Source: Thermoleophilia bacterium (GTDB lineage: Bacteria > Actinomycetota > Thermoleophilia > UBA2241). Taken from it: a stretch of DNA of 64,000 bases. The notes beneath the pieces are model-generated. The model made no database searches. It worked only from the letters and a program-made list of their open reading frames with translations, and was not told the DNA's origin. The position numbers and the translations under genes were made by a program. The stretch spans positions 65,432 through 129,431 of the forward strand of contig JAXGYV010000004.1 of assembly GCA_040772045.1 (NCBI GenBank), written 5' to 3'. Every line of letters starts with the position of its first letter. Within the stretch, counting starts at the first letter, position 1. Shown here one piece after another: positions 1-64,000 of the stretch.

Positions 1-2
1 AG

Positions 3-779
3 TGCGTCGAGATCCGTCTCAAGGATTACTCCGTCCTCGACAGCCCAGTCCCTTTACAGGTCTGGTCTCAAGAGGCGTACTACCTGGACTGCGCACAGCC
101 TCCTCTCCTCTTCGAGGAGGGCCAGTTCACGCGCGTCGACCCCTTCTCCCGCCGCGAGTGGTACCAGTTTCCCGAACCGTTCGGCCGCGGTCTGACCGTG
201 TGCCATGACCACGAAGAGGTCAGCACACTGCCCCGCCTGCTGCCCACCGCCTTTGGCGACAAGGGCCTGCGTTACGTCGACTTCAAGATGGGGATGCCAG
301 AACAGGATCTGATCGCAGACCAGGCGCTCACGGCCAGCGGTGCAACCAGCAAACACCCCGTCACTCTCAGAGACGGCGTGCGCGTGCGACCCCTCGACGT
401 CTTCACCGCCACGCTACCGCCCAACCCGGCTCCGCACGAGCTCGCTCGCCTCGCGCTCAGCGGTCAGATCACCGACATCGGCGTGATCGCGGTGGACTGC
501 ATCGGTCAGCGCGCGGGCAAGCCAGCGCGCATCACGTACATCGTGATCCCTCCCGACATCAGGTGGGTCAACGAGCTCATTCCGGGCGCTACTATGGTCT
601 CCTACGGTACCTCCACTCCCGCGGCCATCTACGCCCAATACCTCGTTCAGGGCCGTATTCGGCAGACTGGTGTGATTGCCCCCGAGGTCCTCGCGCGTTC
701 CGTACGCGACCGCTTCATCCTCGACCTCGGCCGACGCCAGATCATCGTCCGCCGGCGCGAAGAGGTGCAGGTGAACTAG
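3..779 (+). CDS. 5'-partial CDS; C-terminal region weakly resembles the saccharopine dehydrogenase / carboxynorspermidine dehydrogenase C-terminal domain
   Basis: The reading frame is open from position 3 through the track ORF 198..779 with no upstream stop, so the gene starts before the window. The saccharopine-dehydrogenase-like call is weak pattern recognition only. Confidence 0.3.
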   Translation, partial: CVEIRLKDYSVLDSPVPLQVWSQEAYYLDCAQPPLLFEEGQFTRVDPFSRREWYQFPEPFGRGLTVCHDHEEVSTLPRLLPTAFGDKGLRYVDFKMGMPEQDLIADQALTASGATSKHPVTLRDGVRVRPLDVFTATLPPNPAPHELARLALSGQITDIGVIAVDCIGQRAGKPARITYIVIPPDIRWVNELIPGATMVSYGTSTPAAIYAQYLVQGRIRQTGVIAPEVLARSVRDRFILDLGRRQIIVRRREEVQVN

Positions 780-797
780 CGCTGCGCGCGATCGTCG

Positions 798-1163
798 TCA
801 GTCGCGCGGCGCCGTCGGCTGGTGCACCGGCGTGCCCGTGGGATGAGCCAGGCGCAACACGCCATGGCGTTCGGACGCGACCACGCTCTCCGCTTGTGCG
901 AAGGCGAGCAGCGCCACGAGGCCAGCTGCGTCATGCTGGCCCCCAAGCTCCCGCACGCTGAGCTCGTGATTGGCCACGAGCCGCTCCCAGGTGCCCCGCA
1001 CCCTCTCCCACGTGTACTCTGCTCTCTGGCCGTTGACCAACAGAGCGATGGTCTTCTCGCCGACACTCAGCACCCGTGCGGTCCCAGGCCACTGCACCAG
1101 CGGGAACTCCTGGCCAATCGTGCGCGCGAGACGCCATTTTATCGTCTCCATCGATAGCATCAC
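798..1163 (-). CDS. hypothetical protein (121 aa)
   Basis: Complete ORF filling the gap between flanking genes. No recognisable domain. Confidence 0.3.
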   Translation of the reverse strand: MMLSMETIKWRLARTIGQEFPLVQWPGTARVLSVGEKTIALLVNGQRAEYTWERVRGTWERLVANHELSVRELGGQHDAAGLVALLAFAQAESVVASERHGVLRLAHPTGTPVHQPTAPRD

Positions 1164-1196
1164 TCCTCCTCGGCAACCCCGTCCCCAACGATCGGC

Positions 1197-2120
1197 TTAC
1201 GGCCCTCGTTCAGTCCCCTGCGATGGGCGAACGGCCGGCTCTACATGTACCACGATATCGGCCACCTCAGCGAACCGCGTCTGAACCGCCCGCTCGACCT
1301 CGTGAGCAAGTGTGTGCCCGCCCTCCAAAGACATCCCCCGCTCCGCTACGACGTGGAGATCGACAAATACCCGGCTCTCGGAGCCGCGAGTCCGCACAGA
1401 GTGGCAATCGACCACGCCGGGGACGGCACGCACCACCGCGGCGAGCTCCGCCGGCGAGAGCCGAGCTCGATCGCCCAGCGTGTACCCCGCGTCGCGCAGC
1501 ACCAGGAACGCCGAGTGAAGGATGGCCACCGCCACCAAGAGGGCAACCACTCCATCCGCCTGCTGCCATCCGAGTCGCGTGGCGATCAAGCTGACGATAA
1601 CGCCGAGACTTACCAACACATCGCTGAGCGTGTGCCGAGCATCAGCGACGAGCACCTCGCTCCCCAACCGCCGACCCGCACGTTCCTCCCACCGGGTCAC
1701 GCCTGCGTTGATGCAGAGCGTGACTCCCATGACCGCGAACGAGAGGGCGCCGACCTCCGTGGGCGCGCCACGCCCGAGGAGATGCTCCACCGCGCCACGG
1801 CCCACGGCGTAGCCGGCCACGCACAGCATGGCGGCGATCGCTACCGCCGTGAACGTCTCGAACTTGCCGTGGCCGTAGGGATGCGACTCGTCCGCCGGCC
1901 GCGCGGCGAGCCACATCCCGATGAGCCCGACGACGTTCGAAGTGCTATCGAGCAGCGAATGAACGCCGTCGGCCTGCATAGCCGCGGAGCGCGTGAGCGT
2001 GCCGTACACGAGCTTCGCCAGTGCCACGGCTAAATTGAGCGCGAGGACGCTCAGAAGTACTCTGCGGATGCTCCGATAGCGCGACCGCTCCACCTGCGCG
2101 CAGCCGTGCGGCGGGCACAT
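1197..2120 (-). CDS. cation diffusion facilitator (CDF) family metal efflux transporter
   Basis: Multiple TM helices and the CDF signature HPYGHGKFE. Has the C-terminal cytoplasmic domain typical of CzcD/FieF proteins. Confidence 0.85.
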   Translation of the reverse strand: MCPPHGCAQVERSRYRSIRRVLLSVLALNLAVALAKLVYGTLTRSAAMQADGVHSLLDSTSNVVGLIGMWLAARPADESHPYGHGKFETFTAVAIAAMLCVAGYAVGRGAVEHLLGRGAPTEVGALSFAVMGVTLCINAGVTRWEERAGRRLGSEVLVADARHTLSDVLVSLGVIVSLIATRLGWQQADGVVALLVAVAILHSAFLVLRDAGYTLGDRARLSPAELAAVVRAVPGVVDCHSVRTRGSESRVFVDLHVVAERGMSLEGGHTLAHEVERAVQTRFAEVADIVVHVEPAVRPSQGTERGP

Positions 2121-2122
2121 CG

Positions 2123-3220
2123 CTAGACGGGACGAGGGACCAGCCCGACCCGTTCGCGGACGCGTTCCATTGTGCGGGCTGCGATAGCCTCAGCCCGGCA
2201 CGCCCCCTCGCGAAGGATGTTCCGCGTGCCCGCTGGGTCGGCTGTGAGCTCGGCCACTTTGCGCTGGAAAGGAGCCAGCGCATCCGCCACTAGATCGCCC
2301 AGGTCGCGCTTGAAGTCGGCGTAGCCCTTGCCGGCATAGCGCTCCTCGATCGCCTCTGGAGAGAGGCCGCTGAAGATGCTGTGGATAGCGACGAGGTTCG
2401 TGAGCGCTGGTTTGTCCGGAGTGGCCCGTATTTCCGTGCCGGAATCTGTGACCGCCCGACGGATCTTGCGGCGGATAACGTCCGGCGGATCCAGAAGCGC
2501 GATGTAGCTCCCCGGCGAGGCAGCGCTCTTGCTCATCTTGTTGGCTGGGTTGTCGAGGCTCATGATCCGCCGCCCCTCCTCGCGGATGACCGGCTCCGGG
2601 ATCACGAAGGTCTTGCCGAACTCCCGATTGAAGCGCTGCGCGATATCCCTGGTGAGCTCCACGTGCTGCTTTTGATCGTCGCCAACCGGAACGTGATCTG
2701 CTCCATAGAGGAGGATGTCGGCGGCCATGAGCACCGGGTAGTCGAACAGGCCCACACCCACGCTCTCCTGCTCGCCACCCCCCTTTTCCTTGAACTGTGT
2801 CATGCGTCGCAGCTCTCCGAAGTACGTGATGGTGTTGAGGATCCACGCGAGCTCCGAGTGCGCCGGCACGTGACTCTGTACAAAGAGAATCGAGCGCTCG
2901 GGGTCGATGCCGGCGGCCAGCAGGATGTTTGCTAGCTGCAGTGTGGCGGCGGTGAGGGCCTTGCGTTCTTGCCGTACGGTGATCGCGTGGAGATCCACCA
3001 CGCAGTAGAGACAGTCGTGCGTCTCCTGCATCTGCACCCAATGACGGATGGCCCCCAAGTAGTTCCCGATGTGGAGTGCGCCACTTGGCTGCACGCCCGA
3101 GAACACGCGCGGACGGCGTTCGGCTGGGTTGCACTGGCTGATCATCGCCAGCGGAGTGTAGCGCAGCGCCCCCTCTTCTGGCATCCCGGCGCTCGGCGGC
3201 CCTCGCAGACCGCCCGTCAT
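2123..3220 (-). CDS. trpS: tryptophanyl-tRNA synthetase
   Basis: Class I aaRS HIGH-type motif (HIGNYLG) and KMSKS motif. Length about 365 aa fits TrpRS. Confidence 0.9.
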   Translation of the reverse strand: MTGGLRGPPSAGMPEEGALRYTPLAMISQCNPAERRPRVFSGVQPSGALHIGNYLGAIRHWVQMQETHDCLYCVVDLHAITVRQERKALTAATLQLANILLAAGIDPERSILFVQSHVPAHSELAWILNTITYFGELRRMTQFKEKGGGEQESVGVGLFDYPVLMAADILLYGADHVPVGDDQKQHVELTRDIAQRFNREFGKTFVIPEPVIREEGRRIMSLDNPANKMSKSAASPGSYIALLDPPDVIRRKIRRAVTDSGTEIRATPDKPALTNLVAIHSIFSGLSPEAIEERYAGKGYADFKRDLGDLVADALAPFQRKVAELTADPAGTRNILREGACRAEAIAARTMERVRERVGLVPRPV

Positions 3221-3474
3221 CGACTAGCTGTTGCCTGCGGATCGGCAGCGGTGCTACATTGCACGGGTAACGCAGGTACGAAGGACGCCCGGAAGAGCGT
3301 CGCACGAGAGCCCGCCGCCCAGCGGGCGCCGAAGGGGCAAGGTGGCCACGGCCACCGAAACTCTCAGGCCAACGGAGTGCGATGTGACGGGCCCCTGGAC
3401 CAGACGGACTTCCCGTTCTCGGACAGGGTGATGGGGCACATCACCCTGTCCTTCGCATTCAGGGGAAGGACGGA

Positions 3475-4632
3475 TTGGGTATGGGGTCTCTGCATTGGCG
3501 TACAGTAAACCCGCACGGGCGGCGACGAGTCCTGGTTACGAAGGAGCTGCCAGGAACACGCTGGCTCCAGCTTCTCACGGCGGACGACTGTCGTGTCGAC
3601 GTCTGTGCATCACCCTCGACTCTCACCGCGAGCGACATCCGTGCCGCCCTTGCGGGCGGCTGCGCCGCCGTTCTGGGCCAGCTCACCGAGCCGTGGAACG
3701 CCGACCTGCTCCGGGCGCTCAAAGACGCCGGTGGTGGCGTGTACGCGAACTACGCCGTGGGTTTCGACAACGTCGACGTAGAGGCGGCCACCCGCCTCGG
3801 CCTCCCCGTCGGCAACACCCCTGGCGTGCTCACCCAGTCGACAGCCGAGCTCGCCGTGGCGCTCACCTTGGCCGCCGCGCGCCGTATCGCAGAGGGCGAC
3901 GCCTACATGCGCGCGGGTCGCTTCACCGGCTGGCACCCGACACTCCTTCTCGGCCAGCTCTTGGAGCGCAAGGTGCTCGGCGTCGTCGGCGCTGGCCGTA
4001 TCGGCGTCCGGTACGCGCAGATCATGCAGTCCGCCTACCGGATGGATGTCACCTATTTCGACATCCGTCGCAGCGCCGAGCTGGAGGACTTCTCTGCCGC
4101 GTACTCGGCTTTCCTAGAGGCGCGCGGCGAGCAGGGGCTTACGTGTCGCCGCGCGGCCTCCCTCGATGAGCTGCTGGCGGAGGCTGACGTCGTCAGCGTT
4201 CACACGGCACTGCGCGAGGAAACCCGGCACCTCCTTGGGCGCGAGCAGTTCGCCCGCATGAAGCGCGACGCGATCTTCGTGAATACGAGCCGCGGCGCGC
4301 TGCACGACGAGGCAGCGCTCGTCGATCATTGCCGCACGCACCCTACGTTCCGTGCCGCCCTCGACGTCTACGAGGACGAGCCCGCCATGTGCCCGGGGCT
4401 CTCTGAGCTACCAAACGTCGTCGTCGTTCCGCACCTGGGCTCCGCCACCGGCTGGACACGCGAGGGGATGGCTGCTCTGGCCGCCGCCAATGTGCTCGGC
4501 ATCCTCAATAACTGGCCGGTCTGGAACCGCGCCGACATTCGCCCGTTTCTCTCCGCCTCGGCTCCGAAAGCGGCGCCGAGCATCGTGAATGCCACTGAGC
4601 TTGGACTCGAAAGATATGGAGGGACGTCATGA
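3475..4632 (+). CDS. D-isomer-specific 2-hydroxyacid dehydrogenase (hydroxypyruvate/glyoxylate reductase-like)
   Basis: NAD-binding GxGxxG (VLGVVGAGRIGVRYAQ) and catalytic-domain architecture of the D-2-hydroxyacid dehydrogenase family. ATGA overlap with the next gene. Confidence 0.85.
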   Translation: MGMGSLHWRTVNPHGRRRVLVTKELPGTRWLQLLTADDCRVDVCASPSTLTASDIRAALAGGCAAVLGQLTEPWNADLLRALKDAGGGVYANYAVGFDNVDVEAATRLGLPVGNTPGVLTQSTAELAVALTLAAARRIAEGDAYMRAGRFTGWHPTLLLGQLLERKVLGVVGAGRIGVRYAQIMQSAYRMDVTYFDIRRSAELEDFSAAYSAFLEARGEQGLTCRRAASLDELLAEADVVSVHTALREETRHLLGREQFARMKRDAIFVNTSRGALHDEAALVDHCRTHPTFRAALDVYEDEPAMCPGLSELPNVVVVPHLGSATGWTREGMAALAAANVLGILNNWPVWNRADIRPFLSASAPKAAPSIVNATELGLERYGGTS

Positions 4633-5876
4633 ACCCCAGCGAGAACGGCGCACCCAGAAAGACGGCCGCGCCGCAGACTATGAAATTAGCTGACCGCGTA
4701 GCTCGGCTGGGCACTGAGACGGCCTTCGCCGTCTCGGCCGAAGCTGCCGCCCATGCCGCCAAGGGAAACCGCGTGTTTCCCTTCCATCTCGGCGACATGA
4801 ACCTGCCGACTCCGGCCAACATCCAGGAGGCCGCGGTCCGCGCCCTCCGCGAGGGCAAGACAGGGTACTGTCCCAACGGGGGGATCCCCGCGCTACGCGA
4901 CGCATTGGCCGCCGAGATCACGTGTACCCACGGCCTGCAACTCAGCGCCGAGAACGTGGCCATCCAGCCTGGCGGCAAGCCCGTGATCGGGAAGTTCCTG
5001 CTCACATTAGTGAACCCCGGCGAGGAGGTCCTGTACCCCAACCCCGGATTCCCGATCTATGAATCACAGATCGAGTTTCACGGTGGCGTCGCCGTGCCGT
5101 ACGGCTTTGTCCCAGGGAAGGAGAACTTCCTCCTCGACTTCGAGGCCATCGAGCGTTCCATCACGCCACGTACTCGCGCGATCATCTTCAACAACCTCCA
5201 CAACCCCACCGGGGCGGTGAGCCCCCGCGAGGAGATCGAGGCGCTCGCTGAGCTCTGTCTGAAACACGACCTGTACGTGCTTTCCGACGAGGCCTACTGG
5301 GACATCCGGTACAGCGGAGAGAGCCTCTCCATCGCCTCATTGCCCGGCATGGCCGAACGCACCGTGATCCTCTACACGTTCAGCAAGAAGTTCGCCATGA
5401 CTGGCTGGCGTCTCGGCGGCGCGATAGGGCCGAAGCACGTGATTTCCGTGATCGCCACCCTCAACGTAAACGATGAATCATGTACGAACCACTTCGTGCA
5501 ATACGCCGGGATCGAGGCGCTCACCGGCGATCAGTCCGGCGCCCAGCGCATCCTCGCGGTACTCAGAGGGCGCCGCGACGCGGCGGCGGCGGCGCTCAAC
5601 GACATCCCGGGCATCCGCTGTTACTCGCCGTCTGCGACGTTCTACCTTTACCCGGACGTGACCGACGCCATGGAGCGCTTGGGCTTGACGGACTACACCA
5701 GCTTCCGGCTGGGCGCTCTCGAACAGACCGGCTGCTCCTTCTGCACCCGGCTCCACTTCGGTAGGGCGTTGCCCGGCGAGGAGCGCGCATACGTGCGCAT
5801 CGCGTACTCTGGTATAGACGGAGAGAATATCAGCGAGGGTCTCGGCAGGCTCAAGGCGTGGGTCGAGGCCCAGTGA
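4629..5876 (+). CDS. class I/II PLP-dependent aminotransferase
   Basis: Aminotransferase fold with the PLP-lysine motif region SKKFAMTGWRLGG. Start overlaps the upstream stop codon. Confidence 0.85.
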   Translation: MNPSENGAPRKTAAPQTMKLADRVARLGTETAFAVSAEAAAHAAKGNRVFPFHLGDMNLPTPANIQEAAVRALREGKTGYCPNGGIPALRDALAAEITCTHGLQLSAENVAIQPGGKPVIGKFLLTLVNPGEEVLYPNPGFPIYESQIEFHGGVAVPYGFVPGKENFLLDFEAIERSITPRTRAIIFNNLHNPTGAVSPREEIEALAELCLKHDLYVLSDEAYWDIRYSGESLSIASLPGMAERTVILYTFSKKFAMTGWRLGGAIGPKHVISVIATLNVNDESCTNHFVQYAGIEALTGDQSGAQRILAVLRGRRDAAAAALNDIPGIRCYSPSATFYLYPDVTDAMERLGLTDYTSFRLGALEQTGCSFCTRLHFGRALPGEERAYVRIAYSGIDGENISEGLGRLKAWVEAQ

Positions 5877-5891
5877 GGCGGGGAGGTCCAC

Positions 5892-8549
5892 ATGACTGAG
5901 TCGGCACCAAGCGCGAAGCTGCGCCGCACACCACTCTTCGAGCGTCACCTTGCCCACGGGGGCAGGATGGTGGACTTCGCCGGGTGGGAGATGCCGGTAC
6001 AGTATCGTCCGGGCATCATAGAGGAACACCTCACGACACGTAAGGGCGCCGGGCTCTTCGATGTATCGCACATGGGCCGCTTTCTGGTCCGCGGCGCGGA
6101 TGCCGTCCCCTTCCTCCAGCACGTCCTGAGCAACAACGCCTGTGCTCTCGACGTAGGGGAGGCGCAATACACGATCGTGCCCACCGAGACGGGCGGCGCC
6201 GTAGACGATGCGTACCTCTACCGGTTCTTCGCGGACCAGTATCTCCTGGTGGTTAACGCCAGCAATCGGGAGAAGGACTGGGCGCATTTCCAGCAGTTCA
6301 TCGCTGCCTTCAACCAGGTGGAGCTAACCGACCACACCGAAGACATCGTCATGCTCGCCGTACAGGGGCCGAGCGCCCGTGAGGCGGTGGTCGGCCTCCT
6401 CGAGGCCGGCGAGCTGCCCGAGCCGATGCGCAACAAGCTCAGCGTGGTTCGCATGGCCGGCGCCGAAGTGTGGCTCAGCCGCACCGGCTACACAGGCGAG
6501 CCCATGTGTTTCGAGCTCTTCGCACCCCGGGAACACGGGCCCGCGCTCTGGGATGCGTTCGTGGCCGCGGGCGTTGTCCCCGTGGGGCTTGGAGCCCGCG
6601 ACACCCTGCGTCTCGAGGCCGGCCTGCCGCTCTACGGGCACGAGCTCGGCACTGACCCCAGCGGTCAAGAGATCCCGATCTTCGCGATGCCCCTCGCCAA
6701 GTTCGCGGTGAGCCTCTCTCCTCTGAAGGGAGACTTCGTCGGGAGAGCGGCCCTCCAGCGGCAGCAAGAGGCCTACCGACGCATCGTCTTTCGCGACTAC
6801 TCGCTGGCGCACGACCTCCCACGCATCATCCAGCCGGTTGCTCTGACCGACAGAGGCGTGGCCAGAAGCGGAGCCAAGGTGACTCGCTCGGACCGCCACG
6901 TAGGGTGGATCACCAGCGGCACCATGGTGCCGCGGTGGAAAGACGAGGGCAACGGTCTTGCCCAGCGCTTCACAGACAAGCGCGACCTGCGCCCCCTCGC
7001 GCTGGCGCTCCTCGACGCCGACATCGTGGAGGGAGATCGTGTCAACATCGACATCCGCGGCAAGCAGGCAGAGGGTGTTGTCGTCGAGTGGCACCTCCGC
7101 AGTGACGCTCCGCCGTTCGCGCGACCTATCCCGTTGGGCCGTACGTGCCCCGTCAAGCCGCTTCCGGTCCATGAGGACTCCGCCCGCGCGCTGCTGCACG
7201 CCGCAGCCGACAACACGACGTGGCGCCAGCAGCGCTGCATCAACCTGATCCCCTCCGAGATGACCACATCCCCCGCCGTGCGGCTGCTGAGTGTGATGGA
7301 CCCCTGCTTCCGCTACGCCGAACACCGGGAGCTGGAGGCATTCTGTCGCGCCGACGTCTTCTACTACCAGGGAACCGACTTCATCGACGAGGTCGAGCGC
7401 CTCCTGACGGCCGAGCTGCGCAAGTACTTCGGCTGCTCTGAGGTCGAAACGCGTGTCATCAGCGGCCAGATGGCCAACGCGGCTGTCTTCAGCGCCATGG
7501 TGGATTACCTCAACAGAGCAGACCCCAAGAGCGAGCCCCGCCGTCTGCGCATGGTCATGAACCACCATATCGTCAAAGGCGGCCATCTGAGCGCGCAGCC
7601 CATGGGTGCTCTCCGGGATTTCGTCTCCCGCGACCCCAAGACCGACATGGCCGCGGTCGAGAACTTCCCCATGCTCCCCGGCAACCCGTTCAAGACGGAT
7701 GTCGAGAAAACCAAGCAGCTGATCCTGGAACAGCAACCGGAGCTCATCATCTTCGGCCGCAGCATGGTCCTCCACAAGGAGCCGGTTCAGGAGATCCGAC
7801 GCTTCCTCGACGAGCACTCGCTATCGCCCGTCGTGATGTACGACATGGCCCACGTCCTCGGCCTCATCGGGCCGTCCTTCCAGGACCCGTTCCGCGAGGG
7901 TGCCGACATCGTGACCGGTTCGACGCATAAGACGTTTTTCGGCACCCAGCGCGGCGTTATCGCCTGTCGCTTCACGGAGTCGGAGGAGCGCTACGACCTC
8001 TGGGAGGCCATCCGGCGACGCACTTTCCCTGGCTCCGTCTCTAACCACCACCTCGGCACGTTGCTCGGCCTACTCTTGGCGACCTACGAGATGAACCACT
8101 TCAAGGACGAATACCAGCCCGCCGTGGTGGCGAACGCCAAAGCGTTCGCGCGCGCCCTGCACGAGGCCGGCTTGTCCGTTGCCGGCGATCCGACGATCGA
8201 TTTTACGGAGACTCACCAGGTGATCCTCCGCGTGGGCTACGGCCACGGTCCCGCTATCGCCCGCCGCCTCGAGGACAACGACATCATCTGCAACTATCAA
8301 GCAGCACCCGATGAGGAGGGCTTCTCGGCCGCCGGCGCACTACGGCTCGGCGTCTCGGAGATGACCCGCTTCGGCTTCGGCGCCGATGAGTTCCGCGAGC
8401 TGGCGGCACTGATGCGCGCGGTCATCCTCGACGGCGCCGACGTGCGGCAGCGCGTCAACGCGCTGCGCGCGGACTATCGCACCCTGCGCTACTGCTTCAC
8501 GGAAGCACAGTACAGAGAGGAGCTGGCGCGTCTGCGAGCGCTTCTGTGA
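5892..8549 (+). CDS. fusion protein: N-terminal glycine-cleavage T-protein (aminomethyltransferase) domain + C-terminal serine hydroxymethyltransferase-like PLP domain
   Basis: N-terminal ~400 aa are GcvT-like (GAGLFDVSHMGRF..., folate-binding). C-terminal ~450 aa are SHMT-like: NLIPSE..TSPAV near the domain start and the PLP-lysine motif GSTHKTFFGTQRG. Confidence 0.8.
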   Translation: MTESAPSAKLRRTPLFERHLAHGGRMVDFAGWEMPVQYRPGIIEEHLTTRKGAGLFDVSHMGRFLVRGADAVPFLQHVLSNNACALDVGEAQYTIVPTETGGAVDDAYLYRFFADQYLLVVNASNREKDWAHFQQFIAAFNQVELTDHTEDIVMLAVQGPSAREAVVGLLEAGELPEPMRNKLSVVRMAGAEVWLSRTGYTGEPMCFELFAPREHGPALWDAFVAAGVVPVGLGARDTLRLEAGLPLYGHELGTDPSGQEIPIFAMPLAKFAVSLSPLKGDFVGRAALQRQQEAYRRIVFRDYSLAHDLPRIIQPVALTDRGVARSGAKVTRSDRHVGWITSGTMVPRWKDEGNGLAQRFTDKRDLRPLALALLDADIVEGDRVNIDIRGKQAEGVVVEWHLRSDAPPFARPIPLGRTCPVKPLPVHEDSARALLHAAADNTTWRQQRCINLIPSEMTTSPAVRLLSVMDPCFRYAEHRELEAFCRADVFYYQGTDFIDEVERLLTAELRKYFGCSEVETRVISGQMANAAVFSAMVDYLNRADPKSEPRRLRMVMNHHIVKGGHLSAQPMGALRDFVSRDPKTDMAAVENFPMLPGNPFKTDVEKTKQLILEQQPELIIFGRSMVLHKEPVQEIRRFLDEHSLSPVVMYDMAHVLGLIGPSFQDPFREGADIVTGSTHKTFFGTQRGVIACRFTESEERYDLWEAIRRRTFPGSVSNHHLGTLLGLLLATYEMNHFKDEYQPAVVANAKAFARALHEAGLSVAGDPTIDFTETHQVILRVGYGHGPAIARRLEDNDIICNYQAAPDEEGFSAAGALRLGVSEMTRFGFGADEFRELAALMRAVILDGADVRQRVNALRADYRTLRYCFTEAQYREELARLRALL

Positions 8550-9865
8550 GCGCTCCGGAAGCAGAGCCGCGCGCGTTCCTGCGCGCCCTCTTCGACGCGG
8601 CCGTCTCCTCCGCTCTGCCGGCCCGGGTGATCCCGGGCCGGCTCCCCGCTCTCCCTCATGGGAGAACCGTTGTGGTGGGGGCGGGCAAAGCCGCGGCGGC
8701 GATGGCTCGTGCCGTGGAGCAGGAGTGGGCCGGGCCGCTCGCGGAGCTCTCCGGCCTGGTGGTTACGCGCTACGGGCACGCCGTGCCGTGCGCGCACATC
8801 GAGGTCGTGGAGGCATCCCACCCGATGCCCGATGCCCAGGGCCGCCGAGCCGCCGAGCGCATCCGTACACTGGCCGCCGAGCTCCGCGAGGACGATCTCC
8901 TCATCTGCCTGATCTCCGGCGGCGGCTCGGCGCTGCTCGCGCTGCCCGCGCCAGGGATCGACATGGCCGACAAGCGGACGGTAAACGACGCGCTGTTGCG
9001 CTGTGGGGCCCCCATCGAGGCGATCAACTGCGTGCGGAAACACCTGTCGGCGATTAAGGGGGGGCGCCTGGCCGAAGCGGCACACCCCGCGCGCGTGGTC
9101 ACCTTCCTCATCAGCGATGTCCCCGGCGACGACCCTTCGGTGATCGCCTCGGGGCCCACCGTCCCCGACCCCTCCACGTACGCCGACGCCATCGCCGTCC
9201 TGGCCCGCTTTGGCGTCGACGTGCCCCCAGCCGTGAAAGCGAGACTGCTGGCCGGCGCGGGCGCGACGACGCCCTCCGGCGTCGCGAGCGCGGCACCCGA
9301 GGAGACGCCCAAGCCAGGCGACCCGGCCTTCGCGTGCGACGAGGTAGTCATGCTGGCCACCGCCGCCGACGCCCTCCGGGCGGCGGCGGCGGTGGCTCGC
9401 CAGGCCGGCGTCACGCCAGTAGTGCTCGGCGACGCCGTCGAGGGCGAGGCGCGCACGGTGGGGGCCGCCCACGCTCAACTGGCTCTGCGCTGTGCCGCGG
9501 GAGACGGACCCGCCTCGCCACCATGCGTCCTGCTCAGCGGAGGCGAGACTACGGTGACCGTGCGCGGGACCGGCCGTGGCGGACGCAACGCGGAGTACCT
9601 GCTCTCAGCCGCCATCACCCTTGGCGGCAGCCAGCGCATATACGGACTCGCCGGCGATACCGATGGCATCGACGGCACGGAGGACAACGCCGGCGCCCTG
9701 ACGGGGCCGCACACGCTGGCCGCCGCGCGCCGCGCCGGCCTGGACCCCGACGGCGCGCTCCGGGCCAACGACGCCTACGGTGTGTTCGCCGCCCTCGGCG
9801 ACCTCGTGATCACCGGCCCCACGCGGACCAACGTGAACGACTTCCGCGCCCTCTACGTGGTCTGA
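8546..9865 (+). CDS. glycerate kinase (MOFRL family, glycerate 2-kinase type)
   Basis: DUF4147+MOFRL architecture. GTG start overlaps the stop of the upstream gene (TGTGA). Confidence 0.8.
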   Translation: MSAPEAEPRAFLRALFDAAVSSALPARVIPGRLPALPHGRTVVVGAGKAAAAMARAVEQEWAGPLAELSGLVVTRYGHAVPCAHIEVVEASHPMPDAQGRRAAERIRTLAAELREDDLLICLISGGGSALLALPAPGIDMADKRTVNDALLRCGAPIEAINCVRKHLSAIKGGRLAEAAHPARVVTFLISDVPGDDPSVIASGPTVPDPSTYADAIAVLARFGVDVPPAVKARLLAGAGATTPSGVASAAPEETPKPGDPAFACDEVVMLATAADALRAAAAVARQAGVTPVVLGDAVEGEARTVGAAHAQLALRCAAGDGPASPPCVLLSGGETTVTVRGTGRGGRNAEYLLSAAITLGGSQRIYGLAGDTDGIDGTEDNAGALTGPHTLAAARRAGLDPDGALRANDAYGVFAALGDLVITGPTRTNVNDFRALYVV

Positions 9866-9914
9866 CCTTCGCCGGGGCAGTCCTGGGCGGGCAGCCACTG
9901 TGGGCCACCAGCTC

Positions 9915-12392
9915 TCAGCCGGCCTCGATCTCCTCGTCTGTTGCTCCCGACTCGGAGACGACGTGGAGGGCGACGGCGGACACCTTGTCGCTCTCGCGGA
10001 GATTCATCACCTTAACGCCCTGCGTGGCTCTCCCGTAGCGGCCGATGCCATCGACGCGCATCTTGATGACCACGCCATCGCGGCTCTGGATGGCGATCTC
10101 GTGGTTGTCGCGCACCACGCGCACCCCGGCCAGAGAGCCCTTTCGATCGGTAAGGGTGACCGTGCGCACGCCCAAGCCGCCCCTTCCCTGCACCGGATAC
10201 TGGTCCAGCCTCGTGCGCTTGCCGAAGCCGTTCTCGGTAACGACGAGCAGATCTGAGTCGTCGCGAGCCACATCTGTGGCGATAACCTCATCGTCTTTGC
10301 GCAGGCGCATCCCGCGGACTCCGCTGGTGTTGCGTCCCGTGGGCCGCACATCTGCTTCGTGGAAGCGGATCGCCTGACCGAGACGGCTGACCATGATGAT
10401 GTCGTCTTCGCCAGAGCAGTGCCGCACCTGAATGAGCTCGTCGTCGGGTCGCACGTCGACGGCGATAATGCCATCGGCCTTCAGCGGGGTGTTGTACGAG
10501 CCGAAGAGCGTCTTTTTCACCATACCGCGGCGCGTGGCGAAGATGAGATACTTTCCCTCGGCCACGTCGAAGTTCCGGGTGCGGATGATCGCGCGCACCG
10601 TCTCGTCGCTGCGCAGCGGCAACAAGTTGGCCAGGTGCTTGCCCCGAGCGTTCCGGCCGGCGAGCGGAAGCTCGTGTGCTTTCAGTCGGTAGACCTTGCC
10701 GATGCTCGTGAAGAACAAGACGTACTCGTGGGTCGAGGCGAAGAAGAAGTGCTCGACCTCGTCTTCTTCCTTGAGCTCCATGCCGGTGACGCCTACACCA
10801 CCGCGCTTCTGCTGACGGTACGTGGTAACGGGAAGCCGCTTCACGTAGCCCGTCTTGGTGATGGTGATGGCCATCTGTTCGTCGGCGATGAGATCCTCGA
10901 TGTCTAGTTCGCCCTCGTCGGGGATGATCTGCGTGCGCCGGTCGTCGTTGTAAAGCCGCTTAACCTCGAGCAGCTCGTCCTTGATGACTTGGTAGATAGC
11001 GTGCTCGTCACCGAGCAGCCTGCGCAGCTCCTGGATACGTACCAGTAGCCCTTGGTGTTCTTCGTGCACCTTGTGACGCTCGAGCTGCGTGAGCCGCTGG
11101 AGGCGGAGGTCGAGGATGGCCTGCGCCTGTGGCCTGGTGAGCTCGAAGGTGTCCATGAGCGACTCGCGGGCGGCGTCGGGCTCTCTCGCCTTCCGGATGA
11201 TGCTGATGACTTGATCGAGGTTGTCCAGAGCCACCAGCAGGCCCTCGAGGATGTGCGCCCTGGTCTCGGCTTTATCGAGCTCGAACTTACTGCGGCGGAC
11301 GATGACGTCCTTCTGAAACGCCACGTACGCCTTGATCATCTCCGGCAACGTGAGCGTGCGCGGCACCCCGCCGACCAGCGCGATGTTGATGACGCCGAAC
11401 GTGGTCTGCATCTGGGTGTGCTTGTACAGCTTGTTCAGCACTACCTTCGGCACGGCCTCGCGTTTGAGCTCGATGACCACGCGCATGCCGTTACGGTCGC
11501 TCTCATTCCGCAGATCGCTGGCCTCGGGCAGCTTCTTCTGCTTGACGAGGTCCACGATCTGCTCGATGAGCGCCGCACGGTTCACCTGGTAGGGAAGCTC
11601 GGTTACTACGATGGCACTGCGATTGCCCTTGAGCTGCTCAGTGTGGGCCTTGGCGCGGACGCGGATGCGTCCGCGCCCCGTGCGATACGCCTCTTTGATG
11701 CCGGCGGTGCCGAGGATGAGGCCGCCGGTGGGGAAGTCCGGCCCCTTGATGTGCTGCATGAGGTCGTCCGCCGACGCGTCGGGCTGATCGATGCTGGCCA
11801 CGATGGCGTCTACCACCTCGCCCAGATTGTGCGGGGGGATGTTGGTGGCCATGCCCACAGCGATACCGTTGGACCCGTTGACCAGGAGGTTCGGCATGCG
11901 CGCCGGCAGGACCGTGGGCTCCCGGCGCGTCTCGTCGTAGTTGGGGACCCAGTCCACGGTGTTGGCGTCGATGTCGCGCAGCATCTCCACGGCGATGCGG
12001 CTGAAGCGCGCCTCCGTGTAGCGCATGGCGGCCGGCGAGTCGCCCTCGACAGAACCGAAGTTCCCCTGGCCGTCGACCAGCGGGTAGCGCATGTTGAAGT
12101 CTTGCGCCATGCGCACCAGTGTTGGATAGATGACCGCCTCGCCGTGCGGGTGATAGTTACCCGAGGTGTCGCCCGCGATCTTGGCGCACTTACGGTGCTG
12201 CTTATTCGGCGCCAGCCCCAGATCGTTCATCGCCACCAGAATGCGCCGTTGGCTCGGCTTGAGGCCGTCGCGCACGTCTGGCAGCGCACGGTCGACGATG
12301 ACGCTCATCGCATAGTCGATGAACGATGAGCGCATCTCCTCCTCGAGCTCGATGGGCTCGATCCTGCCTTCTAGCGTCTGAACCTGATCCAT
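9915..12392 (-). CDS. gyrA: DNA gyrase subunit A
   Basis: Canonical GyrA N-terminus including the active-site region, followed by C-terminal beta-pinwheel repeats. 825 aa. Confidence 0.95.
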
Positions 12393-12404
12393 ATGCCGCT
12401 CGCC

Positions 12405-14822
<2,418 letters not shown>

Positions 14823-15005
14823 CTAAAGACAGCCTGTGGAGGCGGGGGGTTCTGCCTGAGTAAGTATACCAGAATCAGCCTCTCGCGACCGCCTCCGCGC
14901 CCTCCTGCTCGCTCTACAATTTCGTCGTTTTGCTCGTGTTTCCTGCATGACACCCAGCGGTCCACAGACCACCGAGAGGACGGGCGTGTCGGGCGACGCC
15001 GCGTG

Positions 15006-15302
15006 TCAGCGAGGGCGTCTGCCTGAGACAAACCGCAGGCGCTCTACGGGGCAATCCGGGTCGGCGGCGTGCATCTTGGCCAGGAACTCACCGCTCAGAT
15101 AGGTGAGCTCCTGCGCCCAGACCGAGGATTCACATTCGAGGACGAGCGTGCCCCGTGCGAGCCGGACCGGCGTGGCGGCCGCGGTCACGTGCGCTCCCGC
15201 GGCGGCCGACCACGCGGCGTACGCGCGGGCCTCCTCGCCCTCGCGCAGCCTCTCGGCCGTACGCTTCAGCACGTCGCCCAGGCGTACGAACTCGGCCGTC
15301 AT
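15006..15302 (-). CDS. DUF721 family protein (recF-gyrB-associated)
   Basis: Small conserved ORF between recF and gyrB. The likely start is an internal ATG (MTAEF...) overlapping the recF stop (ATGA). The track ORF extends to 15404 but overlaps recF. Confidence 0.55.
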   Translation of the reverse strand: MTAEFVRLGDVLKRTAERLREGEEARAYAAWSAAAGAHVTAAATPVRLARGTLVLECESSVWAQELTYLSGEFLAKMHAADPDCPVERLRFVSGRRPR

Positions 15303-16408
15303 ACCGCACCCTCCGGAGTATTCAAATCGATGACCAGCGCGCGGGCGAGCTCCCCGGAAGTGAAGTACATCGTCGTGGTGGTCGTCACCAGCACCTGGCC
15401 GCACTGCAGAAGCAGTTCCACCAGGAGGCGTCTTCGCCGCTCGTCAAGTTCGCTCATCACGTCGTCGAGGAGCAGCGGCCCAGTCTTGTCGAAGACCTCG
15501 GCGGCCACGTGCCGCTCGGCCAGGAGGAGGGCCAGCACCGCCGCTCGCTGTTCCCCCTGGGAGCCGAAAGGCCGCAGGTCACGACCTAGGGGGCTCGCGC
15601 CGGCCCCGCCCACCTCCAGGAAGCGCAGTTCATCGCGGTGCGGCCCAAGCGAGGTTGTACCGCGAACGATCTCCAGCGCTCGCCGCTGCCGTAGCGCCGC
15701 AAGGTAGGCCTGCACATCGTGCTCGTACTCCGCAAAACCAGACTGGAGCTCGAGATCGAACGTGCCTCCGCACGGCGTGAGGGCGGTGGCATGCTCTGCA
15801 AAGATCGGTCGGAGATATTCCACGAAATCTCTGCGCCGCCTACCCAAGTCGATACCGGCCTGAGCCACCTGCTTGTCCCACGGGTCGAGTGTGCGTTCCG
15901 CCGTGCCGCCACGCACGCGCACCAACTGAGCGTTTCGCTGTCGCAGCGCTAGGTGGAGATCCGTGCTGGCGGCTGCGTAGCTAGCATCCAGCGCGGCGGC
16001 AAACGCGTCAAGGTGAGCGCGGCGACGGGCCGGACTGCCTTTCACCAGAAGCAAACTCTCTGGTACGAAGATGAATACGGCTGCGCGGCGCCGCAATTCC
16101 TCGGCGGTGGCATCGCCTGCGCGACTAACTCGAATACGTCGGCCAGAGCCCGGCGCGAAGTACACCTGGGTACGGCTCCCGTCGTCGAGCTGCGCCTCGG
16201 CTCGCACGTAGCTTGCCCCCCACCGGACGAGCTTTTCGTCGCGGCTCGTCCGTGGCGACGCCGCCCGGAGGGCGTAGAACACCCCCTCGAGTAAGTTCGT
16301 CTTGCCAGCCGCATTCTCACCGACCACGATGTTGAGCCCGGGCGAAAAGACGAACCGGGCTTTGTGGTAGGAGCGGAAGTTCGTCAGTCCTATCTCGGCG
16401 ACGTGCAT
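15299..16408 (-). CDS. recF: DNA replication and repair protein RecF
   Basis: N-terminal Walker A (GENAAGKTNLLEG) and ABC/SMC-like RecF architecture. Conserved dnaN-recF-gyrB synteny. Confidence 0.9.
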   Translation of the reverse strand: MHVAEIGLTNFRSYHKARFVFSPGLNIVVGENAAGKTNLLEGVFYALRAASPRTSRDEKLVRWGASYVRAEAQLDDGSRTQVYFAPGSGRRIRVSRAGDATAEELRRRAAVFIFVPESLLLVKGSPARRRAHLDAFAAALDASYAAASTDLHLALRQRNAQLVRVRGGTAERTLDPWDKQVAQAGIDLGRRRRDFVEYLRPIFAEHATALTPCGGTFDLELQSGFAEYEHDVQAYLAALRQRRALEIVRGTTSLGPHRDELRFLEVGGAGASPLGRDLRPFGSQGEQRAAVLALLLAERHVAAEVFDKTGPLLLDDVMSELDERRRRLLVELLLQCGQVLVTTTTTMYFTSGELARALVIDLNTPEGAV

Positions 16409-16601
16409 ACGCGGTACTCTTGGTCGTCGATAGCGACCACGTCGCCGGGCCGTACGAGATGCGCTCGGCGGCGCTCTTCCGCACCGTTTAACCGAATGCG
16501 TCCGCCTTGCACCATGGCTTTCGCCTCTCCGCCGCTACCAGCGATGCCGGCCACTTTGAGGAGAGCACCCAGCGTGAGTGGACCTCTTACGAAGACGTCG
16601 A

Positions 16602-17714
16602 TCAGGTGCTCAGGCGAATCGGCATGATCAGGTACACGAAATCGGCCGCCGCCTCATCTACCCCTGTGATAAGTCCGGGCCGAAGAGGACTGATCAGTTT
16701 GAGGGAGATCTTGCTCCCCTCCACGGCCTCCACCCCGTCGATAAGGTACGCGTGGTTGAATCCGATCTCGAAATCCTCACCCTCGTACGCGACATCGATC
16801 TGCTCTTCCGCCTGGCCGACATCTTGCGTAATCGCCCGCATGGTTAGCGATCCGGCGGAGAACCGCAGGCGAAGCGGAGCGTTTTTCTGAGCGAGTAGTC
16901 CAACCCGGCGGGCGACAGCGAGGAACGACTCCTTCTCCAATTCAAGCTCGTGCTCATACGCGTCTGGGAGCAGCTGCTTGTAATTCGGGAAAGCGCCATC
17001 GATGAGCCGCGTAGCGAGCACGACCTCGCCGAACCCAAAAACCGCCTGATTTTCAGTCACGGCAACGTCAACCGCATCGCGATCGCCCGCCGCAGCCAGC
17101 CGAGCGACCTCTCCCAGCGCCTTTACGGGCACGATCGCTTGCATCTCTATCTCTGGCCCGCCCTCCAGCTGCGACTGCTTCACAGCTAAACGATAACTAT
17201 CAGTCGCCACCATCTTCAGCGAGCCTCCACCCAGCACAACTAACACACCGGTGAGAATCGGGCGCGTCTCATCCCTCGAAGCGGCTCGCGCCACCTTGCT
17301 GAGGGTCTCGACGAGAGGGTCGGCGGCCACGCGGAAACTCGCAGAGAGATCGAATGCCGATGTCTGTGGAAAATCGCTAGCCGCCCACGAGTTCAGCTCG
17401 AACATCGCTTTCCCCGCGACCACCTGCACGGTGCCACCGCCACCACTCTCCACGGTAACCTCGTCCCCCGACAGGTTACGTACGATGTCGGAGAACAGTC
17501 GCGCCGGAACAACCACGTCACCCGGCTCATCGATAGTGCTCGTCAGCGTCGCCCTTACAGAGATCTCCATATCGGTCGCATACAAGTTCAAACGCTCTTC
17601 GGAGGCCTGCAGGAGGATGCCCGAGAGCACCGGTAGTGCACTCCGCGCCGATACGGCACGTGCAAGCACAGCGAGTCTGTCAACGAGGGTGCCACGGTCA
17701 CACCGGAGTCTCAT
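16602..17714 (-). CDS. dnaN: DNA polymerase III beta sliding clamp
   Basis: 370 aa three-domain clamp. Sits immediately downstream of dnaA and oriC. Confidence 0.9.
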   Translation of the reverse strand: MRLRCDRGTLVDRLAVLARAVSARSALPVLSGILLQASEERLNLYATDMEISVRATLTSTIDEPGDVVVPARLFSDIVRNLSGDEVTVESGGGGTVQVVAGKAMFELNSWAASDFPQTSAFDLSASFRVAADPLVETLSKVARAASRDETRPILTGVLVVLGGGSLKMVATDSYRLAVKQSQLEGGPEIEMQAIVPVKALGEVARLAAAGDRDAVDVAVTENQAVFGFGEVVLATRLIDGAFPNYKQLLPDAYEHELELEKESFLAVARRVGLLAQKNAPLRLRFSAGSLTMRAITQDVGQAEEQIDVAYEGEDFEIGFNHAYLIDGVEAVEGSKISLKLISPLRPGLITGVDEAAADFVYLIMPIRLST

Positions 17715-17979
17715 GCCAGCTCCTTATTTCTATGAAGAAAGTTCCTTTGTATCTGCTTCATCGTCATTATCATCTGCTGGAAGCTGTGTAGAACTGCGGG
17801 GGTGCGTGCAGAATGCGTAGTCCTCCGCAGTTCATCGTCCTGTGGACGCCGTGTGGATAAGTGTGAACGTTTACCATCCGCCAGGCGACCACACACAGCA
17901 TAGTCGGTTAAAGGGTGGGTTGTGAATCGCTCATCCTCACCATTCCACAGTCACGCTCACAACCGGTCGGGTCGCGGGC
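17715..17979. promoter_or_regulatory. oriC candidate (dnaA-dnaN intergenic): DnaA boxes plus AT-rich DNA unwinding element
   Basis: A perfect DnaA box TGTGGATAA (17852-17860) is flanked by the near-boxes TGTGGACGC, TGTGAACGT, TGTGAATCG, ATTCCACAG and TTTCACACG. AT-rich stretch at 17721-17775 (ttatttctatgaagaaagttcctttgtatctgcttcatcgtcattatcatc) in an otherwise ~68% GC genome. Confidence 0.7.
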
Positions 17980-19437
17980 CTAGCGGGTGGCTTTCACACG
18001 GTCAGTTACAGTCTGTACGAGCTCGTGGAGCTGGCGGTCGTGACCATCCTTGAGGAGACGCTCGATCTTTTGGATGGCGTAGAGAACAGTAGTGTGGTGA
18101 CGACCACCGAAGCGCTCGCCGATTTGAGGAAGAGACGCATCGGTGAGCTCACGCGAGATATACATGGCGACTTGGCGCGCGTATGCCAGGTCTTGTGTAC
18201 GACGATCGCCGCGGAGGTCGCTGATGTGACAGCCGAATTGCCGGGCGACCTCTGCCTGCACCGCGTCGACTGTAACGGGCATTCTGAACGCGTGAGGGAG
18301 GATATCCTTGAGGGCCTCCTGCGCGAGCGGCAGCGTAATTTCCCCTCCCCGGACGGCTGCGAAGCTGACCACCCGTGTGAGCGCCCCGTGGAGTTCACGG
18401 ATATTAGACGTAACGCGTGCGGCGATGTACTCGAGCACCTCACCCTCGCGGATCGGCAGGCCATCCCATTTGACCTGTCGCCGCAGGATTGCGATGCGTG
18501 TCTCTAGGTCGGGCCGGCCAATGTCGACGACGACACCAGCGCCGAAGCGAGAGCGGAGCCGCTCCTCCAATGCCTCCAGCTCCCGAGGAGGTCTGTCCGA
18601 CGTGATCACGATCTGCTTGCCGGCTTCGTACAGCGAGTTGAAGGTATGAAAGAACTCGACCTGTGTCTGCTGCTTCTCAGCGAGGAACTGAACATCGTCC
18701 ACGAGGAGGATGTCGTTGTCGCGATAAGCTTGTTTGAACCCCTCGATGCGCCCCTTGTCGGTAAGCGCGTTGATGAAGTCGTCGGTGAAGCGTTCCACGG
18801 TGACGTACTTGAACTGCAACCGTGGATGACTCGCCAGTGCCGCATGAGCGATAGCTTGCACGAGGTGCGTCTTCCCAAGGCCTGTATCGGCATAGATGAA
18901 GACGGGGTTGTACGCGGTTGCGGGCGACTCGGCGACGCTATTAGCTACCGCGGCGGCGTACTCATTGTGCGGCCCGATCACGAAACGCGCGAACGTATAC
19001 CGGGGATTAAGCTCCTGCGTCGCCTTCGCCACGGGCGCGGAGGGCTCCGCGACCCCTGGAGCTGTAGTTTTCGCTGGTGATACTGGCGCCGTGGACTGCT
19101 GGGCTTCGTCTGGGGGAGAACTTTCGGCGGGTTTCTGCGCCTCAGCCCGATCATCTACCACGATACATACGGTGATCGGCGTGGAGAGAACAGTCGTCAA
19201 CGCGTTCGTGAGGAGAGGTCCGAACCGCTTCTCCACCCAGTCACGCATGAACTCACTCGCTACACCGAGGGTGAAGGTATCGTTCGAGAGCGCAACCGCG
19301 ACGGAAGGAGCGAAGAAGAGACGATACGTCGCCTCGTTCACGTGCTGCTGGAGGTAAACCCGGGCCTCATCCCAGATGCGTGTTAGGTGGTCGTCGATCG
19401 CGTGGCTCCTCTGCGTCGAACCGGATGCGAATGGCAT
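17980..19437 (-). CDS. dnaA: chromosomal replication initiator protein DnaA
   Basis: AAA+ Walker A/B and a C-terminal DnaA-box-binding domain. 485 aa with an extended, proline/alanine-rich domain II. Confidence 0.95.
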   Translation of the reverse strand: MPFASGSTQRSHAIDDHLTRIWDEARVYLQQHVNEATYRLFFAPSVAVALSNDTFTLGVASEFMRDWVEKRFGPLLTNALTTVLSTPITVCIVVDDRAEAQKPAESSPPDEAQQSTAPVSPAKTTAPGVAEPSAPVAKATQELNPRYTFARFVIGPHNEYAAAVANSVAESPATAYNPVFIYADTGLGKTHLVQAIAHAALASHPRLQFKYVTVERFTDDFINALTDKGRIEGFKQAYRDNDILLVDDVQFLAEKQQTQVEFFHTFNSLYEAGKQIVITSDRPPRELEALEERLRSRFGAGVVVDIGRPDLETRIAILRRQVKWDGLPIREGEVLEYIAARVTSNIRELHGALTRVVSFAAVRGGEITLPLAQEALKDILPHAFRMPVTVDAVQAEVARQFGCHISDLRGDRRTQDLAYARQVAMYISRELTDASLPQIGERFGGRHHTTVLYAIQKIERLLKDGHDRQLHELVQTVTDRVKATR

Positions 19438-20267
19438 TACAGGATGGATTCCAGGAGAGAAGCGCCCCCTTCAGTAAGCACCCGTTTCCCGTCGCCGACG
19501 GGACGAACCAGGCCGGCTCGTTCCAGTATACCGAGTTCACGAAAAGCCGTAGCTGGAGCGATTTCCAACTCCTTGGCTAGGGGTGTTGGCCCAGCGGCGC
19601 CGAGCTCCATGAGCAAGACGAGCATGCGCTTTTGCCGGGTGGTAAGACGTACCGCGGGCTCGGCCGGAGTTGAGGGAGGACGAGCCTCACCCGTCTTGTG
19701 GGGCAGCCGTATGGTGAGCACGGTACCGCCGCCCAGGTTGTCCTCGATGGTGAGCACGCCGCGCAGGAACGCCAGCGACTCCTGGGCGATCGGCAGCCCG
19801 GACCCCACGCCACGAATCCAGTGCCGCTGAGCGGCGGTCGCTGTAGTGAAGCCGGGCTGGATGGCCCTGGCTTTGTCGGCGATGCCAGGGCCGTGATCCG
19901 ATATCCGCAAGACCTGTCCGCCGTCTAGGACCGTGACTACCACATCCTGAAATGAAGCGTGAATGAGATTCTCGATGAGCTCTCGAATGACCGTGTATGG
20001 GACCTGTCCGCCCTGCTCCCGGCAGTGCCGGTACGTCTCTGTGGCGAGTGAGCCGATAAGCGCGGGCAAGTCGGCCTCTTCCACGGTGATTACCCGCGGC
20101 GGGCTGGTCAGCGTGTCGTAGACGGCGATTCGTGGTGCCCCCGGTCCGCGGAGCGGGCCCTCTCCCTCCGGCGCGCTGGGCCCGTTGTCGCACGCACGCT
20201 CGTCGGCGCAGCTGGGCGCCGGCGCGTCGCTGTGACCGGCGAGAAGCCTCTCGAGGAAGGACTCCAT
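19437..20267 (-). CDS. GHKL (histidine-kinase-like) ATPase domain fused to a C-terminal winged helix-turn-helix domain; translationally coupled to dnaA
   Basis: HATPase_c motifs: N-box ELIENLIHA, G1 DHGPGI, G2 GSGLPI. C-terminal MarR/ArsR-like wHTH (TTRQKRMLVLLMELG...LAKELEIAPATAFRELGILERAGLV). Its stop codon overlaps the dnaA start (TAATG). Confidence 0.7.
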   Translation of the reverse strand: MESFLERLLAGHSDAPAPSCADERACDNGPSAPEGEGPLRGPGAPRIAVYDTLTSPPRVITVEEADLPALIGSLATETYRHCREQGGQVPYTVIRELIENLIHASFQDVVVTVLDGGQVLRISDHGPGIADKARAIQPGFTTATAAQRHWIRGVGSGLPIAQESLAFLRGVLTIEDNLGGGTVLTIRLPHKTGEARPPSTPAEPAVRLTTRQKRMLVLLMELGAAGPTPLAKELEIAPATAFRELGILERAGLVRPVGDGKRVLTEGGASLLESIL

Positions 20268-20354
20268 GGGCCGCCGAGTATAGCAGAGGCACTACGCCGA
20301 CCGAAAAGGCGCTCGGAAGCGATGAAACGCTAGCGAGCGGCAGAATCGCCGCCG

Positions 20355-20700
20355 TTCTCCACAAGGTTTTCGACAACTGTGGAGAAAGGCCCGAGGCCGC
20401 TGATCGAATTCCCGGTAAATGCGCGGCTTGTGGAAACTGGGGTTTCACGCCACATGAGAGCCAGTTGGTGGACGCAGTTCTCTCAGGGTACCCCGGCGGT
20501 GGGCTTTCTGCGGCCACTTGGTTCGTGGCGGCAGAGCAAACCTGCTGCATAGCGTGCATGAACGCAGAGAATCTCGCGGGTCGAGCAGTGTCAAGAGCTT
20601 GTTGAGGACCGAGTCGCTTATCCACGTGACCCACGAGCCTGGATGCGCGCAAAAAGGAAGATATCCACACTTTCCACAGATGACCGTGGAGAGATGCTGC
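20355..20700. promoter_or_regulatory. second DnaA-box cluster in the divergent promoter region upstream of the GHKL-wHTH/dnaA operon
   Basis: TTCTCCACA (20355-63) and TGTGGAGAA (20378-86) form a perfect inverted pair. Further boxes: TGTGGAAAC (20429-37), TTATCCACG (20618-26), ATATCCACA (20661-69), TTTCCACAG (20671-79) and CGTGGAGAG (20686-94). Confidence 0.55.
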
Positions 20701-20764
20701 GTCACACGAAACAGGTGTGGGACGTGCCCTGTTGGGCGAAGAGGTACACTCTTTCTGCTGCGGA

Positions 20765-20885
20765 GCTCCCGAACGAGGGGCTGAGAAGGCGCTTCCTGGT
20801 GCCGACGCACAGGACCTGACCACCCCCATGGGTGGCGGCGTCACGGCGACGCTGCTGGGTAATGCCAGCGAAGGGAGAGAGACTG
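20765..20885 (+). ncRNA. TPP (thiamine pyrophosphate) riboswitch candidate
   Basis: Conserved THI-element blocks appear in the expected order: GGGGCUGAGA ... ACCUGA ... CUGGGUAAUGCCAGCGAAGGGAG. It sits immediately 5' of the thiT-like transporter / thiamine pyrophosphokinase genes. An unusual ~35-nt insertion forming two small hairpins lies between ACCUGA and the GGGUAAUGCC block. Confidence 0.65.
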
Positions 20886-20887
20886 AG

Positions 20888-21565
20888 ATGTCACAGGTGT
20901 CCGTTTGTTCCCCGAGCTGCGCGCGTGCCTCGCGCGCACACACACAAATGAGCATGAACCCCGCGCGATGGGGCGCGCGGGGCCTGGCGGAGGTCGCGGT
21001 GGCCATCGCCCTGGCCGCCGCGCTCGGGTTCGTGAAGCCGTTCACCATGCCACAAGGTGGGTCTGTGAGCCTCGAGATGCTCCCGCTCGTCTTCGTGGCC
21101 ATACGCGTCGGCGTGGGCCCGGCGCTGGTGGCGGGGGGGCTCTATGGCTTCGTGCAGCTCGTCCTGCCGGGTGCATACATTTACCACCCCGCGCAGGTCG
21201 CTCTCGACTACCCGCTGGCGTACATGGCGATCGCCGCCGCCGGCCTGCTCCATGTGAGGGGGTGGCGCGCCCTCGCCGCCTCCGTGGCGCTCGCCGCCAC
21301 AGGGCGGCTGGTATTTCACTTTCTGTCGGGCATCATTTTCTTCGCCACCTACGCGCGCGACCTGGGTTGGAACCCATGGCTCTACTCCCTCTCGTACAAC
21401 GTGCTCTACCTCGTGCCCGAGGCTGCTATTACCGCAGTGATCCTCTGGCCGCTGCTGAAAGCGTACGACGCAGCCTTTCCCGGCGGCACCTCGGCCGGTG
21501 TTCTCGAGGGAGAGCGGAGTGCGGTAGCCGGTGAGAACCATCACCGGCCGGACTGCTGTGGCTGA
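20888..21565 (+). CDS. thiamine transporter ThiT-like (ECF-type S component / YuaJ family) membrane protein
   Basis: About 200 aa multi-TM protein downstream of the TPP riboswitch. An alternative in-frame ATG lies at 20948. The N-terminal part of track ORF 20717.. overlaps the riboswitch and is not coding. Confidence 0.65.
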   Translation: MSQVSVCSPSCARASRAHTQMSMNPARWGARGLAEVAVAIALAAALGFVKPFTMPQGGSVSLEMLPLVFVAIRVGVGPALVAGGLYGFVQLVLPGAYIYHPAQVALDYPLAYMAIAAAGLLHVRGWRALAASVALAATGRLVFHFLSGIIFFATYARDLGWNPWLYSLSYNVLYLVPEAAITAVILWPLLKAYDAAFPGGTSAGVLEGERSAVAGENHHRPDCCG

Positions 21566-22256
21566 GGAGGTTAGGGCCCGCGCCGCCGTCGCGGCCGTCT
21601 TCCTCAACGGGGAGTATGAGCCCGAGCCGGCCTTCTATCGCCAGGCGGCTGAGGGCGCGAGCATGTTGATCGGCGCGGACGGCGGGGCGGCGTGGATGAT
21701 TAAGCTAGGGCTGCTGCCGTCGGTCGTTGTCGGCGACTTCGATTCACTGTCGCCGCTGGCGCTGGAGGAGTTGCAGGCGAAAGGTGTGAGGAGCGTGCGC
21801 CATCCGGTCCGCAAGGACCGCACCGACGCCGAGCTTGCGGTCGGTGAGGCCTTACGCATGGGTGCCGGCGCCATCGATGTGTTCGGCGGGCTTGGCGCGG
21901 GCTTCGACTATGCGGTGGGGCACGTGGCGCTGCTGCGCGGTCTGGCGCGGCGTCGCGTGCCGGCCCGGCTGCTGGAGCCCGCCCTCACGTTCATGGTCAT
22001 GCCAGCGCGCAGCCGCCTCTCCGTAAGCGCGTCGCCCGGATCTCGCTTCTCGCTCCAGCCGCTCACGCAGCGAGCTGTGGTAAGCCTGAGGGGTTTCGAC
22101 TACGAGCTTCGGGCGGCGCGGCTGCGCGCCGACGCGTGCCGCGGACTAGGGAACATGGTGACCCGCCACGATGCGGAGGTCCTGGTGCACGCGGGCCTAG
22201 CGGCCGTGCATGTGGGTGCTCCCCTCCAGCCTTTCTGGTCGGGCATGACGGCGTAA
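21531..22256 (+). CDS. thiamine pyrophosphokinase
   Basis: TPK motifs GADGGA and GDFDS. Co-oriented with the thiT-like gene and overlaps it. Confidence 0.8.
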   Translation: MRTITGRTAVAEEVRARAAVAAVFLNGEYEPEPAFYRQAAEGASMLIGADGGAAWMIKLGLLPSVVVGDFDSLSPLALEELQAKGVRSVRHPVRKDRTDAELAVGEALRMGAGAIDVFGGLGAGFDYAVGHVALLRGLARRRVPARLLEPALTFMVMPARSRLSVSASPGSRFSLQPLTQRAVVSLRGFDYELRAARLRADACRGLGNMVTRHDAEVLVHAGLAAVHVGAPLQPFWSGMTA

Positions 22257-22602
22257 GAAGCGCCCGCTCGTGCCGTGCGTGGCTGGCTGCCGCGGGCGCT
22301 CAGTCTGCCTGGCCACCGGTCCGGGGTGGCTTAACGGCCCCACTGATGATCCGTGCCGCCACATCGTCCGAGTCTATGACGTAGGCATGATGCTCAACCT
22401 GGGCGCGTAGTGCTTCCACACGAAGCCGCCGCCCGCAGAGAGCTGCGTCTGGCTGTCGTGGTTGCCCTGTGTTGGCGAGGCATCCATCCTGAGCGTGGTG
22501 GGTCATTGGCTGCTCCTCCCGGTCCTCTAGACTCATCGGAGCGGGAGGGCCGCCAGTTTACAAACTCCCGTAAACAGCCGAGACTGCACTTGTTCTGCGC
22601 TC

Positions 22603-23910
22603 ATGCTCTCGCGACAGGTGGGTGCGGGGGCGGAGAGCGCGACAACGGCCGAAGACACGAGAGCAACACAGCCGGGGGTGCCAGTGCTGATCAGTATCAA
22701 CGAAGCGCTCGACGCAGTCTTGGGCGCGGTGGCGACCGGCGGCGTGGAATCCGTGCCGCTCCTCGACGCTCTCGGGCGGACGCTTGCGGAAGACGTCGTC
22801 GCCCCCGACGACGTGCCACCGTTCTCCAACTCCGCGATGGATGGCTTCGCGCTGCGCGTCGCCGACCAGACCGGGCGACGTTCCCTGCGGTTGGTAGCGG
22901 AGATCCCCGCGGGGCACGTGTTCCCTGAGGAGCTGCCGCCGGGCGGTGTGGCGCGCATCATGACGGGAGCTCCTCTGCCGCCAGGCGCCGACGCCGTGGT
23001 CGAAGTGGAGGCCACGACCGTGTGTGGCGAGGAGGTGGAGATCGAGAACCCGGTGGAAAGAGGGCGGAATGTGCGCTACGTCGGCGAAGACGTGCGCCGC
23101 GGCAGTACCCTGCTGACGGCGGGGGACGCTATCGAGGCCGCGCACCTCGGAGTGCTCGCCTCCGCCGGCGTGGCGCGGGTGCGGGTGGCTCGCCGCCCGT
23201 CGGTGGCCATCCTCTCCACGGGCAGCGAGCTGGTTCCGATCGACCAGCGGCCTGGGCCAGGGCAGATCCGCAACTCGAACTCCTACACCGCCTACGGTCA
23301 GGCTAGAGAGGCAGGAGCAGCACCCGTGCTGCTCGGCATCGCTCGCGACGATCGCGAGGAGACGCGAGAGCAACTACGTCGGGCGCTGCGGGAGGACGTG
23401 GTGATCACCTCCGGGGGCGTGTCTGTCGGCGACTACGACTTTGTGAAGGCGGTCCAAGAGGAGCTGGGCGTAGAACGCCGGTTCTGGGGCGTGCGGACCA
23501 AGCCTGGCAAGCCGCTCGTGTTCGGCGTTCGCGACAGAACGCTGGTCTTCGGCGTACCCGGTAACCCGGTTGCGGCCATGGTCTCCTTTGAGGTGTACAT
23601 TCGGCCCGCGCTCCTGCGCATGCAGGGGCGCCGGGATGTCTGGAGGCCGTGGGTGCTGGCGACCTCGGCCGAGCCCGTGAAGCACGGCAGCGACCGCGCT
23701 GAACTGCGTCGCTGTCGCGTGTGGCAGACGGCGGATGGGCGATGGTGCTGGACGACGACGGGCCCGCAGGGGTCAGGAATTCTCAGCTCGATGGCGCTGG
23801 CTGACGGCCTTGCGCTGGTTGCGGTGGACCATCCCGGTGGGCCGACAGGGGAGCGTATGCCAGTGATGCTGCTCCGGGGGGCCGCCGCGGAGCGACCGCC
23901 GTACCCCTGA
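22603..23910 (+). CDS. moeA: molybdopterin molybdenumtransferase MoeA
   Basis: MoeA N-domain (SAMDGFA), MoCF-biosynthesis domain and MoeA C-domain. 435 aa. Confidence 0.85.
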   Translation: MLSRQVGAGAESATTAEDTRATQPGVPVLISINEALDAVLGAVATGGVESVPLLDALGRTLAEDVVAPDDVPPFSNSAMDGFALRVADQTGRRSLRLVAEIPAGHVFPEELPPGGVARIMTGAPLPPGADAVVEVEATTVCGEEVEIENPVERGRNVRYVGEDVRRGSTLLTAGDAIEAAHLGVLASAGVARVRVARRPSVAILSTGSELVPIDQRPGPGQIRNSNSYTAYGQAREAGAAPVLLGIARDDREETREQLRRALREDVVITSGGVSVGDYDFVKAVQEELGVERRFWGVRTKPGKPLVFGVRDRTLVFGVPGNPVAAMVSFEVYIRPALLRMQGRRDVWRPWVLATSAEPVKHGSDRAELRRCRVWQTADGRWCWTTTGPQGSGILSSMALADGLALVAVDHPGGPTGERMPVMLLRGAAAERPPYP

Positions 23911-23918
23911 GCAGGGGC

Positions 23919-24599
23919 TCAGCGGAAGGCATAGTCGCTGAGCCGCGCCCAAACGACGAGCCGTTGTTTGGCGCTGTACGGTGGGTGACAAGTAGTGAGA
24001 ACCAGGTCGTACCCGCGATCGTGAAGCACGCTCGTGTCAGTTGGGCGAGTCACCGTTTTCTTAGCTACGCGGTAGGTAAAGGTCGCGTAGGGTGTAACGA
24101 GTACCAGCTGGTCGCCGGGCCGCAGGCGGTCGAGATTGCGGAAGGGCGCGCCGTAGGTGGTCCGATGACCAGCGATGGCAAACGGCTGCCCTTGTCCCGG
24201 TAGTGGGGTATTGGCATAGTGCACCGGGCCGCTGCGCAGCAGCGTCTGGTCCGGGTCCGCGGCCGCGCCTCGTGCTCTGCCCTGGAGTACCACGCTGTTG
24301 AGTCCGATGCGCTTGTTCCGCAGGCGACCGATGGGCTGGCCGCTGCGGAGACGCCGCGCGAAGCGGTTCGCCAGCGAGGCGATGCGAGTGTACGGGTCGT
24401 CTGCCGCCGGCGATGGCGACTGCCGCCGGAGCGCGCGCAAGAATGCCTGCTCCGACTGGCGATAGGTCTCTCCAAGCCGAGCTTGCTGGACCTCCGCGTA
24501 GCCGGCCGACCAGAGGGGGTAAGCGAGCACAATGCCACCGGCGATAATCAAGCAGCTCGAGAGCTGGCGCACCAGCCGATGTCGCGTCATGCGTTGCAT
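23919..24599 (-). CDS. sortase family transpeptidase (class E-like)
   Basis: N-terminal TM anchor and the catalytic TLxTC motif (LVLTTCHP). The likely start is the internal ATG (MQRMTRHRL...), giving ~226 aa. The track ORF extends further to 24812. Confidence 0.7.
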   Translation of the reverse strand: MQRMTRHRLVRQLSSCLIIAGGIVLAYPLWSAGYAEVQQARLGETYRQSEQAFLRALRRQSPSPAADDPYTRIASLANRFARRLRSGQPIGRLRNKRIGLNSVVLQGRARGAAADPDQTLLRSGPVHYANTPLPGQGQPFAIAGHRTTYGAPFRNLDRLRPGDQLVLVTPYATFTYRVAKKTVTRPTDTSVLHDRGYDLVLTTCHPPYSAKQRLVVWARLSDYAFR

Positions 24600-24643
24600 A
24601 TGCCCATGGTACACTGGGCGGCCGGGGTTCCGAGGAGGTATGA

Positions 24644-25126
24644 GTGCGGTCCTGTAGCGACGTCCACAACTACCTGATGGAGCAGGACGTGCCACACGAG
24701 GTTCTCCACCTCCCGGCCCTCGCCAGGACGGCGCGGGCGGCATCCGAGCTCTTAGCGGTGCCGCTGGCCGATGTCGTGAAGACGCTGGTCTTCCTCCTCG
24801 ACGACAAACCAACGCTGGTCCTGATCGCTGGAGACCAGGTCGCCGACGCGAAGCGGCTCGCCGCCGTAACGGGTGCGCTCGAGGTCGCCCAGGTGCGCGG
24901 CAAGCAGGTGTTCGATATCACGGGGTACCGAGCGGGAGCGGTCCCCCCCTGCGGTCTGGCTACGACGTTGCCGGCGATCGCCGACGCGCGCATCTTCCTC
25001 CGCGATGTGGTGTACTGCGGCGGCGGTGCCACAGCGACCATGCTGAAGCTGAGGAGTAGCGATCTGCGACACCTTCTGCGGCCCGCAGTGGCCGACATCG
25101 CCACGATGAAGACTGAGCGCACCTAG
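24644..25126 (+). CDS. YbaK/EbsC-type aminoacyl-tRNA deacylase domain protein
   Basis: 160 aa with the YbaK/ProX deacylase fold pattern (conserved GGG...K region). Confidence 0.75.
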   Translation: MRSCSDVHNYLMEQDVPHEVLHLPALARTARAASELLAVPLADVVKTLVFLLDDKPTLVLIAGDQVADAKRLAAVTGALEVAQVRGKQVFDITGYRAGAVPPCGLATTLPAIADARIFLRDVVYCGGGATATMLKLRSSDLRHLLRPAVADIATMKTERT

Positions 25127-25141
25127 ACTGCGGGGTCATGG

Positions 25142-26134
25142 ATGCACGAGTGGAGCGGTCGAATTCCACAGGGGCGGCCTGTCGATGCGGGCAAGCCCGC
25201 GCGGCGAGAGCACGCGGAGACTCCTACGCCGAGCGGGCGCCGTACACCGGAGCGCGGCCTCCTGGCGGGTATGGCGTGTGCCGCGAAGGCAGCTCGTTTG
25301 ATGATCGGTCTCATCGCCGCCACCGCGCTCATCGTGGGCTGCGGAGGAGACGGAGAGAGTGGGCAAGCGCCGTTATCGCCGATGGAGCGGTGTACGCAGG
25401 TGCTGGGCCATAAGCCGCAGGGGCTGGCACGTACGGTCGCCACGTCGGGCGCGCTGGTTGTCGCCACGGCCGGCGATTACCCTCCGCAGAGCTGGGTGGA
25501 CGACCACGGTAAGCTCGTCGGATTCGATGTCGAAGTGGCGAAGCGCGTCGGCGATCTCCTGGGCGTGGAGGTGAACTTCATCACGCCAGAGTGGGACGCC
25601 GTCCCGGCCGCCCTCGCGGGCGGCAAGGTGCAGGTCTCTATCGGCTCGCTCGCGCCGTCAGAGGAACTCGAGCAGGCGCTCATGTTCAGCACGCCGTACT
25701 ACGCTATGCCAGCGCGAGTGGCGGTGAAGAAGGGATCGCCCAAGCTCGCTGGCGCCAGCGGCCTGGCCGGTAAGAAGGTGGGGGTAGGAGCGCAGACGAC
25801 GTACTTCTATTGGCTGCGGGAGCACACCCAGGCGGTCATTAAGACCTATACCGCCGAGGCTGACACGTTCCCGGAACTGGCCGCCGGCCGCCTCGACGCG
25901 GTTGTGGCGGCTGGTCCGACACTGGCTCAGGCCATCCGGTCGGGCCAGCCCTTCGTCCTCTCGGGAAAACCGTTGTTCTCCCAGGAATTCGCCTTCGCCG
26001 TGCGGCAGGGGGAGGCCGACCTCCTCGCGCTGATGGAGTACGCGATCCGCACACTGAGCGACGACGGATCGCTCAGCAGGCTCACCAGGGAGTGGTTTGG
26101 TGGCGCCGACCTGAGTATCTCCGCCGAGAACTAA
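25142..26134 (+). CDS. amino-acid ABC transporter substrate-binding lipoprotein (family 3 SBP)
   Basis: Lipoprotein signal (LIVGCGG) and a periplasmic-binding-protein type 2 fold typical of polar amino-acid SBPs. Confidence 0.8.
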   Translation: MHEWSGRIPQGRPVDAGKPARREHAETPTPSGRRTPERGLLAGMACAAKAARLMIGLIAATALIVGCGGDGESGQAPLSPMERCTQVLGHKPQGLARTVATSGALVVATAGDYPPQSWVDDHGKLVGFDVEVAKRVGDLLGVEVNFITPEWDAVPAALAGGKVQVSIGSLAPSEELEQALMFSTPYYAMPARVAVKKGSPKLAGASGLAGKKVGVGAQTTYFYWLREHTQAVIKTYTAEADTFPELAAGRLDAVVAAGPTLAQAIRSGQPFVLSGKPLFSQEFAFAVRQGEADLLALMEYAIRTLSDDGSLSRLTREWFGGADLSISAEN

Positions 26135-26173
26135 CGGCGACACAGGACGACCGCTCGCCTATGATCTCGGGGA

Positions 26174-27232
26174 TCAGACCACCGTGTGGGCGGTCGCGGC
26201 GTTCGTCCAGCCATAGGCCACGGCGGTGTACGCGGCAGCGAAGCGCAGCTCGTCTCCGAGTTGCACCGGGGGCTCGGCGTCGGTGACATCGAGCACGGTG
26301 TGGTCGGAGCTAGCACTGACGATGCTCACCCCAGGGTGCGTCGGGGTGAGGAACGAGACGCTCAGATCCGTCTCTCCCATGGCGCAGATAGCGCGTCGGC
26401 GCACGCCAAGGTCGGGCCACTGGCGGCGGCGATGGAACGCGTCGATGCCGACCGCGCCATCCGGCGCCGAGGGCTTGTCTTTCAGCTCGATAACCTCGGC
26501 AAACGCGGTGAAGGTGTCGGTGTGGGGCACGGGCAGGGCGGCCCCGGTGGTCATGTCGGTTCCGAACAGGATGCCTTCGCCGACGCGCAATTGCGTGAAG
26601 CGTTCCGGCACCGCCCCCTCCATCACGAGGTGAAGGTTGCCGGTGTGGCCTCCGGAGACGGTTCGCAGCCGGAGGCCCAGCTTGCCCTCGATCTCGAGGG
26701 CTAACGTGGCGAAGCGCTCCTGATTCTCTCTGGTGGGGAGCACGCCGCACAGGCAGTTGAGGCAGACGGCCACGCCCTCGAGCTCGAGCCCCGGGAGATC
26801 GAGGACCAGGCGGCACAGGCCGGCTGCCTCATGGGGCATGACGCCCTCGCGACGATCACCGGCCTCGACGACGACGAGCACCCGGTGGGCGATGCCCTGA
26901 CGCACCGCGGACGCGGACAGAGCACGCACCACGAGCTCCTCGGAGTTCAGGCTCACTTGGGTGCGCGCGACGACCTCGTCGATCTCGCTCAGCGCAGGGA
27001 GCCGGAGCAGCATGATGTCGCAGTCGACACCGGCCTGGCGGAGGCGACGGATGTTGTCAAGTCGCGATTCGCCGATCATGACGCATCCGCCGGCGAGCAT
27101 GGCGCGGGCGATGTCGGGCTCGCCGCAGACGCACTTGCTGACGCCGACGACCTCAATGCCCCAAGGTGCGCAGAGTGCCACCACTGCCTCGGTATTCGCC
27201 TTGATCTTCCGGCAGTCGGCCTCGATCCTCAT
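26174..27232 (-). CDS. alanine racemase N-terminal-fold PLP enzyme (YhfX / ornithine-racemase-like family)
   Basis: TIM-barrel PLP-binding N-domain plus C-terminal beta domain typical of fold-type III racemase-like proteins. Lacks clear alanine racemase active-site motifs. Confidence 0.65.
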   Translation of the reverse strand: MRIEADCRKIKANTEAVVALCAPWGIEVVGVSKCVCGEPDIARAMLAGGCVMIGESRLDNIRRLRQAGVDCDIMLLRLPALSEIDEVVARTQVSLNSEELVVRALSASAVRQGIAHRVLVVVEAGDRREGVMPHEAAGLCRLVLDLPGLELEGVAVCLNCLCGVLPTRENQERFATLALEIEGKLGLRLRTVSGGHTGNLHLVMEGAVPERFTQLRVGEGILFGTDMTTGAALPVPHTDTFTAFAEVIELKDKPSAPDGAVGIDAFHRRRQWPDLGVRRRAICAMGETDLSVSFLTPTHPGVSIVSASSDHTVLDVTDAEPPVQLGDELRFAAAYTAVAYGWTNAATAHTVV

Positions 27233-27958
27233 GGCCGCGACCCCCCCCTGTGGCGAGCGCGTTTCGCTTGATGGCGGCGAGAGGTATTGCTGACGCTACT
27301 TTATAGCTTCTCGCTCGTCTGCGTGGTGAGTCCGATTGCGCCAGTCCGCTCGAGCGAGCCAGAGCATCAGTGCCACGGCGTAAGCGGGCTCTGTGGGGAA
27401 TCGCCAGGGTCGCGGCTGGCCTTCTCCGCAAAACGGACGGCGGCTAACCGATCGGTCAGTGGCCAGTGTGGCACGCTGGTGCCGGGGATGCGCGAGTCCG
27501 AGCCTCTGGCATGGGACGCTTTATGCACGAGTGCAATGGATGAATACAAGCACGGTCGAGAAGGTGGTACAGTGCAATCGGTTGCACGGACGTGACTGGT
27601 GACGTTTTTTGTCAGAGCCGCCGCGGGAGCGCACGTGGCCGCGGTGGGGCTGGCGCAAGGGGAGGCTGCCGGTGCGCGGCAAAGGGAGCGAGTACGTCTC
27701 GTGGCAGGTTGCGTGGGTGCGCACGTCCTCTCGGAATCCATCGCCAGAGTCCCCGGAGCGCACAGCAAAGCCGCTGCGGCGGACGGCCGTGACCGAGTGG
27801 CGGCCTCGCCGAAAGTGGTGCACGGGGGTGCTTCTGGCGAGAGACAACTCCTGCTCTCGGTCAGGTGGGACATGGCGAGGTCCGGCCGGCCGAGGCGCTC
27901 TCTCCAGAGGCGGCGGCCCGTCGCGAAGGGGGTAAGCATCGTGGGGGAAGGAGAGGAT

Positions 27959-29251
27959 GTGACCCAACACTGGAAAGACATCCCACTGTTCAAAGGCGTC
28001 ACCGACGAGGAGTGGCACGATTGGCGCTGGCAGCTGCGTAATCGCCTCACCACGGTGGAAGACTTCGACCACGTGCTCGTGATGACGGAGGCGCAGCGTG
28101 AGGACCTGCGCCGCTGTATGGGAAAGTTCCGGGTGGCCGTCACCCCGTACTACGCGTCGCTCATGGACCCCAACGACCCGGCGTGCCCGGTGCGTATGCA
28201 GGGCGTGCCCTCTCCGCTCGAGCTAGTAGTACGTGAGGAGGACATGGAGGACGCGATCGCCGAGACGATCGACTCGCCTACGCCCAGCCTCACTCATCGG
28301 TACCCCGATCGGGTGTTATTCGTAGTCACGGAGATGTGCTCCATGTACTGTCGCCACTGTACGCGGCGGCGCATCGTGGGCGGTCACGAGTCGATCGTCT
28401 CCCAGAAGGTCATCGATGACGCCATCACCTACATCCAGCGCAACAGGGAAGTCCGCGATGTGCTCATCAGCGGCGGGGATCCACTGGTGCTCGGCGACGA
28501 CCAGCTGGAAGAGATCATCGCCCGAGTGCGTGCGATCGATCACGTGGAGATCATCCGCGTGGGCTCGCGCATGCCGGTAGTGTGTCCGCAGCGGGTGACT
28601 GCCGAGCTGTGCGCGATGCTGAAGAAGTACCACCCGCTCTACCTGAACACGCACTTCAACCATCCGAAGGAGATCACGCCGGATTCCGCAAGGGCCTGCG
28701 GCATGCTCGCCGACGCGGGCATCAACCTCGGCAACCAGAGCGTCCTCCTGCGTGGCATCAACGACTGCGCACACGTGATGAAGCGACTCGTTCAGGGTCT
28801 GGTACGCATCCGTGTGAAGCCGTACTATTATTACCAGTGCGATCTCGCCATGGGGACCAATCACTTCCGCACGTCGGTCGCCAAGGGCATAGAGATCTAC
28901 GAGAGCCTGCGGGGCCACACTACGGGCTTCGCCGTGCCCGTCTACATCATCGACGCCATTGGGGGTGGCGGGAAGACACCTGTGACTCCCAGCTACGTTG
29001 TCTCGATGTCGCCGGGCAAGATCATCCTGCGCAACTACGAGGGCGTGATCTCCAGGTACACGGAGCCAGATGACTACGTCGAGGGGGAGTGCCGCTGTCC
29101 CGACTGTAGGGCTGAGCGCGTCCGTAAGGGTGTCGCACGTCTCTTCGACGTTCCAGACGTCACGCTCGAGGACGTATGGGCGGCGCGCATGCAGAAGGTC
29201 AAGGACCGCAAGAACGTCATGGCCGATATTCATGGGCCAGCGGAGTCGTGA
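27959..29251 (+). CDS. kamA: lysine 2,3-aminomutase (radical SAM, PLP)
   Basis: Radical-SAM motif CSMYCRHCTRRR and the C-terminal zinc/cysteine cluster CRCPDC. Full-length collinear similarity to clostridial KamA from KDIPLFKGV onward. The start is assigned to the in-frame GTG after the AAGGAG RBS. An alternative ATG lies at 27872, and the track ORF begins at 27599. Confidence 0.85.
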   Translation: MTQHWKDIPLFKGVTDEEWHDWRWQLRNRLTTVEDFDHVLVMTEAQREDLRRCMGKFRVAVTPYYASLMDPNDPACPVRMQGVPSPLELVVREEDMEDAIAETIDSPTPSLTHRYPDRVLFVVTEMCSMYCRHCTRRRIVGGHESIVSQKVIDDAITYIQRNREVRDVLISGGDPLVLGDDQLEEIIARVRAIDHVEIIRVGSRMPVVCPQRVTAELCAMLKKYHPLYLNTHFNHPKEITPDSARACGMLADAGINLGNQSVLLRGINDCAHVMKRLVQGLVRIRVKPYYYYQCDLAMGTNHFRTSVAKGIEIYESLRGHTTGFAVPVYIIDAIGGGGKTPVTPSYVVSMSPGKIILRNYEGVISRYTEPDDYVEGECRCPDCRAERVRKGVARLFDVPDVTLEDVWAARMQKVKDRKNVMADIHGPAES

Positions 29252-29370
29252 GGGCGTCTGGTTCCCGAGTGGCGGCGTGGAATAGCATGGCGTAAGAAAC
29301 CACACAAGCAGGTACGGAACACCTCGCCGGACGCCCAGCCGCGTTTGGGGGAGAGAGGCGCAGCCGAGAG

Positions 29371-31158
29371 ATGAGTGAGCGGTTGACGAAGGTGCTGGTA
29401 GAGCCGATCGGGGTGACAGTAGCTGTCTCGCCGGGACGCACGTTGCTGGATGCTCTCACCACCGCGGCCGTTTCGGTGTCCGCCGATTGCCATGGGCGTG
29501 GCACGTGCGGCAAGTGCCTTGTACGGCCTGGCGCGGGGCAAGTAACGCCGCCGACCGACATCGAGCGAGATCGACTGACCGTCGCCCAGATCGCCGAAGG
29601 GTGGCGGCTCGCCTGCCAGACGAGCCCGCTCAGCTCCTCGGTGAGCATCGAGGTGCGTCAGACGCGGGGTCGTCGGCAGATCCTCACGGCGTCACGTCTG
29701 CGCCACGGCGCAGTGCGGCCGGCCGTAGTCAAAGGGCTTGTGGAGCTCCCCCCGGCGACACTCGGCGACGCGCGCTCCGACGAGGTACGTCTGCGTGACG
29801 CGATGGCGGGTGTCGACATCCCGCTCTCCGTCATCCGGCGTCTGCCGTCCACCCTTCGGGCTGGCGAATGGCGGGCGCTCGTCACACGCCGCGGTCGTCG
29901 CGTGATCGACGTGGAACCGGCCGACGCCGGGACGGGCGCGTACGGTGCGGCAGTCGACATCGGCACGTCGAAGATCGTGGTCTATCTCTTCAACCTGCTC
30001 ACCGGTCGCCACATCGATCAAGAGGCGCTCGAGAATCCCCAGATGCGGTTTGGCGAAGATGTCGTCACGCGTATCGCGCAGGCGCTGGACGGGGGTCTCG
30101 AAGGGCTCACCCAAGCTGTGCGAGGGGGGATCAATGAGGCGCTGGAGCGCCTCTACGTCCGGCAGGGCATCCGTCCGCGGCTTCTCTGCGACATGACGGT
30201 GGTCGCCAATACAGCCATGCACCATCTCGCCCTCGGGATTTCGCCTGAGGGGCTGAGCGGTGCACCCTTCGCGCCGGCCGTTGACCGCGCCCTCGACGTG
30301 CGCGCCGCCGACCTCGCCCTGAACATGAACGCCGAGGCGAGTGTCCACTTCCTGCCCCCCATCGCCGGCTTCGTCGGCTCGGACGCGCTCGCCGTAGTGG
30401 CCGCTACGCGACTCACCTCTCGCCGACTGCCCTGCTTGGCGATCGACATCGGTACGAACACGGAGATCAGCCTCTCGGCGGGCGGGGTGGTCACCGTAAC
30501 GAGCTGCGCGTCGGGGCCGGCCTTCGAGGGCTATCAGATCACGCACGGTATGAAGGCCGTCGAAGGGGCTATCGAACGAACGAACATCTCTGGCGATGGC
30601 CGGGTGACCAGCATCGCCACTATCGGCGGCGCCGCCCCGCTGGGGATCTGCGGATCGGGAGTGGTCGACGTGCTCGCCGGTCTGCGGCGGGCGGGCGTTG
30701 TGGACCGCACGGGTCGCATGGTGCACCATGCTCGCGTGCGCTCAGGGCGCTCCGGCTTGGAGTACGTGGTTGCCACCGGCCCTGGCGGCGACATCGTGTT
30801 CACGCAGCAGGATGTGCGGGCCCTCCAGTTGGCGAAGGGCGCTATCGCCGCCGGCTGGTCACTTCTCCTGCGACGCGTGGGGCTTCGCCCAGAAGACCTG
30901 CACCGTGTGTTCGTGGCCGGCGCCTTCGGTAACTACCTCGATGTGCAGCACAGCCTCGCCCTTGGCTTGCTGCCGCCGGTCCCACCTGCCCGGGTGTCCT
31001 TCGTGGGAAACGCCGCCGGAGTGGGCGCCCAGATGGCCCTGGTCGACGTCCGCGCGCGGCGGCGCATGGCTCGTCTCCGTTCCCGAATCGAGTTCCTCGA
31101 GCTGGCCACGCACGGCGACTTCCACGAGGAGTTCAGCTCCAGGCTGGGTTTCGAGTGA
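29371..31158 (+). CDS. RACo-like protein (COG3894): N-terminal 2Fe-2S ferredoxin domain + ASKHA-fold ATPase (DUF4445)
   Basis: Plant-type ferredoxin cysteine motif CHGRGTCGKC..C at the N-terminus. The large C-terminal domain has actin/Hsp70-like phosphate-binding motifs (DIGTSKIVV, DIGTNTEI). Confidence 0.65.
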   Translation: MSERLTKVLVEPIGVTVAVSPGRTLLDALTTAAVSVSADCHGRGTCGKCLVRPGAGQVTPPTDIERDRLTVAQIAEGWRLACQTSPLSSSVSIEVRQTRGRRQILTASRLRHGAVRPAVVKGLVELPPATLGDARSDEVRLRDAMAGVDIPLSVIRRLPSTLRAGEWRALVTRRGRRVIDVEPADAGTGAYGAAVDIGTSKIVVYLFNLLTGRHIDQEALENPQMRFGEDVVTRIAQALDGGLEGLTQAVRGGINEALERLYVRQGIRPRLLCDMTVVANTAMHHLALGISPEGLSGAPFAPAVDRALDVRAADLALNMNAEASVHFLPPIAGFVGSDALAVVAATRLTSRRLPCLAIDIGTNTEISLSAGGVVTVTSCASGPAFEGYQITHGMKAVEGAIERTNISGDGRVTSIATIGGAAPLGICGSGVVDVLAGLRRAGVVDRTGRMVHHARVRSGRSGLEYVVATGPGGDIVFTQQDVRALQLAKGAIAAGWSLLLRRVGLRPEDLHRVFVAGAFGNYLDVQHSLALGLLPPVPPARVSFVGNAAGVGAQMALVDVRARRRMARLRSRIEFLELATHGDFHEEFSSRLGFE

Positions 31159-31266
31159 CCTCCTGCTTCTCGTGGAGTTCCTGAGCGTGTCGCTCACCGT
31201 CGCCCCTCTTGATCGGACGATGCGCCGGCAGGCCACGATTCGCGTGGTAGCGGAGGGGCCTCGCGG

Positions 31267-32190
31267 ATGAACACGACCGGCATGGCGCAGAGCCGCACCG
31301 CGGGGCAGGTGAAGGGGTACATGCTGGTCGCTGGCGCGTACGTGGTGTTCGGGGCCATCGGCGCGCTCGTCAACTACGCCCGCGCTCCCGAGAGCATACT
31401 GCTCGCGCTGCGCTTCACCATTGCCGCGGTGGTCCTCGCGCTGCCGCTGGCGCGGCGACGCACCCTGGCCGAGATCCTGCGCTCGGGGATCTGGTGGCGT
31501 GTCTTGCTCATGGGTATCCTGGACGCGACGGCGCTGCTCTGTCTGTTCATCGCGTTGCGAGAGACCGGCGTGGCCGCGGGCATGTTCCTGTTCTTCACGG
31601 GCCCAGTATTCGTGGCGCTGCTGGCTCCCGCGCTCACCGGGCAGGCGACCGACCGCGTGGTGTGGCTCTCGCTCGTCCTGGCGCTCGCCGGGCTTCTCTT
31701 GATCCTCATGCCCGCATTCGCGGGCACGCAGGTGTGCTTCTCCATCTACGGTGTAGTGGCTGGCCTTGCGGGGGCGATCGTGTGGGCCTTCTTCATGATG
31801 GTGATGAAAGGGCTCACGCGGACGGTCAGCAGCTCTGCCCTCGTGTTCGCGGAGTGCGTCCTGGACTGCCTATTGCTCTTGCCCCTGGGGCTCTGGCAGA
31901 TGGCGGCGTCCGACTACGTTCTGACGGGCCGCGACATGCTGTCGGCGGCCATTCTCGGCGTGGTGTGCACGGCGTTCGCCTACTGGGTCTTCGTGGCAGG
32001 AGTCGGCCTCATCAGAGTGCAGCATTCGTCAATCCTCGGCTACCTGGAGCCGGTCACGGCCCCGCTGTATGCTTTGGTGTTCCTTGGCGAGAGGCCTGTC
32101 GTCTGGACGCTTGGCGGCGGCGTTCTGATCCTGCTGGCCGGGGTCCTGGTAGTGATGTTCGGGAAGGCTGAGGAGGAAATGCACCCATGA
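31267..32190 (+). CDS. EamA/DMT superfamily transporter
   Basis: About 10 TM helices with a duplicated EamA domain pattern. Confidence 0.8.
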   Translation: MNTTGMAQSRTAGQVKGYMLVAGAYVVFGAIGALVNYARAPESILLALRFTIAAVVLALPLARRRTLAEILRSGIWWRVLLMGILDATALLCLFIALRETGVAAGMFLFFTGPVFVALLAPALTGQATDRVVWLSLVLALAGLLLILMPAFAGTQVCFSIYGVVAGLAGAIVWAFFMMVMKGLTRTVSSSALVFAECVLDCLLLLPLGLWQMAASDYVLTGRDMLSAAILGVVCTAFAYWVFVAGVGLIRVQHSSILGYLEPVTAPLYALVFLGERPVVWTLGGGVLILLAGVLVVMFGKAEEEMHP

Positions 32191-32264
32191 GGCTCAGCGC
32201 CCGTGTCTCGTGAGCTCGAGTGCTGAGAACACGGTCAGGTCCCCTTTCTCTCGGGAGGCGCTCG

Positions 32265-33134
32265 ATGGAGAAGCTCATCGTCACTGTCGCCGGCGTGGGT
32301 GCCGAGACGACGAAGGAGGCACAGCCCAACTTGCCGATCACCCCGCGCGAGATCGGCGTGGATGCGGCCCGGTGCTGCGCGGCCGGCGCGAGCGTGTACC
32401 ACTTGCACGTACGGGACGCCGAGGGCAATCCCACCCAGAACAGAGAGGTATTCGCCGCCGCGATCGATGAGATCCGTGCGCGCACCGACATCATTATCCA
32501 GACCAGTACCGGCGGCGCGATGGGCATGACGGCCGACGAGCGCCTGCAGCCGTTAGAGCTCGCCCCCGAGATGGCGTCGCTCACCACCGGCACGACGAAC
32601 TTCGGCGACGAGGTGTTCTTCAACGACACCGCCCTGATGACCGAGTTCTACACGCGCATGCGGGCGAGGGGCGTACGGCCGGAGTTCGAGATCTTCGAGC
32701 ACGGTCAGATCAATAACGCCCTGCGCTTAGTGAACAAGCTGGGACCGGCGGGGCCTCTCATGCACTGGGACTTCGTGCTGGGTGTGCCGGGCAGCATGAG
32801 CGGGGAGCCGCGCAACCTGGTGTTTCTCGTCGACTCCATCCCCAAGGAGGGGTCCACGTGGACGTGCACGGGGATCGGCCGCTGGCACGTGCCGCTGATG
32901 CTCACGGCGCTGGCCTTGGGGGGCAACATCCGCCTGGGCTTCGAGGACAACATCTTCCTCCACAAAGGGGTGCTCGCCGAGAGCAACGAGCAGCTCGTCT
33001 CACGCGTGGCTCGTGTGGCCGTGGAGGTGGGACGTGAGTGCGCGACGCCCGACGAGGCGCGGCAGATCCTTCGGCTGGCTCCGTACGACAGGGAGGTCAG
33101 TGGCGCGGCGGCGGCAGGCCGCTCCGCCGGGTGA
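32265..33134 (+). CDS. beta-keto acid cleavage enzyme (BKACE / 3-keto-5-aminohexanoate cleavage enzyme Kce-like, DUF849)
   Basis: TIM-barrel DUF849 family similarity throughout. The start is assigned to the ATG after a GGGAGG RBS (MEKLIVTVAG...). Confidence 0.75.
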   Translation: MEKLIVTVAGVGAETTKEAQPNLPITPREIGVDAARCCAAGASVYHLHVRDAEGNPTQNREVFAAAIDEIRARTDIIIQTSTGGAMGMTADERLQPLELAPEMASLTTGTTNFGDEVFFNDTALMTEFYTRMRARGVRPEFEIFEHGQINNALRLVNKLGPAGPLMHWDFVLGVPGSMSGEPRNLVFLVDSIPKEGSTWTCTGIGRWHVPLMLTALALGGNIRLGFEDNIFLHKGVLAESNEQLVSRVARVAVEVGRECATPDEARQILRLAPYDREVSGAAAAGRSAG

Positions 33135-33249
33135 GGCGGCGGCCATGGCGGCGCCGCGAGGGTGTGCGCGGAGAGCTAGTGTTGACAGTCCTGTCAACGC
33201 TGGCCACTCGCGAGCCGCTGCCTTACCCTCTTGAGAAAGGTAAACTCGG

Positions 33250-35385
33250 GTGACGATCACGCGGCCGTACCGCAGGCCGCCGTTCCGGGTCCGAGATGAG
33301 GTGGTGCAACTGTCTGCTGATCGCCACGTCGAAGGCGGCGAGGTGGAGTTGCTCCACGCGCTGCTTCGACTCACCAACCAGCTCCAGTCGAATCTCGATC
33401 TCGACGCCGTGGTGAGGGTCGTCGCCACCGCCGTCTCGGAGACGTTCGGCTTCGGGGAGGCGGTGGTGTACGTGCGCGAGGGTGACCTCCTGTGGGTGCG
33501 TGCCGCAACAGGGGGAGACGGCACCCAGAATCAGTGCATCGTGGGCAGTCCGTGCGAAGTGGCGAGTGCCGAGCGCATCATGATGGAGACCTATCGGGTG
33601 GGTGATGTGTACCTCGTGCCCGCCGACGCGCCGCAGTGGACGGAGGACATGCGCCGGTGCCTGGCCGCTCATCCTGTTCTGCCGGTGGCGCCTGGAGGCT
33701 GGCGGTATGGCGACACCCTCTTCGTGCCCTTGCGCGATCAGCGGCGGCGCTTAGCCGGACTGCTGCGTCTCGGAGCACCGGTTCATGGCAATCGTCCCGG
33801 ACTCGACGTTGTGGCGTCACTGGGGGTCTTTGCCGCCCACGCGGCGGTTGCTATCGCCAACGCTCGCGAGCACGAGCAGCTCCAGCAGGTCACGCGCGAG
33901 CTAGAGAAACAGCTTGAGGTACGGCGTGAGCTGCTCGAGGCCAGCCGTACACTTCTCGGTACTCTCGATGAGGCGATGGTCTTCGGCCGCATCAGCCACA
34001 TGCTCGACAGCCTGCTGGATTTCGATGCGATGGGCATTGGGCTCATCGATCGTGCACAGGGTGTGATTCGCCCGGCCTACTTGGCCGAGGAGGGGGTTCT
34101 CCTGGACACGGGTGCGACCCTCCCGCTGGACGAGCCGGTGATCGCTGCTCTGCTCCACGGAGACGAGCCAGCCGTGATCGTTGAAGGTGCTCAGCTCTCT
34201 CATAAGACTCTCGTGCCGGGCACGACGGAGACGGCGGGGCCGACGATCCTCGCTTCACTGGCCGCGGGGGGAGAGCCATTTGGGCTGTTGGCAGTAGCGC
34301 GACACGAAGAGCCGCTTCGGCGACGGCCTTTCGGTCCGTACGAGGCCGAGCTGGTCCAGCTGGTCGCCAATATGGCGGCGATCGCGCTGCAGAACGCCCG
34401 CAGCTACAAGGAGATCCTGCACTTGGCCAGCAGCGATGAGCTGACGGGTATTCACAACTACCGCCACTTCCGCGAGACGCTGACCATGGAGGTCCGGCGC
34501 GCGGACCGGTACGCGGAGGCCTTCTGCTTGCTGATGATGGACCTCGATCATTTCAAGGCTGTGAACGACACCGTCGGCCATCAACAGGGCGACGAGGTGC
34601 TGCGGGCTGTGGGGGGCATTCTCCGCCAGTGCTCACGGGAGTCTGACTACCTCGCCCGCTACGGTGGCGAGGAGTTCGTGATGATCCTGCCGCGCACTGG
34701 GCTGGCGGAGGCGCGCACGGTGGCCGAGCGTATCCGCAGTCGCGTGCGAGAGATAGACCCTGGTTCGCCTGCGCTCACTGTGAGCATGTCCATCGGTGTG
34801 GCAGCCTATCCGCAGACCGCGGCGGATGCCGATGGCGTGCTGCGCGCCGCCGACGTCGCGCTCCTGCGGGCTAAGGCGGCGGGGAGAAATCGCGTCTGCC
34901 TGTACGCTGAAGGGGCTGCGGAGGGCGGCGAAGGCATCGTTACGCCACAGAGCCCGGCCGTAAGCCTCGGACGGCACTTCGCACGCACGCTCGGTTTGGA
35001 CGAGCAGGAGACAGCCGGCCTGGCCGCAGCCCTCGCGGTTCTCACCGGCGCGGCTGGTGGCCAAGAGAGGCCTGCCGCGCTTCTGCCGCCCGAGGGCTCT
35101 GAAGCGGCCGCGGGCGCCATGTACGCGCTTCTCTCCAGCACGGAACGCTGGGACGGGACGGGCTATCCCGAAGGCCTTCGCGGACGGGCGATCCCCCGCG
35201 TAGGCCGCGTGCTCGCTGTTCTGCGGGCATACCTTGCCTGCGGGGCCAGCGAGACGAGGGAGGCGAGCCGCTATCTCTGGAGACTGGCTGGCGACCAACT
35301 GGATCCAGGTCTCGTGCAACGGTTCATCGCCTGTCTCGCCGCGGCGGAGGGCCGGGAGGCGGGTCACCGAGCCGCGGCATCGTAA
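33250..35385 (+). CDS. GAF-GAF-GGDEF diguanylate cyclase with a C-terminal degenerate HD-GYP-like segment
   Basis: Two GAF regions. GGDEF domain with an intact GGEEF motif and an RxxD-type I-site. C-terminal ~160 aa carry DGTGYPEGLRGRAIP (the GYP motif) but lack the HD metal-binding dyad. Confidence 0.8.
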   Translation: MTITRPYRRPPFRVRDEVVQLSADRHVEGGEVELLHALLRLTNQLQSNLDLDAVVRVVATAVSETFGFGEAVVYVREGDLLWVRAATGGDGTQNQCIVGSPCEVASAERIMMETYRVGDVYLVPADAPQWTEDMRRCLAAHPVLPVAPGGWRYGDTLFVPLRDQRRRLAGLLRLGAPVHGNRPGLDVVASLGVFAAHAAVAIANAREHEQLQQVTRELEKQLEVRRELLEASRTLLGTLDEAMVFGRISHMLDSLLDFDAMGIGLIDRAQGVIRPAYLAEEGVLLDTGATLPLDEPVIAALLHGDEPAVIVEGAQLSHKTLVPGTTETAGPTILASLAAGGEPFGLLAVARHEEPLRRRPFGPYEAELVQLVANMAAIALQNARSYKEILHLASSDELTGIHNYRHFRETLTMEVRRADRYAEAFCLLMMDLDHFKAVNDTVGHQQGDEVLRAVGGILRQCSRESDYLARYGGEEFVMILPRTGLAEARTVAERIRSRVREIDPGSPALTVSMSIGVAAYPQTAADADGVLRAADVALLRAKAAGRNRVCLYAEGAAEGGEGIVTPQSPAVSLGRHFARTLGLDEQETAGLAAALAVLTGAAGGQERPAALLPPEGSEAAAGAMYALLSSTERWDGTGYPEGLRGRAIPRVGRVLAVLRAYLACGASETREASRYLWRLAGDQLDPGLVQRFIACLAAAEGREAGHRAAAS

Positions 35386-35438
35386 GTGAGTTCGAGCGTC
35401 CGGGGGCTTTTGCGCGAGCCTTCTGGAATAATGGCGCC

Positions 35439-38294
35439 GTGGCCACTGTGAAACCCTTGCGCCCAGATCGTCCCGCCGGCCGGCCTGGCCGGCGTCCGCT
35501 GCTGGTCGGCGGCATCATCGTCGGCATCATCGTCTTCCTCGTGGTGCTCTTCCGCGTGCTGGGTCTCTATGTCGAGTGGTTATGGTTCGGCGACATCGAT
35601 CTGCGCGTCGTGTTCTGGACCACCTTCTGGAGCCGGCTGGTCGTGGGAATCGTCTTCGCGGTCGCCTTCTTCCTCATCGTGTGGGGTAATGTGGAGCTCG
35701 CCCGTCGGCTCGCGCCGCGTCTGCGAGCCGTGGGCGAGGACGTGGTGGAATACGCGTGGGAGCGCATCCATCATCTGGCGGGCAAGGTCGCGTTCGTAGG
35801 CATCGCTCTGCTCGCCGTTGGGGTCGGCTACGTGGTCTCCCGCAGCTGGCTCACGTTCCAGAAAGCGCTCCATGCCGAGTCGTTCGGCGCGAAGGACCCG
35901 ATCTTTGGGCACGACATCGGGTTCTACATCTTCACCGTACCAGCATGGCACTACGTGCAGTCCTTCATCTTCGCCTGCCTGTTCGTCTCCCTGATCCTCG
36001 CGGGAGCGGTTCACCTTCTGCTCGGCGGCGCCGGCGTGGGGCAGATCGGCTTCACCGTGGAGAACGGACAACCGAAGTTCACGCGTCCGCAGCAGCTCGA
36101 CCTCGGCCTCTCGTCACGGGGGATCGCCCATCTCAGCGGTGTGCTCGCGGCCATGTTCGTGGTGGTGGGTGTAGGGCAGCTGTTCAAGGCGTGGGATCTG
36201 TTGTTCTCCGCGGATGGGGTGGTGTTCGGGGCGACCTACACGGATGTGCACGCCGTACTGCCCGCGACCCGCGTCCTCATGGCAGTGGCCTTTGCACTGG
36301 CCGCGGTCCTCCTCTGGAACATGTGGCGACGGCTCAAGTGGTGGCCGCTCACGGTGGGAGTATGGGTCGTAGTGCTGCTCGTGGCACAGCTCGCCATCCC
36401 CGCCATCATGCAAGCCCTCATCGTGAAACCAAACGAGCTCAGCAAAGAGCGGGAGTTCATCGGCTACAACCTCGCGGCCACACGTCGTGCGTACGACCTC
36501 ACGAGCATCAGCGAGCAGCCGCTCGCCACGCGACAGGCTCTTACAGAGGACGATCTCGAAGACAACGAGGTCACTCTGCGGAACATCAGGCTGTGGGACC
36601 CGGGCACGCTCGTCACCAGCTACCGCCAGCTGCAGGAGTTGCGTCCGTACTACTCCTTTGTGGATGCCGACGTTGACCGCTACGAGGTCAACGGCGTGTT
36701 GCGTCAGACCATGGTGTCTGCTCGCGAGCTGAACATCGCCGGCCTTCCCGCGAACGCGCAGACGTGGGTCAACCAGCACATCACCTACACGCACGGGTAC
36801 GGCGTGACGTTGTCGGCCGTCAACCAGGTGACTGCCGACGGCTCCCCCGACTTCCTGGTGAAGGACATGCCTCCGCAGGCCGTCGAGGAGCTGAAGATCG
36901 AGAAGCCGCAGATCTACTACGGCGAGATCGGCACGGACTACACGCTCGTCAATACCACGGAGAAGGAGTTCGATTTCCCGGGGGCCGGCGGCGACGTGTA
37001 CGCCCCCTACTCCGGCGAGGGCGGTATCCCCGTCTCCAGCTTCCTCAATCGGTTGGCGTTCAACGTGCGCTATCGCACGATCAAGTTCTTCACCACCGCG
37101 GCCCTCACGGGCGAGAGCCGCATCATCATCCGCAACAACATCAACGAGATCCTCGCCAGCGCAGCGCCTTTCCTGCAGCGAGACAAGGATCCGTACCTGG
37201 CGATCGCCGAGGGGCGGCTCAAGTGGGTGATCGACTGCTACACCACCACCGATCAGTACGCGTACAGCCAGCCGGAGAGCGGCCTCAACTACATCCGCAA
37301 CTCGGTGAAGGCGGTGATCGACGCGTACGACGGCACGCTGACGCTCTACGCGTTCGATCCTCAGGATCCCATTCTGCGCGCCTACGCACGCATCTTCCCC
37401 GGCGCGTTTACGCCGGCGGAGCGCATGCCCGAGGCATTGCGCCGGCACGTGCGGTACGCGCAAGACTACTTCGACGTGCAGGCGCGCGTGTTCGCCACGT
37501 ACCACGTGACCGATCCCGAGGTGCTCTACAACAAGGGCGACCAGTGGCAGATCCCGGCCAATGTGGCGCTCTCCGGCTCGGGAGAGATGCAGCCGTACTA
37601 CGTCATCATGCGCCTGCCGGGCGAGGAAAAGGAGGAGTTCCTCCTGATCATGCCGTTCGTGCCGAATGGGCGCAAGAACATGGTGTCGTGGTTGGGCGCA
37701 CGGTCCGACCCGCCCAACTACGGCAAGGCTGTCTCCATCGTGTTCAGCAAAGGGAGCGTGGTGTACGGACCGAGCCAGGTAGAGGCGGCCATCAACCAGG
37801 ACCCCAAGGTATCGGCACAGCTCACCCTGTGGGATCGCTCTGGCTCAAAGGCGCTCTCCGGAAATCTCCTCGTGGTGCCGATCGCCGATGCACTCCTCTA
37901 CGTGCAGCCCCTGTACTTGCAGGCGGAGGAGACGAAGCTGCCGCAGTTAAAGCAGGTCATCGTCTTCTACCAGATGCCCGAGGGTCAGACGGAGGGCTCG
38001 CGCAGTCAGATCGTGGCCATGCAGCCCACGCTGGGCGAGGCCCTCGCCGACGTGTTCGGCAGCTCGTCCGCAAGTCCCACACCCGAGCCGACGGCCTCCC
38101 CAACGCCCGGCGTCACGCCGTCGCCGGGCGCCTCGCCGACCGCTCTGCCAGAGGACCTGAGCGCGCTCATCGCGCTCGCCAACCAGCAGTTCGAGGCCGC
38201 CGAAGAAGCGCTGCGGCAGGGCGACTGGGCGGAGTACGGACGGCAGATCGACGCTCTGGAGGCGACGCTGCGGAAGCTGAGCGCTCTGCAGTAG
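35439..38294 (+). CDS. UPF0182 family membrane protein
   Basis: 951 aa. N-terminal multi-TM region with the motif LYVEWLWFGDIDLRVVFWT, then a large extracytoplasmic domain. C-terminal PT/PS-rich linker. Confidence 0.85.
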   Translation: MATVKPLRPDRPAGRPGRRPLLVGGIIVGIIVFLVVLFRVLGLYVEWLWFGDIDLRVVFWTTFWSRLVVGIVFAVAFFLIVWGNVELARRLAPRLRAVGEDVVEYAWERIHHLAGKVAFVGIALLAVGVGYVVSRSWLTFQKALHAESFGAKDPIFGHDIGFYIFTVPAWHYVQSFIFACLFVSLILAGAVHLLLGGAGVGQIGFTVENGQPKFTRPQQLDLGLSSRGIAHLSGVLAAMFVVVGVGQLFKAWDLLFSADGVVFGATYTDVHAVLPATRVLMAVAFALAAVLLWNMWRRLKWWPLTVGVWVVVLLVAQLAIPAIMQALIVKPNELSKEREFIGYNLAATRRAYDLTSISEQPLATRQALTEDDLEDNEVTLRNIRLWDPGTLVTSYRQLQELRPYYSFVDADVDRYEVNGVLRQTMVSARELNIAGLPANAQTWVNQHITYTHGYGVTLSAVNQVTADGSPDFLVKDMPPQAVEELKIEKPQIYYGEIGTDYTLVNTTEKEFDFPGAGGDVYAPYSGEGGIPVSSFLNRLAFNVRYRTIKFFTTAALTGESRIIIRNNINEILASAAPFLQRDKDPYLAIAEGRLKWVIDCYTTTDQYAYSQPESGLNYIRNSVKAVIDAYDGTLTLYAFDPQDPILRAYARIFPGAFTPAERMPEALRRHVRYAQDYFDVQARVFATYHVTDPEVLYNKGDQWQIPANVALSGSGEMQPYYVIMRLPGEEKEEFLLIMPFVPNGRKNMVSWLGARSDPPNYGKAVSIVFSKGSVVYGPSQVEAAINQDPKVSAQLTLWDRSGSKALSGNLLVVPIADALLYVQPLYLQAEETKLPQLKQVIVFYQMPEGQTEGSRSQIVAMQPTLGEALADVFGSSSASPTPEPTASPTPGVTPSPGASPTALPEDLSALIALANQQFEAAEEALRQGDWAEYGRQIDALEATLRKLSALQ

Positions 38295-38450
38295 AAGGCT
38301 GACGAGAGCGTGATGCTCCACGGCACGTCGCGGGGCAAGACTTGGCCGGCCGAACTAGGCGAGCTAGTACATTTTTTGTCTATCGCTTCACCTTCGGCGG
38401 TTTTTCGCCGATACACTGCCCGAGGTACCGATCCTGTCTGGAGGCAGGTC

Positions 38451-40157
38451 ATGCGACGTCGCACTCGCTGGGGGCTCCCGGGCTTGAGCCTGGTTGAGCT
38501 CCTTGTCACGGTGTTCATCGCCACTCTCGTATTCGCGGCCATGGTGCCGCTGTTCGTGGGTGCTCAGAAGAAGAACGTAGCCGATAACCTGCGAAACATC
38601 GCGCTGCAGATCGCGCAGGACAAGATCGAGAAGATCCGCCAGCTGGACTTCGACCAGATAGTCGCCGACCCGGGCGACCCGTCGAGTGTGCCGAACCTGT
38701 ATAACCCCTCGTTTGCCGGCGGGCAGTTCGGCCCCACCTTTGCTGCCGTCGCCGGCACGACCAGTAAGACGATCCACATCGACTACACCGTCAGCGATGT
38801 GCCGGCGGGGTCTCTGGAAGGGCTCGACCAGTGCAAGAAGGTCGTGGTCGATGTGTGGTGGGACCCGCCGCCCGCCCCGGTGAAGCACGTGATCCTGGAG
38901 ACCCTCATCTACCAGCAGTACGCGGGTCCCAGGATCGCGGTCTTTGACGTGAGCCCGCTGGAGGAGGTGGCCTCCAACGTCGTCTGGGTGACCTCCTCGA
39001 GCGTCGATCTGACGGCGACCATCGCCAGCGAGGACCTGGCGAGCATGAACGCCGGTGGCACACCGCAGGGGTTCGTGCGCTTCAGCGTGAACGCGTACAA
39101 CGGTGCCAGGGTAGCCTTCGGCGAGGTGAGCACGCCGGTGTACGCCAATCCTGGCCAGTATGTGTTCACGTGGGATGCTTCAACGGCGCCGGATGGGGTG
39201 TATGTATTCCAGGCCGTCGCCTTCTCTCTCAATCGGTTCCAGGGCAATACGGTTTCGCAGGCCTACAGGGTCGAGAAGGGGCCGCCGGCCGCGGTCACGA
39301 ACCTGGCGGCTGCGGCGGGCAACGGTGTGGTCTACCTGACGTGGGATACCTCGCCCGCCGGCGATCTTTCTCACTACCAGGTGTGGCGTGGTACCGCGGC
39401 CGGTGGCGAGGTGCTGCTGGCCGACGGTGTAGCCACGCCCAGTTACTCTGACGAAACCGTCGTGAACGACACCACTTACTACTACGTGGTCAAAGCGATA
39501 GACGAACTCGGCAATGCCAGCCCAGCGTCGGCTGAGGTCAGCGCGATGCCGCAGGTGATGTCGGACACAGAGGCCCCATCTGTTCCCGGGGGCTTCGCCG
39601 CGGCCAAGAATGGCCCGAGTCAGCCGTCCGTCCGGCTGACCTGGGCCGCGTCGACCGATACGGGCACCCCGGCCAGTGGGCTCGCCTGCTACCAGATAGA
39701 ACGCAGTCCCGATGGCGTGGGCTCATGGACGGCCGTCGACGGTAATGTGAGTTCGACGGCGATCGCCTACGTCGATGCGTCCGCCGGGTACGACGCCCTG
39801 TGGTACTACCGCATCCGGGCCGTCGATTTGGCCGGCAACGCGTCCGCCTACTCGCCGGTGAGCTCGGCGCGCACAGATCCCATCCCGACGTACACGCTCA
39901 CGGTGAGGAACAGCCACAACTCCAGTTCGCTCTCCGTCCGCGTGCAGAGCGTGTCTACAGGACTCTGGTACCGCCAGGACGGGACTTCGTCGAGCAGCTC
40001 GCCGACCCCCGTGGTGATCAAGAAGAACAAGGCCGCCGCATGGAGCGGTCTGCCGGCTGGCGTGTACACGGTGTTCGGCAGCTACAACAACGGCGCTTCG
40101 TGGATCACCAAGCTGGGCGACATCTCCGGCGGCCCGACCACGGTGCAGTTCCCATGA
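38451..40157 (+). CDS. large pilin-like protein: prepilin-type N-terminal cleavage/methylation motif + fibronectin type III-like repeats
   Basis: Leader MRRRTRWGLPG followed by LSLVELLVTVFIATLVF (class III signal). C-terminal region contains FN3-like repeats (YYYVVKAIDELGNASP, YYRIRAVDLAGNASAYSP). The track ORF starts further upstream at 38310. Confidence 0.6.
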   Translation: MRRRTRWGLPGLSLVELLVTVFIATLVFAAMVPLFVGAQKKNVADNLRNIALQIAQDKIEKIRQLDFDQIVADPGDPSSVPNLYNPSFAGGQFGPTFAAVAGTTSKTIHIDYTVSDVPAGSLEGLDQCKKVVVDVWWDPPPAPVKHVILETLIYQQYAGPRIAVFDVSPLEEVASNVVWVTSSSVDLTATIASEDLASMNAGGTPQGFVRFSVNAYNGARVAFGEVSTPVYANPGQYVFTWDASTAPDGVYVFQAVAFSLNRFQGNTVSQAYRVEKGPPAAVTNLAAAAGNGVVYLTWDTSPAGDLSHYQVWRGTAAGGEVLLADGVATPSYSDETVVNDTTYYYVVKAIDELGNASPASAEVSAMPQVMSDTEAPSVPGGFAAAKNGPSQPSVRLTWAASTDTGTPASGLACYQIERSPDGVGSWTAVDGNVSSTAIAYVDASAGYDALWYYRIRAVDLAGNASAYSPVSSARTDPIPTYTLTVRNSHNSSSLSVRVQSVSTGLWYRQDGTSSSSSPTPVVIKKNKAAAWSGLPAGVYTVFGSYNNGASWITKLGDISGGPTTVQFP

Positions 40158-40888
40158 TGCCGGGTATCGCGGCGAAGAAGCGCGGACGGCTGCGCCGCCA
40201 GGAGGGCCTCACGCTCGTCGAGGTGCTGGTCTCGCTCATCGTGCTGGGGATCATCACCACGATGATCATCGTGGCGTACTTCGCGCTCAATCGGTCCTAT
40301 GCCTACTCGGTCGCCAGCGGCAAGGCGCGTGAGGAGGCGCGCCAAGGACTGGCTCGCATGGTGCGCGAGATCCGCGACTGCGAGACGCGCCTCGATCTGC
40401 CCGAGGCGGCCATTGTCCGCGCCCGCGAGCGGTGGATCCTGTTGTATACGACGTTCAACGAGGAGGGGAACAGCGACCCCGCTATGGTCCCTGGACTGGT
40501 CATGTTTCGTCTCTACGACAACGGCCAGATCTGGCGCTTCGAGGACATCGACCGCAACGGGGACATCGCCAACATCGACGAGAACTCCTATCCGGTGAGC
40601 GCCGTCCACCAGGAGGCCGAGCGGGCTTCCGGCGAGGGCGGCCGATCTCTGGTCGGTCATGTCGTCAATTACGACGGGCTGGTAAGTCCCACGCCGGCCT
40701 TGTTCCGCTACTCGTACATCGACGACCTCGGTCAGATACAGATGTCGAACGAGATCTACTACACGCAGAACCGCGTGCGCATTCGCTCGGTGCAGATCCA
40801 TATGCTGGTCGACCTCAACCCGAAGCACGCGCCGGTCTACGCCGATCTCATGTCCACTGCGCAGTTGCGTAACCAGCGGTTGAACTAG
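40154..40888 (+). CDS. type IV pilus pseudopilin / minor pilin (PilV/PilW-like)
   Basis: Leader ending in G followed by LTLVEVLVSLIVLGI. ATG overlaps the stop of the upstream gene (ATGA). Track ORF 39800.. is an artefactual 5' extension. Confidence 0.6.
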   Translation: MMPGIAAKKRGRLRRQEGLTLVEVLVSLIVLGIITTMIIVAYFALNRSYAYSVASGKAREEARQGLARMVREIRDCETRLDLPEAAIVRARERWILLYTTFNEEGNSDPAMVPGLVMFRLYDNGQIWRFEDIDRNGDIANIDENSYPVSAVHQEAERASGEGGRSLVGHVVNYDGLVSPTPALFRYSYIDDLGQIQMSNEIYYTQNRVRIRSVQIHMLVDLNPKHAPVYADLMSTAQLRNQRLN

Positions 40889-40911
40889 GAATCACGGAGG
40901 CGGGAAGCGAG

Positions 40912-42084
40912 GTGCCCATGCGCCGGCTTGCACATCAGCAAGGGAGCGGACTCATCCTGATCATCGGGGTCGTGGCGGCGCTCGCGATCCTGGGTGCCAC
41001 GCTCGTGGTGTTCACTAACAACTATCAGCACAATACGTATCAGGACAGAATTCGCGCCAAGACGTTCAACGTAGCCGAGGCGGCGATCGACGCGGGGATG
41101 GGTGCGTTGAGCGCCAAGTGGCCGACGGCGGCTGGCGCGGGTCCGGACGTGAGCACTGCCGCGCTGACCGCCTTCCGCTCCCAGTTCACTCCGGAGGAGA
41201 ACCCGGATCCCGTGGTGTCCGCCTTCGTGAACATCGAGTACTACGATAACCTGACGCCTATCGACAAGACGATCACTTGGGATAAGGGGTCGTCGACCGA
41301 TCCCAACGCACCGGACGACCGCATGTGGCTGGTAGCGCAGGTTGGCATGGGGACAAAGGCCGCGCGCATCCAGACACTCGTTGAGCGCACCTACTTTGAG
41401 TCTGGCATCCCGCGTGGCGTAGCCTTGTACACCGGTGGCAACCTGCTGAGCAACGGCGGCGGGAACAACCCGAAGATCCACATCGAGGTCCCGCCGCCGG
41501 TGGGTACGCAGACGTGTGTCAAAGTGGTCGGCACGATCGACGACCCCACGGTCTCGGGCGCCGACATCGTCCAGCTCACCGGCGCCACCGCCGGCACCGT
41601 CGAAGACGTATTCCCCGCGGCCCTGCGCGCGGGCCTCACCGCGCTCGCCAAGACGCACGGTCGCTACTTTACCTCCGTGTCGGCGGCCGAAAATAGCCCG
41701 CCGAACGGTACCTGGAGCCCCGCCGGGGGCTTCAGTGGCCTCTGCGTGATCGAAGTGCCGAACGGCACGAGCTGCCGGCTGCAGAGCGTGTACAACTCCG
41801 AGGCGGAGCCCGGCATCCTGATGCTGCTGAACAAGAACGCCGACTGCGTCCTCGATTTCGGCAGCGGATCGGACTACTGGGGAGTGCTCTACACCGACGG
41901 CTGGGTCGACAAAGGGCACGGCAGCTACGAGGTGCACGGCATGGTGGTCTCCGCCTCCACCGTCGACATCCGCGGCACCTGCGACGTGAGCTACAACGAT
42001 AAGGTGATCTCGCGGCTGAGCGCGCGCTGGTCGCTGAACGTCCACCTGGTTCCCAACACGTGGCGGGAGCTGAGACCGGAGTAG
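40912..42084 (+). CDS. PilX-N-terminal-domain-like pilus assembly/minor pilin protein
   Basis: N-terminal hydrophobic segment GSGLILIIGVVAALAILGATLVVF typical of PilX_N proteins, followed by a Gly-rich extracellular region. Confidence 0.55.
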   Translation: MPMRRLAHQQGSGLILIIGVVAALAILGATLVVFTNNYQHNTYQDRIRAKTFNVAEAAIDAGMGALSAKWPTAAGAGPDVSTAALTAFRSQFTPEENPDPVVSAFVNIEYYDNLTPIDKTITWDKGSSTDPNAPDDRMWLVAQVGMGTKAARIQTLVERTYFESGIPRGVALYTGGNLLSNGGGNNPKIHIEVPPPVGTQTCVKVVGTIDDPTVSGADIVQLTGATAGTVEDVFPAALRAGLTALAKTHGRYFTSVSAAENSPPNGTWSPAGGFSGLCVIEVPNGTSCRLQSVYNSEAEPGILMLLNKNADCVLDFGSGSDYWGVLYTDGWVDKGHGSYEVHGMVVSASTVDIRGTCDVSYNDKVISRLSARWSLNVHLVPNTWRELRPE

Positions 42085-42113
42085 CGCGGACGCTCGGCCG
42101 GGGCCGAGGTTGA

Positions 42114-42164
42114 GCAAGAGGGGGAGGGGCGAGGACCGCACGGTCATCGCCCCTCCCCCTCTTG
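42114..42164. terminator. strong palindromic hairpin (bidirectional terminator candidate)
   Basis: 19-nt perfect arms GCAAGAGGGGGAGGGGCGA / TCGCCCCTCCCCCTCTTGC with a 14-nt loop. No U-tract. Confidence 0.45.
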
Positions 42165-42218
42165 CAGGTATACTTCCTTAGGATCGGGGGTGCGCGAGGC
42201 TCCTCGCGCTCCATTGAC

Positions 42219-42293
42219 GGGCGATTAGCTCAGGGGAAGAGCACCTGCCTTACAAGCAGGGTGTCGGTGGTTCGATTCCACCATCGCCCACCA
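42219..42293 (+). tRNA. tRNA-Val (anticodon TAC)
   Basis: Cloverleaf read by eye: acceptor GGGCGAT/ATCGCCC, anticodon stem CCTGC/GCAGG with loop CTTACAA, T-arm GGTGG-TTCGATT-CCACC, encoded CCA. Confidence 0.9.
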
Positions 42294-42410
42294 CATCGCC
42301 ATCCGCGAGTTCTCCGGGAGCACTGGCCGGCGGGCCGGCTGCGAAACGACTGCCGTGGGCTGAGGCGTCGACGTCGCCCATGGCGTTCGCGCCCTCCGCT
42401 GGATGTGTGC

Positions 42411-43247
42411 TCACCCCGCCGCCAGGCAGATCACACCGGCGAGCACCGTGCCCGCCGCGGCCAGCTGCATCTGGGTCAGGCGTTCGGTCAGTACCCAGCG
42501 TGCATAACAGGCCGTCACGACGGGCGCGAGGGAGCCGAGCACGCCCACCACGCTGAGGTAGCCGCGTGCGGCGGCCATGGTGAACAGGGTATTCGCCACG
42601 ACCAGGAGGAGGCCCACCGCCGCGAGCAGGGGCACGGCTGATGGGGTGAGCTCTAGGCGGGGACGGCGTGCCGCCAGGTACGCCCCGATAGTACAGGCGG
42701 AGGCGAAACGGGTGGAGAGCACGGCCCAGGAGGGGTTCGCCGCGCCCATGTCCAAGCCGACGAGCATGGCTCCGAAGCCAACGGCCGCGCCGAGCGCGAA
42801 GAGCACGCTGGCGAGACTCGCGGTGCGGCGAGGCCCTCGGCCCTCGGCCCGCGAGATGAGAGCTATGCCCGCGACGGCAAGCGCGATGCCGATGTACTGC
42901 AACACGGCGGGGTGCTCTCCGCGGGCCACACCGACGAGCACGGGCACAGCCGCGCTGGTCGCGATGATCGGAGCCACGATGCTCATAGTACCCATGGCGA
43001 GCGCACGATAGTAGGCCACGATGGCCATGGCGCCGGCGATGCCTCCCAGGCTTGGACCGAGCACCGCGGTCAGCTCGGGCGGCGACTGCGCGTCGAAGAG
43101 CACGAGTATGGCGGCGGCCAGCACAGCCGCTGGCTGGCTTACGGCGTTCACCGACCATACGGAATGGCGACGCGTGTACAGCCCGCCGAGGAAATCCGAG
43201 GACCCCCAGGCAAGGCTCGCGACCAGCGCGAGCAAGGCGGCGAGCAT
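42411..43247 (-). CDS. EamA/DMT superfamily transporter
   Basis: 278 aa, ~10 TM helices, EamA-like repeat pattern. Confidence 0.75.
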   Translation of the reverse strand: MLAALLALVASLAWGSSDFLGGLYTRRHSVWSVNAVSQPAAVLAAAILVLFDAQSPPELTAVLGPSLGGIAGAMAIVAYYRALAMGTMSIVAPIIATSAAVPVLVGVARGEHPAVLQYIGIALAVAGIALISRAEGRGPRRTASLASVLFALGAAVGFGAMLVGLDMGAANPSWAVLSTRFASACTIGAYLAARRPRLELTPSAVPLLAAVGLLLVVANTLFTMAAARGYLSVVGVLGSLAPVVTACYARWVLTERLTQMQLAAAGTVLAGVICLAAG

Positions 43248-43440
43248 GCGGCTCCTTAGGTCGATGGTGGGGTGGAGGGTGCGTCGGCATTCTACGGAGT
43301 GGCGGCGGCGCCCGACAAGCGTGCGTCGTCGCTGGCCTGCGGCGTCTAGACGGCTCGTACGCAGGCAGGAAACCGAGCAGTCTGTGCGAAACCAGTGAGA
43401 CGGTCGGAGAACCGCGAGGCGGACGGGGGGCTGATAGGCG

Positions 43441-44106
43441 GTGTCGCGGGCGAGCGGATCGATCGCGTCGTTGATCGTCCATGAGACGCGCGGGCGTTTC
43501 GCCGCGTTGCAGCCCTACGTAGAATTGCTGCAAGAGGAGAGCATCGGTGCCCTCAACGAGCAGCAGCGCGATTGCGTAGCGGCCATCGCGCGCAACCTCG
43601 ACCGCCTCTTCGGCGGCATCGTCGGCCTTCTGGAGCTGCTGCGGGGTGATCTCGACGGGTTATCCCTGCGCCCGCGGAAGGTCTCCGTCGACGAGGCGTT
43701 GTCGGCGGCCACGGCGCTGCTCCAAGCGCGTGGCCTGCAGGCGCTCACCGTGGGGCCAAAAGAAAGGTTCCCGCCGGTGAGGGCCGACCCGGTGCGCACC
43801 GGCAGCATCGTCGCCGCCCTCTGCCTCCGGGCGGCGGCCGCTAGCGGCGGCGGGGCAACCCTTCGGGTCGTGGCCTGTCCGGTGCAGCCGGACCGTGTCT
43901 GCGTGCTCATCGCCCTGCCCGACTGTCCGCTTCAGTGCGGCATTAGCGGTGACCTCGTGGGCGAGCGGCCGGAGGATGCGGCCCTCGCCTTGATCGCTTG
44001 GCTGATGCGGCGGCAGGGCGGCCGGCTGTGGATGGCGGCCGAAGGGCGCGGCAGTTGTCTGGCGCTCGCCGTGGCCGCGTCCGCGGCAGCCGAGGAGCCT
44101 CGATGA
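43441..44106 (+). CDS. soluble histidine-kinase-like protein (H-box + HATPase-like region, no sensor/TM domain)
   Basis: H-box-like IVHETRGRF followed by a degenerate ATPase-like C-terminal region. Sits immediately upstream of a tandem receiver protein. Confidence 0.45.
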   Translation: MSRASGSIASLIVHETRGRFAALQPYVELLQEESIGALNEQQRDCVAAIARNLDRLFGGIVGLLELLRGDLDGLSLRPRKVSVDEALSAATALLQARGLQALTVGPKERFPPVRADPVRTGSIVAALCLRAAAASGGGATLRVVACPVQPDRVCVLIALPDCPLQCGISGDLVGERPEDAALALIAWLMRRQGGRLWMAAEGRGSCLALAVAASAAAEEPR

Positions 44107-44122
44107 TGAGGCGCCGCAGTCA

Positions 44123-44956
44123 GTGTACCGTGGAGCATGCGCCAACGAGCTCAGCATCGCAGGAAGTGGAGATGTGGGCGGCCCGAAGGTCCTGATCGTC
44201 GACGCGGAAATCGAAGCACGAGCGCGCGCTGTGCAGCCACTGCGCGCCGCTGGTTACACGGTGTTTACCGCGGACGATGCGGTGAGCGCGCAGCGGCTTG
44301 CCATGAGAGAGCAGCCGCACGTGCTGGTCGTCGCTCTCAAGCTGCCGGGTGGCGACGGCTTTCAGGTGATGGAGCGGTTGCACTCAATCCCGGCCACGGC
44401 CGGCACTCCCGTGGTCATCCTGAGTGATGACGATAGCGAGAAGGAGCGCGCGCTGAGCGCCGGCGCGGTCGACTTCCTGGTCAAACCGGCCGATGCCGAG
44501 GCGCTCATCGGCTCGCTCCGCTTCGTGCTCGGCCCTCTGGCGCCGGTACCGGCGGCTGAGCCGGCGGCGCACGATCCATCGAGCAAGACCGTGCTTCTTG
44601 TTGACGATGACGCCGACGTGCGCCTCGCGCTGAGCATGCTCCTGAAGTCACGGGGCTACCGGGTGATCGCGGCGGAAGACGCCATCTCCGCCGTGAGATC
44701 GGCCGTGATCAATAGTCCCGACCTCGTGCTCCTCGACCTCGGCCTTCCGGGCGGCGGGGGCTTTGTAGTTATGCAGCGGCTTCGAGCACTGCCGGCCCTC
44801 GCCGCCGTACCGGTGATCGTGGTCACCGGACGCGACCCTGCCGAGGCCAGGGAGAAGGCGCTGCGGCTGGGCGCTGTCGCCTTCCTGCAGAAGCCCGTCG
44901 ACAGTAGGGCGGTTATGGCGGCCGTGCGCGCCGTCTTCGAGCCGACCGCTTCGTAG
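44123..44956 (+). CDS. response regulator with two tandem receiver (REC) domains, no output domain
   Basis: Two CheY-like domains. The first has an acidic pocket VLIVDAE...D, the second a canonical VLLVDDD...DLGLPGGGG. Conserved phospho-acceptor Asp and Lys positions. Confidence 0.75.
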   Translation: MYRGACANELSIAGSGDVGGPKVLIVDAEIEARARAVQPLRAAGYTVFTADDAVSAQRLAMREQPHVLVVALKLPGGDGFQVMERLHSIPATAGTPVVILSDDDSEKERALSAGAVDFLVKPADAEALIGSLRFVLGPLAPVPAAEPAAHDPSSKTVLLVDDDADVRLALSMLLKSRGYRVIAAEDAISAVRSAVINSPDLVLLDLGLPGGGGFVVMQRLRALPALAAVPVIVVTGRDPAEAREKALRLGAVAFLQKPVDSRAVMAAVRAVFEPTAS

Positions 44957-45075
44957 TGGCTCGCCCCGCCGCCGCCCTCCGTCGTGTCGAGGGTCTGGTT
45001 ACGGGGAGGGCGGCTGCCCGATCAGGTTAGCAATCCGCAGATAGGGGAATCAGGCGACTGGCACGGCGTCGTGCC

Positions 45076-45333
45076 GTGTCTTGTGAAAAGGAAAGGGAGG
45101 TGCCCTCGGTGGCCGAGATCAAGGTCGACTGCAGGGGTGAAACCTGCCCGGTGCCGCTCGTCGAGACGCGCAAGGCGCTTCGCCGGGCCCAGCCAGGCGA
45201 TATCGTCGAGATCGTCGGGACGCACCCGTCTTCTAAGAAAGAGATCCCCATGGCCGTCGAGGCTCTTGGCCTGTCGTTACTGGGTATCGAGGAGCGAGAG
45301 GACGGAGAGTGGACGATAAAGATCAAGCGATGA
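45076..45333 (+). CDS. TusA-like sulfurtransferase
   Basis: CPxP motif (DCRGETCPVP). About 75-85 aa. A possible GTG start at 45109 follows a GGAAAGGGAGG RBS. Confidence 0.75.
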   Translation: MSCEKEREVPSVAEIKVDCRGETCPVPLVETRKALRRAQPGDIVEIVGTHPSSKKEIPMAVEALGLSLLGIEEREDGEWTIKIKR

Positions 45334-45842
45334 AGCGCAGCCAAGCGGCGCCCGACGTGGAGACTGGCGCCGCGGTGGCCGACCGCGATGTCGCGCAGGT
45401 GGAGGGAGAGGCGCACCGGCGCAAGCCGGAGAAGATCACGCTCATCGTCCACAGCGGCGATTTCGACAAGCTGTACAGCGCGTTCATCATCGGCAACGGA
45501 GCGCTCTCCATGGGCATGGAGGCCTCGATGTACTTCACCTTCTGGGGCCTTAGCCGGCTGAGGCGTGGCCGCCTTGCCAGCGGGCCGCTCTCGAAGATGC
45601 ACCTGCTGGGCCTCGGTAAGCTGATGGTGAAACGCCGAATGCGCAAGCAGCGCGTGCGCCCGCTGGAGGAGATGGCACGGGATTTCCGGGAGCTGGGCGG
45701 CAAGATCTTCGCCTGCGATATGACCATGGACATCATGGGGATCAAGGCGGAGCAGCTTCACCAGGAACTCATCGACGAGTACTGCGCCGTGGGCACGTAC
45801 ATCCGCGAGGCGCGCGAGTCGACGGTGACGTTGTTCATCTGA
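45330..45842 (+). CDS. DsrE/DsrF-like family protein
   Basis: DsrE-fold pattern. Start ATG overlaps the tusA-like stop (ATGA). Often paired with TusA. Confidence 0.55.
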   Translation: MKRSQAAPDVETGAAVADRDVAQVEGEAHRRKPEKITLIVHSGDFDKLYSAFIIGNGALSMGMEASMYFTFWGLSRLRRGRLASGPLSKMHLLGLGKLMVKRRMRKQRVRPLEEMARDFRELGGKIFACDMTMDIMGIKAEQLHQELIDEYCAVGTYIREARESTVTLFI

Positions 45843-45908
45843 AGCCGGTGGGGCGCGGCGCGAGGCAGCGCGCCGACGCGCCCACCGGCAGAGCGAAAGG
45901 GAAAGAGC

Positions 45909-47078
45909 GTGTTCGGAGAGACGACCTATCTAGACAACTCCGCCACGACGCGGCTGGACGAGCGGGTCTTAGAGGCGATGAAGCCTTACTTCTTCGAGAC
46001 GTACGCCGTGGCGACGTCGGAGTTCGGCTACTCGCTGGGGATCGAGGCCCGGGAGGCCCTCGACGCGGCCCGCGGCGCCGTGGCACAGCGGATCGGTGCC
46101 GCGGCCGACGAGATCGTCTTCACGTCGGGCAGCACCGAGTCGAGCAACATGGCGCTCAAGGGCGTCGCACTGGCGCTCGGCGAGAAGAAGGGCCGTCACA
46201 TCGTCACCACGGCCATCGAGGACTTCCCGGTGCTCAACACCGCGCGCGCACTAGAACGCCAGGGATTCACGGTGACCTACCTGCCGGTAGACGGAGACGG
46301 CCTGCTGGATGCCGAGGCGGTTCGCGCGGCGATCACGCCGGAGACCATCCTGGTGAGCGTGCAGCACGCCAACCAGGAGATCGGCACGGTGCAGGACGTG
46401 GAGGCTGTGGGGCGCATCGCGCGCGAGCAGGGTGTGGTGTTTCACAGCGACGCGACCCATACCTTCACCAGAGTGCCACTCGACGTTCGGCAGGGCAGCC
46501 CCGATCTGGTGACCTTGAGCGCGCACACCATTCATGGCCCCCGCGGCGTGGGTGCGCTGTACGTGCGCCCGGGGACGCCGCTGAAGAAGTGGATGGACGG
46601 CGGCTTCCAGGAGAGAGATCTTCGCGCCGGCGTGGAAGACGTGCCTGGCGCGGTTGGGTTTGCCGAGGCCGTACGGCTCGTGACGGCCGAGGAGACGGCG
46701 GCGCTGCAAGCTATGCGCGACCGGGTGATCGACCGTCTGCTCGCCGAGGTGCCTCACGTGACCCTCAACGGGCATCGTCGGCGGCGGACGCCGCACAACG
46801 CGAACCTCACCTTCCACTACGTGGAGGGCGAGTCGATCACTCTGCAATTGGACATGCGCGGCTTCGCCGTGAGCACCGGCTCCGCTTGCTTCAGCAAGTC
46901 GCTGGAGGCGAGCCACGTGATCCTGGGCATCGGCGGCGACCACGAACGGGCGCACGGATCGGTGCGCTTCACCTTCGGCCGCTTCAATACCATGGAGGAT
47001 GCGGACCGTGTAGTGGAGTCGATCACGGAAGTCGTCGAACGCTTACGAGCGATTAGCCCCCTGGCTCCGAAGGACTGA
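45909..47078 (+). CDS. cysteine desulfurase (NifS/IscS type)
   Basis: Class V aminotransferase fold, PLP-lysine motif (HTIHGP/SAH-K region), and the catalytic Cys loop STGSACFS. Confidence 0.9.
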   Translation: MFGETTYLDNSATTRLDERVLEAMKPYFFETYAVATSEFGYSLGIEAREALDAARGAVAQRIGAAADEIVFTSGSTESSNMALKGVALALGEKKGRHIVTTAIEDFPVLNTARALERQGFTVTYLPVDGDGLLDAEAVRAAITPETILVSVQHANQEIGTVQDVEAVGRIAREQGVVFHSDATHTFTRVPLDVRQGSPDLVTLSAHTIHGPRGVGALYVRPGTPLKKWMDGGFQERDLRAGVEDVPGAVGFAEAVRLVTAEETAALQAMRDRVIDRLLAEVPHVTLNGHRRRRTPHNANLTFHYVEGESITLQLDMRGFAVSTGSACFSKSLEASHVILGIGGDHERAHGSVRFTFGRFNTMEDADRVVESITEVVERLRAISPLAPKD

Positions 47079-47106
47079 GTTCGGGCGAGGGCGAGAAGGA
47101 GATGCC

Positions 47107-47745
47107 ATGACGAGGTTCCCATACAACGAGACCGTGCTCGAGCACTTCAAGCATCCACACAATGTCGGTGAACTCGAGGATGCGGACGGTAAAGCTGTGG
47201 AGGGAAGTCCAGCCTGTGGCGACATGGTCTCGGTGACCATCAAGGTGAACGCCGAGAGTCGGGTGATCGAAGATATCAAGTTCCAGAGCTACGGGTGCGC
47301 GAGCAACATCGCCACCGGGTCGATCATCACCGACCTCGCCAAGGGTAGGACGATCGATGAGGCGAAGAAGATCACCTGGAAACAGGCCTCGGATGAGCTT
47401 GGAGGCTTGCCGCCGGTGAAGGCCCATTGCTCCGTCCTGGCGGTTGAGGGCCTGCGGGCCGCGGTCAGAGACTACGAGGAGCGCCACGGCCTGGTGACGG
47501 AACGGGTGCCGACCACGGTGGACGTGCTCAAGAAGCGGCTGCGGCACGTGATGGATCCACTCCACGGCCTGGACATCGTGCGTACGGACCTTGTAAAGGA
47601 CGTCACCTTCACGGATGGCGTGGTGCGCATCGTCGTCGATCTGGACGACAGCCATCAGTTCGCGCAGGTCATTCGCACCGACATCAAGGAGAAGATCGAG
47701 CCGCTCTGGGACGTGGAGAGAGTTGAGGTCGAGTTCACCGGCTGA
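47107..47745 (+). CDS. IscU/NifU-type Fe-S scaffold fused to a C-terminal DUF59/MIP18-like domain
   Basis: Three conserved scaffold cysteines (SPACGD, YGCAS, HCS) in the N-terminal ~130 aa. C-terminal ~80 aa resemble the DUF59 Fe-S assembly domain (VMDPLHGLDIVRTDLV...). Confidence 0.75.
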   Translation: MTRFPYNETVLEHFKHPHNVGELEDADGKAVEGSPACGDMVSVTIKVNAESRVIEDIKFQSYGCASNIATGSIITDLAKGRTIDEAKKITWKQASDELGGLPPVKAHCSVLAVEGLRAAVRDYEERHGLVTERVPTTVDVLKKRLRHVMDPLHGLDIVRTDLVKDVTFTDGVVRIVVDLDDSHQFAQVIRTDIKEKIEPLWDVERVEVEFTG

Positions 47746-47810
47746 GCGATCGGCTCTCTCGTCCCGTCGTCGGGTGGCGTCCGTACTTTGGACGCCGGGA
47801 CGTGGAGGTG

Positions 47811-47839
47811 TTTTGCGACCGCGGGCGCGGAGTGCTACA
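47811..47839 (+). promoter_or_regulatory. sigma70-like promoter for tRNA-Asp
   Basis: TTGCGA - 17 nt - TACACT, ending ~40 nt upstream of the tRNA. Confidence 0.4.
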
Positions 47840-47879
47840 CTGCCATCCCGCCGCGCGGGGTATCGCCCCGCTTCTTTGC

Positions 47880-47955
47880 GGGGGCGTAGTTCAGCTGGTT
47901 AGAACGCCGGCCTGTCACGCCGGAGGTCGCGGGTTCGAGTCCCGTCGCTCCCGCC
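47880..47955 (+). tRNA. tRNA-Asp (anticodon GTC)
   Basis: Acceptor GGGGGCG/CGCTCCC, anticodon stem CCGGC/GCCGG with loop CTGTCAC, T-loop TTCGAGT, encoded CCA. Close to the canonical tRNA-Asp sequence. Confidence 0.9.
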
Positions 47956-48275
47956 ACTGTTTCCCGCGGTCATTGGTGCACGCCTACCACGTGGCATGCC
48001 GACCGCCTCCACGTCGATGCCGCTCCTCACGAGGAACCAGGTGGAGAAGATCCACCAGCGTGTCGGCTTGGTTCTGCAAGCGCTCGCTCTCACGCGGGCG
48101 GTAACCATGTACGTATACGCCTATCAGTGTCCCTCTCTGCCTACTAACGCCTGGTGTGTCGACCGTGAGATCCCTGGCTCTGACCTGGCCGCATCGCGTC
48201 TCGCGTGGCGCCGCGTGCGTTGGTTACAGGAGATCCACCAGCAGTGCCTGCGCGTAGCCTGGACTTGTCCGTGGG

Positions 48276-49268
48276 TCACTCTCCAGTGGTCGCCAGGGGA
48301 TACCACGCGAGCACGTACAGAGCGGCCGCCAGGACGAGCAGCACGAGGCCGGCACGAGACAACGTGGTGCGGCCGGTGCCAGCTTGGTCGGTCGTGTTCG
48401 GCCTCGGCCGTGTTCGCAGCGCGACGACCGCGGCGGCCAAGTCGACGCCGACGGCCACCGCCAGCACGCCGAACTTGCTGCCGTGGAAGACTGGGTCCCA
48501 CGCCTGCCCCTGGACTGACCGCACTGCAGCATAGGTTTGCCAGGAGGCGATCGCGACCGCAAGGCAGGCCGCTAGCACCCACAGCCAGCCGGACTCTCGC
48601 CTCCACGCACAGAGGATGGCGCAGATCACGAGCAGGACGGCCGGTCCGAAGAAGACGGCGGCGCCCAGGACATAGTCCAAAACCCGTTGCAGCAGGGGAT
48701 GGCTGAGGGCAAACGACTCGATGGCCTGCGGCACGCCCACGGATTCCATGGGCACGGGTCTTAGGAGCAGCGTGAAGTCGGAGGCGCCCCAGTATTCATC
48801 GCGGTACCAGAAGAGGAACGCGAGGTAGGGGGCGCGCAGCGTACGTCTCTCCCCGTTCGGCTCGAGGCTGAAGTCGCCGTGCATCACGACGAGGTAGACG
48901 CGGTCGGGTGTGCCGCTGTGGAGCTGGTCCCGGCTCTTACCCAAGAGATCCGCCGCACTATCGGCCGAGGTTGCGACGTAGCGCGCCCAATCTACAGGTC
49001 CGTCGCAGTGCTCTCGGGCAGCCGACTCCACGTTATCCACGAGGTGCTCCGGCGCGTCGGCGGCGCGGGCTTGTGTGGGCGGGCCGAGTATGGCGAGGAC
49101 CAACAGCGTTGCTGCCAGCGCGATGACGCGCTGTGCTGTACCGGCGAGGATGAGACGGACAAGACGAGTCGTCGCGCAGCGCACCGGACCATGGTTCCCC
49201 CTGCCATCGGCCCATGTGGGCAACGACTCAGCTATGCCCGTCGCGTATCTCGCTCGCTTGAGTTTCAT
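48276..49268 (-). CDS. hypothetical membrane protein (N-terminal signal/TM, ~150-aa extracytoplasmic domain, C-terminal multi-TM)
   Basis: Complete 330-aa ORF with the predicted topology. No recognisable family. Confidence 0.45.
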   Translation of the reverse strand: MKLKRARYATGIAESLPTWADGRGNHGPVRCATTRLVRLILAGTAQRVIALAATLLVLAILGPPTQARAADAPEHLVDNVESAAREHCDGPVDWARYVATSADSAADLLGKSRDQLHSGTPDRVYLVVMHGDFSLEPNGERRTLRAPYLAFLFWYRDEYWGASDFTLLLRPVPMESVGVPQAIESFALSHPLLQRVLDYVLGAAVFFGPAVLLVICAILCAWRRESGWLWVLAACLAVAIASWQTYAAVRSVQGQAWDPVFHGSKFGVLAVAVGVDLAAAVVALRTRPRPNTTDQAGTGRTTLSRAGLVLLVLAAALYVLAWYPLATTGE

Positions 49269-49316
49269 GTGCTTGGCGACCGGCCCGCGATTGCACAGGT
49301 CATCCTCGCGGTGGCG

Positions 49317-49751
49317 CTACACGCAGTTCCACAGGTACAGATGCCGCCCGGTCGCCGCTGCCGCGCGGGCAAGTCGTACGATGTCTTCGAGGACCTCCTG
49401 CGCGTCGGGCGTATCCCACGGGATCGCGTCCGTCTCCGTCCAGTCTTCGGCGGTACGTGCGAGCGCATCCGGATCGAGGCGAGCGAGCAGCGAGACGAAT
49501 GCCGGAGGGAACCGGTAGATGAGCCGTTCCCCGTCGTCCGCATTGAGGAGGCACTCGAACTCGTTCTCCTGCCACTCCTGCCACGCGTGCCACTCCTGGT
49601 GCCGCATAGCAGCCCACAGCGCGGACAGCTCGAGGGGGGTGATGTTCTTGTACTGCGCGTGCTCTGGCTCAGGCCACGAATCGCTCTCGTCATAGTCCGC
49701 GGCGTCGTCGTCGGTTGAGATGTAAAAATCCGCCAGTAGTCCCATGGACAC
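49317..49751 (-). CDS. hypothetical acidic Trp-rich protein (144 aa)
   Basis: Complete ORF. Strongly acidic N-terminus (DFYISTDDDAADYDESDSWPEPE) and a WHAWQEWQENEFE segment. No recognisable domain. Confidence 0.45.
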   Translation of the reverse strand: MSMGLLADFYISTDDDAADYDESDSWPEPEHAQYKNITPLELSALWAAMRHQEWHAWQEWQENEFECLLNADDGERLIYRFPPAFVSLLARLDPDALARTAEDWTETDAIPWDTPDAQEVLEDIVRLARAAAATGRHLYLWNCV

Positions 49752-49888
49752 CCCCCCTGATGTTGGTACGTAACTGGTGCGGCTGTGGTCTGGCCCAGTC
49801 TACTGCAGACCTCGGACACGCGACACAGGAGCCGCCCCGACGCGTCCGCTCGGCCTGCTTGCGCGACCACGTGTTCGCGCTCGGTACC

Positions 49889-50230
49889 TCACACCATGCC
49901 GTCCAGCAGCGCGGTGGCGAACCACGCGAGGAGGTTGGCGACCAAGACCACGAGCACGGCATCGGGCCAGAAGTAGGCACTCGTCCATTTGTGGATGAGC
50001 ACGAGCGTAACGAGGACCACAACAGCCCACGTGAGAATGTCGACGACGCCTGCGCCCACGGCTCCTAGACGGAAGCTAAGCTGGGAGAGCAGAAGTTGCA
50101 CGGCGTTAGCGGCCATGGCGACCACGAGCATGGCGATGAACGAGCCATCGACGCGGGTGAGCTTCATGCCTCCCCACAGACAGCCGGCCATGAGCAAAGT
50201 GGCGAGGATGAATGCGATGGCCGTCGGCAT
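49889..50230 (-). CDS. hypothetical small membrane protein (113 aa, 3-4 TM)
   Basis: Complete ORF with hydrophobic helices. Confidence 0.4.
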   Translation of the reverse strand: MPTAIAFILATLLMAGCLWGGMKLTRVDGSFIAMLVVAMAANAVQLLLSQLSFRLGAVGAGVVDILTWAVVVLVTLVLIHKWTSAYFWPDAVLVVLVANLLAWFATALLDGMV

Positions 50231-50316
50231 GGTTCCCGACCCCTCGTGCCCCTACCGTCTGCGTGTTGAGCCGCGCGCGCGGCGATCGCGACCGATAGCC
50301 ACAGCACCCTCGTACA

Positions 50317-50781
50317 TCACGGCGAACGTCGTGTCGAGTGGCATCTCGGCTTCCCCTCGTCGAGTGCCTGAATGCGGCGCGCGTGTCGCCCCGCTTCAAA
50401 GGGTGTGCTGAGCCAGAGGTCGACGATGCGCAGGGCGAGGTCTGCGTCGATCATGCGCTCACCCAAGGCGATCATGTTGGCGTCGTTGTGCAGACGCGCC
50501 AGACGAGCCGACTCCTCGCTCCAGCACAGGGCACAACGCACGCCGCGGTGGCGGTTAGCGGCCATCGCCTCGCCGTTGCCCGAACCGCCCAGGACGACGC
50601 CGCGCTCGCACTCGCCGCGGGCCACCGCGATCGCGGCGGGGTGGATGAAGTCGGGATAGTCAACTGGCTCTGTTGAGAAGGTGCCGAAGTCGACGACTTC
50701 GTGTCCAGCGGCGGTGAGGTGCGCCGCGATGAGCGTCTTGTAGGCGTAACCGGCGTGATCTGAAGCGAGCGCTATGCGCAC
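50317..50781 (-). CDS. rpiB: ribose-5-phosphate isomerase B
   Basis: RpiB/LacAB family: N-terminal MRIALASDHAGY and the GSGNGEAMAANRHRGVRCALCWS region. Confidence 0.85.
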   Translation of the reverse strand: MRIALASDHAGYAYKTLIAAHLTAAGHEVVDFGTFSTEPVDYPDFIHPAAIAVARGECERGVVLGGSGNGEAMAANRHRGVRCALCWSEESARLARLHNDANMIALGERMIDADLALRIVDLWLSTPFEAGRHARRIQALDEGKPRCHSTRRSP

Positions 50782-51049
50782 GATGGACTCCCCTCGTCTC
50801 CTGCCGCTCCACTTTATCTATGCGCCGCTGAGTGACGCAGTCGGTCGACGTATTCCGACACCGCTGCGTCTCTGTCGAGCACTGCCCGGAGAAGTGGCCG
50901 CCTACGGCGCCCAAGGCCGCTCGCACTCTACTCCCCTGCGTGGAGTCGGGGAAGGGTGATCCCCCATCACCCGATCGCGAAGGGGAAGATGCGCGGCCCG
51001 TCGAGAACGGCGGCGCTGGCCTGTGCGAGGATACCGGGACGCTTCGGTA

Positions 51050-52279
51050 TCAGTCCGCGAGTCCGCCGGAGGTGCCTAGGCGCCGCTGGGCGGCGAGCAG
51101 CACGAGGGCGGCGAGCGCGGCGCAGGCGCCGCCGTAAACGAAGGTCGCCCAAGGGCCCACCGCAGACCACAAAGCGCCGCCCAGACTGTTGGCCGCGAGG
51201 CTGGCCAGACCGCTGGCGGTGTAGTACAGGCCGAGGCCCGAGCCGTGTTCCGCCGCCGGGATCGCGCGGCTGATGAGTGCCTTGCTAGTTCCCTCGGTAG
51301 CGGCGATGGCGATGCCGTACGAGGCGAAGAGGGCGAGGAGCGGCAGCCAGGAGTCCGCGGCGGCGAAGCCTGTGTAGACGATCGCGAACACGAGGTACCC
51401 GGCGAACACGAGCGGCAGTTGCCCGAGGCGATCAGAGAGGCTGCCGGCCGGCAGTGAGAAGGCCGAGTACGCCACGTTGTAGAGCACGTAGAGAAGGAGC
51501 ACGCCGGCTGCGCCGATGCCCAGGTGTTGCGCTTTGAGCAGAAGGAACATGTCGCTGGAGTTTCCCACGCCGAAGACGAGCGCGCTCACTAGCAGCCAGC
51601 GGAAGGCGGGCGATCGCGGTAGCCTGGGCCGCGGGACTCCGCGGGCCGGCTGCGCGCGGCGTTCCCGTACGGACCACAGGAGGACGCCGACGCTGATGAC
51701 GCCGGGCACTACAGCGGTGGCGAAGATCCAGCGCAGAGGGATCTGCAGTTTGATCAGCAGCAGGGCGATCAGCGGGCCGGCCACAGCGCCTAAGGTGTCC
51801 AGAGCGCGGTGCAGGCCGAAGGCCAGGCCGCGCTCCTCTGGACGGGTGCTGGCGGCGATGAGAGCGTCGCGTGGGGCACTCCGCATCCCCTTGCCGAGGC
51901 GGTCGACGAACCGTCCGAAGAGCGCGAGGGGCCAGGTGAAAGCCAGGGCGAGAAGCACCTTGCCGATGCTGGCTAACCCGTAGCCGCCCGCCGCGAATAC
52001 ACGGCGGCGGCCGGTGAAGTCGGACCATTGACCAAAGGGGTACTTCGTGATGCTGGCCGTGGCCTCGGCGATCCCTTCGATCACGCCGAGAGCCGCGGCT
52101 GGGGCACCGAGTACGGTGGTGACGAAGAGCGGGAACAGCGGGTAGACGATCTCCGAGCTGAAGTCGGCGAAGAAGCTGACGAGTCCGAGCGAACGGACAT
52201 TGGGGTCAAGGTGCCGTACCCGCGCCAGAGTGCTCGGCGGAGTCGCGTTTCGTTGGCCGGTCCCGGTGCTCACGCTCAC
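51050..52279 (-). CDS. MFS transporter
   Basis: 409 aa, 12 TM helices, MFS loop motifs. Confidence 0.8.
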   Translation of the reverse strand: MSVSTGTGQRNATPPSTLARVRHLDPNVRSLGLVSFFADFSSEIVYPLFPLFVTTVLGAPAAALGVIEGIAEATASITKYPFGQWSDFTGRRRVFAAGGYGLASIGKVLLALAFTWPLALFGRFVDRLGKGMRSAPRDALIAASTRPEERGLAFGLHRALDTLGAVAGPLIALLLIKLQIPLRWIFATAVVPGVISVGVLLWSVRERRAQPARGVPRPRLPRSPAFRWLLVSALVFGVGNSSDMFLLLKAQHLGIGAAGVLLLYVLYNVAYSAFSLPAGSLSDRLGQLPLVFAGYLVFAIVYTGFAAADSWLPLLALFASYGIAIAATEGTSKALISRAIPAAEHGSGLGLYYTASGLASLAANSLGGALWSAVGPWATFVYGGACAALAALVLLAAQRRLGTSGGLAD

Positions 52280-52379
52280 GGCGTCATGCTACTGTGAGCG
52301 TTCTCACACGCGAAACGGCGTCTGGCCAGGGTACCGCCGGGAGGGTGTGGGCCGCTCGCATGGGTGCGGCCGCGACCGT

Positions 52380-53030
52380 TCAGCGCAGGGTTTCGAGCAA
52401 CGCGTCGGCGAAGGCGGCCGCTGCGTCGGGGCCTTGGCCGGTAACGACGCGCCCATCCACGACTACCGGCTCGTCTTGCACGCGGGCATCGGCGCGCTTG
52501 AGTTCGTCTTGCTCCTCCTCCCACACCGTTGCCTCTACGCCCTCGAGCACGCCCGCCCGCGCGAGGATCACGGGGGCGAGGCAGATGGCCGCCACTACTT
52601 TGCCGCCGGCGGCGGCGTCGCGAGCCAGCGCCTGGAGGCTGGCGTCGGCGAAGTGCTCACGGATGCCGGGGCCGCCGATGAACACGACGGCGGCGTACTC
52701 GGCGACGGACGCGTCGGCCGCTCGAACATCGGCGCGCACGGCGACGTTGCCACTGCGCGCGTCGTCGCCCGAGGGAGTGGCCACGATCACTCGGAAGCCA
52801 CCGTTGAGGAGGGCGGCCCGCACTTCGCTGTATTCGAGTTGCTGGAACTCGTGGTCGGCAAGCACCACGAGCACCGCCGCTGCGTCGGCCGATGGACTCG
52901 CGGTGATCTCGGGGGAGGTACGCGAGCTTCCACACGCGGCAAGTACGAGAGGGGCCAGCAGCAGGAGGACGAACGCAGCTACGACGCACTTCCCTGGCAG
53001 GGTCTTCCACGACGTGTGCCCAGCGTGCAT
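52380..53030 (-). CDS. DJ-1/PfpI family lipoprotein
   Basis: Lipobox LVLAACGSS after a signal peptide. DJ-1/PfpI fold with the nucleophile-elbow Cys (AAICLAP). The start is assigned to the internal ATG (MHAGHTSW...). The track ORF extends to 53231. Confidence 0.65.
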   Translation of the reverse strand: MHAGHTSWKTLPGKCVVAAFVLLLLAPLVLAACGSSRTSPEITASPSADAAAVLVVLADHEFQQLEYSEVRAALLNGGFRVIVATPSGDDARSGNVAVRADVRAADASVAEYAAVVFIGGPGIREHFADASLQALARDAAAGGKVVAAICLAPVILARAGVLEGVEATVWEEEQDELKRADARVQDEPVVVDGRVVTGQGPDAAAAFADALLETLR

Positions 53031-53493
53031 CGCTCTTCGCTCCTCGCGAGGTGCTTCTCGGCGCCCTCTCTTGATCGTCTTCGCATCCCTTATAGCAGTG
53101 GGATGCCGTAGGCTCAAGAGGCGCCGGAGATGCGCGTCCGTCGGTTGCCCCCTGGTGCTCTCCGCCTGCGCATGCCGGGTGAGCGCGGGGCACGTGACCA
53201 CGGGAGGAATCGGCGCCACGTACGCGGACATTCCCGCGGCCGCGGGCCTGCCAGAGGGCGTGGGCGCGCTGTAAGCTGTGCGCGTGTCTTGGGGGAGGCA
53301 TCACCCGGCACCGGTGCCGGAACGGAGAAGCCTGCAGTCCAACGGAAGGGATGGCGGAGCTGGTGCGGAGACAGCGGACACAGCCGGTCTTGAGCGGTCC
53401 ACTCGCGCGAGCGACAGGGCCTCGTACACTCATGACGGGCGGAGCGACCGCGGCGGCGGGCGCCGACCGCCCTGTCGCTGAGGGCCGCACGCC

Positions 53494-54507
53494 ATGAGCA
53501 AAGCCAAGCTGAGCACGACGCCACGATCCGGGGTGGTCGGATCGTACAGTCGGCGCCGGCTGTTACTGGCGGACTCCTCCCTGTTCGCGGTCGCCGTCAT
53601 GTGGGGCTTCAACTTCGTCGTCATCAAAGACGCGCTTGGATTTCTCGACCCGATGCTCTACACGATGTTGCGCTACGCAGTGGGTTTCGCGCTGCTGGCG
53701 GGCCTCATGCCGCGGAGTCTCTTGGGAGCCTCACGGCACGACTGGATGTACGGCGGTGTGCTCGGTGTGATCTATCTGGCCGCCCTCGTCGTACAAACGT
53801 ACGCGCTGCAGTGGACTACGCCAGGCAAGTCGGGGTTCATCACCGGCCTCAACGTCGCCATGGTGCCGTTCCTCTTCTGGATCATCGCGCGGCGCTCGCC
53901 GGGCATGTTCCAGATCCTGGGTGCCATCGTGGCCACCGGAGGGCTCGGCGTGCTCTCTCTGCGCGGCAACCTCACGCTGAGCCTCGGCGACGGGCTCACG
54001 TTGATCGGCGCGTTGTGCTATGCCCTGCACATCACCGCCACTGGCTTCTTCGCGCCGAAGGTGCGACCGGCGACGCTGGCGGTGACACAGATCGCCGTGT
54101 CCTTCGCGCTCTGTCTCGTGATAACGCCGTTTGTGACCGATGTGCGGGTAGACTTGCCCGCGCGCGGATGGGCGGCGGTCGTGTGGACCGCGTTCAGCGG
54201 CACTGTGCTCGCCTTTGTGATCCAGTCATGGGCGCAGCGGCACACGAGCTCGACGCACGCCGCCGTGTTGCTGTGTCTCGAAAGCGTGTTCAGCGCCACA
54301 TTCGGCGTGCTCTTCGGCATGGACAGTATTACCTGGCGTCTCGTGACGGGTGCCGGCCTCATCCTCTCGGGTATCCTGGTCATCGAAGCGCTTCCGGCGA
54401 GGATGGATGGTCGTGCACGGATGGCTGCGAGCAAGGCCCGCGCGCTGCCGCCGGAGCGGGCCGAAGGAGGCGACGATGTCGACCACGCTGGTCGTTTACG
54501 AGAGTAA
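53494..54507 (+). CDS. EamA/DMT superfamily transporter
   Basis: 10 TM helices with a duplicated EamA pattern. Confidence 0.8.
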   Translation: MSKAKLSTTPRSGVVGSYSRRRLLLADSSLFAVAVMWGFNFVVIKDALGFLDPMLYTMLRYAVGFALLAGLMPRSLLGASRHDWMYGGVLGVIYLAALVVQTYALQWTTPGKSGFITGLNVAMVPFLFWIIARRSPGMFQILGAIVATGGLGVLSLRGNLTLSLGDGLTLIGALCYALHITATGFFAPKVRPATLAVTQIAVSFALCLVITPFVTDVRVDLPARGWAAVVWTAFSGTVLAFVIQSWAQRHTSSTHAAVLLCLESVFSATFGVLFGMDSITWRLVTGAGLILSGILVIEALPARMDGRARMAASKARALPPERAEGGDDVDHAGRLRE

Positions 54508-55498
54508 GTACGGGCTCACTGAACGGATGGCCCGCGACTTGGGCCGTGTGTTGGGCCCGGCCCGGGTGTGTCGCGCCACAGATCTCGCCAGCGTGGCCCC
54601 AGGAGCGGGCGTCTGCCACGAGGCCCTCACGGCAGCCACGTTCGTCGTCGTGGTCGCGCCTGTCTACAGACACCGCCCCGACCAGCGCATCATCGACTTC
54701 GTGATGGGGGCGCAGGAGTGGCTGCGCGCCCGGCGGGTCGCCTTGGTGTGCGTCGGTCTGGCGACGAGCGCCGGGGCGGTACGCACGTACCTGGAGCCGC
54801 TGAGCAGCGTTCTCGGCGCAAGCGTCGTGTGGACCGGCGGCCTCGGTGGTCGAGTGGCGCTCAGCTGGCTGGATACAGCGGATCGCCAGGAGATCGAGGC
54901 CTCGGGGGAGCTGCGTGGTCACCGGGGTCTCGATGACCTGGACTCCTTCTCGGCCGAGGCGCTCGCCGAGGCGGCGCTGGCGATCAAAGCGGTTCGCGAC
55001 CGGTATACGAACGCCATGCCGCCGGCTGAGCTCCGTCGCGTCATCGAGGACTTCCTCGTCGCGCACACCACCTGCACGTTGTGTACGGGAGCTGGCGAAC
55101 ACGTGCGCGCCACCCCTCTGGAGTACGCCTACCAAAGCGGTGTCCTGTACCTGGTGAGCGAAGGCGGGGAGAAGTTCGCTCACCTGCTGGTGAATCCGCG
55201 TGTCTCCGTGGCCGTCCACGACGACTTCTGCGGCATGGACAGGCTGGCCGGCCTGCAGATGCTCGGTGTGGCCGCGGTGCTGGACGACGCTGCGCCAGAG
55301 CGGGCGTCGGCGCTCGCGCTGCGCGGCCTCGACGAGGTTCGTCTGGCCGCCATGCCGTACGCGCTGAATCTGATTCGTGTGCGGATCGAGCGGGCGGAGT
55401 TCCTCTGGTCACGGTTTCGCGATCAGGGTTACGATCTGCGCCAGACGCTCGCGTTCTCCGCTGAGGGAGAATACGACGCCGCGACGCCGCGCGACTGA
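54476..55498 (+). CDS. flavodoxin-like domain fused to a pyridoxamine-5'-phosphate-oxidase-like FMN-binding domain
   Basis: N-terminus MSTTLVVYESKYGLTE is flavodoxin-like. C-terminal half has a PNPOx/general-stress-protein-26-like split barrel. ATG preceded by a GAAGGAGG RBS. The track ORF from 54350 overlaps the upstream transporter. Confidence 0.6.
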   Translation: MSTTLVVYESKYGLTERMARDLGRVLGPARVCRATDLASVAPGAGVCHEALTAATFVVVVAPVYRHRPDQRIIDFVMGAQEWLRARRVALVCVGLATSAGAVRTYLEPLSSVLGASVVWTGGLGGRVALSWLDTADRQEIEASGELRGHRGLDDLDSFSAEALAEAALAIKAVRDRYTNAMPPAELRRVIEDFLVAHTTCTLCTGAGEHVRATPLEYAYQSGVLYLVSEGGEKFAHLLVNPRVSVAVHDDFCGMDRLAGLQMLGVAAVLDDAAPERASALALRGLDEVRLAAMPYALNLIRVRIERAEFLWSRFRDQGYDLRQTLAFSAEGEYDAATPRD

Positions 55499-55565
55499 GC
55501 GAGCAGGTACACTACGGCGTGCGCTCTAGCGCGCGGCGCTTCACTATCGGAACGGGGCACAGGCG

Positions 55566-56789
55566 ATGAGCAAAAAACCATATGAAGACGTTCGCATAGA
55601 GGGCCATCTGATCGACTCCCTCATGCTGCCCAAAGTGTGGGACGGCATCATGGATCTGGAAGGCGAGTTCGAGGTGCTCTCCTTCGAGGTCGGCCGCACC
55701 AAGACCGAGAAGTCGAGCATCGTGCTCCGCGTGTTCGGCCGTACGAGGGCTCACCTGGATGAGATCCTCGAGGCGATCACGGAACACGGGATCGTCGCCG
55801 TCTCTCCGAGCGATGCCAAAGTTAGGCCGGCCCCGGCCGACGGCGTGTTCCCCGAGGGCTTCTACGCGACCACGCACATGGAAACCCACATTCGGCTCAG
55901 CGGCGAGTGGGTGGAGGTACGTAATCCGGAGATGGATTGCGGGGTGCTCGTTGATCGCAAGGCGGGCACCGCGGAGACCGTGCCCATGAACGATGTGTGC
56001 AAGGGCGAGATGTACGTGGTCGGACACACGGGCGTACGGGTCACCCCTCTCGAACGCACGCGCGAGAGCCAGCCTTTCGAGTTCATGGGCAGCGCCGTGA
56101 GCTCGGAGAAGCCCAAGGCGCTCATCATCCGCGAGGTGGCACGGTTGCTGGAGCGCGCCAAGGAGTCAGGTCGGCACATCATCGCGGTAGTTGGTCCTGC
56201 GGTGGTGCACACCGGTGCCGGCCCCCACTTGGCGCGGCTCATCGAGCGGGGGTACGTCACGGTGCTCTTCGGTGGGAACGCCGTGGCCACGCACGATGCG
56301 GAGGCCGCTCTGCTCGGGACGTCCCTGGGCATCTCCCTCAAGGAGGGGACGGCTATCCAGGGCGGCCACGAGCACCACCTGCGCGCTATCAACACCGTTC
56401 GTCGCTGTGGCAGCTTTGCCGCGGCGGTGGAGCAGGGCGTGCTCACGCAAGGCATCATGTACACCCTCGAGAAGACCGGCACGCCCTACGTGCTCGCCGG
56501 CTCCCTGCGAGACGACGGACCTATGCCAGGCGTCATCAGCGACATGATGCGGGCGCAGGCCGCTATGCGACCCTTCTGTCAGCAGGCCGGCGCTTGTCTG
56601 ATGCTCAGCAGCATGTTGCACTCCATCGCCACGGGGAACCTCCTCCCCGCCTCGGTGCACACGGTCTGCGTGGACATCAATCCGGCCGTAGTCACCAAGC
56701 TCGCCGACCGCGGCAGTTTCCAGGCGATCGGCATCGTCACCGACGTGGGCCTATTCCTCGAGCAGTTGGCGGACGTGCTGGGCTGCTAG
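55566..56789 (+). CDS. LOR/SDH conserved-domain protein (TIGR00300-type, archaeal-type ornithine cyclodeaminase-like)
   Basis: 407 aa with global similarity to the lysine-ketoglutarate reductase/saccharopine dehydrogenase conserved region family. Function inferred from the family only. Confidence 0.6.
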   Translation: MSKKPYEDVRIEGHLIDSLMLPKVWDGIMDLEGEFEVLSFEVGRTKTEKSSIVLRVFGRTRAHLDEILEAITEHGIVAVSPSDAKVRPAPADGVFPEGFYATTHMETHIRLSGEWVEVRNPEMDCGVLVDRKAGTAETVPMNDVCKGEMYVVGHTGVRVTPLERTRESQPFEFMGSAVSSEKPKALIIREVARLLERAKESGRHIIAVVGPAVVHTGAGPHLARLIERGYVTVLFGGNAVATHDAEAALLGTSLGISLKEGTAIQGGHEHHLRAINTVRRCGSFAAAVEQGVLTQGIMYTLEKTGTPYVLAGSLRDDGPMPGVISDMMRAQAAMRPFCQQAGACLMLSSMLHSIATGNLLPASVHTVCVDINPAVVTKLADRGSFQAIGIVTDVGLFLEQLADVLGC

Positions 56790-56942
56790 CGATCTCCGGC
56801 TAGCACGTGCCGGGCGGCAGCTGCGTGGTCTCTCGAACGGTGGGATGGTGGGGGTAGGGTTTCTCGGGGTATCCACCGGTGCGATGGTGACATAAGGTGG
56901 CCGGCAAGCTCGCAGAGAGGAAGAAGGACGGAGGAAACGACG

Positions 56943-58118
56943 ATGAAGCCGAGAGAGATCCGCCCGAATGTGTATTTGATCGGGGCTGTTGATTGGGATA
57001 GGCGTCTCTTCGATGCCCTCATCCCCCTCCCCCATGGGACCAGCTACAACGCCTACTTGGTCCGGGGGAGCCAAAAGACTGCCCTGCTGGACGCCGTGGA
57101 CCCCGCGAAGTGGCACGAGTTGGAGGCGCAGCTGGCCGAGCTACCGGCGCCCGACTACATCGTGGCTCACCACGGCGAGCAGGATCACTCCGGCGGCATC
57201 GTCAATGTTCTGCGGCGGTTTCCCCACGCCGTGGTGGTGACCAACGAGAAGTGCAAGGCCGAGCTGATCGACCATCTGCACATACCGGCCGAGCGCTTCC
57301 GGGTGGTGGCCGATGGAGAGTCGCTCAGCTTGGGCGACAAGACGCTCACCTTCGTCTTCACGCCATGGGTGCACTGGCCCGAGACCATGTGCACCTGGCT
57401 GGCGGAGGACAAACTCCTGTTCACCTGCGATTTCTTCGGCTCGCACCTGGCCACGAGCGATATGTATGCGGACGAGGCGCGGGTGGTGGAGCCGGCGAAA
57501 CGGTACTACGCCGAGATCATGATGCCGTTTGCGGCGCAGGTGGTCAAAAATGTCGAGAAGGTGGCGGAGCATCCGGTGCAGGTGATATGCCCCAGCCACG
57601 GTCCTCTGTACGACCGGCCAGCGTTCATCATGGACCTGTACCGGGACTGGGCTGGCGGCCCGCCGAAGAACGTGGTCACGCTGGCCTACGTGACCATGCA
57701 CGACAGCACGCGGTTGCTGGTCGATCACCTCACGGATGCTCTCGCCGCTCGTGGCATAGCCGTGGAGCGCTTCGAGCTCACCGGAGCCGATATCGGCGAG
57801 CTGGCCTGCTCGCTGGTCGACGCGGCCACGGTGGTCGTCGGTACTCCGACGGTACTCACCGGGCCTCACCCGCTGGCCGCCTACGCCGCGTTCCTCGTTA
57901 ATGCGCTGAAGCCCAAGGCCAAGCACGTGGCCGTGATTGGCTCGTATGGCTGGGCGGGCAAGGCGGTGGAACGCCTCGCCCAGCTGCTCCCCAACTTCAA
58001 GGGCGAGATACTAGACCCGGTGATGGTGAAAGGCATGCCTCGCGTGGAAGACTACACGACGCTCGACGCGCTCGCCGACGCGGTCGCGACGCGCCATCAG
58101 GGGCTCGCGCCCCGGTAA
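56943..58118 (+). CDS. flavodiiron protein (FprA-type: metallo-beta-lactamase-like diiron domain + flavodoxin domain)
   Basis: HxHxDH-type motif (AHHGEQDHSGG) in the N-terminal domain and a C-terminal flavodoxin-like domain. 391 aa. Confidence 0.85.
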   Translation: MKPREIRPNVYLIGAVDWDRRLFDALIPLPHGTSYNAYLVRGSQKTALLDAVDPAKWHELEAQLAELPAPDYIVAHHGEQDHSGGIVNVLRRFPHAVVVTNEKCKAELIDHLHIPAERFRVVADGESLSLGDKTLTFVFTPWVHWPETMCTWLAEDKLLFTCDFFGSHLATSDMYADEARVVEPAKRYYAEIMMPFAAQVVKNVEKVAEHPVQVICPSHGPLYDRPAFIMDLYRDWAGGPPKNVVTLAYVTMHDSTRLLVDHLTDALAARGIAVERFELTGADIGELACSLVDAATVVVGTPTVLTGPHPLAAYAAFLVNALKPKAKHVAVIGSYGWAGKAVERLAQLLPNFKGEILDPVMVKGMPRVEDYTTLDALADAVATRHQGLAPR

Positions 58119-58139
58119 GGGCCGCGGGGTGGACATGCC

Positions 58140-58973
58140 GTGTTAACCGTCGTCACGGGGCTCGCGGCAGCCCTTTCGTACGCTCTCAGCGACATGCTCG
58201 CGCAGCGCGTGAGTCGCATCATCGGCGCGGTGCGGCTGATGATCTGGGCTTTAGGCGTAGGCGTAGTTGTGGTCGTGCCGGTGGCCTTGGTGGTGGAGGG
58301 GCTCCCCGCGGACGCCGCGCAGTGGCGGGCGGCGGGCCTGGCCTGTGTGGCCGGCGTGGTCTACGTGGCCGGGTACTTCACGCTGCTCTCGGCCCTGCGC
58401 CGTGGCGACCTCTCCCTGGTGACCGCGCTGAGCTCCCTGCAGGGCGCGTTTGTGGCAGGTGCCGCGATCGCTGGCGGTGAGCCGGTCACGCCGCTGGTGG
58501 CGGCCGGGCTGGCCCTAGCCGTCGCCGGGGGCGTACTGGCCGCCACACAGGGACGGGCCAAGACTACGGCCGGCGCTGGTCTGGCGGTGGTCGCCGGCCT
58601 GCTGTTCGCCTTGTTCATCGTCCTCTACGACCGTGCCGCCGCGCTTCCGTGGCTCTCGCAGGCGGCGTTCGCCCGGCTCACCTCCTTCCTTACGCTGTTG
58701 CCGGTAGCGCTCGTTCAGCGCGGGTTGTGGATGAAACGTGCCCTACGCCCCGCCGCGACGGCGTCCGGGCTGCTGGAGGTAGGCGGGCTCGTGCTCCTGG
58801 CGGCGTCTGTGTCGCTGGGGCCGCTCGCCGTGGCCGGCGTGATGACGGCGCAGTATGCCACGTTCGCGCTGCTTCTCGGGCTCGCCGTCTTGAAGGAGAG
58901 GCCTCGGCCGCATCAGCTCGCCGGGGTGGCCTGTACCATCGCCTCGGTTACGATCCTCTCATCGCTCGGGTAG
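58140..58973 (+). CDS. EamA/DMT-like transporter
   Basis: 277 aa, ~9-10 TM helices, Gly/Ala-rich helices of the EamA type. Confidence 0.65.
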   Translation: MLTVVTGLAAALSYALSDMLAQRVSRIIGAVRLMIWALGVGVVVVVPVALVVEGLPADAAQWRAAGLACVAGVVYVAGYFTLLSALRRGDLSLVTALSSLQGAFVAGAAIAGGEPVTPLVAAGLALAVAGGVLAATQGRAKTTAGAGLAVVAGLLFALFIVLYDRAAALPWLSQAAFARLTSFLTLLPVALVQRGLWMKRALRPAATASGLLEVGGLVLLAASVSLGPLAVAGVMTAQYATFALLLGLAVLKERPRPHQLAGVACTIASVTILSSLG

Positions 58974-58987
58974 AGGCGCCGCCGCCG

Positions 58988-60049
58988 TTAGAGGCGGGCA
59001 GCGGGCGGTGAGCACAGAGCGAGCAGGTCGGCGAACACGGCGTACGCGGTCTGGGGGAGCAGCCCCGCCATTTCGGCGACCGCTACTCGACCCATGAGGT
59101 CGGTGTGCAGTACGAGGCCAAGCGAGCTGCCCTTCACCGGCGCCAGCGGATGATCCAGCGGGATCTCGGTGAGGCGCACGGCGGCGCCGACCGACCCGTC
59201 CTCCTGCCGTTGGGCGCTGCAGAGGACGCAGAGTCGGTGCCCATTGGACCGTGCTGCGTTCACACGCTCCGGTGTAAGGCCGGCGATGCTCTCGCGTGGG
59301 ATGTCGGCTGGCGTGATATTGGCGCGCATGGCCACGTTCGCCAGCGCCGCGGTCTTGCAGGCGGCATCGAGGCCGTCGATGTCGTGTGACGGGTCGGCCT
59401 CGGCGTAGCCCTCAGCCTGCACTTGGGCGAGGGCCTCGGCGAAGGTCCGGCCCTCGCCCACAGCCTCGATGATGAAGTTGGTCGTCGCGTTGAAGATGGC
59501 TTCGAACCCGGCGATCTCGCACGCGCGCAGGCAGCTCTCGATCAGGCTGAAGACCGGCATGCCGTCGGCCACGGTGCCTTCGAAGCGCCAGCGCCGGCCG
59601 AGCGATTCGGCCAGCGCCTGGAGGTGCTGATACCGCCAGGCGACGGGACCCTTGTTCACGGTGATCACATCCATGCCCAAGCGAAATGCCCGCTCGATGT
59701 GGTCGGTCGCCAGGGGAGCGCCGTCGTCCTCCATGACGGTAGCCTCCACGAGTACGTCGACACCCGATCGCTCGAGGAGCTCGGAGGCGGGCAGAGGGTG
59801 TGCGTGGAGCTTGAGCCCCGCCGCCTCAGCCGGCGTGACGCCGGTCGGGTGCAGGAAACTGCCGTGCCGTGTACCCGCGGCGGCGATCAGTACGCGCAGC
59901 CCCTCGGCCGTCAGACGGTCTTCGTGATCGGCGGCCAGGCGGCAGAACGCTCGCGCGACGTTCCCGAAGCCGAGGAGGCACAGCTTGACCGTGCGGGGGC
60001 GCGCGGGCTCCGGCGACGGCGTCTGAGGCACTGGTGGCACGATCGTCAT
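58988..60049 (-). CDS. hom: homoserine dehydrogenase (no ACT domain)
   Basis: NAD-binding LLGFGNVA and the catalytic-domain motif region (TNFIIEAVGEGRTFAEAL...GYAEADP). The start is assigned to the internal ATG (MTIVPP...). The track ORF extends to 60127. Confidence 0.75.
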   Translation of the reverse strand: MTIVPPVPQTPSPEPARPRTVKLCLLGFGNVARAFCRLAADHEDRLTAEGLRVLIAAAGTRHGSFLHPTGVTPAEAAGLKLHAHPLPASELLERSGVDVLVEATVMEDDGAPLATDHIERAFRLGMDVITVNKGPVAWRYQHLQALAESLGRRWRFEGTVADGMPVFSLIESCLRACEIAGFEAIFNATTNFIIEAVGEGRTFAEALAQVQAEGYAEADPSHDIDGLDAACKTAALANVAMRANITPADIPRESIAGLTPERVNAARSNGHRLCVLCSAQRQEDGSVGAAVRLTEIPLDHPLAPVKGSSLGLVLHTDLMGRVAVAEMAGLLPQTAYAVFADLLALCSPPAARL

Positions 60050-60216
60050 GGGCGGGGCTCCGGTTCGAGGGATGTGACACGCGCTGGCGCGGCGAGCACC
60101 ATGCTCACTTCTTACTGTGGCCCTCATGCTCTGTCAACCGAGTGGACACGTTGCGGCGGGAGCGGACGCACATCGGTAGCCGCCGCAAACGAGCGGCAGC
60201 GTGGCAGAATAGGCAC

Positions 60217-63200
60217 ATGAGCACGCAGAGCCAGAGCACGCAGCCGTTCGCGCTGATCGTGCTGGCATGGGAGTCGGTGGCGGACCTGTGCCAGGGCGAC
60301 CACGGGGCTTTGCGTAGCGCGATCGAACGGTTGTGCGCGCTCGGTGTGGACATCGCTGTGGTGGCGGGGGACGACCTCGCCACGGTAGACGGTTGTCTTG
60401 TCGCCCGGCCCGGAATCGAGGGCCGTCTGTTCTTCGTCCTCTCGAACGGCGCCGAAAGCTACTCGGTCGGGCCGGGGGGGCCACGCCTCGTCGAACGCAG
60501 TCATCCCGTGGACCGCTGGGAGCGGGCGTTGCAGGAGGCCGCCGAGGCCGTGTGCGCGGTCCTTGGGGAACTGGGCGTCCATGCGAGGCTGGCAGGTGGT
60601 TCGCGCGGCTATCGCATGCTCGATCTCGCGCCGGAGTACCGTGCTGACATGGCTGTCGAGGGCGATCTCCGCCAGGCGGTCGAAGGAAGCCTGCGCGCGG
60701 TCGGGCTCGCCGGGTTAGGGGCGGTTGTAGGTATGGCGCGCGATGTGGCGCGCGCGCGCGGCCTACCGCGACCGGTGCTCACCACCGACGGTCGGACGTT
60801 GACCATCGGACTCTCCGGGATGGCCGATGCCGCCCGCTGGGTGGTCCGCAACCTCCTTCGGGGACGCAACCGTGAGCCGGGCGACATGCTGCTGATCGGG
60901 AGCCAGTTCGGGACCCGTGGCGGAGTACCTGGCCGGGAGTCGCGCTTGCTGGTCCCCGAGCTGATGGGCGCCACCGTGATCTCCGTGGGCGACGAGGAGA
61001 GGCCTCCGCCGTCGGTACAACAAGTGGGCGGAGGGCCGCCCGCCGCTCTGAAGCTCCTCGATCGGCAGATTCAAGAACGCGAGCGGGTGGCCCGACTAGG
61101 TTTTCCCCAGGTCAGTGACGATCCGGCGTGGCTGTTTCGCGTGGAGGGATTCGACCCCTTCCGCGAACGCGAGGTCGAAACGTGGTTGACTGTGGCCAAC
61201 GGCCACGTCGGCACGCGGGGCTCGCTCGAAGAGGGATCGGCTGCGAGCACGCCGGCCACCTTCGTGGCTGGCGTGTTCGGCGATGGAACTGCCGATCCTC
61301 CCGTTCGACAACCTGTGCCGGCTCCAGATTGGCTGTGTCTCCGCCTCAGCGTGGACGGAATGCCGCTCACCCTCGCTAACGGCGAGATTGTGGAACATCG
61401 GCGAACCCTGGATATGCGCCAGGGGCTCGTGCTGCGCGAATGGTGCCAGCGAGAGCGAGGCGGCCGCACGGTACGTGTGCGCAGCGCCCGTTTTGCCTCG
61501 CTCGACGACCGCTCGGTGATGGCTGAACGAGCGGAGGCGTCGCTCGAGGACGCGCGCGGGCAGCTCGTCTGGGAGGGTTGTCTGGGGATATCGCATGCGG
61601 GGGGGCCGATAGCCGAGACGGCGGTCGAGCTGCTGGAGCCCGGGGTGATCGCCCTCAGCCGGGGTCGGAACGGCGGCTCGCACGGGCTGGCAGCGGTCAC
61701 GATACCGGTCGCCGGCTCGCCCGTGGTGCGCCGTGTGCTCCAGGAGCGGGATCTCATCGGCGGTTTCGTGGAGCCGGGAGAGCCGGCGAGCGTGGACCGG
61801 TTGGCGGTGGTTCGCGCGGCCCGGAGCCGGCCGCCGTCGGCGGGGGCGGTGTGTCGCTCGCTGGAGGCGGCGGTGCAGACTGGGTTCGACGAGTTGCTGT
61901 GCCGTCACCGCGACGCGTGGCTGCGGCGCTGGGATATCGCCGACGTGGTCATCGACGGCGACCCGGAGGCACAGATGGCCGTCCGCTTCGCCATCTACCA
62001 CATGATCGCCAGCGCCGATCCAGACAACCCCAGTGTGTCCGTCGGCGCTCGCGGGCTCTCCGGCATGTCGTACTTCTGCCATGTCTTCTGGGACACCGAG
62101 ATCTTCGTGGTCCCGTTCTTCATCTACACGTGGCCAGAGGCGGCGCGCACGCTGCTCGCCTATCGGCACCGGCTGCTGCCGGGCGCGCGTCAGAAAGCTC
62201 AGACGATGGGCCACAGGGGGGCTCTGTTCCCGTGGGAATCAGCCGACACGGGGCACGAGACAACGCCTCCCTACGGCTACGGTCCGGGGGGCGAGAAGGT
62301 TCCCATTCTGTCTGGCATCATGGAACATCACATCTCCGCCGATGTGGCCTGGGCAGTGTGGGAATACTGGATGGTGACCGGAGATGATGGCTTCATGGTC
62401 GAGATGGGGGCGGAGCTGCTGCTGGACACAGCCCGCTTCTGGGCCTCTCGAGCTTCCTACGAGGCGGACGGCAGGTACCACATCCGCCTCGTCGTCGGCC
62501 CAGACGAGTACCACGACTCGGTGGACGACAACGCGTACACGAATGTCTTGGCGCGGTGGAACATCCGCCGCGCCCTCGATGCCTTGGCATGGCTGCGAAA
62601 GCACCACGCAGAGGAGGCCGAGCGGCTCATGGCCCGGCTCGATCTCAGCAAGAACGAGGTGCGGTCCTGGCGCGCGGTGGCAGACGGGCTCGTCGACGGG
62701 TTCGATCCAGCCACCGGCCTCTACGAGCAGTTCGCGGGGTTCTACGAGCTGCGCGACCTCGATCCATCGCTGTTGTATCCCAAGCCGCGACCGGCCGACC
62801 TGCTGCTCGGCCGCGAGTTGACGCAGGCATCCAAGGTGGTCAAGCAGGCTGACGTGGTGATGCTCTGCCATCTCTTGACGGACGAGATCGACGCCGAGAC
62901 AACGCGGCGCAACTACGAGTACTACGAACCGGTGACGGTCCACGGCAGCTCGCTCTCGCCGGCGACGCACGCAGCCGTTGCCGCCGAAATAGGGCTTCCC
63001 GTACAGGCCATGGAGGCCTTCCGGCTGGCCTGTGCGGTCGACCTGGCGGACAACATGGGGAATGCCGCTCGCGGCCTCCATTTGGCTACTATGGGAGGCG
63101 TTTGGCAGGCGGTGGTCATGGGCTTCGCCGGTGTGCGGCGGCGCGGCGCGGCGCTCACGATGGAGCCGCGTCTGCCGGCGGAATGGAGTGGGCTCCGATT

Positions 63201-63399
63201 TGCCGTGCGCTTCCGCGGTGCCGTGGCTCGCTTTCACCTGGAGGAGGACAGGGTGAGCCTCGACGTTTCCGGCGAGTCATTACCGGTGTTGGTCTCCGGG
63301 CAGAGCCTTACTCTGGAGCCCGGGGCACACCGTTTCCAGCGAGAGAAGGGCGGCGGCTGGCGCTACGTCGGCGGCCGGGCGGGCAGGAGGGCGCCATGA
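60217..63399 (+). CDS. glycoside hydrolase family 65 phosphorylase with an N-terminal ~330-aa HAD-like extension (OtsB1-like architecture)
   Basis: GH65 N-terminal beta-sandwich, catalytic (alpha/alpha)6 barrel (HVFWDTEIFVVPF, catalytic acid region) and C-terminal domain. The N-terminal region is Gly/Ala-rich with a weak HAD-like pattern. The track ORF starts at 60034 with GTG. An ATG (MSTQSQ) is preferred. Confidence 0.75.
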   Translation: MSTQSQSTQPFALIVLAWESVADLCQGDHGALRSAIERLCALGVDIAVVAGDDLATVDGCLVARPGIEGRLFFVLSNGAESYSVGPGGPRLVERSHPVDRWERALQEAAEAVCAVLGELGVHARLAGGSRGYRMLDLAPEYRADMAVEGDLRQAVEGSLRAVGLAGLGAVVGMARDVARARGLPRPVLTTDGRTLTIGLSGMADAARWVVRNLLRGRNREPGDMLLIGSQFGTRGGVPGRESRLLVPELMGATVISVGDEERPPPSVQQVGGGPPAALKLLDRQIQERERVARLGFPQVSDDPAWLFRVEGFDPFREREVETWLTVANGHVGTRGSLEEGSAASTPATFVAGVFGDGTADPPVRQPVPAPDWLCLRLSVDGMPLTLANGEIVEHRRTLDMRQGLVLREWCQRERGGRTVRVRSARFASLDDRSVMAERAEASLEDARGQLVWEGCLGISHAGGPIAETAVELLEPGVIALSRGRNGGSHGLAAVTIPVAGSPVVRRVLQERDLIGGFVEPGEPASVDRLAVVRAARSRPPSAGAVCRSLEAAVQTGFDELLCRHRDAWLRRWDIADVVIDGDPEAQMAVRFAIYHMIASADPDNPSVSVGARGLSGMSYFCHVFWDTEIFVVPFFIYTWPEAARTLLAYRHRLLPGARQKAQTMGHRGALFPWESADTGHETTPPYGYGPGGEKVPILSGIMEHHISADVAWAVWEYWMVTGDDGFMVEMGAELLLDTARFWASRASYEADGRYHIRLVVGPDEYHDSVDDNAYTNVLARWNIRRALDALAWLRKHHAEEAERLMARLDLSKNEVRSWRAVADGLVDGFDPATGLYEQFAGFYELRDLDPSLLYPKPRPADLLLGRELTQASKVVKQADVVMLCHLLTDEIDAETTRRNYEYYEPVTVHGSSLSPATHAAVAAEIGLPVQAMEAFRLACAVDLADNMGNAARGLHLATMGGVWQAVVMGFAGVRRRGAALTMEPRLPAEWSGLRFAVRFRGAVARFHLEEDRVSLDVSGESLPVLVSGQSLTLEPGAHRFQREKGGGWRYVGGRAGRRAP

Positions 63400-64000
63400 C
63401 AATCCTCGTCGCGTTGGACTTTCGACCCATCTCCGACGATCTCTTAGCGTCGGCCCGCGCGGTCGCCGCGGTGGCCAACTGGTCGCTGCGTGTGCTGCAC
63501 GTGGACGAGCCTGGAGATCCTCCGCCGAGTGGATGGCCGTCTCTCCGGGGTGCTGGGTTGACGCGCATGAGGGGCGACGCCGGGGAGGAGATCCTCCGCG
63601 CGGCGGACGATCCCGCGGTGAGCGTGCTGGCCCTGGGTCTCCGCTCGGAAGGTGAGGCTGGCATCGGGCACGTGGCGCACCATGTGCTGGAGCACGCCGC
63701 GTGCATGCTCCTCGTAGTGCGCCCGGGCATGCGGGTGCCCGATCGCTTGCGACGCATCGTGGTGCCGCTCGAAGGCAGCCCTTCTACATCGGCTGCCATG
63801 CGTGTGGTGGATGAGGTGTTTTGCGCGCGTGGTCGCGAGATCGTGATGGTCCATGTGGTAACCGGCGATACGCCCGTGGAGCCTGGCTCCATGCCCGCGC
63901 CGCGCTTCATGGACCAGGAGCACCACGAATGGGTGGCATGGCAGGAGGAGTTCTGCAGGCGTTTCTCACCCTGCTCCAAAGGCGGCCGACACCGGGTGGC
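63396..64000 (+). CDS. universal stress protein (UspA family), 3'-partial at the window end
   Basis: ATG overlaps the stop of the GH65 gene (ATGA). MTILVALDF..., ...GHVAHHVLEHAACMLLVV, ...RIVVPLEGS indicate tandem USP domains. No stop before the window end. Confidence 0.55.
   Translation, partial: MTILVALDFRPISDDLLASARAVAAVANWSLRVLHVDEPGDPPPSGWPSLRGAGLTRMRGDAGEEILRAADDPAVSVLALGLRSEGEAGIGHVAHHVLEHAACMLLVVRPGMRVPDRLRRIVVPLEGSPSTSAAMRVVDEVFCARGREIVMVHVVTGDTPVEPGSMPAPRFMDQEHHEWVAWQEEFCRRFSPCSKGGRHRV

What the first reader, a model, noticed from the sequence alone, without database searches (positions are those of the whole stretch)
19437..20700. A GHKL-ATPase/winged-HTH gene is embedded in the dnaA operon and bracketed by two DnaA-box clusters
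The gene normally found 5' of dnaA (rpmH/rnpA) is replaced by a 276-aa protein with a histidine-kinase-like ATPase domain (N-box ELIENLIHA, G1 DHGPGI, G2 GSGLPI) fused to a MarR/ArsR-like wHTH. Its stop overlaps the dnaA start codon (TAATG), so the two are almost certainly co-transcribed and translationally coupled. A cluster of at least seven DnaA-box-like 9-mers lies directly upstream of this gene, including the perfect inverted pair TTCTCCACA / TGTGGAGAA, plus TTATCCACG and ATATCCACA. The canonical box cluster and DUE lie downstream between dnaA and dnaN. An ATP-binding DNA-binding protein under apparent DnaA autoregulation, made stoichiometrically with DnaA, is a plausible uncharacterised regulator of initiation or origin sequestration. 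I know of no described family with this arrangement.
Basis: partly seen in the sequence, partly recalled or inferred. Interest (0 to 1): 0.7.

Follow-up and report, generated by a model that had tools for sequence, protein, structure and literature searches.

The report
Unstudied ATPase gene heading dnaA operon
A conserved, never-studied gene for an ATP-binding, DNA-binding protein sits directly in front of the replication initiator gene dnaA, inside the chromosome origin, in many Actinomycetota (including gut Collinsella) and some Bacillota-type bacteria, which makes it a strong candidate for a new regulator of chromosome replication.

Summary
The ORF at 19437-20267 (-) is a real 276-aa gene. 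It encodes a Bergerat-fold ATP-binding domain (Pfam HATPase_c, 48 bits). E96, N100, the D124-x-G-x-G box and the G153-x-G-x-G box are invariant. A MarR-like winged helix and a short N-terminal M-x-x-F-L motif on a disordered linker complete it.

Its TAA stop overlaps the dnaA ATG. An extended -10 (TGCTATACT) lies 9 nt before its own ATG. The densest DnaA-box cluster of the 1.92-Mb assembly lies just upstream. The genome's only perfect box and the window's lowest-GC stretch lie between dnaA and dnaN. The GC-skew minimum is here too.

The family is single-copy. It occurs in 157 of 397 sampled Actinomycetota genomes, all-or-none per family, and in 31 of 301 genomes of a Bacillota-type phylum. In every locus examined (about 120), dnaA follows directly on the same strand. 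The general layout is rpmH <- boxes -> this gene -> dnaA -> boxes/trios/AT-rich -> dnaN.

I found no curated family, functional name or paper. Most likely it is a nucleotide-dependent DNA-binding regulator of initiation or dnaA expression. That function is inferred, not shown.

The parts
19437..20267 (-). GHKL-ATPase/winged-helix gene (276 aa), first gene of the dnaA operon
   Evidence: ORF. HATPase_c 48 bits. 1940 or more homologues. 316 clusters at 50% identity with E<=1e-30.
20241..20267 (-). N-terminal short motif MESFLERLL (residues 1-9), followed by a low-complexity linker (residues 10-44)
   Evidence: Helix 4-9, with pLDDT<50 over 11-32. The M-x-x-F-[FLY] motif recurs in distant members, including Collinsella.
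19689..20135 (-). Bergerat-fold ATP-binding domain (residues 45-193)
   Evidence: Invariant E96, N100, H103, D124, G126, P127, G128, G153, G155, G157 in 37 sequences. VIA-align matches: Z 12.7 to 3lmm, Z 11.7 to SpoIIAB 1l0o (128 of 141 residues), about 11.3 to histidine-kinase CA domains.
19440..19658 (-). MarR-like winged helix-turn-helix (residues 204-276)
   Evidence: Z 12.9, rmsd 1.0 A to MarR-family chains, including a MarR-DNA complex. Invariant R243, L248, G260, R262.
20277..20285 (-). Extended -10 promoter element TGCTATACT, 9 nt before the ATG (a leaderless or near-leaderless mRNA is inferred)
   Evidence: Conserved in 13 aligned upstream regions of the family. Sequence read. No Shine-Dalgarno sequence lies before the ATG.
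20355..20386 (.). Triple DnaA-box module: TTCTCCACA (+), degenerate TTTTCGACA (+), TTCTCCACA (-)
   Evidence: The TCCACA-N12-16-TGTGGA arrangement occurs in 87 of 122 loci, with N14 in 79 instances.
20429..20437 (-). DnaA-box-like GTTTCCACA (2 mismatches)
   Evidence: The position is conserved in the family alignment.
20618..20626 (+). DnaA box TTATCCACG
20661..20678 (+). Two abutting DnaA boxes, ATATCCACA and CTTTCCACA
   Evidence: Abutting tandem boxes in this orientation occur in 45 of 122 loci and never in the opposite orientation.
17980..19437 (-). dnaA (485 aa)
   Evidence: Bac_DnaA, Bac_DnaA_C and DnaA_N.
17841..17860 (-). Tandem boxes in the dnaA-dnaN spacer: the genome's only perfect TTATCCACA plus GCGTCCACA
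17721..17770 (.). AT-rich stretch, candidate unwinding element
   Evidence: Lowest-GC 40-mers of the whole 64-kb window. Relatives carry boxes plus CTACTA-type DnaA-trios at this place.
16602..17714 (-). dnaN
   Evidence: Three beta-clamp domains.
15299..16408 (-). recF
   Evidence: SMC_N.
15006..15404 (-). dciA (helicase operator)
   Evidence: PF05258, 59 bits.

Best explanation
This is the promoter-proximal gene of the dnaA operon. It belongs to a widespread, uncharacterised, single-copy chromosomal family. Each member joins an intact ATP-binding Bergerat-fold domain to a MarR-like winged helix and carries a short N-terminal aromatic motif on a flexible tether.

The gene lies between the two DnaA-box regions of a bipartite-type origin. 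It is transcribed from a DnaA-box-flanked promoter as a probably leaderless mRNA that continues into dnaA.

The most likely function is a nucleotide-dependent DNA-binding regulator that acts at oriC or the dnaA promoter to tune replication initiation or DnaA supply. ATP binding or hydrolysis would switch its DNA-bound or oligomeric state.

Shown: the gene, its motifs, its fold, the operon position, the conserved synteny and the box clusters.

Inferred: co-transcription, DnaA control of the promoter, DNA binding, ATP turnover, and any effect on initiation.
For: Real gene. Pfam HATPase_c above cut-off. 1940 or more homologues. 316 clusters at 50% identity with E<=1e-30. AF2 model with mean pLDDT 84.

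ATP site intact across phyla. E96, N100, D124-x-G126-x-G128 and G153-x-G155-x-G157 are invariant in 37 sequences. The E-x3-N spacing is that of ATP-hydrolysing or Ser-kinase GHKL members (established knowledge of MutL, GyrB, PDK and SpoIIAB).

Winged helix. Z 12.9, rmsd 1.0 A to MarR chains, including a DNA complex. Recognition-helix R243 and wing G260/R262 are invariant.

Synteny. dnaA lies directly downstream on the same strand in the loci. For L017 the link runs across the contig ends (dnaA at G030:C1:55). All 80 loci show it, 72 of 77 by a strict rule. So do 20 of 20 further families.

Distribution. The gene is single-copy and all-or-none per family: 157 of 397 Actinomycetota genomes and 31 of 301 in a second phylum. 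No match on plasmids or phages.

Origin context. GC-skew minimum at window about 16.6-18.6 kb, and the top DnaA-box cluster of the genome upstream. Box 7-mers occur in 93% of 122 upstream regions, and DnaA-trios in dnaA-dnaN spacers.

Operon. TAATG overlap, and no terminator-like site on the - strand. A conserved extended -10 lies next to the ATG.
Against: There is no experimental datum of any kind.

No DNA motif distinct from DnaA boxes emerged as a candidate operator. The TCAACA variant behaves like a DnaA box, and GTTTCAC is confined to one family.

The upstream box module persists in relatives that lack the gene. Many Actinomycetota families manage without the gene, so it is not a universal requirement.

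The winged-helix Pfam matches are below curated cut-offs for the window protein.

Conserved adjacency shows linkage, not mechanism.
Confidence: 0.5

Rival explanations
1. Partner-switch or protein kinase. The GHKL domain works like SpoIIAB/RsbW or PDK/BCK. In its ATP form it binds, and possibly phosphorylates on Ser/Thr, DnaA or another replication protein. The winged helix merely places it at the origin.
For: SpoIIAB (1l0o) is among the best structural matches and is covered almost whole: Z 11.7, 128 of 141 residues, including the N-terminal strand-helix elements. E96-x3-N100 is invariant. Some sources name relatives 'anti-sigma regulatory factor (Ser/Thr protein kinase)'. The tethered N-terminal motif looks like a partner-binding peptide.
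Against: Scores against the anti-sigma models are far below threshold: TIGR01925 gives 17.8 bits against 135, and HATPase_c_2 matches 1 of 37 members. No STAS or sigma partner gene lies in any locus. Histidine-kinase CA domains match equally well.
Confidence: 0.2
2. Origin organiser or tether. The protein is an ATP switch that binds origin DNA through the winged helix. Through its N-terminal aromatic/amphipathic motif it anchors the origin to the membrane or to another structure. In principle this resembles the CTP switch Noc with its 10-residue N-terminal membrane helix.
For: The N-terminal M-x-x-F-[FLY] motif sits on a disordered tether of variable length and is conserved across phyla. MESFLERLL places M1, F4, L5, L8 and L9 on one helix face (sequence; predicts a helix at 4-9). 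The Noc precedent is in PMC8429893.
Against: In this family the motif is net acidic, and in Coriobacteriia it is only about 5 residues long. That is atypical for membrane-targeting helices. There is no test of any kind.
Confidence: 0.1
3. Ordinary transcription factor or nucleotide sensor with targets unrelated to replication. Its place in front of dnaA is a frozen gene order kept for expression level or timing.
For: Winged-helix regulators are usually local or global transcription factors. No origin-specific operator was found. Many lineages lack the gene.
Against: Adjacency to dnaA has no exception in about 120 loci across two phyla at 36-70% identity. The gene is single-copy and was never seen elsewhere in a genome. 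It is absent from the plasmid and phage collections. Such strict linkage is rarely kept without functional coupling (inference).
Confidence: 0.12
4. Not a gene: a chance ORF in a GC-rich intergenic region.
For: GC-rich genomes produce long spurious ORFs; several overlap this locus.
Against: Protein-level conservation holds down to 36% identity, with invariant catalytic motifs. The Pfam hit is above cut-off. The fold is confident.
Confidence: 0.01

Closest known systems
SpoIIAB / RsbW anti-sigma factor Ser kinases (GHKL, HATPase_c_2)
   Same: A small stand-alone Bergerat-fold domain with an N-terminal strand-helix before the N-box helix. An E-x3-N motif and a His shortly after the Asn. The structural match covers nearly all of SpoIIAB (Z 11.7).
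   Different: No sequence-level membership. A fused winged helix and an N-terminal tethered motif. No STAS or sigma partner genes. Linked to dnaA instead.
Catalytic (CA) domain of two-component sensor histidine kinases (Pfam HATPase_c)
   Same: Best sequence matches. N, G1, F-like (PGFTTA) and G2 boxes.
   Different: No DHp/HisKA domain, no sensor or transmembrane part, and no response regulator neighbour. A Glu lies four residues before the Mg-binding Asn.
DIP2311 of Corynebacterium diphtheriae (PDB 3lmm; structural-genomics protein, function unknown)
   Same: A GHKL-like domain followed by a winged helix. Top Foldseek hit (E 3e-7) and Z 12.7 over 152 residues.
   Different: DIP2311 is about twice as long and has an extra N-terminal domain. 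Only 14-15% identity. No HATPase_c_4 match in 37 members. Its genomic context was not examined here.
Bipartite oriC of Bacillus subtilis and Helicobacter pylori (DnaA-box clusters on both sides of dnaA; unwinding between dnaA and dnaN)
   Same: Box clusters lie upstream of the dnaA operon and between dnaA and dnaN. Tandem boxes plus DnaA-trios plus an AT-rich stretch lie before dnaN in relatives (PMC6669920).
   Different: Here an extra protein-coding gene lies inside the origin together with dnaA. Function of either half is untested.
Known DnaA/oriC regulators (Hda, YabA, SirA, Soj/ParA, DiaA/HobA, SeqA, DnaD, MtrA, CtrA)
   Same: Candidate functional class: an accessory factor tied to DnaA and oriC. 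Soj is also a nucleotide switch with DNA binding.
   Different: No sequence or fold relation to any of them. None is a GHKL protein. None is encoded as the leading gene of the dnaA operon across phyla (own knowledge).
Noc (ParB-like CTP switch with an N-terminal membrane-targeting helix)
   Same: Design only: nucleotide-binding domain, sequence-specific DNA-binding domain and a short N-terminal amphipathic motif (PMC8429893).
   Different: Unrelated fold and nucleotide. Membrane binding here is pure conjecture.

Membership tests
GHKL / Bergerat-fold ATPase superfamily (Pfam HATPase_c) | Profile match above the curated cut-off | tested here: met
   48 bits against 26.4, E 2e-12. 37 of 37 members match.
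GHKL / Bergerat-fold ATPase superfamily (Pfam HATPase_c) | N-box Asn (Mg2+), G1 box D-x-G-x-G, G2 box G-x-G-x-G | tested here: met
   N100, D124/G126/G128 and G153/G155/G157 are invariant in 37 sequences from several phyla.
GHKL / Bergerat-fold ATPase superfamily (Pfam HATPase_c) | Alpha/beta sandwich fold | tested here: met
   AF2 model with pLDDT above 90 over most of residues 45-190. Z 11-12.7 to GHKL chains.
GHKL / Bergerat-fold ATPase superfamily (Pfam HATPase_c) | ATP binding and hydrolysis or phosphotransfer | not testable with these tools
   Needs a biochemical assay.
Two-component sensor histidine kinase | DHp/HisKA dimerisation domain with a phospho-acceptor His | tested here: not met
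   No HisKA-type Pfam match. The region before the ATP domain is strand-strand-helix plus a disordered linker.
Two-component sensor histidine kinase | Cognate response regulator nearby | tested here: not met
   The neighbours are dnaA on one side and thiT or rpmH on the other.
SpoIIAB/RsbW anti-sigma Ser kinase | Family profile above cut-off (TIGR01925 / HATPase_c_2) | tested here: not met
   TIGR01925 gives 17.8 bits against a cut-off of 135. HATPase_c_2 matches 1 of 37 members at E 0.002.
SpoIIAB/RsbW anti-sigma Ser kinase | Structural likeness over the whole kinase | tested here: met
   1l0o_A: Z 11.7, 128 of 141 residues aligned, rmsd 3.1 A.
SpoIIAB/RsbW anti-sigma Ser kinase | Partner genes (STAS antagonist, sigma factor) in the locus | tested here: not met
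   Not present in the window. The tblastn maps show only dnaA, dnaN, recF, thiT/TPK or rpmH around the gene.
MarR-family transcription regulator | Winged helix-turn-helix fold | tested here: met
   Z 12.9, rmsd 1.0-1.1 A, 68-70 residues, including MarR-DNA complex 5h3r.
MarR-family transcription regulator | Profile above cut-off | tested here: inconclusive
   MarR gives 19.7 bits against 24.6 for the window protein. 18 of 37 members match MarR, and 30 of 37 match HVO_A0261_N, at E<=0.01.
MarR-family transcription regulator | N- and C-terminal helices that form the MarR dimer | tested here: not met
   Only the roughly 70-residue core aligns, out of MarR chains of about 140 residues. The protein ends with the winged helix.
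DIP2311-like proteins (AlbA_2 + HATPase_c_4 + wHTH) | N-terminal AlbA_2 domain and a HATPase_c_4 profile match | tested here: not met
   Neither family is among the matches of 37 members. The structural likeness is confined to the GHKL-plus-wHTH part.
Known DnaA/oriC regulators (Hda, YabA, SirA, Soj, DiaA, SeqA, DnaD) | Sequence or fold relation to any of them | tested here: not met
   No such family in the Pfam or NCBIfam results. None among the listed structural matches; absence from those lists does not exclude them.
Bipartite oriC (B. subtilis type) | DnaA-box clusters on both sides of dnaA, with an AT-rich element before dnaN | tested here: met
Bipartite oriC (B. subtilis type) | Both halves needed for origin function; unwinding in the dnaA-dnaN half | not testable with these tools
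   Needs replication and unwinding assays.

The most novel reading that the evidence does not exclude
The family is a new class of replication-initiation factor. It would be a GHKL-type ATP switch, encoded inside oriC as the leading gene of the dnaA operon, that binds origin DNA or DnaA and gates initiation or origin positioning. It would operate in a large share of Actinomycetota (Thermoleophilia and Coriobacteriia, including human-gut Collinsella) and in part of a Bacillota-type phylum.
Probability: 0.4. Interest if true: 0.85.

Novelty: new variant of a known kind. Interest (0 to 1): 0.75.

Why it matters
How bacteria outside the few model species control DnaA is largely unknown, and each known regulator (SeqA, Hda, YabA, SirA, Soj, HobA) is lineage-restricted.

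Here is a single-copy gene whose position in front of dnaA had no exception in about 120 loci across two phyla. It has an intact ATP site and a DNA-binding domain. It carries only the label 'ATP-binding protein' and has no literature.

This gives a concrete, testable candidate for initiation control in Thermoleophilia, Coriobacteriia and relatives. These include abundant gut commensals such as Collinsella and Slackia, for which cultures exist.

It also shows that the textbook rpmH-dnaA junction holds an extra gene in many lineages. That matters for origin prediction and for annotation.

Tried and rejected
1. Complex prediction of DnaA (alignment A3) with the protein (A2). No answer: score 0.11 against a mark of 0.32. 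Not used as evidence either way.

2. Expression. No RNA holder was listed with certainty. The four 'RNA?' runs laid on the locus are contigs flagged as probably DNA. Some contigs bridge the 19437 junction, but this says nothing about transcripts.

3. Literature. Six searches on dnaA together with GHKL, HATPase_c, upstream gene, rpmH-dnaA or synteny found nothing on this family.

4. Mobile elements and defence. No tblastn match in the plasmid or phage collections. PADLOC matched only the winged helix, to Csa3/CasR-type helices.

5. Search for a separate operator for the winged helix. TT[AT]TCAACA is enriched 19-25 fold in both origin halves of non-family loci. However, it sits where a DnaA box is expected, directly before DnaA-trios, so I read it as a DnaA-box variant. 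GTTTCAC/GTGAAAC is conserved only within the window's own family: 21 of 42 loci against 5 of 80.

6. Idea that the upstream box cluster exists only where the gene exists. Rejected. Family f6 lacks the gene but keeps 2-6 boxes, with the same paired spacing, upstream of dnaA.

7. Idea that the protein replaces the helicase operator. Rejected. dciA is present right after recF.

8. Idea that rpmH is generally replaced. Rejected.

9. Classical DnaA-trios in this window's dnaA-dnaN spacer. Not evident. Only a GAT-periodic AT-rich run is seen.

10. The 'two matches' in genome G217 are one gene split over two frames, not a second copy.
Full report
**The locus**

On the minus strand the window reads, in order:
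- a DnaA-box region (20355-20678);
- a 276-aa ORF (20267-19437);
- dnaA (19437-17980);
- a 265-bp spacer;
- dnaN (17714-16602);
- a small S4-domain ORF;
- recF, dciA, gyrB and gyrA.

On the other side, transcribed divergently, lie a weak TPP-riboswitch match (20749-20894, 32 bits, E 0.0017), a ThiT-type thiamine transporter and thiamine pyrophosphokinase.

The ORF's TAA stop shares a base with the dnaA ATG (TAATG). No Shine-Dalgarno sequence precedes either start. No terminator-like site lies on the minus strand.

The cumulative GC skew of the contig has its minimum at window 16.6-18.6 kb. The lowest-GC 40-mers of the whole window lie at 17721-17770, just before dnaN. This is therefore the chromosome origin region.

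**The DnaA boxes are not background**

The 1.92-Mb assembly has one perfect TTATCCACA, at 17852 in the dnaA-dnaN spacer. It has 124 one-mismatch sites, about 0.065 per kb in all. Four sites with 1 mismatch or fewer, plus three with 2 mismatches, lie in 324 bp upstream of the ORF. That is the only 500-bp stretch in the assembly with four; no place outside this region has more than two.

**The protein**

Sequence matches:
- Pfam HATPase_c is matched above its cut-off (48 bits).
- The C-terminus matches several winged-helix models below their cut-offs.
- NCBIfam has no dedicated model. It gives only partial matches to histidine kinases, MutL and SpoIIAB.

An AlphaFold2 model built on 23 relatives has mean pLDDT 84. 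It shows:
- a short N-terminal helix (residues 4-9);
- a disordered stretch (11-44);
- an alpha/beta ATP-binding domain (45-193);
- a short disordered linker;
- a winged helix (204-276).

Structure searches:
- The winged helix superposes on MarR-family chains at Z 12.9 and rmsd 1.0 A, including a MarR-operator complex.
- The ATP domain matches DIP2311 (3lmm, itself GHKL plus winged helix, function unknown) at Z 12.7.
- It matches SpoIIAB at Z 11.7 over 128 of 141 residues.
- It matches histidine-kinase CA domains and NifL at about 11.3.

In a 37-sequence alignment spanning several phyla, the following residues are invariant:
- nucleotide-site residues: E96, N100, H103, D124, G126, P127, G128, G153, G155, G157;
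- winged-helix residues: R243, L248, G260, R262.

The Glu four residues before the Mg-binding Asn is the arrangement of ATP-hydrolysing or Ser-kinase GHKL proteins rather than of typical histidine kinases (established knowledge). No DHp domain is present.

A short N-terminal motif is near-universal: M-x-x-F-[FLY], extended to FLxRLL in many members. Examples are MESFLERLL here, MKxFF/FY in Coriobacteriia-type members and MSDDFYPFV in Collinsella-type members. It is always followed by a low-complexity tether of variable length. In some lineages the linker between the ATP domain and the winged helix grows to 100-150 P/Q/Y-rich residues.

**Conservation and synteny**

This is the main result.

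Size of the family:
- 1940 or more homologues in the 90%-clustered collection.
- 316 clusters at 50% identity with E<=1e-30.

Distribution:
- Among relatives of the window genome, 24 of 24 genomes of its own family carry the gene, as do two further families of the class.
- Across the phylum, 157 of 397 high-quality genomes have one strong match. The pattern is all-or-none per family, for example 32/33, 13/13 and 30/30 against 0/27, 0/20 and 0/24.
- The one apparent double match is a gene split across two frames.
- In the phylum of a Clostridia-labelled MAG, 31 of 301 sampled genomes have it.

Record titles name Thermoleophilia, Gaiellales, Coriobacteriia (Slackia, Raoultibacter), Candidatus Hakubella, Candidatus Humimicrobiia, Armatimonadota and Clostridia/Eubacteriales MAGs. 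A source names a member 'ATP-binding protein [Collinsella intestinalis]'.

In every locus fetched, dnaA follows on the same strand, then dnaN and usually recF:
- The loci all show this. For L017 the link runs across the ends of a complete contig, with dnaA at position 55.
- All 80 loci show it. Of those, 72 of 77 pass a strict first-HSP rule. In the other five the first HSP simply begins later in DnaA.
- One locus from each of 20 further families shows it.
- Some genomes were fetched twice, so these are about 120 loci from somewhat fewer genomes.

The gene was never found elsewhere in a genome. It has no match in the plasmid or phage collections.

**What the wider view changes**

- Outside the window's own family, rpmH lies divergently 0.5-0.9 kb upstream of the gene in 74 loci. 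The general layout is rpmH <- DnaA boxes -> GHKL-wHTH -> dnaA -> boxes, DnaA-trios, AT-rich -> dnaN.
- The window's family has thiT/TPK in place of rpmH. Its rpmH is on another contig.
- Related families that lack the gene have the textbook rnpA/yidD/yidC (rpmH) cluster, or parA, next to dnaA.
- The TAATG overlap is particular to this genome. Relatives have short gaps.

**Origin anatomy in relatives**

DnaA-box 7-mers dominate the 600 bp upstream of the gene; TCCACAG is present in 93% of 122 loci. Two arrangements recur:
- A module TCCACA-nn-TGTGGAAAG-nnn-TGTGGA occurs in 87 of 122 loci. In the window's family the middle box has decayed to TGTCGAAAA, which is the 20367 site.
- Two abutting boxes further upstream occur in 45 of 122 loci, always in one orientation.

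The dnaA-dnaN spacers carry tandem boxes followed by CTACTA-type trinucleotide repeats and an AT-rich run. Of 101 spacers, 35 have two or more such hexamers on the strand opposite dnaA. This is the basal unwinding arrangement described for B. subtilis, whose origin is likewise split by dnaA (PMC6669920). The origin here is therefore of the bipartite type, with two genes rather than one between its halves.

Within the window's family, an alignment of 13 upstream regions shows all boxes conserved. It also shows an invariant extended -10 (TGCTATACT) 9-10 nt before the ATG. That points to a leaderless or nearly leaderless operon mRNA starting downstream of the boxes. DnaA control of this promoter is a reasonable inference, not a result.

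**Mechanism**

Shown:
- an intact ATP site;
- a MarR-type DNA-binding fold with a conserved recognition-helix Arg and wing Arg;
- a tethered N-terminal motif;
- strict operon linkage to dnaA inside the origin.

From this I infer a nucleotide-switched DNA-binding factor acting at oriC or the dnaA promoter (confidence about 0.5).

I could not find its DNA site. The TT[AT]TCAACA variant is strongly enriched in both origin halves of non-family loci. It occupies box positions next to the trios, so it is best read as a DnaA-box variant. The upstream box module also survives in a related family without the gene.

Rivals are a SpoIIAB-like partner switch or kinase acting on a replication protein, an origin tether using the N-terminal motif (a design analogy to Noc, PMC8429893), and an unrelated regulator frozen in place.

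A complex prediction with DnaA gave no answer. The available sequencing runs could not inform on transcription.

**Novelty**

No curated family, automatic cluster name, source annotation or paper assigns a function. The domains are ordinary. The family, its architecture and its fixed place at the head of the dnaA operon appear undescribed.

I rate it a new variant of a known kind: an origin- or DnaA-linked accessory factor built from a GHKL domain and a winged helix. There is a fair chance that it is a new class of initiation regulator.

Noticed in passing
window 20749-20894 (+), 20948-21565 (+), 21531-22256 (+): A weak TPP-riboswitch match (32 bits, below the 54.3 gathering score, E 0.0017) precedes a ThiT-type thiamine transporter and thiamine pyrophosphokinase. 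They are divergent from the dnaA operon. This thiT/TPK neighbourhood is conserved throughout the window's family in place of rpmH.
   Followed up: partly
relatives' loci, e.g. L105, L117, L119, L122 (dnaA-dnaN spacers and upstream regions): A specific 9-mer variant, TT[AT]TCAACA, is enriched 19-25 fold in both origin halves of loci outside the window's family. Other single-base variants are not. It often takes the place of the box next to the DnaA-trios. It is probably a lineage-specific DnaA-box variant.
   Followed up: partly
window about 20290-20320, 20455-20461 and 20700-20710 (family alignment): A 6-7-mer, GTTTCA(C)/GTGAAAC, is conserved at three places in the upstream region of the window's family. 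It occurs in 21 of 42 loci there against 5 of 80 elsewhere. What binds it is unknown.
   Followed up: partly
window 16390-16554 (-): A 54-aa S4-domain ORF (S4_2, 55 bits) lies between dnaN and recF, overlapping the recF start region. It resembles the small yaaA-type gene of other dnaA-dnaN-recF clusters.
   Followed up: partly
G000 contig C7:18885-19013 (L125): rpmH of this genome lies on another contig, away from dnaA. Its own neighbourhood was not examined.
   Followed up: no
L108, L112, L118 (families f20, f28, f45; Collinsella-type): In these lineages the linker between the ATP domain and the winged helix is a 100-150-residue P/Q/Y/G-rich low-complexity stretch, giving proteins of 340-450 aa.
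   Followed up: no
G217:C13:25457-26199: In one genome the gene is split over two reading frames directly upstream of dnaA. This is either a frameshift or a sequencing error.
   Followed up: partly
junction regions of L002, L006-L009, L011, L021: A conserved GC-rich string (GCCGCCGCATCC-like) lies between the gene's stop and the annotated DnaA homology in relatives. In the window it corresponds to DnaA codons 2-5. This suggests that DnaA starts earlier, possibly at a non-ATG codon, in those genomes.
   Followed up: no
window 17700-20900: Near-identical DNA is held by 15 public runs from sludge, biogas-fermenter and mixed-culture metagenomes. That points to an anaerobic-digester habitat for this 1.9-Mb, 66% GC Thermoleophilia-like genome.
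   Followed up: no
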